Shown: one piece after another, positions 1 through 5,955 of the stretch
Numbering within the stretch: the first letter of the stretch is position 1
How the letters are laid out: the number at the start of each line of letters is the position of its first letter
IMG/VR virus record: IMGVR_UViG_3300029374_000071
Span: 1-5,955 of that record
DNA length: 5,955 nt
Origin: a virus
Reading direction: 5' to 3' (one strand)
Translations under genes and position numbers: made by a program
The notes under the pieces: generated by a model
The model's database searches: none
What the model saw: only the letters and a program-made list of their open reading frames with translations
What the model was told of the DNA's origin: nothing

Positions 1-103
1 GTTTCGCGCGTGCGCGCGCAATACCTTAGCATCAATCGATGCGACAGCCCCCGCGTTAGGGGGCGACGTCGCAAGGGGGCCGTTAACGGTAGTTAACGGC
101 CCC
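1..103. repeat. Left copy of the exact 103-nt terminal redundancy, identical to 5853-5955. The simplest reading is a circular genome of about 5,852 nt linearised with overlap.
   Basis: Direct comparison: 1-103 (gtttcgcgcgtgcgcgcgcaatacc...gtagttaacggcccc) matches 5853-5955 base for base. The content between the copies is one full complement of Microviridae genes. Confidence 0.85.
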
Positions 104-104
104 C
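29..104. promoter_or_regulatory. Cluster of three tandem GC-rich hairpins or nested palindromes. It is a candidate ssDNA origin or primosome-assembly-like element, or another cis-acting site.
   Basis: H0 29-42: GCATC-aatc-GATGC. H1: GCCCCC-gcgtta-GGGGGC at 47-64, flanked by GCGAC (41-45) and GTCGC (68-72). GCGACGTCGC at 63-72 is a perfect 10-bp palindrome. H2: a perfect 13-bp stem GGGGGCCGTTAAC (75-87) paired with GTTAACGGCCCCC (92-104) around a 4-nt loop ggta. It contains a nested palindrome CCGTTAACGG. This block is far more GC-rich than the rest of the genome. Confidence 0.5.
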
Positions 105-221
105 ACTCTACACACTCTTATACTCTGCTGCTCTTCTCTTTGGTGTCCCTGTGTTGGGAAACCTTAGCTTTGCGCGGAAGGGCTTTTATTTTGCTTTGTT
201 TGCTCTATCTATTACTTGTTG

Positions 222-236
222 TAGTAGTAGTAGTAG
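222..236. repeat. (TAG)5 trinucleotide microsatellite in the non-coding region.
   Basis: tagtagtagtagtag read directly from the sequence. Confidence 0.9.
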
Positions 237-240
237 GGAC

Positions 241-406
241 TGTTGAAACTGTTGAAAAGTCTAATTTTTAGCGTTGATACGCATATTTATCACCTTTTTT
301 CTTGTTTAAAGTTTTGTTGAAAACTTGTTGAATTGTTGAAAGTTCGTCAAATTGCCCTATTTCTTTGTGCAACTTTTTGTTGAAAACCTGTTGAAACTGT
401 TGAAAA
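241..406. repeat. Iteron array of eight copies of TGTTGAAA(A/C), with one variant TGTTGAAT. It is bounded by identical 18-mer dimer iterons TGTTGAAACTGTTGAAAA at 241-258 and 389-406.
   Basis: Copies at 241, 250, 315, 326 (TGTTGAAT), 334, 378, 389 and 398. The 13-mer TTTTGTTGAAAAC occurs twice, at 312-324 and 375-387. Spacing is 9-11 nt, about one helical turn. The array lies immediately after the VP2 stop at 408-410. Confidence 0.8.
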
Positions 407-407
407 C

Positions 408-1277
408 TTAATTTCCTGTATACGCGTCCATTATTTGATTAGGATTGATTGATGGATATGGTGTGATGTTTTTCCCACCTTTTTTCCAACTGTCTTTAAA
501 AGCTGATGCGGCTTTTCTGCCTGCACCTTTTACTGCGTTGCCCGCTTTATCTCCTGCGTCTCCAAGCTTGTCAAGCAAGTTGTTTGCCGCGTAGCTGTAA
601 TTGCTGACCTGTTTTGCACTTGACTGTGCTAGACTGCTTGCCGCTTCTTCAAAGCTCTTTGCTGAATGGTATTGTTTTGCGCTGGTGCTCTTTTTTGCCA
701 GTTCTAAGTATCTGTTTGCTAGCTCTGCAGTGTTGTTGCCGTACTCATACATAGCAGATACTGCTGCCGCCTGTGCGCTCTGCTGGTTGTAGTGTTGTGT
801 TCCGATGCTTGCGCTTGCTCCGCTTGGTGTTGCTGTAGCACCGTTGTTTGCTGCTAGTATAGGATTGATACCCGCCGCGATCATGTCCTTTACAGTGTCC
901 TGATATGCTGTTCCCCGCATTTCTTTTGCAAAGGCTCTTTCTGCCGCTGCTTCTGCGCTGTTGTACTTCTTTGCGCTTGCTTGGCTGCCTGCGTTCATGA
1001 CATTACTTAGAATTGAGCTTAAGTAGCTTAGCTTGTTTGCGTTGTTTACGCTTCCCTGATTGTTGTATGTTGTGATGCCTGTTGGTGTTCCAATTTGCGT
1101 TGAACCAATTTGCTGTGGCGCTGTTAGGCTTCCGGTTGTCGTTTCGCTTCCGGTTGTCGTTTCTTCTCCGGCTTTTTGACTGCTTTGTGCATTGCTTGTG
1201 TTCGTGTTTTGTATGATGCCTGAGATTAGACTAAGCCCCTGCATTATGTACGGCATCCATGATAAAAGTGTACCCAT
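408..1277 (-). CDS. DNA pilot / minor capsid protein (VP2-like, analogous to phiX174 H).
   Basis: The 289-aa ORF lies directly downstream of the major capsid gene, as in gokushoviruses. Its composition is low-complexity and rich in A/Q/S/G/N/T, typical of microvirus VP2/H pilot proteins. The Shine-Dalgarno GAAAGGAGAAA lies upstream, separated from the ATG by a hairpin. Assignment rests on position and composition, not on a recognised motif. Confidence 0.6.
   Translation of the reverse strand: MGTLLSWMPYIMQGLSLISGIIQNTNTSNAQSSQKAGEETTTGSETTTGSLTAPQQIGSTQIGTPTGITTYNNQGSVNNANKLSYLSSILSNVMNAGSQASAKKYNSAEAAAERAFAKEMRGTAYQDTVKDMIAAGINPILAANNGATATPSGASASIGTQHYNQQSAQAAAVSAMYEYGNNTAELANRYLELAKKSTSAKQYHSAKSFEEAASSLAQSSAKQVSNYSYAANNLLDKLGDAGDKAGNAVKGAGRKAASAFKDSWKKGGKNITPYPSINPNQIMDAYTGN
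1131..1166 (-). repeat. In-frame 18-nt tandem duplication inside VP2, encoding ETTTGS-ETTTGS.
   Basis: tccggttgtcgtttcgct at 1131-1148 and tccggttgtcgtttcttc at 1149-1166 on the plus strand. The protein shows ...GEETTTGSETTTGSLT... Confidence 0.85.
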
Positions 1278-1279
1278 TT

Positions 1280-1305
1280 AAAAATAGCCGGGTCTTTGCC
1301 CGGCT
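1280..1305 (-). terminator. Rho-independent-terminator-like hairpin between the VP1 stop and the VP2 start. It also sits between the VP2 Shine-Dalgarno and its ATG.
   Basis: Minus-strand reading: TAA(VP1 stop) GAAAGGAGAA AGCCGGG-caaaga-CCCGGCT ATTTTTAA ATG(VP2). There is a 7-bp GC stem, a 6-nt loop and a downstream T-run. Confidence 0.55.
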
Positions 1306-1315
1306 TTCTCCTTTC

Positions 1316-2965
1316 TTAGATTCTTTCGATGCCCGGGATGCTGTAGATAGGCATTTCCCGGAACCACGTTTCATTGAACCAGAAGTCACACAAGAACTGG
1401 TGTGATACTGCGGAAGTTACTGCGATAGTTCTATCGATGTTTTCACGTCCTTCCTGAATCCACTCCGCTGACAGTTTAGGCAGAGTGGAATAGTCGTCTG
1501 CATAGTGCCATGCATCTAGGCTTTTCTGATAGTTTGACCTCATTTCACCGGTTACATAAGAAGGTTTGTAGCGGTAATCCGCCCAAGCCTCTTGATAGCC
1601 AAAAATTTGGCTATCTTTTTCGCTTCCGTCTGCGTATATTTCTTGGTTATATACTGGCTGTTCGCCGAGGGCCGCAAGTCTCGGATCGTAGTACGTGAAT
1701 CGACCGCCGCGCGTCCATTTGGTTGCAAGGCCCTGTTGGTAGCTGTGTTCTACTCTCACTACTGCCAGCCCGATGATGTAACCGTACTCTGTGGCCGCAT
1801 AGTCTGCCATCTGCTTAGAACAGGTTGTCAGGCTATATGCTGCAGTGTTGCCCAGTGCCTGCCCGGTTGTGTTGTCCGTTTGGCTGGTCTGCACCACCTG
1901 GTTCACATTGATTGCAATGCGCTGCCCGCCGATGTATTCAGGAATTTGCAGACGGCTGTCCGGACTCGTTACGCCCCACGTTCCGGAAAGGAATTCTCTG
2001 TACCTCGTGCCGTTTCTGGCATCGGCCTCGAAGATGTGCTGTATAGCAATGGCCTGCCGCAAGTCGTTTATGGTCGTTTGTGCTCCTAAGGATTTATCTG
2101 ATGCTTTTTCCAGATTTGCGTACAGGTTGCCTTGTTTAATCTCGGTTCCTGCTGCTGTTGCTGCGCCACTTACTGTTGCAGGTCCGCCGCCTCCGCCGTC
2201 TATGCTTCCTGTTGCTCCACCATATCCTTCCATCCAGATTGTTGACTGTTGTTCTCTTCCGTCAAGTGTTCTCAGCTCTACCGGATACAGTCCTGACAGC
2301 GGCAGCGTTACCGGCTCTGTACTTTTCAAAGGCGAAGGTAAACACGATGTGAAATAATCGTGGAATTTGCCTGCGCGTGCCGGCTTCATTGCATATAACG
2401 TTGCTTCGTTCATGTTGGTCGTCTGTTCGATGGCGTTTGCATTTGCTGTTACATTGTTTGGGTTTTCGTTCGTGTCGCCTTCATCTGTTTTTTTGTATCC
2501 CAGCATAAGCGGCGCTTCAACATTTTCATCTCGAAACCACTCGTTGTATATCTTGCAGTATGCTCGTGCCGGCAAAGCGTTCACTTTCAGCGCGTTCGTT
2601 ACCTGTGTCGGTAGTCCGAAGTAGTCACCGATAGAGCCATTTGCAAGTCCACTTTCGCCGCCGATGGTGCACTTAGGTGTGGCATACTCTGTTTTCTCTT
2701 CCCAGTAGTCGTTATCATTTTCACCGAACATATTTTCAAAGTGATCCCATAAAAGTCTTGCAGGCACGAAGAAAAAATATGTGTCCATGTAGCAGTTATC
2801 CATGATAGGATAGATAGGAGTGCTCATACGAATTAGCCCGTTAAGCTGTACCCGTGCTGTGTCACCCGGGAGCACTTCATCCATATAGATGGGTACTAAC
2901 TCACCTTCGTTGATCGTCGTCAAAAGCTGATGACTACGGTCAAATTTCGATCGCGGTCTTTCCAT
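1316..2965 (-). CDS. Major capsid protein VP1 (Microviridae F-protein family, gokushovirus type).
   Basis: 549 aa. The N-terminal block KFDRSHQLLTTINEGELVPIYMDEVLPGDT...TPIYPIMDN...DTYFFFVPARLLW and the later block TINDLRQAIAIQHIFEADARNGTRY match conserved signatures I recall from Chlamydia-phage and SpV4-type VP1. A Gly-rich variable insert (GGATGSIDGGGGGPATVSGAATAAG) fits the hypervariable surface loop. The length is typical for gokushovirus VP1. Confidence 0.95.
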   Translation of the reverse strand: MERPRSKFDRSHQLLTTINEGELVPIYMDEVLPGDTARVQLNGLIRMSTPIYPIMDNCYMDTYFFFVPARLLWDHFENMFGENDNDYWEEKTEYATPKCTIGGESGLANGSIGDYFGLPTQVTNALKVNALPARAYCKIYNEWFRDENVEAPLMLGYKKTDEGDTNENPNNVTANANAIEQTTNMNEATLYAMKPARAGKFHDYFTSCLPSPLKSTEPVTLPLSGLYPVELRTLDGREQQSTIWMEGYGGATGSIDGGGGGPATVSGAATAAGTEIKQGNLYANLEKASDKSLGAQTTINDLRQAIAIQHIFEADARNGTRYREFLSGTWGVTSPDSRLQIPEYIGGQRIAINVNQVVQTSQTDNTTGQALGNTAAYSLTTCSKQMADYAATEYGYIIGLAVVRVEHSYQQGLATKWTRGGRFTYYDPRLAALGEQPVYNQEIYADGSEKDSQIFGYQEAWADYRYKPSYVTGEMRSNYQKSLDAWHYADDYSTLPKLSAEWIQEGRENIDRTIAVTSAVSHQFLCDFWFNETWFREMPIYSIPGIERI

Positions 2966-2990
2966 GCGCGGTACTTGCGCGAAATGCGAT

Positions 2991-3401
2991 TCACTGTTCC
3001 GGTTCGTTCTTCTTCACCTCTTCTTTCTTTTCTTCCTGCTTCGGCTGTTCGGTCTGTTTCAGCTGTTCCAGCGTTTCTGCTGCCGCCTGTGCCTTTTCTT
3101 GCATCGCCACAATGTCTTTAGGAAGGTTTTCCAGCGGCGTGCCTTCGGTGTAAATCGTGCTCTTTGCTTTGATGGAAATATCTCCGGCTTCCAGTCTCGC
3201 GATTGCGCTTGCAAGGTCGTAGCCCTCGCCTGCCTTCTGGATTTTTTCATAGATATTTTCATCTGGCTGTCGGATGTACTCCGTGGTGCCGTTTGCCCGC
3301 TTTACCGCCTTCCATGTCGGTGCCTTTTCGCTTCCGGCTTTGTTTGCCACTCTTTCGGTTGGCATTCCGTAGTAACGTATAAGGACGTTAGGATTTAGCA
3401 T
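2991..3401 (-). CDS. 136-aa highly charged protein immediately upstream of VP1. It may be an internal scaffolding or DNA-binding protein (VP3-like); the function call is tentative.
   Basis: A strong RBS TAAAGGAGAACATCA precedes the ATG at 3401. The start overlaps the stop of the upstream 84-aa ORF by 14 nt. The C-terminus is extremely K/E/Q-rich (EQLKQTEQPKQEEKKEEVKKNEPEQ). The ORF ends 25 nt before the VP1 start. Confidence 0.6.
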   Translation of the reverse strand: MLNPNVLIRYYGMPTERVANKAGSEKAPTWKAVKRANGTTEYIRQPDENIYEKIQKAGEGYDLASAIARLEAGDISIKAKSTIYTEGTPLENLPKDIVAMQEKAQAAAETLEQLKQTEQPKQEEKKEEVKKNEPEQ

Positions 3402-3642
3402 TGATGTTCTCCTTTAAGTCTACTAGACGTGCGATTTGCATTGGTGCTGCGTTGGTCATCGTGCCGTCGTCTGTGTCGAACTCGCCCAGCTCTACCAGGC
3501 TGATATCTTCGATTTCCTGTAGTTTGGAATCGTTTGCTTTCCACTTTGCAGTGCGGATTGCCTGTGCCCGGTTCTGCTGCAAGAACGGGTTGCTGTAGCC
3601 ATTCGTGATTGCATCGTGAAAACTGTAGAATTTCAGTGTCAT
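3388..3642 (-). CDS. 84-aa hypothetical protein, a small phage protein of unknown role.
   Basis: RBS AAAGAGGAATAAAATAT precedes the ATG at 3642. It is co-oriented with, and translationally overlaps, the downstream 136-aa ORF. I do not recognise a motif. Confidence 0.5.
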   Translation of the reverse strand: MTLKFYSFHDAITNGYSNPFLQQNRAQAIRTAKWKANDSKLQEIEDISLVELGEFDTDDGTMTNAAPMQIARLVDLKENINAKS

Positions 3643-3647
3643 ATTTT

Positions 3648-3753
3648 ATTCCTCTTTTTCAAGCTCTTCTGCGTCCTTCACGACTGCGTGGTAGATTTTG
3701 TCTACCATTGCAAGGATTTTCAGCAGGATGTTCATGGTTTCTTTAAAGTCCAT
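3648..3753 (-). CDS. Candidate 36-aa small ORF (MDFKETMNILLKILAMVDKIYHAVVKDAEELEKEE). It is not in the supplied track because it is under 60 aa.
   Basis: Hand translation of the minus strand. The ATG at 3753-3751 follows a textbook RBS, AAAAGGAGATGAACAG-ATG. The stop TAA at 3650-3648 lies 5 nt before the 84-aa ORF start. The sequence has a hydrophobic core and an acidic tail. Confidence 0.4.
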
Positions 3754-3906
3754 CTGTTCATCTCCTTTTATTGTTCCATGTGGAATATTACAGCCGGATA
3801 CCGCCCCGGCTTACCTTCGGTCGGACGTTGATATTTTTCGTCCGTTTTGCGGTCTGCGTAAATTTCCGCTGGTCGCCACGGCCTGCGCCGCTCCGATGTG
3901 ACATTT

Positions 3907-4293
3907 TTACACCCCCTTTCTGTAATATCCTTCGCGAACGTCTACGTGAACAAAATTTTTGTAGCATATTACCCCGCCGTAGTTTTTCATGTATTCGCTC
4001 GCGAATTTTGCTATTTCTTTTGGTGATACATCCTTTATCCTGATGTCTGCTGCCATTCCTTTACAATGATAGCTGTTCTTTGATTTTCCTACTTGTGTAT
4101 TCCACCATGGCGTTCTGTAGCCGCTGTTTACAATCACAGGTTTATTGAAGTTATCTCGAATCATTTCCAGTACTTCGAGTAGTTCTTGGCTTAACAGCAG
4201 TTCTTTTGCTCCGTCTTTGCTTGCCATTTCTTCCGCTGTGAAGTATGCTGAATGTATTTTTGTGTTTCTGTTGATGCAGTAGATTTTTCTCAT
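3907..4293 (-). CDS. Peptidase_M15-like (LAS-family zinc metallopeptidase), a putative peptidoglycan-hydrolysing endolysin.
   Basis: The block SGYRTPWWNTQVGKSKNSYHCKGMAADIRI...FVHVDV matches the His / Asp / His zinc-ligand arrangement and SGYR motif of Peptidase_M15_3 / VanY-like enzymes. The track ORF extends to 4323 only through an upstream TTG. The ATG at 4293-4291 has an excellent RBS (GGAAAAAGGAGCAATAGC-ATG), so I take 4293 as the start, giving 128 aa. Confidence 0.75.
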   Translation of the reverse strand: MRKIYCINRNTKIHSAYFTAEEMASKDGAKELLLSQELLEVLEMIRDNFNKPVIVNSGYRTPWWNTQVGKSKNSYHCKGMAADIRIKDVSPKEIAKFASEYMKNYGGVICYKNFVHVDVREGYYRKGV

Positions 4294-4368
4294 GCTATTG
4301 CTCCTTTTTCCGTATTGTACCAAGCAAACTTCTGGTTGTCAACTGGGAGTTTGCTTCTTTCATGTTTT

Positions 4369-4551
4369 TTATTCCTTTTCTGTGAAGTACATTGCCACTT
4401 TTTCTACTTTTTCCAATGAGTATAGGCCCGGGTTTCTTTTTGCGTATGCTTTCGCCTGTTGTTTTGCGTACTTTGGTTCAGCTGAAATCTTGAGCACGGT
4501 TCTTATCGTTCCGTCATCTTCGAAACTTCTGAGTTCATAGTAATGTGTCAT
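4369..4551 (-). CDS. 60-aa hypothetical protein, the first gene downstream of Rep.
   Basis: The ATG at 4551 is preceded by AGAAAGGAAGGCGGTCAAA and by a near-consensus promoter. The product MTHYYELRSFEDDGTIRTVLKISAEPKYAKQQAKAYAKRNPGLYSLEKVEKVAMYFTEKE has no motif I recognise. Confidence 0.5.
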   Translation of the reverse strand: MTHYYELRSFEDDGTIRTVLKISAEPKYAKQQAKAYAKRNPGLYSLEKVEKVAMYFTEKE

Positions 4552-4572
4552 TTTGACCGCCTTCCTTTCTGT

Positions 4573-4608
4573 GATTATATTCTATCATATTTTTGGGATT
4601 TTTTCAAG
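4573..4608 (-). promoter_or_regulatory. Sigma70-type promoter for the 60-aa ORF and downstream genes.
   Basis: Minus strand: TTGAAA (complement of 4607-4602), then the 17-nt spacer AAATCCCAAAAATATGA, then TAGAAT (complement of 4584-4579) with an upstream TG (extended -10), followed by ATAATCAC. It lies about 25 nt upstream of the ATG at 4551. Confidence 0.5.
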
Positions 4609-4640
4609 TTTTTTTCAAGTTTTTTTCAAGTTTTTTTCTG
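4598..4640. repeat. Three tandem 11-nt repeats TTTTTTTCAAG (minus strand CTTGAAAAAAA). These are phased A-tracts with 11-bp periodicity, each carrying a -35-like TTGAAA.
   Basis: CAAG recurs at 4605, 4616 and 4627 with T7 runs between. The array is flanked by further T/A runs (ctgaaaattttt). Confidence 0.85.
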
Positions 4641-4658
4641 AAAATTTTTCCTAGGATA

Positions 4659-4744
4659 GGAGCGCCGTTAGACTCCCGCCCGCAGGCGCTCCACTTGATA
4701 AGACTGGCTTGCCAGTCAGACTGTCGGGGCGCTCCGTCAGACTT
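4659..4744. repeat. GC-rich block of interleaved inverted and direct repeats immediately downstream of the Rep stop.
   Basis: GGAGCGCC (4659-4666) is the inverse complement of GGCGCTCC, which occurs twice (4685-4692 and 4728-4735). The 16-bp near-palindrome GACTGGCttGCCAGTC is at 4702-4717. AGACT occurs four times (4670, 4701, 4718, 4738). The 13-mers GCGCCGTTAGACT and GCTCCGTCAGACT form a direct-repeat pair. Confidence 0.7.
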
Positions 4745-4773
4745 TGCCGCCACTGCTCACCCTGCTTTATTGG

Positions 4774-5769
4774 CTATAAGGTTTCTTTCGGCTCTCTCCA
4801 TTTCTGTTTTTGCTTGTCTTTTTCCTTTTGTATCTCTAGGTATGTTGAGTACGGAACATTTGTGTTTTGCTCTAAGTTTACAAGGCTTAGCACTGCGTTT
4901 CTTCGTCTTTTGGCTCTTACTGTTCTTAGCTCGTCAGAATGGGCCTTGAAATAGCTTTCAGCGTCTTTGTTGGTATCCTTATCAAGAAGCTTATCAAAGT
5001 ATCTAGGCGGCCTTTTCTGCCGTCCTCCTGCGCATGTGATGTTGTCGGTTTCTAATATTTCGTTCATGTGCTCTTTTAGATACTCTTCTGCGATGCCTTT
5101 TGACATGATTCTAAATTCCGGTTCGCGGCCTTGCATCCAGTATTTTGAGCTCTGCTCTGCTCCGATTGCCTTTTTATTGACGTACTGTGTTACATATGAG
5201 TATGATCCTGGTGCCGCTGGGGAAAAGTCTACGAAGCCTTTTCCCCATATGTTCGTGAGCCATTCGCTTTTAAAGTATGCGTTGCCTTTCTGGTTTTTGT
5301 ACCACACTCCGTCCTCTGGTTTTAGTCCAAAAAAAATTCCGTGGTAGTGTGGCCTTTTTGTTCTGTCTCCATATTCTCCTGCTATGAAGTATTTTATCGG
5401 CTTTTTGTATGCCTTTCTGAGACGTTTTAGAAAAAGTTGTACGTCTCTTTTGCTCACTGTCTGTGATTGGATGCTCTGATAGCCTTTTAGGATTTCGCCA
5501 TAAGGTACGTGTTCCTCGTCATAAGTCATTGTAACGAAAATTACATCATCCCATCTTTTGGCTTCTAGTTCTATTCTCGTTGCCCATTGGTCTGCCATCT
5601 GTTTTCGGCAGTATTCACATTTCCCGCATGGTAACAATGCAAGGTTTCCTTTTTTTACGCCGTCCATGATTGTTTGTTCTAGGTTCTGTTTCTTTAGGTA
5701 CTTTAGACTTCCCCACATGGTTGGTTTTTTTGTGTTCATCTGGAAAACATTCGGATTTGTACATGGCAT
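4774..5769 (-). CDS. Rolling-circle replication initiation protein (Microviridae VP4 / phiX174 gpA family).
   Basis: 331 aa. RCR motif I is FVTMTY, motif II (HUH) is PHYHGIFFG and motif III is YVTQYVNKK, with two tyrosines spaced as in phiX gpA YVAKYVNK. A Cys cluster CGKCEYC is present. The length is typical of gokushovirus VP4. Confidence 0.95.
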   Translation of the reverse strand: MPCTNPNVFQMNTKKPTMWGSLKYLKKQNLEQTIMDGVKKGNLALLPCGKCEYCRKQMADQWATRIELEAKRWDDVIFVTMTYDEEHVPYGEILKGYQSIQSQTVSKRDVQLFLKRLRKAYKKPIKYFIAGEYGDRTKRPHYHGIFFGLKPEDGVWYKNQKGNAYFKSEWLTNIWGKGFVDFSPAAPGSYSYVTQYVNKKAIGAEQSSKYWMQGREPEFRIMSKGIAEEYLKEHMNEILETDNITCAGGRQKRPPRYFDKLLDKDTNKDAESYFKAHSDELRTVRAKRRRNAVLSLVNLEQNTNVPYSTYLEIQKEKDKQKQKWREPKETL

Positions 5770-5773
5770 AGGT

Positions 5774-5806
5774 TTGGCGCAAGTTCACTTGTCTATCTTG
5801 CGCCAA
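5774..5806. promoter_or_regulatory. Perfect 10-bp inverted repeat TTGGCGCAAG-N13-CTTGCGCCAA, ending 4 nt upstream of the Rep ATG.
   Basis: Arms at 5774-5783 and 5797-5806 are exact reverse complements. On the mRNA strand the 3' arm is followed by ACCT-ATG. No Shine-Dalgarno lies between the repeat and the start codon. Confidence 0.6.
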
Positions 5807-5838
5807 TTGACACCTCTCTTTCGTTTTTAATTTAAATT

Positions 5839-5872
5839 GCGTGCGCGTGCGCGTTTCGCGCGTGCGCGCGCA
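5839..5872. repeat. Two alternating purine-pyrimidine (Z-DNA-prone) tracts, GCGTGCGCGTGCGCG and CGCGCGTGCGCGCGCA, separated by TTT. The second tract is duplicated at window positions 5-20.
   Basis: Read directly from the sequence. The 10-bp perfect palindrome TGCGCGCGCA is at 11-20 and 5863-5872. Confidence 0.7.
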
Positions 5873-5955
5873 ATACCTTAGCATCAATCGATGCGACAGC
5901 CCCCGCGTTAGGGGGCGACGTCGCAAGGGGGCCGTTAACGGTAGTTAACGGCCCC
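5853..5955. repeat. Right copy of the 103-nt terminal redundancy. Its hairpin and Z-prone elements duplicate those at 1-103.
   Basis: Exact identity to 1-103. Confidence 0.85.

Follow-up and report, generated by a model that had tools for sequence, protein, structure and literature searches.

All genes in the window, by which we mean the whole 5,955-nt stretch of DNA analysed here, lie on the minus strand in the order Rep (VP4), orf60, M15 peptidase, ORF8-like, orf35, VP5, VP3, VP1 and VP2, followed by a 490-nt non-coding region (Table 1). The gokushovirus complement is full (Rep, VP5, VP3, VP1, VP2 and a 38-aa ORF8/J-like protein), with the M15 peptidase and two small accessory ORFs in addition. 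Each gene is present in a single copy and all ORFs are intact. An earlier note on this DNA had counted five small genes including a peptidase between Rep and VP1; the peptidase stands, but the block holds six conserved ORFs (orf60, M15, ORF8-like, orf35, VP5 and VP3). The non-coding region that the note placed between VP2 and Rep was found as described, at 1-407 plus 5770-5852.

Table 1. Features of the window, with the matches or context on which each was assigned
Feature	Position	Strand	Basis or context
103-nt terminal overlap, copy 1	1..103	.	inside GC-rich non-coding element; L081 passes with single copy
GC-rich structured element, main part (about 205 nt in all)	1..187	-	continues 5836-5852 over junction
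VP2-side part of non-coding region	210..407	-	eight TTCAACA repeats (241-404); block CCCTACTACTACTACTACAACAAGTAATA (210-238)
VP2, DNA pilot protein, 289 aa	408..1277	-	phrog_18604 1.5e-128; several 'pilot protein for DNA ejection' PHROGs
Intrinsic-terminator-like hairpin, AGCCGGGCAAAGACCCGGCT then ATTTTT	1280..1305	-	between VP1 and VP2
VP1, major capsid protein, 549 aa	1316..2965	-	PF02305 (Phage_F) 1.5e-145
VP3, divergent internal scaffolding protein, 136 aa	2991..3401	-	transitive profile homology; directly upstream of VP1
VP5 / ORF5, non-structural, 84 aa	3388..3642	-	PF20577 1.5e-13; phrog_1670 7.4e-19
orf35, small accessory ORF	3646..3753	-	called by public gene callers on L081 and L082
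ORF8 / J-like small basic DNA-binding protein (by homology), 38 aa	3788..3904	-	phrog_10695 2.6e-6; conservation
M15_3 zinc peptidase, 128 aa from ATG after AAGGAG	3907..4293	-	PF08291 3e-22; phrog_894 endolysin 3e-37
Strong sigma-70-type promoter-like site, TTGACA-17-TACAAT	4314..4342	-	11/12 consensus matches, TG extension; just upstream of M15; consensus match only
orf60, accessory ORF	4369..4551	-	intact homologs in relatives
Promoter-like site TTGAAA-17-TAGAAT, extended -10, with three tandem copies of 11-nt unit AAACTTGAAAAA	4579..4633	-	upstream of orf60; family D4; consensus match only
Rep / VP4, rolling-circle replication initiator, 331 aa	4774..5769	-	PF23343 3.8e-19; phrog_942 4.9e-102
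Conserved 10-bp stem with 13-nt loop (loop start ATAGACAAG)	5774..5806	-	between Shine-Dalgarno GAGGTG (5811-5816) and Rep ATG
GC-rich structured element, Rep-side end, part of hairpin 3	5836..5852	-	position
103-nt terminal overlap, copy 2	5853..5955	.	unit genome = window 1-5852

Self-comparison showed that the first and last 103 nt of the window match exactly (repeat family D1), so that the unit is 5,852 nt long. This circle recurs with 100% identity in L081, a Logan assembly of SRR5057102 (5,882 nt with a 30-nt overlap), which comes from a different assembler but possibly from the same sample, and thus perhaps does not provide independent data. L081 was opened elsewhere on the circle and crosses the window junction unbroken, with a single copy of the 103 nt; relatives whose contigs start at other points are likewise collinear across the junction. 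Exact terminal overlaps were found in 47 related contigs, with lengths typical of assembler k-mers (55, 99, 119 and others); since the offset of Rep differs among them, these contigs were opened at different points. The 103-nt overlap arose in assembly from a circular genome, the assembler having gone once round the circle. The overlap, L081 and the full gene set together bear out the earlier proposal of an entire circular replicon rather than a fragment.

In principle the window could instead stem from a prophage that had integrated or from a tandem insertion, and the two copies would then be att-like direct repeats, not an assembly overlap. Direct repeats at the ends of a sequence can be the mark of an integration site, the 103-nt repeat lies in a non-coding structured region, a common setting for attachment sites, and some gokushoviruses integrate at dif via XerCD (PMC7062461). 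Against this stand the single copy in L081, the collinear relatives, and the k-mer-length overlaps with Rep at varying contig offsets; moreover, the window carries no non-viral sequence beyond the repeats. A dif-like site in the window did not rise above chance, and Pfam and PHROG profile searches found no integrase among its ORFs. No VP1 relative turned up in bacteria or archaea (one genome per species, 185,579 species), in a scan that detects close relatives only and that a diverged integrated copy could escape. Integration is largely refuted and its probability is close to negligible. We conclude with high confidence that the window holds the whole genome, a 5,852-nt circle in circularly permuted form, of a gokushovirus of the lytic type (Microviridae; Gokushovirinae in current usage) from an abundant human-gut clade, the end repeat stemming from an assembler that circled once.

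Both VP1 and Rep match Microviridae models strongly, as the earlier assignment had anticipated. VP1 is 40% identical to VP1 of Chp2, 38.5% to that of phiMH2K and about 22% (local) to phiX174 F, and it matches PDB chain 9cgm_A, 'Capsid protein VP1', at 4.7e-116. VP2 shares 36% identity with Chp2 VP2 over 113 aa. The hairpin between the two genes (RNA fold z = -2.25) is probably an attenuator, as we infer from the sequence, and would lower VP2 expression relative to VP1. In Rep, which shares 30-32% identity with the Rep proteins of phiMH2K and Chp2, we found the HUH motif HYHGIFF and YVTQYVNKK (compare YVAKYVNKK in phiX174 A). The stem in the Rep leader has 95.6% of its cells paired in the alignment, with 17 double-sided changes compared with 5.9±2.0 in shuffles, none of 500 shuffles reaching 17; one position is seen as A-U, G-C and C-G. 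With an RNA fold z of -3.0, this hairpin may act in translational control or as an origin element. VP5 is 34% identical to its phiMH2K counterpart. The ORF8-like protein, for which the mechanical ORF reaches 3967, contains 11 K+R and a single D+E, starts with M(A/S)HRSG and is kept in 72/72 relatives; its C-terminus RGGIRL matches ORF8 of phiMH2K (…MRGGIRL) and of Chp2 (…MRGGIRF).

By homology to phiX174, Chp2 and phiMH2K, Rep as an HUH/YxxxY nuclease would nick the replicative form and drive rolling-circle synthesis, and VP5 and the basic ORF8-like protein would take part in making and packaging the single-strand DNA. VP3 would scaffold VP1 into a T=1 procapsid, VP2 would pilot the DNA into the cell, and the M15 zinc peptidase would cut peptidoglycan cross-links to release progeny.

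The earlier note had found the canonical VP3 position between VP2 and Rep empty. This holds, in contrast to Chp2 and phiMH2K, but the window does have a VP3: immediately upstream of VP1 lies a 136-aa ORF that is, by profile homology, a divergent VP3 scaffold homolog. The window protein scores 19 bits on PF09675, below the curated cut-off of 25, and a small profile-profile test was negative for it; the call therefore rests on transitive hits. PF09675 is matched by 13/13 clade VP3 members tested (best 1.7e-5), and the clade profile reaches P0257, P0261 and P0262, which themselves score 80-103 bits on PF09675. The ORF is intact in 72/72 relatives, with AAGGAG 8 nt upstream, and at 90% identity its family forms at least 1,478 clusters.

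Might this then be a new, rearranged microvirus lineage that lost VP3 and has a non-coding region in its place? VP3 follows VP2 in the classical references, the 136-aa ORF falls below the Pfam cut-off and by tblastn finds four GenBank phage records only, and identity to the nearest genomes reaches only about 87%. We nevertheless consider such a lineage very unlikely, given the VP3 homolog itself, the layout common to 72 relatives, the GenBank records MG945753 and PP511878, in which VP3 or scaffold is annotated upstream of VP1, and an arrangement in print since 2012 (PMC3394797). Roux et al. (2012) described the order VP4-VP5-VP3-VP1-VP2 for human-gut Gokushovirinae, with assembled genomes of 3,989-6,723 nt, some with a VP3 detectable by sensitive profile methods only, and M15_3 peptidase genes in five genomes, acquired horizontally and with a proposed endolysin role (PMC3394797). 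The window resembles this gut subgroup in gene order, M15_3 and divergent VP3, as matched by architecture and description. Kirchberger et al. (2022) gave a microvirus median of 5,078 nt (range 3.5-8.3 kb), a variable VP3 location and peptidase recombination (PMC9239249).

Our set of relatives comprised 72 sequences (4 from GenBank, 68 from IMG/VR). The backbone order is the same in all 72, the VP2-Rep gap measures 266-520 nt in 71, and unit sizes run from 5,413 to 5,954 nt in the 47 that carry terminal overlaps. The size and gene order that the earlier note called atypical, and the distinct lineage it suggested, are thus not upheld: published ranges include 5.85 kb, and as the lineage is common in the human gut and already described, both traits are normal for the group. 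The GenBank relatives, KT264784 (Gokushovirus WZ-2015a isolate 36Fra03), KX513864 (Human gokushovirus SH-CHD1), KX513876 (Human gut gokushovirus SH-CHD13) and MT121961 (Gokushovirinae sp. SC_3_H2_2017), come from human faeces and have genomes of 5.5-5.7 kb. KT264784 is nearest, at about 87% nucleotide identity over about 82% of the genome. All four share the window's backbone order, a VP2-VP4 gap of about 330-500 nt and an A-rich, T-poor coding strand; amino acid identities are 80-95% for Rep, 71-82% for VP1, 71-87% for VP2, 70-81% for VP5 and 75-81% for VP3. In contrast, their M15 allele is only 42-47% identical in amino acids, the ORF8-like gene of KT264784 and KX513864 precedes M15 whereas it follows M15 in the window, and the window exceeds them in length by about 200-350 nt, mainly owing to its Rep-to-VP5 cassette. 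Chp2 (VP1-VP2-VP3-ORF8-ORF4-ORF5) and phiMH2K (VP1-VP2-VP3-VP5-ORF8-Rep) share homologs of VP1 (38-40%), VP2, VP4 (30-32%), VP5 (27-34%), VP3 (profile level) and ORF8 (C-terminal RGGIRL) with the window; in all three, genes lie on one strand and counterparts of phiX174 G, D and E are missing. The two isolates differ from the window by VP3 after VP2, genomes of 4.56-4.59 kb, and the lack of a peptidase and of a long VP2-Rep gap. Two points are modestly new, namely an M15 gene swapped in from a distant lineage and, in the non-coding region, a GC-rich element of four hairpins that shows compensatory changes.

The segment from Rep to VP5 forms a variable accessory cassette. Homologs free of in-frame stops occur in 16/72 relatives for orf60, which matched nothing in Pfam or PHROG, and in 28/72 for orf35. 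The M15_3 peptidase has an intact H76/D83/H116 triad and is a probable endolysin; it comes without signal peptide or holin, and no coding-strand ORF contains a membrane-spanning segment. An island of about 424 nt (3898-4319) is 87% identical at the nucleotide level to L083-L085, whose backbones are distant (41% amino acid identity in VP1, 38% in Rep, 31% in VP2), while M15 of close relatives is at most 51% identical. Because such an island stands on backbones this diverged, the window's M15 allele is a cassette that recombination brought in from a gokushovirus lineage only distantly related to it.

The window's backbone is that of subclade A, its cassette order is like that of subclade B and its M15 is foreign, a combination that might also point to chimerism or mis-assembly, as when shared segments join two related microviruses into one circle. 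There is a precedent in the same dataset family: L027 (10.7 kb) is such a chimera, with joins at shared stretches of 68 and 80 nt. For the window we regard this as extremely unlikely: a different assembler gave the identical 5,852-nt circle, a 1,943-nt ENA contig from orf60 to VP3 is 100% identical, and every gene is single and intact. The M15 island, moreover, is 87% rather than 100% identical to the donor lineage, which fits an old recombination event and not an assembly join.

The 490-nt non-coding region, which also includes the covarying hairpin of the Rep leader, is the clade's control region. Its TTCAACA repeats are kept across the clade, with 5-10 copies in 70/72 relatives; in the distant L085 the whole repeat module is inverted relative to the genes. 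The GC-rich element folds into four hairpins (142-163, 75-104, 41-72 and 5837-5873) with an ssDNA fold z of -4.95, and double-sided compensatory changes affect 9/39 pairs (alignment A4). On the sense strand, G:T cells outnumber A:C cells. Some close relatives have the element, others lack it or have lost part of it, and it is located elsewhere in the other subclade and in L085, always in constant orientation relative to the genes; it is dispensable and differently placed in different lineages. A search of Rfam with the element gave no match. Structured complementary-strand origins are found in single-stranded replicons, i.e., the phiX174 n' site, the G4 three-hairpin origin, the M13 minus origin and ssoA of rolling-circle plasmids. 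These are likewise about 200 nt long, non-coding, fixed in orientation, position-independent and dispensable, with several stable hairpins, a likeness of architecture. By this analogy the GC-rich element may be a complementary-strand origin. Its hairpin-2 loop TA(A/G)CGC resembles what we take to be the ssoA CS-6 motif, TAGCGT.

The sequence is a complete circular gokushovirus genome whose size, gene order, peptidase and long non-coding region correspond to the published norm for human-gut gokushoviruses. Its first 103 bases are identical to its last 103, as the earlier note had stated, which leaves a non-redundant unit of 5,852 nt. That this unit is an entire circular replicon is borne out by the end overlap together with a second assembly of the same circle (L081; Logan assembly, run SRR5057102), which reads straight through the junction. 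The latter contig is 5,882 nt long, its ends overlap by 30 nt, and it matches the 5,852-nt circle at 100% identity; an ENA contig of 1,943 nt is likewise 100% identical, and the window sequence is already present in public metagenome assemblies. Exact terminal overlaps are found in 47/72 related genomes, with lengths (55, 99, 119, 123, 141 and others) that assemblers typically use as k-mer sizes. Because Rep lies at differing contig offsets among these 47, they must have been opened at different points, and relatives with another opening point run collinear with the window where its two ends meet. One related 10,711-nt contig (L027, IMGVR_UViG_3300045988_004182) was rejected as a large 10.7-kb microvirus genome. 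It is a chimera of two different microviruses, with VP1s 74% and 40% identical to that of the window, co-assembled through two short common stretches, one of 68 nt with 97% identity and one of 80 nt with 99%.

The 103-nt copies could alternatively be read as att repeats of a prophage. We consider this very unlikely, because a second assembly gave the same circle and flank, dif site and integrase are all missing from the window. The window holds no non-viral sequence, which answers the question of flanking host DNA, and no integrase occurs among its ORFs. Over the whole window, a 28-bp dif-like motif gave a single match with two mismatches, inside VP1 and at chance level. Scanning VP1 peptide patterns in 185,579 bacterial and archaeal species, with one genome per species, revealed no close VP1 relative. 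The window thus shows neither the dif-like motif in the non-coding region nor, among the genomes scanned, close integrated copies of the kind that mark temperate dif/XerCD gokushoviruses. Likewise, a 29-base pattern from the GC-rich element in its non-coding region had no exact match in the bacterial genome collection, and since neither scan gave a confirmed relative, they provide no host or prophage lead.

VP1 and Rep (VP4) both match Microviridae profile models strongly, a check that had been proposed from the sequence. VP1 furthermore matches VP1 chains in the PDB at 4.7e-116 and 3.2e-105 and is a single jelly-roll capsid protein of the F/VP1 family, as in Microviridae (order Petitvirales). 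Rep features the HUH motif HYHGIFF, and its YVTQYVNKK agrees with YVAKYVNKK, the active site of phiX174 A, i.e., it is a rolling-circle HUH Rep with a phiX174-A-like tyrosine motif. All conserved ORFs and all long family-supported ORFs lie on the minus strand, so that the genome is a small circle with one coding strand, which at 5,852 nt falls within the family range of about 3.5-8.3 kb.

Coordinates of the predicted genes and signals (window positions)
Feature	Position	Strand	Matches and remarks
VP2 pilot protein	408-1277	minus	phrog_18604 1.5e-128
Terminator-like hairpin	1280-1305	minus	GC-rich, then ATTTTT; between VP1 and VP2
VP1	1316-2965	minus	Phage_F PF02305 1.5e-145; phrog_514 2.6e-196
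VP3, 136 aa	2991-3401	minus	directly upstream of VP1; AAGGAG at 8 nt
VP5/ORF5	3388-3642	minus	PF20577 1.5e-13
orf35	3646-3753	minus	homologs in 28/72 relatives, in-frame stop in none
ORF8/J-like small basic protein, 38 aa	3788-3904	minus	start 2 nt past M15 stop
Promoter-like site TTGACA-17-TACAAT	just upstream of M15	minus	strong
orf60	4369-4551	minus	homologs in 16/72 relatives, in-frame stop in none
Promoter-like site; 11-nt unit in three tandem copies	4579-4633	minus	upstream of orf60
Rep/VP4	4774-5769	minus	PF23343 3.8e-19; phrog_942 4.9e-102
Rep-leader hairpin	5806-5774	minus	GAGGTG, then 10-bp stem with 13-nt loop, then Rep ATG; span with GAGGTG 5774-5816
GC-rich element, ~204-205 nt	5836-5852 plus 1-187	minus	four hairpins
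Conserved block CCCTACTACTACTACTACAACAAGTAATA	210-238	minus	next to TTCAACA repeats; (CTA)n-CAACAAGTAATA form kept across clade
TTCAACA repeats, eight	241-404	minus	5-10 copies in 70/72 relatives

Over its full length, VP1 is 40% identical to that of Chp2 and 38.5% to that of phiMH2K. In contrast, identity to phiX174 F is about 22% and confined to two local pieces. In the alignment, VP1 residues 168-321 stand opposite F residues 155-215, and the ~90 extra amino acids would be the gokushovirus 'mushroom' loop. VP1 hence resembles its gokushovirus counterparts more closely than Bullavirinae F and carries a large insertion relative to F. The gene complement comprises VP2, VP3 as single internal scaffold, VP4, VP5 and ORF8, with VP3 recognised at the profile or transitive level only. 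Among the ORFs tested, no Pfam or PHROG match to the Bullavirinae spike G, external scaffold D or lysis protein E was found. The best matches point to a placement in Gokushovirinae, where all four close GenBank relatives are filed. The small basic 38-aa ORF is a predicted ORF8/J-like DNA-binding protein: an ORF8-like gene is kept in 72/72 relatives, and its C-terminus RGGIRL resembles those of phiMH2K ORF8 (…MRGGIRL) and Chp2 ORF8 (…MRGGIRF).

The earlier note had described size and gene order as atypical, a view that we do not share, as the order, the size range and the M15 peptidase have all been described for gut gokushoviruses (PMC3394797, PMC9239249). The window order is Rep-…-VP5-VP3-VP1-VP2-gap, with the same backbone in all complete relatives, and agrees with the order VP4-VP5-VP3-VP1-VP2 of human-gut Gokushovirinae (Roux et al. 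2012, PMC3394797). The genomes assembled in that study span 3,989-6,723 nt (PMC3394797), and microvirus genomes in general 3.5-8.3 kb with a median of 5,078 nt, the order VP1-VP2-VP4 being conserved and the place of VP3 variable (Kirchberger et al. 2022, PMC9239249). Relatives with terminal overlaps have unit sizes of 5,413 to 5,954 nt (median 5,656). The reported 490-nt gap from the stop of VP2 to the start of Rep is real (1-407 plus 5770-5852), and in 71/72 relatives this gap measures 266-520 nt. Close relatives from human faeces include KT264784 (5,560 nt), with 87% nucleotide identity over 82% of the genome and 82% amino acid identity in VP1, as well as KX513864, KX513876 and MT121961 in GenBank; IMG/VR adds 68 related contigs. 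With identities to its nearest relatives of about 87% across 82-85% of the genome, the window ranks as a new species-level member of an established group. The genome itself is of little weight, being one more such member of a very well sampled human-gut clade.

The proposal that the canonical VP3 place is non-coding was correct insofar as VP3 is away from the after-VP2 site of classical isolates; the gene is present, however, just upstream of VP1. In Chp2 and phiMH2K, of about 4.6 kb, VP3 follows VP2, whereas in the window it precedes VP1. MG945753 and PP511878 likewise annotate a VP3 or scaffold gene directly upstream of VP1. The window VP3 alone scores 19 bits on the Pfam family Chlamy_scaf (VP3), under the cut-off of 25, but 13/13 clade members tested match it, at best with 1.7e-5. 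Run against 1.84 billion representative proteins, the clade VP3 profile reaches three proteins (P0257, P0261 and P0262), with E-values from 2e-7 to 1e-4, and these score 80-103 bits each on Chlamy_scaf. Direct comparisons were uninformative: hhalign of the clade alignment against a poor three-sequence VP3 reference alignment gave a probability of 0.2%, and the profile search of the PDB returned noise only. From the upstream Shine-Dalgarno sequence, the universal conservation (intact ORF in 72/72 relatives), the clade matches to Chlamy_scaf and the transitive profile matches, we interpret the 136-aa ORF, as judged by sequence, as a divergent form of VP3, the internal scaffolding protein. Some gut gokushovirus VP3s have similarly been found by profile methods only (PMC3394797).

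The accessory cassette has a history of its own. The peptidase gene product matches M15_3 (PF08291) with 79 bits (cut-off 23.2; 3e-22), and with the zinc triad His-Asp-His intact in the motifs HCKGMAAD and HVD it is predicted to be a zinc D,D- or L,D-peptidase of the phage endolysin type; against the PDB, nothing was found at E ≤ 0.001. Between the window and its relatives, backbone proteins share 70-96% identity, the M15 peptidases at most 51%. The window shares the cassette order orf60-M15-ORF8 with a subclade of ~80% Rep identity; in its own subclade, of ~95% Rep identity, ORF8 is ahead of M15. In the wider protein database, M15 copies 75-88% identical occur on other 5.5-6.2-kb contigs. Three contigs of a distant gokushovirus lineage (L083-L085), with amino acid identities to the window of 41% in VP1, 38% in Rep and 31% in VP2, have in common with it a 424-nt island at 87% nucleotide identity (window 3898-4319) that coincides with the M15 gene. 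An island this similar on backbones of only 31-41% amino acid identity clearly shows that the M15 lysis cassette was transferred by recombination between distant gokushoviruses. It is a clean example of endolysin cassette exchange across such protein distances. Recombination of peptidase genes among distant microviruses has been reported (PMC9239249). M15_3 peptidases were reported in five gut gokushoviruses, four of the five being closest to Faecalibacterium genes (PMC3394797). The M15 peptidase has no obvious signal peptide, and no coding-strand ORF of at least 25 aa contains a membrane-spanning segment, so that the window offers neither a holin candidate nor an evident route for the peptidase to the cell wall.

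On the coding strand, the non-coding region contains, from the VP2 side, the TTCAACA repeats, the CTAC block, the GC-rich element and the Rep-leader hairpin. The GC-rich element folds as single-stranded DNA into stable hairpins (z = -4.95), and 16 aligned copies show double-sided compensatory changes at 9/39 consensus pairs. On the coding strand, 22 G:T cells stand against 11 A:C, which favours a function in the sense strand. Even between close relatives the element is present, absent or partly deleted. In the other subclade (L020, L026, L046 and others) it is located right after the VP2 stop and not beside Rep, and in L085 (1130-1260) between Rep and M15, its orientation unchanged relative to the genes; it thus occupies three genomic positions in three lineages at constant orientation. 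In IMG/VR its sequence pattern is found within this clade only. A search of the entire window against Rfam (E ≤ 1) returned only three chance-level matches, to RybB, L25 leader and mir-103, far under gathering scores.

Complementary-strand origins of single-stranded replicons include the priming signals of G4 and phiX174, the M13 minus origin and plasmid sso elements. We know of no gokushovirus replication origin that has been defined experimentally. The GC-rich element is dispensable, position-independent, orientation-dependent and built of multiple hairpins, as would be expected of such an origin. We tentatively suggest, by analogy, that it may be a previously undescribed, self-contained cis-acting module of gut gokushoviruses. 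Its likeliest role, which we regard as doubtful for the present, would be that of a complementary-strand (minus-strand) origin recruiting the host priming machinery to the single-stranded DNA that enters the cell. A function as structured RNA appears less likely. If the element is indeed an origin, it moves between lineages by recombination like the M15 cassette. The non-coding control region of the clade is now anatomised, and its covarying hairpins and repeats are concrete candidates for tests in a system revivable from synthetic DNA.

In L085 (1262-1440), the whole repeat/CTAC module has the opposite orientation with respect to the genes. This inversion suggests that the module may be read as double-stranded DNA, e.g., as promoter, operator or protein-binding array. 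For the same reason CTACAACAAGTAATA, the CAACAAG block, was rejected as an unlikely plus-strand nick site of Rep.

The stem of the Rep-leader hairpin covaries. The loop is ATAGACAAGTGAA, of which the first nine bases, ATAGACAAG, are almost invariant, and 95.6% of stem cells are paired, one position showing A-U, G-C and C-G. Double-sided changes number 17 versus 5.9±2.0 in shuffles (0/500 as many), and slid controls were all far lower. In the RNA fold of the window, GGUGU also pairs with AUGCC, so that the ribosome-binding site and the Rep start codon would be hidden. The hairpin could serve in Rep translation control or as a Rep recognition element. In T4 gene 38, a hairpin brings the ribosome-binding site close to the start codon. 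Such a split site, with GAGG brought within 8-10 nt of the ATG, fits the spacing in the window's own subclade but was rejected, as the post-stem tail of the other subclade is 9 nt longer.

Strand composition is skewed. The coding strand, which has the sense of the packaged DNA, is rich in A (36.8%) and poor in T (17.4%), with A at 34-37% and T at 17-19% also in L001-L004, L074, L075, L077 and L085, i.e., in the clade and other gut lineages, and in phiMH2K; phiX174 and Chp2, in contrast, have T-rich coding strands. The antisense strand is correspondingly A-poor and has few stop codons, which explains its long spurious ORFs. Those of 118-170 aa on the plus strand were rejected as genes, as they contain in-frame stops in most relatives and have no family matches.

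Further signals lie between the genes. AAGGAG precedes the terminator-like hairpin at 1280-1305, so that the only Shine-Dalgarno-like sequence of VP2 is upstream of it; from its position, the hairpin may attenuate expression of VP2 as compared with VP1. Although VP1 is the virion protein of highest abundance, no Shine-Dalgarno sequence can be recognised in its start region (about 2966-2990, minus strand). The VP1 ATG lies in a short CGCG…CGCG palindrome and follows the VP3 stop by 25 nt, and translational coupling of VP1 to VP3 is possible. Rep and orf60 are separated by 222 nt, and in this gap three tandem 11-nt units AAACTTGAAAAA (4600-4633) overlap -35-like TTGAAA boxes.

Follow-up and report, generated by a model that had tools for sequence, protein, structure and literature searches.

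A portable GC-rich hairpin cassette in gokushoviruses and other rolling-circle replicons, a candidate single-strand element

The genome and its hairpin cassette

The stretch of DNA analysed here (the window, 5,955 nucleotides, positions 1 to 5,955 of IMG/VR record IMGVR_UViG_3300029374_000071) is a circular genome of 5852 nt with every gene on the - strand. Bases 1-103 recur as 5853-5955, and it is because the contig is a 5852-nt circle with overlapping ends that the hairpins described below are present twice. They are not an assembly artefact, since relatives whose contigs break at other points carry the element internally. The genome is that of a gut gokushovirus (Microviridae): a circle within the ~4.5-6 kb range of this group, encoding an F-type capsid protein (Phage_F, E = 1.5e-145), a Phage_ORF5 protein, a scaffold protein (Chlamy_scaf, a weak match) and an HUH Rep (REP_ORF2-G2P). 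Gokushovirus WZ-2015a is 87.5% identical to the window across 70% of its length. Gokushoviruses are the dominant microviruses of gut and environmental viromes. We know of no cis-element defined for the conversion of their incoming strand into duplex.

An earlier note on this DNA had pointed to three GC-rich hairpins at 29-104 as a possible complementary-strand origin. Two of them are real (75-104 and 40-73), the first with the perfect 13-bp stem that had been described (75-87/92-104); the third (29-42) is weak, and relatives do not preserve it. The true unit is larger, a ~220-nt GC-rich non-coding cassette of which the hairpins are the core (Table 1). Its strong alternating-GC palindrome falls just beyond the region first described. 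The palindrome arms are 18 nt long, and three of their pairs, G.T wobbles on the + strand, become A.C mismatches on the - strand. Folding of the whole cassette yields z -6.5 for the + strand (-57.8 kcal/mol) and z -5.0 for the - strand (-52.6 kcal/mol).

The cassette holds no conserved ORF. A small protein or VP8-like basic peptide read from the GC palindrome was rejected: the frame, ARARAKRARARNLN followed by a stop, lacks a usable start codon, and by eye neither start nor frame is kept in relatives. Rfam covariance models gave no match in the cassette (the best nearby was RybB with E = 0.7, its 21 bits falling short of the gathering score of 40), and a tRNA search found none. Elsewhere in the window, a second GC-rich block occupies 4650-4760, and ACTTGATAAG lies at 4693-4702.

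Table 1. Coordinates of the cassette, its parts and the repeated contig end (window numbering)
Feature	Position	Strand	Description
Cassette main body	1-204	+	whole cassette = 5836-5852 + 1-~204 on the 5852-nt circle
Alternating-GC imperfect palindrome, 39 nt	5836-5874 (= 5836-5852 + 1-22)	+	ATTGCGTGCGCGTGCGCG-TTT-CGCGCGTGCGCGCGCAAT
Spacer with weak 5-bp hairpin	29-42	+	GCATC-AATC-GATGC; overlaps hairpin 2 base and competes with hairpin 2 outer stem
Hairpin 2	40-73	+	(T)GCGACA-GCCCCC-GCGTTA-GGGGGC-GAC-GTCGC(A); bulged, 12-bp; sequence-conserved core of the element
Hairpin 1	75-104	+	perfect 13-bp stem, GGGGGCCGTTAAC (75-87) / GTTAACGGCCCCC (92-104), loop GGTA
Variable pyrimidine-rich spacer	105-141	+	poorly conserved between two lineages with full cassette
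Conserved distal block, two small hairpins	142-186	+	GGTGTCCC-TGTGTT-GGGAAACC (142-163); CCTT...AAGG (162-181)
Second copy of bases 29-103	5881-5955	+	terminal redundancy of the circular contig; no separate element

Structure and conservation of the hairpins

Folding with DNA parameters, which the earlier note had proposed as a check, predicts hairpins 1 and 2 on both strands. For bases 20-115 the folding energy is -29.0 kcal/mol (+ strand) and -29.9 kcal/mol (- strand), with z ~-6.6 on each, and none of 200 dinucleotide shuffles was equally stable. As had been anticipated, the GC content of the hairpin region (0.63) is above that of the remaining genome (roughly 0.36-0.56), and no other 80-nt stretch of this genome is as stable as the hairpins (-29.9 kcal/mol against a mean of -7.1, sd 3.9). 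The element is likewise the most stable region in all carrier genomes, at -24 to -33 kcal/mol per 80 nt on a background of ~-7 +/- 3.5. The positive control, phiX174, has its most stable 80-nt window in the F-G intergenic region, the location of its n' (PriA) primosome assembly site, as the logic of the earlier note requires. The cassette resembles the phiX174 and G4 origins in being a stem-loop cluster in a non-coding gap, on what would here be the viral strand, but its stems are much more GC-rich and its two hairpins reach -29 kcal/mol, against -17 for the best phiX174 window. It has no similarity to phiX174 or other cultured microviruses, and shares with phiX174 only a 10-nt word expected by chance.

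Hairpin 1 is conserved in shape: between lineages its stem has an entirely different sequence, and the pairing is always intact. A MAFFT alignment of the whole region put hairpin 1 out of register, and the stems were therefore extracted by pairing and anchored at the invariant 2-nt linker that joins them to hairpin 2 (AA on the + strand, TT on the - strand). Five of ten pairs have changed on both sides, 98.9% of cells are paired and none of 500 shuffles matches the score, counts that are biased towards structure because the stems were chosen by pairing. At one position all four Watson-Crick pairs are seen. Wobble pairs are nearly absent despite this extensive covariation, as expected of DNA, not RNA, pairing.

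Hairpin 2 is conserved in sequence. On the - strand its core reads CCCC-TTGCGWC-N2-3-GCCCC-loop-GGGGC-TGYCGC; stems and bulge are kept across very distant carriers, while the loop is free in length (3-8 nt) and in sequence. On the gene-sense strand the loop is TAACGC, TAGCGC or TACGC in some lineages, and AATCAT, AGCTCA, GATAT or ATTCGGGT in others. This combination of fixed stems and free loop points to a hairpin-specific ligand and not to a dimeric duplex-binding site. The start of type I-C CRISPR repeats is similar to hairpin 2; mimicry of such a repeat is speculation. The distal block is 88-91% identical between lineages, its small hairpins are predicted in the fold, and a compensatory T-A to C-G change can be seen by eye (GGTTTCCC/GGGACACC versus GGTTCCCC/GGGGCACC). 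The hairpin structures are thus under selection, which the earlier note had argued from local GC content: hairpin 1 compensates strongly and hairpin 2 keeps its sequence.

The same comparison goes against the 29-42 hairpin. It is missing from the minimum-energy fold and appears in the centroid only, as an alternative to the outer stem of hairpin 2, and in close relatives its pairing is broken (GCATC..GATAC, ACATC..GATGC). In some lineages the spacer sequence ATCGATWGATGCTAA is retained. Cruciform extrusion had been suggested from the nested palindromes CCGTTAACGG and GCGACGTCGC. These are specific to the window genome, relatives having CCGTCAAAC...GTTGACGG and GCGACAGCG at these sites; since they are not conserved, that argument fails.

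Distribution among relatives and other replicons

The cassette is present or absent among genomes whose Reps are ~95% identical. Five close relatives (L001, L003, L004, L005 and L010) miss exactly window 1-198, and cassette-free relatives show a direct junction of ...AAGTAATATATAAAG to AAAAAAGAAAGAGAGGTG. It is lacking in roughly half of the nearest relatives and in the greater part of the wider lineage. The idea that each genome has some strong GC hairpin module, for which the 4650-4760 block might substitute, was rejected: most relatives have no 80-nt window at or below -20 kcal/mol. It follows that the cassette is accessory. An essential complementary-strand origin, the strongest reading of the original proposal, is ruled out by the relatives without the cassette, in the closest group and the wider lineage alike, which have no window below -20 kcal/mol; lacking a comparable structure, they must start the complementary strand otherwise, so that the benefit of the cassette is unproven.

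Different lineages carry the cassette at three different non-coding sites: ~230 nt past VP2 and immediately upstream of Rep in the window lineage, directly after the VP2 stop in a lineage with ~80% Rep identity, and just downstream of Rep in other gokushovirus lineages. The second and third sites raise the question of a transcription terminator or a stabiliser of mRNA 3' ends, acting as RNA hairpins at the ends of VP2 or Rep transcription units. Indeed, the cassette of the ~80%-Rep lineage stands exactly where its relatives have a canonical terminator, GGGGGATGGCAAAACATCCCCC-TTTTTT, an arrangement that fits a transcriptional role too, and in gokushoviruses the cassette and the genes always share one orientation. 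In the inovirus L185 two + strand ORFs precede the element, which occupies a convergent gap. Yet a T/U run follows none of the hairpins (beyond hairpin 1 the gene-sense strand continues with TTGCG and the + strand with ACTCTAC), and a terminator scan that misses them finds canonical hairpin-plus-T-run terminators elsewhere in the same genomes (1286-1305 in the window). At the window-lineage site, cassette-free relatives have no terminator at all. The element is, moreover, antisense to all or nearly all genes in L174, L189, L193, L214 and the inoviruses; the scarcity of wobble pairs in hairpin 1 does not suit an RNA hairpin; and a generic terminator would not be limited to rolling-circle replicons. 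We therefore consider a terminator or stabiliser very unlikely.

All identifiable carriers of the hairpin 2 core are rolling-circle replicons, with three unrelated families of initiators. They comprise gokushoviruses, other small Rep circles, one Rep_1 replicon and inoviruses of Xanthomonadaceae. The initiators are PF23343 in gokushoviruses, L174, L189 and L230, and Rep_1 in L214; L185 and its relatives encode Rep_trans together with Zot and a gene-V protein. In these inoviruses a related hairpin 2 lies in the intergenic gap that follows the Zot (gene I) homologue, and a REP-like GTAG...CTAC hairpin adjoins it. Among 241 million metagenome records the core gave only 30 matches, each single-copy and on a small contig, and there was no match in the plasmid collection. 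The distal block is narrower still, matching only 16 IMG/VR contigs, all gokushoviruses; in 596 Gb of bacterial genomes it had no extended match, only two bare 22-nt matches attributable to chance. No transposase is associated with the cassette.

The occurrence of one element with three families of initiators and in two phage families points to an exchange of non-coding replication modules among ssDNA replicons, like that of single-strand origins (sso) among plasmids. It could also mean that the element is a selfish passenger spread by recombination, or that it serves some other single-strand role, as a decoy or shield against nucleases or defence systems or as an aid to condensation or packaging. 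Its patchy distribution, the exchange across phage families and the frequent partial deletions (L008, L013, L014, L063) would suit such readings, as would the similar total lengths of genomes with and without the cassette, as if it were traded against accessory DNA. They fit less well with the strong purifying selection on pairing, and on the sequence of hairpin 2, over large distances. A passenger would also have to spread with neither a transposase nor copies in host chromosomes (distal block, 596 Gb), and a shared packaging signal is unlikely because the packaging mechanisms of inoviruses and microviruses are unrelated. On balance we regard this group of explanations as unlikely.

The absence of genomic copies (distal block in 596 Gb, core in the metagenome records) also led us to reject a host REP/MITE or a prophage junction. 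REP/BIME and IS200/IS605-derived elements are likewise short, GC-rich, imperfect intergenic palindromes that form hairpins in ssDNA, but the cassette is single-copy, has no bacterial-genome copies of its distal block and no transposase. Temperate gokushoviruses have a XerCD/dif-like attachment site, a 28-nt motif in a non-coding region (PMC7062461). Such a site was ruled out here: compared with the dif sites of E. coli and B. subtilis, the cassette matched at no more than 16-17/28, the level of shuffled sequences, and no prophage copy was found (distal block, 596 Gb).

Strand polarity and possible role

The polarity of the element tracks the T-rich strand, as defined at four-fold sites, and not gene direction. 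The T-rich strand carries the same form in gokushoviruses, whose genes are on the opposite strand, and in L174, L189, L193, L214 and the inoviruses, whose genes are on that strand. Polarity relative to the T-rich strand is constant in five of five informative lineages, the truly independent ones being few (about five). Alternating-GC palindromes related to that of the window occur in 75 distinct microvirus contigs; 70 of the 75 have the GAAAC-centred form on the A-rich strand, and none has it on the T-rich strand. G.T wobbles in the palindrome are confined to the T-rich strand, the imperfections on the gene-sense strand being 144 A.C and 2 G.T. We infer that the T-rich strand is the one that is displaced and single-stranded.

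These observations bear on a function in the double-stranded replicative form, where the cassette might extrude a cruciform, adopt Z-DNA or bind gyrase or a nucleoid protein, and so tune supercoiling for nicking by the initiator. Z-DNA and cruciforms are classically formed by an alternating (CG/CA)n tract, here with arms of 18-32 nt, the stem sequences of hairpin 2 are identical on the two strands, and the element is limited to small supercoiled rolling-circle replicons, often within ~50-300 nt of the putative nick hairpin described below. A duplex element should, however, ignore orientation, whereas polarity here follows strand composition; neither a duplex nor a cruciform function predicts imperfections so one-sided (144 versus 2), or a hairpin 1 that keeps its pairing and not its sequence. 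We judge such a function quite unlikely.

Our tentative preference, which falls short of an even chance, is for a cis-element that rolling-circle (ssDNA) replicons carry as a portable accessory. It would act on the single strand, like the single-strand origins of plasmids and the minus-strand origins of Ff and G4, and would most likely help the host to start copying the incoming strand. The T-rich strand (the + strand of the window) would fold into a row of stem-loops, namely the alternating-GC hairpin, hairpin 2, the two-base linker, hairpin 1 and the two small hairpins, which would remain folded while SSB coats the remaining strand. A host enzyme (RNA polymerase, a primase or a primosome of the PriA type) would recognise hairpin 2, with hairpin 1 as a structural partner, and the recruited enzyme would lay the primer for complementary-strand synthesis. 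The cassette would thereby raise the efficiency of the ssDNA-to-duplex step in particular hosts, and could be exchanged between replicons without being strictly required. The structure of the cassette, the selection on it, its behaviour as a cassette, its confinement to rolling-circle replicons and its constant polarity relative to strand composition are shown, whereas binding of a host enzyme and priming are what we infer. Of the original suggestion of a complementary-strand origin, the single-strand behaviour is thus retained (a core found in rolling-circle replicons only, a polarity set by the T-rich strand) and an essential role is given up.

The comparison with plasmids is close. Plasmid sso are structured non-coding regions of ~160-300 nt on the displaced strand, orientation-dependent and flexible in position relative to rep; they are exchanged as cassettes between replicons with different initiators, limit host range, and improve lagging-strand initiation without being essential (PMC5703833). 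The present cassette is like ssoA, ssoU, ssoT and ssoW in size, structure, cassette behaviour, dispensability, independence of Rep and fixed polarity: it is non-coding, lies within the ~150-300 nt of an sso at ~220 nt, is strongly folded, and occurs at variable sites with different Reps while being dispensable at ~95% Rep identity. It differs in that it has no match in the plasmid collection, its carriers are mainly phages, and it shows no CS-6-like loop signal. Origins of the ssoA type have an RSB sequence and, in a terminal loop, a conserved CS-6 hexamer with the consensus TAGCGT; comparison of the hairpin 2 loop with CS-6 led us to reject this signal, and since the loop is variable, a CS-6-like signal is no feature of the family.

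Among phages, the minus-strand origin of Ff (M13/f1/fd) consists of two adjacent hairpins, with -35- and -10-like hexamers in their stems, recognized by RNA polymerase on SSB-coated viral DNA. The gap that carries hairpin 2 in the Xanthomonadaceae inoviruses is the place of the Ff origins. The cassette, too, is a pair of neighbouring stable hairpins, situated in the principal intergenic region of its ssDNA phage. It differs from the Ff origin in lacking sequence similarity and in being accessory and not universal; a linear promoter scan of 1-204 picked up no -35/-10-like hexamers. In a G4-type primase origin the stem-loops have the primase start trinucleotide CTG on their 3' side. CTG is found at 125-127 and 128-130 of the window and nowhere within ~28 nt in the ~80%-Rep lineage; this trinucleotide 3' of hairpin 1 is not conserved among cassette relatives, and the trinucleotide preference of primase varies among bacteria. 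A precedent is that of the reekeekee- and roodoodooviruses, for which intergenic hairpins were proposed as negative-strand initiation sites, although the authors could not certify this (PMC9865509). There, too, conserved intergenic hairpins with compensatory substitutions in uncultured Microviridae led to the same hypothesis (PMC9865509), but those hairpins are clade-wide, whereas the cassette is multi-hairpin, variably present within a species-level cluster and common to different phage families. As a small, synthesisable candidate for which natural plus/minus genome pairs exist, and which offers one hairpin conserved in sequence (2) and one in shape only (1), it lends itself to experiment; if exchanged, it may also mark host range.

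A further alternative is that the cassette is the viral-strand (plus) origin itself, the site nicked by the phage Rep. HUH initiators typically nick at GC-rich stem-loops beside rep genes, and in small 4.5-kb microviruses the GC palindrome lies within the 3' end of rep. Against this, the cassette is missing from most close relatives with nearly identical Reps, it is common to three unrelated initiator families, and the window has a better candidate: the hairpin at 5773-5805 is universally conserved and covarying, and its loop carries a phiX-like ACTTG motif. We regard a plus origin at the cassette as highly improbable, and 5773-5805 as the putative Rep nick site. For the Rep_1 replicon L214, a nick site proposed from CTTGATA, which would have fixed its displaced strand, was dropped, its single occurrence matching chance expectation.

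The identity of the packaged strand touches a textbook rule, according to which the virion strand of microviruses is gene-sense (positive-sense). All genes of the window being on the - strand, this rule would make the virion strand the complement of the strand that the earlier note had read as such. The phiX-like nick motif and the strand composition suggest the opposite, that the window's + strand, antisense to the genes, is packaged, and so favour the earlier choice of strand. Composition alone is not decisive, because the coding strand of the cultured phage phiMH2K is likewise A-rich, and our polarity argument, which rests on the T-rich strand being the packaged one, conflicts with the positive-sense assignment of gokushoviruses. 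The combined proposal of a new family of portable single-strand origins (Microviridae, Inoviridae and Rep_1 replicons) whose carriers nick, displace and package the strand complementary to mRNA is possible but rather doubtful.

If it held, the genome of carrier gokushoviruses would be negative-sense ssDNA, which goes against the family description, and the primer RNA laid at the cassette would have mRNA polarity and be directed towards the genes (Rep in the window lineage). Antisense packaging would probably extend to most gut and environmental gokushoviruses with A-rich coding strands. Our polarity analysis in this way questions the positive sense assumed for many uncultured microviruses, and confirmation would affect strand-specific virome methods and mutation-spectrum studies as well as the family description. 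The four-fold T-skew, taken together with the position of the phiX-like nick hairpin, provides a simple computational handle on polarity.

Structure and selection of the hairpin region

Bases 1-103 of the window are identical to bases 5853-5955, so that the contig represents a circle of 5852 nt. All its long ORFs lie on the minus strand; in GenBank its nearest record, at 87.5% identity across 70% of the genome, is the human-faecal Gokushovirus WZ-2015a. The main non-coding region, which spans the contig junction from the end of the VP2-like gene (408) to the start of Rep, the replication initiator (5769), contains the GC-rich hairpins. Three had been described in the earlier note, of which two are recovered: the perfect 13-bp stem (hairpin 1) and a bulged hairpin, GCGACA-GCCCCC-GCGTTA-GGGGGC-GAC-GTCGC (hairpin 2). 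The third, at 29-42, has 5 bp, overlaps hairpin 2, appears only as an alternative in the centroid and is not kept in relatives. The nested palindromes also described are found in this genome only, relatives being different. The DNA fold of bases 20-115 reaches -29.0 kcal/mol on the plus strand and -29.9 on the minus strand; shuffled sequences give about -14 +/- 2.3 (z about -6.6), none of 200 folding equally well. Local GC content is 0.63, versus roughly 0.36-0.56 elsewhere in the window, and the region is indeed the most stable 80-nt stretch of the genome. The original observation was largely correct; it overlooked a larger unit containing both hairpins, a GC-rich non-coding cassette of about 220 nt. 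On the plus strand this consists of an alternating-GC palindrome, a spacer, hairpin 2, a linker, hairpin 1, a variable spacer and a distal block. The whole cassette folds at -57.8 kcal/mol on the plus strand (z -6.5) and -52.6 on the minus strand (z -5.0).

Features of the window (positions beyond 5852 continue at base 1 of the circle)
Feature	Position	Strand	Remark
F-type major capsid protein	1316-2965	-	Phage_F, E = 1.5e-145
Scaffold-like protein		-	long ORF
ORF5 protein		-	long ORF
M15 peptidase		-	long ORF
Rep, family PF23343	4774-5769	-
Candidate nick hairpin TTGGCGCAAG-TTCACTTGTCTAT-CTTGCGCCAA	5773-5805	+	conservation, covariation
39-nt alternating-GC palindrome	5836-5874 (= 5836-5852 + 1-22)	+	first cassette part
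Hairpin 2	40-73	+	bulged
Two-base linker	between hairpins 2 and 1	+	invariant
Hairpin 1	75-87/92-104	+	perfect 13-bp stem, loop GGTA
Conserved block with two small hairpins	142-186	+	last cassette part

The stems of hairpin 1 are almost wholly different between lineages (among them GGGGGCCGTTAAC, GGGGCCGTCAA, GGGGCCGCAAA, GGGGGGGCGCAGA, GGGGGTCGCAAG, GGGGTTGACT, GGGGGGACGAAAAACA, GGGGGAGACC, GGGGCTGAC and GGGGGTAGGCC), and in every lineage the 3' arm is the complement. The proposal that selection acts on structure is borne out: 98.9% of cells are paired and 5 of 10 pairs show two-sided changes, as counted on register-true stem extracts whose arms were picked by pairing, which biases the figures toward structure. 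All four Watson-Crick pairs occur at one position, and none of 500 shuffles reached the covariation score. Wobble pairs are nearly absent, which fits DNA pairing better than RNA pairing. Hairpin 2 is conserved in the sequence of its stems and bulge (92.6% of cells paired, one covarying pair, a persistent T.C non-pair in 11 of 19 sequences), while its loop is free in length (3-8 nt) and sequence. Fixed stems around a free loop argue for a hairpin read by a sequence-specific ligand, and not for a dimer site on duplex DNA.

Presence, absence and distribution of the cassette

The regions upstream of Rep were compared in 69 related genomes gathered via Rep and circularised. Among genomes with 94-96% identical Rep, the whole GC-rich block is present in the window, L002, L006, L007, L009, L062, L064 and L066 and cleanly missing from L001, L003, L004, L005, L010, L065 and L067, the gap corresponding to window 1-198. 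L012 has a diverged copy, and deletion remnants persist in L008, L013 and L014. A scan of 47 circular genomes showed that carriers reach -24 to -33 kcal/mol per 80 nt, while most cassette-free genomes contain no 80-nt window at or below -20 kcal/mol anywhere, the background being about -7 +/- 3.5. The cassette is not needed, and it is excluded as an essential origin. A second GC-rich structured block (about 4650-4760), considered as a stand-in where the cassette is missing, fails across the 47-genome set.

This second block is non-coding and lies just downstream of the Rep stop codon. It carries 8-bp inverted repeats (GGAGCGCC/GGCGCTCC), a GACTGGC-TT-GCCAGTC hairpin and four AGACT direct repeats, and is variably present among close relatives; the stretch 4622-4777 is about 90% identical to sequence of pig-faeces Microviridae that are unrelated in other respects. 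It may be a further exchangeable cis-module, perhaps origin-related.

The cassette is not confined to one site. In a lineage whose Rep is about 80% identical, the VP2 stop codon is followed at once by a related cassette, at a point where most genomes of that lineage have a textbook terminator, GGGGGATGGCAAAACATCCCCC-TTTTTT; it substitutes for the terminator in the same orientation. This suggested a terminator or 3'-stabiliser, but the cassette has no T-run, is antisense to genes in other carriers and is restricted to ssDNA replicons. Lineages whose VP1 is about 40% identical have the hairpin module at a third site, just downstream of Rep. In the related contig L052 (about 1740-1790, gene-sense strand), a different hairpin (GGATGCTCACGACATTTATGTCGGGAGCATCC) takes the place of the alternating-GC palindrome and hairpin 1 is extended to 16 bp; the sub-elements of the cassette thus seem to be exchangeable themselves.

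Searches with patterns for the individual parts extended this distribution. A GAAAC-centred palindrome pattern found 72 matches in 2.9 million viral contigs, about 66 of them microvirus-sized and from many samples. In 4.4-4.7-kb genomes the 3' end of rep contains the GC palindrome, and another GC hairpin comes after it. In these environmental microviruses (L070-L136, e.g. L073 at 1232 and L088 at 3956), the palindrome encodes an Arg/Ala-rich Rep tail (..TRARARNAHARAKSKSKSV before the stop), and a nested GC hairpin, CGTTTGACGACGTGCGCC-TTT-GGCGCTCGTCAAACG, lies directly 3' of the rep stop codon; the window Rep has a similar RAKRRRNAV motif, for which ordinary sequence codes. With a two-hairpin core pattern, the true architecture was recovered in about 40 microvirus contigs; another thirty-odd matches, in larger phage contigs rich in GC, lack the stems and are due to chance.

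Filamentous phages account for four isolate-derived contigs in which hairpin 2 is convincing; they encode Zot, a Rep_trans initiator and a gene-V-type ssDNA-binding protein, and their relatives include Stenotrophomonas phage PSH1 and Xanthomonas Xf109. In stems and bulge, their hairpin 2 equals that of some small Rep circles (L185 = L189, L165 = L193), and a BLAST search of GenBank phages with the inovirus element returned a human gokushovirus. The Xanthomonadaceae inoviruses also carry REP/SMAG-like hairpins, GTAGGGGC-NNN-GCCCCTAC, with GTAG...CTAC ends (L191 at 6566, 6885 and 7757, three copies; L165 at 8737; L185 at 904), one of them 10 nt from the shared hairpin 2. The full-hairpin pattern occurs in only 30 stretches among 241 million metagenome records, all single-copy and in contigs of 1.4-9.8 kb. 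The carriers identified comprise gokushoviruses, circles of 5-6 kb whose Rep is of family PF23343 (L174, L189, L230), and a 9.8-kb replicon, L214, in which two Rep_1 genes occur. Across 596 Gb of bacterial genomes nothing truly matches the cassette-specific distal block, and the cassette matches none of 72,556 plasmids. In these sequence comparisons the element keeps to rolling-circle, single-stranded replicons, whatever their initiator. A role as viral-strand origin is excluded, the cassette being dispensable and its carriers having three initiator families. Four GenBank gokushovirus records hold the cassette, unannotated, and no prior account was found of it, of its coming and going among close genomes or of its sharing between phage families.

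Polarity of the element and a candidate viral-strand origin

The element is co-oriented with the genes in all gokushoviruses and inverted in the inoviruses, L174, L189, L193, L230 and L214. This seemed fatal to a strand-specific function until strand composition was considered. ssDNA phages favour NNT codons, a known preference ascribed to cytosine deamination in the single strand (PMC3278643). The gene-strand A/T ratio at four-fold sites is 0.11 in phiX174, 0.49 in Chp2, 0.43 in SpV4, 0.51-0.58 in the inoviruses, and 0.51, 0.28, 0.07 and 0.14 in L174, L189, L193 and L214. In the window (408-1277, 1316-2965, 2991-3401, 4774-5769) it is 3.2 (A 47.5%, T 14.9%); this A-rich coding strand is opposite to those of phiX174, Chp2, SpV4 and the inoviruses and like that of the cultured phage phiMH2K. 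In all five informative lineages (L230 is neutral), it is the T-rich strand on which the element reads GCGACA-GCCCCC-loop-GGGGGC-NNN-GTCGC-AA-GGGG..., as it does on the window's plus strand. Of 75 distinct palindrome carriers, 70 have the GAAAC-centred form on their A-rich strand, the other 5 being neutral, with no contrary case, and the rule also holds for L084, L092, L115 and L116, whose genes are reversed. Palindrome imperfections on the gene-sense strand are 144 A.C versus 2 G.T, one per copy being forced by the search pattern; read on the T-rich strand, these positions form G.T wobbles, which are tolerated. Neither the fixed polarity nor these one-sided imperfections are predicted by a role in the duplex (cruciform, Z-DNA or supercoil sink).

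Just upstream of the Rep start codon lies a 10-bp, covarying hairpin that is universally conserved in L001-L069. Its stems vary (TTGGCGCAAG/CTTGCGCCAA, CCGGCACAAG/CTTGTGCCGG, CTGGCCCAAG/CTTGGGCCAG) around an invariant 13-nt plus-strand loop, TTCACTTGTCTAT, which resembles the phiX174 origin core ACTTG/AT and the Chp2 hairpin loop. It is a candidate for the viral-strand origin or nick site, with a role in Rep translation as the alternative. Of 159 microvirus genomes with an A-rich coding strand, 136, spanning at least six lineages, have a hairpin (9 bp or more) with NCTTGWY in its loop on the non-coding strand, and none has one on the coding strand. The phiX174 origin, CAACTTG/ATATT, is annotated at 4306 on the viral strand; in Chp2 the coding strand bears a homologous hairpin of 14-16 bp (loop TCTACTTGATC), and in SpV4 the coding strand bears AACTTGATAAG. 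A 10-mer identical to that of SpV4, ACTTGATAAG, lies at 4693-4702 on the window's plus strand, in the second GC-rich block. The nick-like motif therefore follows the T-rich strand, an argument weakened by the stems being CAAG/CTTG palindromes. Polarised rare four-fold variants on the coding strand, in small counts, are G>A 29 versus C>T 5 and C>A 9 versus G>T 3 in the window lineage; in a sister lineage, also in small counts, they are C>A 7 versus G>T 0 and G>A 3 versus C>T 4. Together, nick-like motif, element polarity, one-sided imperfections and mutation spectrum suggest that the strand nicked, displaced and packaged in these gokushoviruses could be the complement of the mRNA-sense strand. 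We give this about an even chance, as a lead and not a result: it conflicts with the textbook description of the family, and phiMH2K shares the A-rich coding strand. The strand polarity is the most surprising item of this analysis and is directly testable.

Between VP2 and the cassette (230-410) lie direct-repeat clusters with about 9-10 copies of TGTTGAAA (TTTCAACA gene-sense), conserved even at about 40% VP1 identity (L081, L123); they resemble iterons at which Rep or a host factor might act. Amid them is a small covarying palindrome, GCGTATCAACGC in the window and AACGTAGTAACGTT in the sister lineage. At 222-236, a (TAG)5 run (CTACTACTACTACTAC gene-sense) followed by AACAAGTAATA is conserved in all relatives. 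This element reads TACTACGAC in many of them, matching the pMV158-type nick sequence; in L146/L155-type lineages, CTACAACAAGTTAATATA adjoins the other end of the hairpin module, inverted.

Mode of action and neighbouring loci

The interpretation best supported is that the cassette would act on the single-stranded genome as a start site recognised by the host for complementary-strand synthesis, in the manner of plasmid single-strand origins (sso) and of the Ff and G4 minus origins. It is favoured by the stability of the structure, selection on pairing and a sequence-conserved recognition hairpin; by confinement to rolling-circle replicons with unrelated initiators; by a polarity tied to the presumed single strand; and by its behaviour as a cassette, its variable location and its dispensability. 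Such traits are the ones given for sso elements (PMC5703833). Against it, most relatives manage without the cassette, and the strand assignment is an inferred one. The complementary-strand origin originally proposed is partly supported: a function at the single-strand level is well supported, and an essential role is excluded, most relatives having no cassette. Priming itself is a plausible hypothesis, and a selfish or otherwise-acting single-strand element is possible.

Plasmid sso elements are closest in function, but by its sequence the cassette falls outside ssoA: its loop signal lacks conservation and no plasmid matches it. The Ff minus origin likewise has two hairpins side by side, and in the inoviruses the element is also similarly located; likeness to the G4 and phiX sites is limited to general logic. 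In favour of the start-site reading, the stablest window of phiX174 falls in the region where its known primosome site lies. Counting against that reading, comparison with 72,556 plasmids and phiX174 revealed no sequence relation to characterised origins, and neither a conserved CTG (in the relatives compared) nor promoter-like boxes (in a promoter scan) were found at the cassette. Olo Ndela et al. (PMC9865509) proposed the same role for clade-wide hairpins of other microviruses, noting that it could not be certified.

Elsewhere in the window, VP1 has a hypervariable loop at 2075-2300. Close relatives have unrelated sequence in place of the segment 3905-4765 (M15 peptidase gene, 60-aa ORF, second non-coding block), which makes it an accessory-gene hot spot. 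A strong promoter-like site (4342-4314) lies upstream of the M15 peptidase gene, and three tandem copies of an 11-nt repeat, TTTTTTCAAGT, at 4590-4633 lie beside two promoter-like minus-strand sites (4607-4579 and 4618-4589).

Follow-up and report, generated by a model that had tools for sequence, protein, structure and literature searches.

The window, i.e., the whole stretch of DNA analysed here (5,955 nt), represents a microvirus genome that is circular and 5,852 nt long, with positions 1-103 repeated at 5853-5955. All of its genes are located on the minus strand:

408-1277, minus strand: VP2, pilot protein
1316-2965, minus strand: VP1, major capsid protein
2991-3401, minus strand: scaffold-like protein
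3388-3642, minus strand: VP5
3788-3967, minus strand: basic 59-aa protein
3907-4323, minus strand: M15 peptidase
4369-4551, minus strand: 60-aa open reading frame
4774-5769, minus strand: Rep/VP4

Neither dnaA nor dnaN was found among these genes (VP1-VP5 and the M15 peptidase). A non-coding region extends from the VP2 stop codon across the circular junction to the VP4 start codon and harbors an array of short repeats. A first-pass annotation had placed this array between VP2 and Rep, which is borne out by the gene coordinates on both sides of the junction. The region comprises the following features:

5774-5806, plus strand: perfect 10-bp hairpin, 5 nt from the VP4 start codon, with a phiX/pC194-like CTTG motif in its loop TTCACTTGTCTAT
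1-104: G+C-rich palindromes between this hairpin and the putative DnaA module
41-72 and 75-104: two hairpins following the palindrome at the circular junction
195-221, plus strand: AT-rich flank, candidate DNA-unwinding element, ending in ACTTGTTG (214-221)
222-236, plus strand: five TAG trinucleotides, read directly from the sequence, corresponding to DnaA-trios (3'-GAT-5')
237-240, plus strand: GGAC, short G+C-rich spacer from the trios to the first putative box
241-258, plus strand: trio-proximal pair of tandem, co-oriented putative boxes, TGTTGAAAC (241-249) and TGTTGAAAA (250-258)
259-302: A+T-rich spacer with a 4-bp mini-hairpin, GCGT-tgat-ACGC (271-282)
303-342, plus strand: second putative box cluster, TGTTTAAAG (303), TGTTGAAAA (315), TGTTGAATT (326) and TGTTGAAAG (334)
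366-406, plus strand: third putative box cluster, a degenerate TGTGCAACT (366), TGTTGAAAA (378), TGTTGAAAC (389) and TGTTGAAAA (398)

The core word of the array, TGTTGAAA, occurs seven times as an exact match in the window, always on the plus strand (starts 241, 250, 315, 334, 378, 389, and 398), compared to a mean of 0.33 and a maximum of 3 in dinucleotide shuffles. An eighth copy on the same strand, TGTTGAAT at 326, deviates by one mismatch, and so does a ninth, degenerate copy, TGTTTAAA at 303. Consequently, the eight-copy array (241-406) reported by the first-pass annotation is real, consisting of seven exact copies and TGTTGAAT. It is indeed bounded by identical repeats, though of 19 rather than 18 nt (CTGTTGAAACTGTTGAAAA at 240-258 and 388-406). 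The eight copies form three clusters of two, three, and three members, spaced by 9, by 11 and 8, and by 11 and 9 nt, respectively. The second and third clusters are related by a duplication, given a 40-nt repeat (293-332 versus 356-395) with 80% identity. All eight starts lie within about 0.14 turn of a single 10.5-bp phase (Rayleigh test: R = 0.85; P is about 0.003 for 10.5 bp and rises to about 0.014 when periods of 10-11 are scanned), so that the helical phasing noticed previously holds as well. Such phasing fits a protein oligomer on one face of the helix. A function of the array as coding or RNA element was rejected, as no open reading frame of at least 40 aa was found wholly within it, no Rfam match was obtained for the element at E <= 1, and its core lacks a stable single-strand fold. 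Two short TTG-start open reading frames lie inside the array (25 aa, 243-320, plus strand; 34 aa, 268-372, minus strand). In the spacer, 94-118 of 120 relatives retain the pairing of the mini-hairpin, two positions of which show three types of base pair, and its DNA fold yields a z of about -2.4.

The unwinding module of bacterial oriC, known as the basal unwinding system (BUS), is defined by a DnaA box with at most two mismatches within 0-16 bp of the DnaA-trios (PMC8287927). Usually a second, weaker box (at most four mismatches) is present in the same orientation, followed by a G+C gap of about 4 bp and at least three NAN trios with the consensus 3'-GAT-5', and the commonest spacer between the stronger box and the trios is 13 bp (PMC8287927; the module is also described in PMC6669920). 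By convention, the trios are assigned to the strand on which the boxes read TGTGGATAA (PMC8235120, PMC7561715). In the window, TGTTGAAAA at 250-258, the reverse complement of TTTTCAACA, is separated from the trios by 13 bp. It shows two mismatches to the DnaA-box consensus TTATCCACA and one to the relaxed form TTWTNCACA. TGTTGAAAC at 241-249 (three mismatches) provides the second, weaker and co-oriented box, GGAC at 237-240 the gap, and the five TAG units lie on the plus strand, i.e., on the same strand and side as in the dnaA-dnaN spacers of the bacteria discussed below. Throughout the array, three mismatches to the E. coli consensus were counted for four of the eight copies, namely those ending in C, G, or T. 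The combined pattern TAGTAGTAG-N2-7-TGTKGAWA was never obtained in 200 shuffles. Within a set of 120 phage elements, which were selected by the TAG-trio motif, the trio number is five in 117. The spacer between box and trios measures 4 bp in 63 of the 120 and 12-13 bp in 24. Another subset of 31 elements falls outside the strict BUS rule because no box with two or fewer mismatches lies within 16 bp of the trios; boxes with three mismatches are found there instead. The flank at 195-221 has an A+T content of 70% versus 54% for the genome, and the relatives reach 72-75%, falling to 39-52% farther out. Compared to the flanks of host origins, it is shorter and less extreme in A+T.

To search for bacterial counterparts, one genome per species from 185,579 bacterial and archaeal species was scanned with the 19-mer TTGTTGAAAACTTGTTGAA, a block of the second cluster that is invariant in the phage relatives. 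It matched 90 loci in bacterial genomes. One of these (L184) turned out to be a mis-binned microvirus; microvirus genes were absent from the remaining 89. Based on tblastn and Pfam, 15 of the 90 loci adjoin dnaA and/or dnaN. Most of the 15 belong to Oscillospiraceae, Ruminococcus, Acutalibacteraceae, or unclassified Clostridia MAGs, the exceptions being two Desulfobacterales MAGs and one Bacteroidales MAG, in which dnaN is about 2 kb away. At three loci (L133, L155, and L208) the two flanking genes carry the Pfam domains Bac_DnaA and DNA_pol3_beta. Within these dnaA-dnaN spacers, TGTTGAAA is present in 10-26 copies per 0.4-1.3 kb, compared to 0-6 copies in the other 3-7.6 kb; in the spacer of gut Oscillospiraceae/Ruminococcus genomes the word is clustered 17-26-fold. 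In one case (L137) the repeats are interleaved with TTTTCCACA boxes. Phage and hosts share the module (TAG)5-GGnn-TGTTGAAAx-TGTTGAAAA nearly base for base:

Window: (TAG)5, GGAC, TGTTGAAAC, TGTTGAAAA
L131: (TAG)5, GGTA, TGTTGAAAC, TGTGGAAAA
L208: (TAG)5, GGGG, TGTTGAAAG, TGTTGAAAA
L215: (TAG)5, GGGC, TGTTGAAAG, TGTTGAAAA
L155: (TAG)5, GAG, TGTTGAAAG, TGTTGAAAA

The identity between the trio-proximal modules of phage and host amounts to 92-97% over 36-39 nt. The wider layout is common to both as well: the module is followed by a spacer of 45-60 nt with a small hairpin and by a cluster of three boxes. In the host genomes the order is dnaA, boxes, trios, AT-rich region, dnaN, as in Bacillus subtilis, which confirms the relative orientation of boxes and trios empirically. 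Since the same word and the same layout recur in dnaA-dnaN spacers, TGTTGAAAA most likely serves these bacteria as DnaA box, and the element of the phage is most likely a copy of the unwinding half of their origin. From this genomic context we infer that DnaA binds TTTTCAACA. Judged by the box type, the host of the phage is most likely a gut member of Oscillospiraceae/Ruminococcus.

A comparison of the non-coding region across related microviruses, which the first-pass annotation had proposed, revealed that the array is conserved: over 150 gokushovirus genomes share an element of about 200 nt (~200-410). When GenBank phages were searched with positions 100-480 at high sensitivity, 33 gokushovirus records from faeces of human, pig, monkey, mink, and raccoon were obtained, aligned over about 200 nt (~206-415) with 71-87% identity. 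To several of those gokushoviruses, this element is the sole similarity detected by megablast. An alignment of 11 records shows an invariant 5' block, ACTTGTTGTAG-n-AGTAGTAGTAG, followed by the box clusters with variable spacers between them. The 23-mer ACTTGTTGTAGnAGTAGTAGTAG has a match in at least 119 complete microvirus genomes of IMG/VR. Except for members of the clade of the window, their VP1 and VP4 proteins are only 38-48% and 31-44% identical to those of the window. Homologous box positions in the relatives are occupied by TGTGGAAAA in 95 instances and by TGTGGATAA, a perfect box, in 18, i.e., box variants go towards the canonical DnaA box. In an additional sample of 72 genomes, picked by VP1 similarity alone, the array was present only in the clade of the window. 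Three arrangements can be distinguished:

Type 1 (clade of the window), 28 genomes: TGTTGAAA antisense to the genes, between VP2 and VP4
Type 2, 88 genomes: TGTTGAAA in gene sense, just downstream of VP4
Type 3, 2 genomes: TGTTGAAA antisense to the genes, downstream of VP4

The orientation of the element varies relative to the genes and to the hairpin with the CTTG loop, and its AT-rich side faces this hairpin in 116 of 118 genomes. The element and the loop motif share a strand in types 1 and 3 and lie on opposite strands in type 2. Because both orientations relative to the loop motif occur, the element appears to work irrespective of strand. This either-strand placement, together with the missing core fold, would fit an element that acts on duplex DNA.

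The variable orientation also bears on transcription. TTGAAA is a near-consensus -35 hexamer, and a different repeat containing TTGAAA, in a second non-coding region of the window, is part of a good promoter (4607-4579, minus strand). One might thus assume that the hexamers of the array drive transcription antisense to VP2. However, no copy within 241-406 is followed by a -10 partner on either strand, the orientation relative to the genes flips between clades, and every gene of the window is encoded on the opposite strand. A promoter array is therefore barely credible. Among the options of the first-pass annotation was a transcription-factor array controlling Rep or late genes; no sigma-70-type promoter lies inside the array.

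More attention is due to the phage's own initiator. The first-pass annotation had considered the repeats as iterons for Rep (VP4), so that the array would be either the origin of the (+) strand or an enhancer bound by Rep, similar to CRESS-DNA viruses and iteron plasmids. Rep origins typically have direct repeats close to the nick site. Array and candidate nick hairpin occupy the same non-coding region, 28-259 nt apart in the clade of the window, and the array abuts ACTTGTTGTAG, a motif of the ori-like hairpin loops of phiMH2K and SpV4. Nevertheless, we regard Rep iterons as improbable. Such iterons should co-vary with Rep, yet the array is common to phages whose VP4 is only 31-44% identical to that of the window, and the identical word and layout recur in bacterial chromosomes that lack Rep. 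Moreover, gokushoviruses with the hairpin yet without the array are common, the array lies on either strand relative to the hairpin motif, and binding by Rep assigns no role to the TAG run or to the 13-bp geometry. What stands of the earlier proposal is that these are phased, initiator-type sites within an origin-like element; the phage Rep as their binder does not, given the same word in dnaA-dnaN spacers without phage genes. Nor does the array contain the hallmark of a phiX174-type (+) origin, a single CAACTTG^ATA nick context that the viral strand carries within or beside the Rep gene. On the coding strand, CAACAAGTTTTCAAC had been likened to CAACTTG, but it is merely the junction of two boxes, and the phiX-like CTTG motifs of the plus strand are located outside the array, in ACTTGTTGTAG (214-224) and in the loop at 5784-5796.

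It is the hairpin at 5774-5806 (DNA fold -12.7 kcal/mol, z -5.2) that makes the better candidate for the nick site of Rep (VP4). It is found in 28 of 28 genomes of the clade of the window, 28-259 nt from the trio block, and all type 2 and type 3 genomes carry such a hairpin as well, the loop motif being always antisense to the genes. Even in the sample picked by VP1, almost every genome possesses one long perfect hairpin with CTTG(A/T)T in its loop. Examples are:

Chp2: TCTACTTGAT
phiMH2K: CTACTTGTTGTAA
SpV4: TTACTTGTTATA
Many uncultivated gokushovirus genomes: YCTCTTGAT

ACTTGTTGTAG itself is invariant in 11 of 11 independently found relatives. As sole nick site of Rep it is a weakened candidate, since a separate CTTG-loop hairpin is present in all three arrangement types and since in type 2 the two motifs lie on opposite strands. 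Neither ACTTGTTGTAG nor ACTTGTTG is present at the equivalent place in the host origins; the fusion of ACTTGTTG to the trios is phage-specific, and DnaA gives no account of its invariance beside them. Since ACTTGTTG equals the loop motif of phiMH2K and SpV4, it may serve as a second contact of VP4. Another hairpin, inside the VP4 gene (about 5419-5447), was rejected as coding-strand origin, as it is conserved only in the closest relatives. Besides these structures, the circular junction is bridged by a palindrome of alternating GC/GT (5839-5868, where 5853-5868 equals 1-16; about 1-20 in the coordinates of the 5,852-nt unit), and in genomes of types 2 and 3 the element has comparable G+C-rich blocks on its flanks. 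One might guess that these G+C-rich palindromes represent the complementary-strand origin. The alternating-GC palindromes display a G-T wobble asymmetry, which is probably a by-product of base skew.

The polarity of the CTTG hairpin has a further aspect. The virion strand of ssDNA phages is T-rich, and among the genomes picked by VP1 the strand of the loop motif predicts the base composition at four-fold degenerate sites of VP1:

Loop motif on the coding strand, 17 genomes including Chp2: T 0.53, A 0.12; phiMH2K is the exception (A-rich)
Loop motif on the antisense strand, 53 genomes including the clade of the window: A 0.38, T 0.13

Because the loop motif and the T-rich skew both fall on the antisense strand, this composition suggests that the antisense-loop clades, which are few and represent a small number of independent events, package the strand complementary to their mRNAs. 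That the orientation of the element sets the packaged strand was rejected, as the base skew follows the genes rather than the element.

If the word belongs to host origins, other proteins that act there have to be considered, for example the sporulation regulator Spo0A. Its box is TGTCGAA, from which TGTTGAA differs by one mismatch, many Oscillospirales form spores, and at the oriC of Bacillus subtilis Spo0A boxes overlap DnaA boxes. However, the variants in the phage relatives drift to the DnaA boxes TGTGGAAAA and TGTGGATAA and not to TGTCGAA, and both the trios and the spacing are features specific to DnaA, so that sites for Spo0A or a similar protein appear very improbable. Even less can be said for a functionless passenger, which could be an assembly chimera or a piece of a host origin acquired through recombination. 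In its favour, the core shows 92-97% identity with segments of host origins, but it occurs in more than 150 independent assemblies (human, pig, monkey, mink, raccoon) and in three divergent phage clades, its conservation exceeds that of the flanking genes, and it is always located in the replication region. We consider this scenario hardly tenable.

Taken together, we think, with a probability of roughly 70%, that positions ~195-406 are a phage-borne copy of the bacterial BUS that would be used by host DnaA. The element is a mimic and not an oriC proper, as it resides in a microvirus of 5,852 nt without dnaA and dnaN. The following scenario could be envisioned. The element would act on the double-stranded replicative form, where DnaA-ATP would bind the 8-10 co-oriented and helically phased boxes (TGTTGAAAA = TTTTCAACA). 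Starting from the pair at 241-258, DnaA would polymerise over GGAC onto the TAG trios of the plus strand (222-236) and thereby open the AT-rich flank at 195-221, which faces the Rep hairpin of the phage at 5774-5806. The open DNA might let the host helicase and replisome load, resulting in a plasmid-like, theta-type replication of the replicative form timed by DnaA. Alternatively or in addition, the helicase might move toward the hairpin and hand single-stranded DNA to VP4. DnaA binding, unwinding, and all later steps are what we infer from an element whose architecture, near-identity to host origins, conservation, and strand-independent placement are directly visible in the genomes. In Firmicutes, a complete origin usually consists of two parts, one of them a further cluster of boxes upstream of dnaA. 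The phage possesses only the dnaA-dnaN-type half, which makes autonomous firing of the element uncertain. Furthermore, we know of no need for DnaA in a rolling-circle phage.

Instead of firing as an origin, the array could bind DnaA as a decoy or as a sensor. As a decoy, the many copies of the replicative form would soak up DnaA, and host initiation would be blocked or retimed; as a sensor, the occupancy by DnaA would tune the transcription of adjoining phage genes. Both variants draw on the same box evidence as the unwinding module and agree with the presence of only half a typical bipartite Firmicute origin, as well as with a position of the element that separates transcription units (in 88 genomes it follows VP4). 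However, boxes alone would suffice for a decoy, yet conservation is highest in the trios, in the length of the spacer, and in the AT-rich flank, and trios and boxes maintain the geometry of working origins to the exact base pair. In addition, no promoter-like site exists in or beside the array in the window. A decoy or sensor is thus unlikely, although more plausible than Rep iterons.

An unwinding module used by DnaA finds its closest known counterparts in the BUS of Bacillus subtilis incC (DnaA-box#6/#7 and DnaA-trios) and in Clostridioides difficile oriC2 (PMC6669920, PMC8287927, PMC7561715). Common to them and the phage element are two co-oriented boxes, a short G+C spacer, 3'-GAT-5' trios, a 13-bp spacer of the distal box, and further phased boxes upstream; for the AT-rich region beyond the trios, the phage has a candidate. 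The trio run of C. difficile, TAGTAGTAATAGTAGTAG-GGTG (reverse complement of the published strand), almost equals that of the phage. In contrast to these modules, the phage element resides in a rolling-circle ssDNA phage of 5.85 kb, away from dnaA and dnaN, its boxes all point one way without a second cluster of the upstream-of-dnaA type, ACTTGTTG is fused to its trios, and its orientation with respect to the genes can be either of the two.

Other mobile replicons recruit host DnaA beside the site of their own initiator as well: at P1 oriR and in pSC101, F, R6K, and RK2, DnaA boxes act as helpers for the plasmid's or phage's own initiator. To our knowledge, those origins combine Rep iterons with one to a few boxes and lack a DnaA-trio module. 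Such replicons also replicate in theta mode with an iteron-binding Rep, whereas the initiator of the phage is a HUH nickase. A further comparison is with the phiX174 origin and with the CTTG-loop hairpin of gokushoviruses: the window has such a hairpin at 5774-5806, and ACTTGTTGTAG repeats the loop motif of phiMH2K (CTACTTGTTGTAA) and SpV4 (TTACTTGTTATA). However, the TGTTGAAA array lies outside the hairpin, and most gokushoviruses with such a hairpin lack the array. The origin of phiX174 spans 30 bp within gene A and contains no repeats. In having short direct repeats close to a nick hairpin, the phage region is reminiscent of the Rep iterons of CRESS-DNA viruses, geminiviruses, and iteron plasmids. 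Those iterons are specific for their cognate Rep, whereas the phage repeats are constant across divergent Reps and shared with bacterial chromosomes.

In the literature searched, we found nothing that links Microviridae or Gokushovirinae to DnaA boxes, oriC-like elements, DnaA-trios, or antisense packaging. While the module of DnaA box and trios is known, its occurrence as a conserved and movable cassette in a rolling-circle ssDNA phage is, as far as checked, new. A wider proposition is more doubtful and put forward only tentatively: many gut gokushoviruses might carry a working DnaA unwinding module beside their rolling-circle origin, as a mobile cassette whose TTTTCAACA type points to an Oscillospirales host and which is linked to antisense packaging. 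If this is true, host DnaA would open the replicative form in step with the cell cycle and might even replicate it in the manner of a minichromosome, and these 'lytic' ssDNA phages would have a plasmid-like persistent state.

In the prevailing view, ssDNA phages with rolling-circle replication require no more than their HUH Rep and the elongation factors of the host. A conserved DnaA module of the chromosomal type would add a link between phage and host replication at the level of the initiator. The unusual DnaA-box variant of Oscillospiraceae/Ruminococcus might further help to predict, from sequence, the hosts of a large group of uncultivated phages, and comparing hairpin polarity with base skew would offer a simple computational test for the strand that an uncultivated microvirus packages. 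For the BUS model, the phage element would provide a natural, minimal, and one-sided origin of about 200 bp for testing, and it would imply that DnaA-trio modules can be mobile. Finally, Microviridae are known for their long persistence in the gut, and a replicative form that engages host DnaA could explain it.

Nearly every gokushovirus genome examined (the window, L220–L222 and loci L223–L294) carries a single long perfect hairpin with the motif CTTG(A/T)T in its loop, which in the window is the candidate VP4 nick site.

CTTG-loop hairpins
Window, 5774-5806
Locus L220, 2904-2941
Locus L221, 3296-3335
Locus L222, 512-544

A related motif is found within the DnaA-like module: ACTTGTTGTAG, at 214-224 of the window, is joined to the TAG trios and shows no variation among the phage copies, while host origins lack it. 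It matches the loop motif of the phiMH2K hairpin (CTACTTGTTGTAA) exactly and that of SpV4 (TTACTTGTTATA) nearly; judged from this likeness of sequence, VP4 may recognise it as a second site.

Further secondary structures lie beside or within the module.

Palindromes and hairpins
5839-5852 plus 1-20, palindrome of alternating GC/GT whose 15-bp stem has G-T wobbles on the plus strand
41-72 and 75-104, a pair of G+C-rich hairpins, of which one has a perfect stem of 13 bp
271-282, mini-hairpin GCGT-tgat-ACGC, 4-bp stem, in the spacer past the first box pair

The nick hairpin is separated from the DnaA-like module by the palindrome and both G+C-rich hairpins, and comparable blocks stand beside the element in the type 2 and type 3 genomes, the other two placements of this element; such blocks may represent a complementary-strand origin or an unwinding barrier. 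Pairing of the mini-hairpin is preserved in relatives by changes on both sides of the stem (outer pair AT, TA or GC; inner pair TA, CG or TG), and the host origins, too, have a small hairpin in the corresponding position.

Similar layouts or boxes occur in other bacteria as well. In the Thermotogota Mesoaciditoga and Athalassotoga (L134, L136, L140, L166, L188, L207), the layout of trio, TGTTGAAAT, TGTTGAAAA and three boxes recurs beside groEL, not dnaA, and is presumably their origin. Collinsella, with about 12 loci, comprises 3–4 TGTTGAAAA/TGTTGATAA boxes per genome in a context that looks like a mobile element. Locus L184 (CAVKUS010000079.1, 5,739 bp), deposited as a contig within the genome bin 'Bacteroides sp. 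CAG:545', is a full microvirus genome belonging to the clade of the window (80% identity in VP4, 74% in VP1); its placement is probably a binning artefact and no host evidence.

Outside the module, the window holds further features.

Other features of the window
1128-1171, 18-nt tandem repeat GCTTCCGGTTGTCGTTTC x2.3, within VP2, coding for the repeated peptide ETTTGS
3907-4323, M15 peptidase gene, endolysin-like
4599-4638, a further tandem array (3.6 copies of TTTTTTCAAGT) in the other non-coding region
4622-4777, G+C-rich non-coding block with inverted repeats and the motif CCACTTGATAAG

The M15 peptidase gene, previously noted in some gut Microviridae (PMC3394797), is horizontally acquired. 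On the gene strand, the last TTGAAA of the TTTTTTCAAGT array provides the -35 hexamer in what resembles a strong promoter (4579-4607, minus strand; TTGAAA-17-TGnTAGAAT) 5' of the 60-aa ORF. TTGAAAA is common to this array and the DnaA-like boxes; the two are probably unrelated. The G+C-rich block (inverted repeats GGAGCGCC/GGCGCTCC and GACTGG-cttg-CCAGTC, besides a repeated GTCAGACT) is 88–90% identical to MG945388 and MG945382, two pig-faeces microviruses without other similarity to the window at the stringency used, and looks like another movable non-coding module.

Returning to the CTTG-loop hairpin, the strand that bears its loop motif predicts the base skew of the gokushovirus genomes examined. 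VP1 four-fold sites are rich in T where the coding strand bears the motif (17 genomes, phiMH2K being the exception) and rich in A where the antisense strand bears it (53 genomes, the window among them). Recombination from arm to arm would flip the loop. Since motif strand and VP1 skew track each other, our results suggest that whole gokushovirus clades package the antisense strand.

Follow-up and report, generated by a model that had tools for sequence, protein, structure and literature searches.

The hairpin between the capsid gene VP1 and the pilot-protein gene VP2 of a gokushovirus genome resembles an intrinsic terminator and probably sits inside a split ribosome-binding site for VP2, a position from which, judged by comparative sequence analysis, it would play a dual role, as a leaky stop for transcription and as a bridge for translation. 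The Shine-Dalgarno (SD) element lies on the far side of the hairpin from the VP2 start codon, and the arrangement recurs, with different stems, in a large number of relatives.

Genome context of the VP1-VP2 junction

The window, that is, the whole stretch of 5955 nt that was analysed, is a complete circular gokushovirus-type microvirus genome with a unit length of 5852 nt. Its two ends (1-103 and 5853-5955) are identical over 103 nt, so that the 5852-nt circle was evidently assembled with a terminal overlap. The minus strand is the coding strand for all genes in the window (Table 1), and the nearest GenBank records are the human-gut gokushoviruses KT264784, KX513864 and KX513876. In addition to the profile given in Table 1, several PHROGs annotated as 'pilot protein for DNA ejection' match VP2. 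The 38-aa protein (MSHRSGAGRGDQRKF...) is highly basic and is probably the DNA-binding J/VP8 analogue. For the M15 peptidase, the automatic ORF call puts the start at TTG 4323; the true start is likely the ATG at 4293 (MRKIYCIN...), 7 nt past AAGGAG 4306-4301.

Table 1. Coordinates of genes and junction elements in the window
Feature	Position	Strand	Basis or remark
VP4 replication protein	5769-4774	-	
60-aa ORF	4551-4369	-	
M15 peptidase	likely start ATG 4293	-	
38-aa basic protein	3790-3904, start 3904	-	below the 40-aa listing threshold; good SD
35-aa ORF (MDFKETMN...)	3646-3753, start 3753	-	below the 40-aa threshold; AAGGAG 3767 upstream
VP5	3642-3388	-	
VP3 scaffold	3401-2991	-	
VP1 major capsid protein, 549 aa	1316..2965	-	Pfam Phage_F E 1.5e-145; phrog_514
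VP1 stop TAA	1318-1316	-	sequence, ORF list
Shine-Dalgarno element GAAAGGAG, core AAGGAG 1313-1308	1308..1315	-	sequence
Hairpin AGCCGGG 1305-1299 / loop CAAAGA 1298-1293 / CCCGGCU 1292-1286	1286..1305	-	fold, covariation
U-rich tail UAUUUUUAA, U-run 1284-1280	1278..1286	-	sequence
VP2 start codon AUG	1275..1277	-	first start of ORF
VP2 DNA pilot / minor capsid protein, 289 aa	408..1277	-	phrog_18604 E 1.5e-128

Several features outside the junction were recorded in the same analysis. The VP2-VP4 non-coding region (~1-405 plus 5770-5955, minus strand) is a candidate replication-origin or regulatory region; it carries many copies of UUUCAACA(G) at ~405-245, a (CUA)n microsatellite at ~235-220 and a cluster of GC-rich hairpins that includes a perfect 13-bp stem (75-87/92-104). 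Just upstream of a promoter-like TTGAAA-17-TAGAAT, AAAAAAACTTGA occurs three times in tandem (within 4579-4655, minus strand). Another promoter-like site, TTGACA-17-TACAAT with a TG extension (4314-4342, minus strand), directly precedes the M15 peptidase gene and is overlapped by a 17-nt imperfect inverted repeat (4322-4356). An extended -10 in the sigma-70-type promoters, together with strong AAGGAG SDs, presumably argues against a Bacteroidota host. A search for the host by way of prophages, in which genomes were scanned with VP1 and the M15 peptidase, gave no match.

A GC-rich hairpin separates the VP2 Shine-Dalgarno element from its start codon

On the minus strand the junction reads TAA G AAAGGAG AA [A-GCCGGG-CAAAGA-CCCGGC-U] AUUUUUAA AUG, with the hairpin in brackets. 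A single base, G1315, separates the VP1 stop from AAAGGAG (1314-1308), and the gap between this SD and the stem is 2 nt (AA 1307-1306). The hairpin takes up 20 nt, with 7 bp (six of them G-C) and a 6-nt loop; the tail that follows, made up of A1285, UUUUU (1284-1280) and AA (1279-1278), forms an 8-nt spacer to the VP2 start. An earlier note on this DNA had claimed a GC stem-loop with a T-run between the two genes, and the element is indeed present at 1305-1286, where it folds alone at -13.0 kcal/mol. The 76-nt context folds at -18.9 kcal/mol (z = -2.2). The same note had placed the only SD of VP2 5' of the hairpin and about 30 nt from the ATG, and this holds: the distance is 30 nt along the linear sequence, there is no SD downstream of the hairpin, and with the 20-nt hairpin looped out the distance falls to 10 nt.

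The anatomy of the element is that of an intrinsic terminator, with a GC-rich 7-bp stem and a short loop followed by UAUUUUU. In the terminator scan it comes out as terminator-like on either strand, and on the coding strand it is the sole candidate in which a GC-rich hairpin (6 GC pairs) is joined to a T-run. Over the whole window, terminator-like matches are at chance level, with 10 observed and 9.8 expected from shuffles. The covariance models of Rfam 15 gave no match at the junction, and their three matches elsewhere in the window (E 0.6-0.96) fall below the gathering thresholds. With single-sequence statistics as modest as these, the window sequence alone establishes the existence of the hairpin and not its importance; it is the comparative evidence that excludes chance.

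The VP2 start at ATG 1277 is the first that is possible after a stop in the ORF table, and the same start is annotated in GenBank relatives. The phrog_18604 profile aligns to VP2 from residue 3, and in relatives synonymous substitutions begin at VP2 codon 2, with the intergenic sequence upstream nearly invariant. In-frame ATGs at codons 8 and 12 were considered as alternative starts and rejected: neither has an SD, and the N-terminus is conserved as protein. More generally, an alternative VP2 start with a conventional SD was sought in the ORF table, in relatives and in the 62 unique modules described below, and none was found. The 8-nt tail AUUUUUAA holds no SD-like or purine-rich motif, and none occurs at the canonical distance in any of the 62 modules. 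We also considered a small ORF that might be served by the upstream SD, and rejected it, as every variant is free of ATG, GTG and TTG in the 5' arm and its vicinity.

The sequence AAGGAG is found at four sites on the coding strand, against 3.3 expected, so over-representation is not at issue and the argument is one of position, not of count. The three other sites lie 7-8 nt before the starts of the M15 peptidase, the 35-aa ORF and VP3, and VP5 has GAGGA 7 nt before its AUG. The canonical SD-AUG spacers in this genome are A-rich, not U-rich. VP1 and VP4 are without a canonically spaced SD and, given these two genes, the host may be capable of SD-independent initiation. In the predicted folds, weak G-U pairing joins GGAGA to the U-run, and this could slightly mask the SD. 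The predicted masking is marginal: in the window, freeing the SD from the U-run costs 1.8 kcal/mol against -8.7 kcal/mol for the SD:anti-SD duplex, and across variants the cost is 0.6-1.8 kcal/mol against duplex energies of -8.7 to -11.7 kcal/mol.

The stem is maintained by compensatory changes in close and distant relatives

A VP2-based search of IMG/VR returned 79 loci, and all of the 60-odd that contain the junction show the order SD-hairpin-U-run-AUG with the same spacing. The main stems of this clade, GCCGGG/CCCGGC and GCCCCGC/GCGGGGC, differ at two adjacent pairs, where G-C is swapped for C-G; a third version, with U-A, is present in L067, and L028 has a U-G intermediate. Among 53 unique clade sequences, 96% of cells are paired, compensatory change affects two pairs and the covariation score is not reached in any shuffle. 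The columns of the SD are 88-100% identical in 51 clade members, and those of the tail are 98-100% identical in the clade, one A/G column excepted. Identity in the intergenic sequence is 0.93, compared with 0.76 at third codon positions of VP1. The U-run is broken in one relative only, L002.

An alignment-based search with VP1 added 73 further loci, in which the capsid protein is 39-55% identical to that of the window. About 28 of these 73 diverse loci carry the same module with different stems, which include GCCCGGA/UCCGGGC, GCCCGGGG/CCCCGGGC, GCCCAGGG/CCCUGGGC, GCCCGCA/UGCGGGC and GGCCGGA/UCCGGCC. In 30 representatives, 94% of cells are paired as against 15-56% with slid partners. Compensatory change is seen in five of the nine pairs and the covariation score is reached by 0 of 500 shuffles, with the caveat that the stems vary on a GCC(C)GG theme and independent compensatory events are fewer than sequences. 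Covariation thus rules out a chance hairpin, and on this comparative evidence we regard it as virtually certain that the hairpin is a structure under selection for base pairing.

When all loci are pooled, there are 62 unique modules with 18 distinct stems. The gap between SD and stem is 1 nt in 47 modules, 2 nt in 12, 3 nt in two and 4 nt in one. The tail measures 8 nt in 38 modules, 9 nt in nine and 10 nt in 13 (8-10 nt in 60 of the 62), and opens with AUUUU(U/A/C) in 54. From SD to AUG, the modules span 28-34 nt linearly and 8-13 nt effectively, with a mode of 9; in one relative, L166, the effective spacing is ~16-18 nt. The GGAG/GGGG core of the SD is kept across lineages whose capsid protein is ~40% identical. 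The loop varies among relatives (CAAAGA, AAAA, GAAA, CAAUA, GUU), and the wobble pairs U-G and G-U are tolerated in the stem (L028, L166). The earlier note had proposed comparison with related genomes and had made its reading depend on conservation of the stem; in the relatives the stem is conserved, with 94-96% of cells paired, and is kept through compensatory changes across the 62 modules and 18 stems.

A scan of IMG/VR for the exact pattern AAGGAGGAAGCC-N8-20-GGCTATTTT matched at least 120 contigs, and nearly all of the 80 matches listed are contigs of microvirus size. As judged across these loci, a large group of uncultured gokushoviruses has the order SD-hairpin-AUG as its standard design. 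The position of the SD had been described as unusual; it is so among bacteria, and it is absent from phiMH2K, Chp2 and SpV4, but it is standard in the roughly 28 of 73 distant loci and in the contigs, at least 120 of them, that match the pattern.

Alternative junction layouts act as natural controls

Relatives with other layouts show where the SD stands when the hairpin is missing or differently placed. One group has no hairpin and a plain TAA-GGAGGTGCAAA-ATG junction. In L124 and L129, a closely similar hairpin (GCCGGGU-CAAA-ACCCGGC-UAUUCUU) is preceded by the SD-free sequence cacaaaaacaaa, and AAAGGAG lies 7-9 nt before the AUG. The hairpin-then-SD order is also found in L102, L103, L153, L165, L171, L074 and the cultured phiMH2K, and the cultured gokushoviruses phiMH2K, Chp2 and SpV4 all lack the split module, having either the conventional order or no hairpin. 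The upstream SD is absent from most hairpin-then-SD junctions, L153, L165, L171, L074 and L103 among them, L100 and L102 carrying an extra SD-like motif there, and no split-type junction has a second, downstream SD. A strong SD on one or the other side of the hairpin is the pattern expected if the SD is that of VP2 in both layouts. The intergenic region measures 51-80 nt in junctions with the order hairpin, SD, AUG, compared with 38-41 nt in most split modules, and a hairpin with a T-run after VP1 is present in the conventional-order L102, L103 and L153 also.

In relatives with enlarged intergenic regions (L016, L043, L166, L181), the added sequence invariably falls 5' of the SD. This argues that SD, hairpin and AUG together make up the VP2 initiation region and are not merely the 3' end of VP1. 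The insertions between VP1 stop and SD in L016/L093 and L181 amount to 80-140 nt and leave the unit next to VP2 intact; they comprise an A-rich stretch in L016 and extra hairpins in L181. A further layout was observed in the environmental loci L079-L082, where the VP1 C-termini are ~45% identical and where, ~40 nt past the VP1 stop, the junction takes the form TAA..AGAGG-C-[CCCCCCC UAAU GGGGGGG]-UGUGACA-AUG. It is perhaps an independent case of the order SD-hairpin-AUG that lacks a U-run, and the G-run itself could be the SD.

A second, possibly hairpin-bridged leader at VP4

The leader of VP4 (5818-5767, minus strand) is built from GAGAGGUG (5818-5811), UCAA, a hairpin (UUGGCGCAAG-AUAGACAAGUGAA-CUUGCGCCAA, 5806-5774), ACCU and the AUG (5769). 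The hairpin has a perfect 10-bp stem (5806-5797/5783-5774) and a 13-nt loop. No SD occurs at the canonical distance in this leader; the distance from SD to AUG is 41 nt linearly and becomes 8 nt with the hairpin looped out. Within the clade, 95% of cells in the VP4 stem are paired, a figure that falls to 18-45% in slid controls; three pairs show compensatory changes, and one pair of the stem is seen as A-U, G-C and C-G. No variation is seen in the loop ATAGACAAG or in the flanking GUGUCAA, and such a loop could have an additional, sequence-specific role, as a protein-binding operator or an origin-like element. The hairpin is followed by ACCU or UAACAAAA, with no U-run, and in the outgroups L074-L076 the hairpin is followed by AAGGAGGTG and then the ATG. 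The VP4 leader thus supports the idea that bridged initiation regions would work in the host of these phages.

We also considered a third bridged site, at VP1, and rejected it: a GCGC-AAGTACC-GCGC hairpin that abuts the ATG is broken in relatives by substitutions without compensation. No SD is found within 20 nt of the AUG of VP1, which is presumably the protein made in greatest amount. The VP1 leader, CCAUUUCGCGCAAGURCCGCGA (within 2966-3020, minus strand), is conserved in sequence, and a conserved GAGGAGGUG lies ~45-50 nt upstream of VP1, inside the end of VP3.

A possible dual role in termination and translation

In the mechanism that we propose, the hairpin and its U-run would end part of the transcripts just after VP1. 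Only 8 nt lie between hairpin and AUG, which leaves no room for a promoter, and the promoter scan found no promoter-like site there; VP2 mRNA can therefore arise only by read-through, so that any termination has to be incomplete. With only 11 nt from the VP1 stop to the start of the stem, the ribosome finishing VP1 may damp termination further. In Escherichia coli, terminators located a few nucleotides past a stop codon are repressed by the terminating ribosome, and ~10-15 free nucleotides are needed for the terminator to fold completely (PMC4824070). On these grounds leakiness would be plausible for a stem 11 nt past the VP1 stop. In the read-through mRNA the hairpin would re-form and loop out its 20 nt, bringing the SD from a non-functional 30 nt to ~10 nt from the start codon, and a 30S subunit bound at AAGGAG could then place the AUG in the P site, as in T4 genes 25 and 38. 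The net outcome would be less VP2 than VP1, and any link with the 60:12 ratio of capsid to pilot protein raised in the earlier note would be conjectural. Placing the terminator within the ribosome-binding site would also save ~10-15 nt relative to the hairpin-then-SD order of related genomes.

The junction has the sequence hallmarks of a split ribosome-binding site: a distant SD, a hairpin between SD and AUG, an effective distance of 10 nt, and a structure that is conserved over and above its sequence. The U-run is conserved at the VP2 hairpin and absent at the VP4 hairpin, which favours a terminator role for the former. We consider it likely that the hairpin functions in a split ribosome-binding site at VP2, and on balance probable that real partial termination takes place after VP1; that both functions operate together, termination and stem-dependent translation, is at best an even proposition. 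Both would depend on the properties that we have assumed for the host's ribosomes and its RNA polymerase.

The hairpin might instead be purely an element of translation geometry, a split or tuned ribosome-binding site without meaningful termination, with the U tail serving as an unstructured A/U-rich spacer. The VP4 leader of the same genome, with its order of SD, hairpin and AUG and no U-run, illustrates that a bridge needs no terminator features, and in the window the stem is short (7 bp, -13 kcal/mol), a broken U-run is tolerated in L002, and terminator-like matches overall are at chance level. Yet AUUUU opens the tail in nearly every one of the 62 modules, although the canonical spacers of the genome are A-rich, and a GC stem of 7-10 bp with a loop of 3-7 nt and a U tract, directly behind the gene with the highest expression, is the textbook signature of a terminator. 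Moreover, L102, L103 and L153 keep hairpin and T-run after VP1 even with the SD in the conventional order. A role in translation geometry and nothing else leaves the conserved U tract unexplained, and we regard it as unlikely. It is quite unlikely, too, that the hairpin acts purely as a terminator or 3'-end stabiliser of the VP1 message. VP2 would then be initiated through an A/U-rich leader or by re-initiation, and AGGAGG would be conserved for another reason such as pairing with the U tract. VP1 and VP4 do indeed lack a canonically spaced SD, GGAGA-UUUUU pairing does appear in folds, and in most genomes a single nucleotide separates the VP1 stop from the SD. However, a pure A tract would pair with the U tract better than GGAGG does, and the GGAG/GGGG core is still kept; the SD stays with the hairpin and VP2 in junctions where 20-140 nt more separate it from the VP1 stop, a downstream SD is always present in genomes that have none upstream, and the distance between SD and stem is 1-2 nt in 59 of the 62 modules.

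A role at the level of DNA was also weighed, in which the hairpin would serve the ssDNA genome in complementary-strand priming, as a packaging signal or as a Rep site. In phiX174 and G4, priming signals are located in the F-G intergenic region, and the hairpin shares with them its location after the capsid gene; with a viral strand of mRNA polarity, the hairpin would be present in packaged ssDNA too. Against this, the loop is not conserved, which makes sequence-specific recognition unlikely, U-G and G-U pairs are tolerated (L028, L166), and much larger GC hairpins are available in the main non-coding region (13-bp stem, 75-104). The fixed distances to SD and AUG would also go unexplained, and we take a DNA-level role to be highly improbable. 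The reading that we prefer is thus the terminator-like hairpin within a split VP2 ribosome-binding site.

Discussion

The VP2 leader can be compared with three known arrangements. Like T4 genes 25 and 38, it has an SD that is too distant along the linear sequence and a stable hairpin that lies wholly between SD and AUG. The T4 hairpins shorten the SD-AUG distance from 22 to 5 nt in gene 38 and from 27 to 11 nt in gene 25, the dependence on the hairpin having been shown by destabilising mutations, reporter assays and DMS probing, and the gene 25 arrangement is confined to close T-even phages (PMC3014915). The likeness to T4 gene 38 drawn in the earlier note agrees with these numbers, the change here being from 30 to 10 nt. 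As with gene 25, the gokushovirus arrangement is kept in one related phage group and is absent from more distant ones. The likeness appears to be one of function: there is no sequence homology, and the phages are ssDNA Microviridae in which a different gene is concerned. In addition, the gokushovirus bridge carries a conserved U tract after a stop codon, whereas PMC3014915 mentions none for T4. The T4 split ribosome-binding site has been proven by mutation and probing, whereas we infer the gokushovirus one from sequence.

Like T_J, T_F, T_G and T_H of phiX174, the VP1-VP2 element is an intergenic hairpin with a U-run behind a structural gene of a microvirus, although in its case termination is something that we infer. 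In phiX174 the SD of the downstream gene comes after the terminator, whereas here the SD precedes the terminator-like hairpin. The phiX174 terminators T_J, T_F and T_G block only 20-40% of transcription, and read-through results in declining transcript levels for the genes downstream (bioRxiv 10.1101/2020.03.05.979765). The conventional gokushovirus junctions (phiMH2K, L124/L129, L102, L103, L153) share with the split module the site after VP1, often a GC hairpin, and a strong VP2 SD; they differ in that their order is hairpin, SD, AUG and not SD, hairpin, AUG.

A search of the open literature, outside which most subscription journals lie, found no prior description of a gokushovirus terminator, hairpin or Shine-Dalgarno element. 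The components are already known, in the T4 split ribosome-binding sites and the leaky terminators of phiX174, and their combination was found in no open-literature description. To our knowledge, natural split ribosome-binding sites number very few cases, essentially T4 genes 25 and 38, and we know of no earlier bridging hairpin with the hallmarks of an intrinsic terminator. The wider picture, of one 20-nt hairpin with two jobs in uncultured gut gokushoviruses, the bridge being reused at VP4 and the loop ATAGACAAG there perhaps serving as operator or origin, is one that we put forward tentatively.

If the proposed reading is true, these abundant human-gut phages would have a family-wide split ribosome-binding site that is backed by many natural compensatory variants, and read-through and a hairpin-dependent ribosome-binding site would together determine the output of VP2. 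Gene callers and start predictors that rely on ribosome-binding sites will misjudge the VP2 and VP4 starts in these genomes, and terminator predictors will put a 'terminator' within the ribosome-binding site of an operon. The element would also be a compact and portable part with which the ratio of two adjacent genes could be set, and for the gokushoviruses themselves it would offer a first handle on the control of gene expression.

Follow-up and report, generated by a model that had tools for sequence, protein, structure and literature searches.

What is a perfect inverted repeat doing directly before the start codon of a replication initiator? The question arises in the window, the 5,955-nt stretch of viral DNA analyzed here, in which two arms (5774-5783 and 5797-5806) are complementary at 10 of 10 positions, enclose a 13-nt spacer, and end 4 nt (ACCT on the coding strand, 5773-5770) before the Rep ATG (5769-5767, minus strand). 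The original prediction described this arrangement correctly and offered two explanations for it, a stable RNA hairpin at the ribosome landing site or an ideal dimeric operator in the DNA, both of which would keep the dosage of the initiator under tight control.

The window represents a gokushovirus (Microviridae) whose complete circular genome of 5,852 nt is given with a 103-nt terminal overlap; positions 1-103 are identical to 5853-5955, an exact duplication that represents the assembly overlap of the circle. Its closest GenBank relatives are human-gut gokushoviruses (KT264784, 87%, followed by KX513864 and KX513876). The minus strand carries all window genes: Rep/VP4 (4774-5769, 331 amino acids), VP1 (1316-2965), VP2 (408-1277), and the remaining genes for an M15 peptidase, VP5, and a VP3-like scaffold. 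Rep is an HUH endonuclease with the motifs HYH and YVTQYVNKK (Pfam PF23343, E = 3.8e-19). Across 24 diverse Rep homologues, residues H141, H143, Y192, Y196, K199, and K200 are invariant, as are C3 and P6 of an N-terminal M-x-C-x-x-P motif. Because this N terminus is invariant, the Rep start codon is correct, and initiation at another codon with its own ribosome-binding site is ruled out. An overlapping upstream open reading frame from TTG 5806, 4 nt past GAGGTG, was also rejected, as this TTG is CTG or CCG in relatives. A scan for sigma-70-like promoters returned none in the long non-coding region upstream of rep in the window; the two best matches (4342-4314, 11/12; 4607-4579, 10/12), both extended TG sites on the minus strand, follow rep and precede the peptidase gene. 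Given these candidates, transcription may reach rep last, at the end of a long read-around transcript.

By dinucleotide shuffling, a genome is expected to contain 0.07 inverted repeats that match perfectly over 10 bp or more and enclose a 3- to 20-nt loop. A 53-nt DNA fold of the repeat reaches -12.6 kcal/mol (z = -6.1), a stability equaled by none of 200 shuffles. The predicted RNA hairpin reaches -14.5 kcal/mol and is retained in the folds of all clade members, in agreement with the stable RNA structure originally proposed. Read along the plus, non-coding strand, the element comprises a 5' arm TTGGCGCAAG (5774..5783), a 13-nt loop TTCACTTGTCTAT (5784..5796) containing CTTG at 5788-5791, a complementary 3' arm CTTGCGCCAA (5797..5806), and a TGACAC flank (5808..5813). 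An intrinsic terminator was considered and rejected: there is no T/U run, the stem being followed by ACCTATG on the coding strand or by TTGACACC on the other strand, and a terminator scan of the window did not list 5774-5806. Searches with Rfam 15 covariance models gave no match at or near these positions and three weak chance matches elsewhere in the window.

Relatives keep the repeat with compensatory changes, so the objection that it might not be conserved falls away. In close relatives, GGCGC/GCGCC in the stem becomes GGCCC/GGGCC or GGCAC/GTGCC and TT..AA becomes CC..GG, and the loop and 5' flank GAGGTGTCAA (coding strand) are constant. Distant relatives were gathered by Rep homology (31-42% identity), and elements were identified by regular-expression and hairpin scans. 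Of roughly 200 gokushovirus genomes examined, about 90% contain the element, and nearly every gokushovirus carries exactly one; GTGTCA together with a perfect hairpin occurs in about 67 of 76 diverse Rep-related loci. Of 78 control loci, 65 carry the element on the coding strand and none carries it on the opposite strand. The consensus, on the strand bearing CTTG, is a stem of 8-18 bp, a loop with yCTTGAT or ACTTGTy, the returning stem, 0-3 nt, and TGACAC(C). CTTG is invariant in all 38 aligned elements and in all 64 unique elements, and in each of the 64 it lies 16 or 17 nt from TGACAC. These 64 elements carry 53 distinct arms, with 3-4 Watson-Crick pair types per core position (counted by a position index anchored on TGACAC, as arm lengths differ). 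The idea of a dimeric operator does not survive this pattern, in which the arms are variable and the conserved CTTG loop and TGACAC flank are asymmetric.

Among classical isolates, the element occurs in Chp2 (2904-2941), SpV4 (512-544), and, with a divergent flank, phiMH2K; it is also present in prophages of Clostridia, Negativicutes, Christensenella, Phascolarctobacterium, Sutterella, and Intestinirhabdus (Enterobacteriaceae being among the host groups). Because it is conserved across hosts of different phyla, the element is likely read by a phage-encoded protein rather than by a host factor, and Rep/VP4 is its presumed partner. Two prophage regions are tandem gokushovirus insertions, with two diverged copies (70-83% identity) in Intestinirhabdus alba (L368, 6672-13939) and two identical copies in L351 (9000-19910). 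The paired hairpins in these regions lie one genome length apart and are internal to the tandem phage repeats, and a role as a prophage attachment site of the dif-like/XerCD type was rejected on the ground of this placement. A looser scan of the collection (GTCAA-N10-ATAGACAAG) was uninformative, its matches being mostly chance occurrences in large contigs. On the coding strand of the window, two further CTTG-N17/18-TGAYAS matches (4608-4582 and 3663-3636) lack a hairpin, are absent from the relatives L001 to L003, and were set aside as chance. A separate 9-bp hairpin, AAGCGGGCG-ggtgtattcact-TGCCCGCTT, lies about 54 nt inside the Rep open reading frame on the coding strand and is conserved in one gut subclade (L079, L080, L082, L083, L085, L086, and L089). 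Our literature search found no description of this hairpin or of a gokushovirus replication origin; older Chlamydia-phage papers might mention the repeat. Unexplained conserved hairpins are reported from two other small microvirus clades (PMC9865509).

In every case the element lies between genes, and its place relative to rep varies. The hairpin lies 4-14 nt before the Rep ATG in the window clade and 24-26 nt before it in a sister clade, where a canonical Shine-Dalgarno (SD) sequence (GGAAGGAGG) stands between hairpin and ATG. In most gut genomes, the element is found 0-10 nt past the rep stop codon; in others, it follows an open reading frame of roughly 150 amino acids and precedes VP1 or rep. 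Closeness to the Rep ATG is a feature of the window clade, and outside that clade no fixed position relative to the start codon is kept. Because the arms are free to vary, the conserved letters are asymmetric, and there is no tie to the rep start, the repeat is not primarily a palindromic or translational operator of Rep. That it is instead a family-wide cis element is a conclusion that we hold with much more confidence than the origin role proposed below.

We therefore consider it quite unlikely that the repeat exists mainly to control Rep dosage, whether as an RNA hairpin that occludes or bridges the ribosome-binding site or as an operator in the DNA. What speaks for such a role is local: hairpin and AUG adjoin, no SD is close to the start, most of the AUG and leader is predicted to pair, an SD-like GAGG precedes the stem by 4 nt and has an effective spacing of 8-10 nt across the clade, and VP2 has a similar layout. 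Dosage control does not account for most genomes, in which the same loop and flank follow the rep stop codon or neighbor other genes, nor for the sister clade, in which the SD stands between element and start; moreover, a purely structural RNA element would need no conservation of loop or flank.

The leader of rep in the window clade nevertheless has features that would bear on translation. The original prediction held that Rep, like VP1, lacks an SD and that all the small genes have strong ones. This is accurate for the 20 nt before the start codons, where none is found for Rep or VP1 and SDs are present for VP5, VP3, the M15 peptidase, and a 60-amino-acid open reading frame; it overlooks an SD-like GAGAGGUG (5818-5811) directly 5' of the hairpin. 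Within this motif, GAGAGGTG (5811..5818, minus strand), which precedes the hairpin by 4 nt, GGTG complements the conserved ..CACC flank, and the additional GA(G) is restricted to the clade in which hairpin and Rep ATG adjoin. The window clade alone has the GGTGTCA flank extended to GAGGTGTCA or AAGGAGGTGTCA, an SD-like sequence 4 nt 5' of the stem. Leaders of this clade continue with the hairpin, then 4-8 nt, then AUG. The resulting arrangement in the window, GAGGTG-TCAA-[33-nt hairpin]-ACCT-ATG, has an effective SD-AUG spacing of 8 nt, and clade variants have 8-10 nt. In the window and L001, the ACCT spacer between hairpin and AUG (5770..5773, minus strand) can pair with AGGU of the SD-like motif, a pairing that is not conserved in L002 or L003. 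Folds of the window and L001 also pair GGUGU with AUGCC, and the AUG is mostly paired. As the original prediction proposed, the hairpin in the mRNA does occupy the site where ribosomes land; the AUG has a predicted probability of being unpaired of 0.17-0.26 (window, L001, and L003) or 0.58-0.64 (L002 and L070).

Hairpin-bridged ("split") ribosome-binding sites are known from phage T4 genes 38 and 25. As in T4, the SD in the window is more than 40 nt from the AUG linearly, and a stable hairpin would bring it within 8-10 nt; unlike in T4, the hairpin is transcribed from a DNA element whose conservation has another cause, and both SD and AUG are partly hidden in the predicted folds. From these folds, we infer that the transcript of the element probably shapes Rep translation, by bridging or by occlusion, as a secondary and clade-specific effect. 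When docked on TGACAC, Rep would be some 40 bp upstream of its own start, and the leader hairpin and bound Rep could limit or tune Rep synthesis. In the window, the VP2 leader is a second SD-hairpin-AUG layout, in which the SD GAAAGGAGAA is split from the AUG (1277) by a terminator-like hairpin, AGCCGGG-caaaga-CCCGGCT (1305-1286), and ATTTTTAA (minus strand, region 1278-1317). For VP1, which outnumbers every other virion protein, there is no SD within 25 nt of the ATG (2965), which is abutted only by a weak GCGC...GCGC hairpin (2966-2990, minus strand).

If Rep reads the element as DNA, phiX174 offers a template. In the phiX174 record, the viral-strand origin is annotated at 4306, in the sequence CAACTTG^ATATTAATAACACTATAGACCAC, which reads CTTG-N17-GACCAC; a recent mutagenesis paper again gives the cleavage as between G4305 and A4306, within a 30-nt ori(+) (bioRxiv 10.64898/2026.07.25.740675). 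Rolling-circle initiators use a nick locus and a bind locus (PMC5714925). The gokushovirus element resembles ori(+) in several respects. CTTG stands at the cleavage position in both, GACCAC lies 17 nt past CTTG in phiX174 and TGACAC 16-17 nt past it in gokushoviruses, with the GACAC portion at 17-18 nt, and both initiators combine an HUH motif with YVxxYVNKK (YVAKYVNKK in protein A and YVTQYVNKK in the window Rep). The two also differ: the phiX174 spacer is AT rich with no hairpin at the origin, whereas the gokushovirus spacer is the 3' arm of the hairpin; the phiX174 origin is inside gene A on the coding (viral) strand, whereas the window site is intergenic and on the non-coding strand; and phiX174 reads CTTG-AT, as do most gokushovirus elements, whereas the window loop reads CTTG-TC (ACTTG-TC).

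Thus, the element has three features expected of an origin, namely, a nick motif in the loop, a binding-type locus at a fixed distance, and an HUH/two-tyrosine Rep encoded by the same replicon. Because of this phiX174-like layout, the Rep motifs, and the conservation across host phyla, we take the repeat to be, probably, the stem of the gokushovirus rolling-circle double-strand origin hairpin, used for synthesis of the packaged strand and nicked past CTTG. By analogy with G4305^A4306, the predicted nick in the window would fall between G5791 and T5792 of the plus strand, giving the layout stem - loop TTCACTTG^TCTAT - stem - T - TGACAC, with TGACAC as the putative Rep binding locus. In the mechanism that we envisage, the repeat would extrude or melt in supercoiled replicative-form DNA and present a single-stranded loop; Rep/VP4 would dock on TGACAC 16 nt downstream and cut past CTTG with one of its two tyrosines; the 3'-OH would be extended by host polymerase; and, after one turn, Rep would cut and rejoin the regenerated site to release a single-stranded circle for packaging.

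A hairpin on the packaged strand might instead serve as a complementary-strand origin (sso/ssi type) that recruits host primase, PriA, or RNA polymerase and is not nicked by Rep. The repeat does form a stable hairpin in single-stranded DNA, phiX174 uses a hairpin PriA site, and a role in second-strand start has been proposed for microvirus intergenic hairpins (PMC9865509). We regard this alternative as unlikely. CTTG and GACAC at a fixed 16-17 nt match ori(+) of phiX174 and not ori(-), dependence on host-specific factors fits poorly with conservation in phages of Chlamydia, Spiroplasma, Clostridia, Negativicutes, and Proteobacteria, and the separate, stronger GC-rich hairpins that adjoin the repeat are better candidates for such a site. 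A complementary-strand origin would equally make the CTTG strand the packaged one.

The adjoining hairpins, three in number and very stable, lie directly downstream of the origin hairpin on the plus strand (5836-5874, 5892-5925, and 5927-5955, the last corresponding to 75-104). The first has an 18-bp alternating purine-pyrimidine stem, and the DNA fold reaches -50.3 kcal/mol (z = -7.5). Compensatory changes preserve all three in L001 and L002, and L003 lacks them; a complementary-strand origin and attenuators preceding rep are the candidate roles. Farther along, eight copies of TGTTGAA(A) occur at 241-405, all on the plus strand, with one other copy in the genome, and similar repeats are found in L002 and L003. 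The non-coding block of roughly 200 nt that spans them (206-414) is 76-89% identical to otherwise unrelated gokushoviruses (H4, H5, H8, and H9) and possibly contains iterons, a second-strand origin, or a promoter array.

The orientation of the element relative to the genes differs among gokushoviruses. The coding strand carries CTTG in Chp2, SpV4, and many metagenomic genomes, as in phiX174; in the window and a large gut clade, the non-coding strand carries it. Orientation is accompanied by a difference in strand composition. At 4-fold sites, the coding strand has a positive AT skew in all 56 inverted genomes (+0.22 to +0.70; +0.52 in the window, with A243 and T76) and a negative one in 40 of 47 same-orientation genomes (mean, -0.46). 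The non-coding region of the window is likewise T rich on the plus strand. The virion-strand polarity of the reference phages is established; their skews are -0.75 in phiX174 and -0.40 in SpV4. In a VP1 tree of 122 genomes (a rough neighbor-joining tree), inverted elements arise in at least four to five separate places among same-orientation genomes, and the sign of the skew tracks each. Three genomes with almost the same hairpin, GGCCCCATTA(A)C...GT(T)AATGGGGCT-gag-TGACAC, illustrate this: L347 and L349 are inverted (+0.37 and +0.31), and L348 has the same orientation as its genes (-0.34).

Codon usage of the host does not explain the A-rich bias, because host genes flanking inverted prophages do not share it (skew, -0.11 to -0.18, compared with +0.49 to +0.75 for phage VP1). 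Substitution spectra were also compared. Among singletons in inverted clades, C>A exceeds G>T on the coding strand 8- to 19-fold, A>G exceeds T>C, and A>C exceeds T>G; same-orientation gut clusters, formed as controls at 80% identity or more, show the complementary, mirror-image pattern. Deamination should produce an asymmetry of C>T versus G>A, which is weak in the inverted clade (0.96-1.38); that of C>A versus G>T is strong. The direction of transcription relative to the genes is equal in both groups, so the strand that spends time single stranded is the only asymmetry left that could produce the flip.

AT skew is an imperfect marker of polarity, given seven same-orientation genomes with weakly positive values (+0.03 to +0.40) and strongly negative GC skew. 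Most of these sit in an environmental clade that also holds phiMH2K (+0.31), whose orientation our script left unclassified. This environmental, proteobacterial-type group (phiMH2K [L147], L128, L130, L122, L358, L371, L374, and L383) is an exception to the T-rich rule: its classifiable members are same orientation, and the 4-fold sites of the group are A/C rich and strongly G poor.

Such exceptions indicate that other forces act on composition, and they lend some weight to a further alternative, in which the hairpin is an origin or another site acting in double-stranded DNA that flipped without any change of the packaged strand and the composition reflects selection or another mutational regime. 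We consider this possible but doubtful. All inverted genomes are positive, the sign switches at every one of the independent flips down to L347 and L349 versus L348, neighboring host genes lack the bias, transcription cannot produce the flip, and the substitution spectra are mirrored.

The simplest reading of the flip is that the CTTG strand is the strand displaced and packaged. Because the nick motif lies opposite the genes, on the T-rich, virion-like strand, the window and its gut clade likely package the antisense strand. On these sequence comparisons, antisense packaging is our leading hypothesis, held with modest confidence. With the same modest assurance, we propose that the large, diversified gokushovirus clade from human and animal guts that includes the window, together with several smaller, independently flipped lineages, consists of negative-sense Microviridae that arose through an inverted origin and that the hairpin is the long-missing gokushovirus ori(+) with a phiX174-like layout. 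The hypothesis is new and specific. A search of the literature for negative-sense microviruses found nothing, and genes on the complementary strand are essentially unknown in Microviridae (Roux et al., PMC3394797).

Gokushoviruses are among the most abundant single-stranded DNA phages of gut and environmental viromes, and the searchable signature stem - yCTTGAT - stem - TGACAC would allow origins to be annotated in thousands of metagenomic genomes. The element is also a defined substrate for VP4 biochemistry, and its orientation predicts that virions of the window clade contain the antisense strand. To our knowledge, textbooks treat all Microviridae as positive sense, and antisense packaging, if true, would overturn that rule for the family. 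It would also explain the A-rich coding strands of gut gokushoviruses such as PhiCA82, for which 38.6% A and 21.6% T were reported without comment (PMC3135560), and would matter for strand-specific virome libraries, for skew and codon-usage analyses, and for host prediction from codon usage. The repeated flips are natural replicate experiments in which the single-stranded state can be set against mutation spectra.

Several known systems bear comparison with the element. A report on mitochondrial control-region inversion (PMC13602327) describes an inverted replication origin accompanied by reversed strand skew, as in the inverted gokushoviruses; the replication mechanism and the type of genome are different, and the parallel serves as an analogy for inference only. 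Origins of CRESS viruses (circoviruses, cycloviruses, geminiviruses, and nanoviruses) likewise have a stem of free sequence and a conserved loop motif with the nick site of an HUH Rep, located by rep, and Circovirus and Cyclovirus place this origin differently with respect to their coding regions (PMC5656780). A CRESS-type identity was nonetheless rejected. The window loop TTCACTTGTCTAT and the family consensus yCTTGAT contain neither the TAGTATTAC-type nonanucleotide nor NANTATTAC, the gokushovirus Rep lacks an SF3 helicase domain and carries two tyrosines, and a single TGACAC at a fixed distance takes the place of iterons. Plasmid origins of the pC194/pUB110 family, served by HUH Rep_1 initiators, have the nick motif CTTG^ATA in common with phiX174. 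These are plasmid replicons whose Rep families are unrelated by Pfam to that of gokushoviruses, but they share with the gokushovirus element the combination of a nick locus and a bind locus (PMC5714925).
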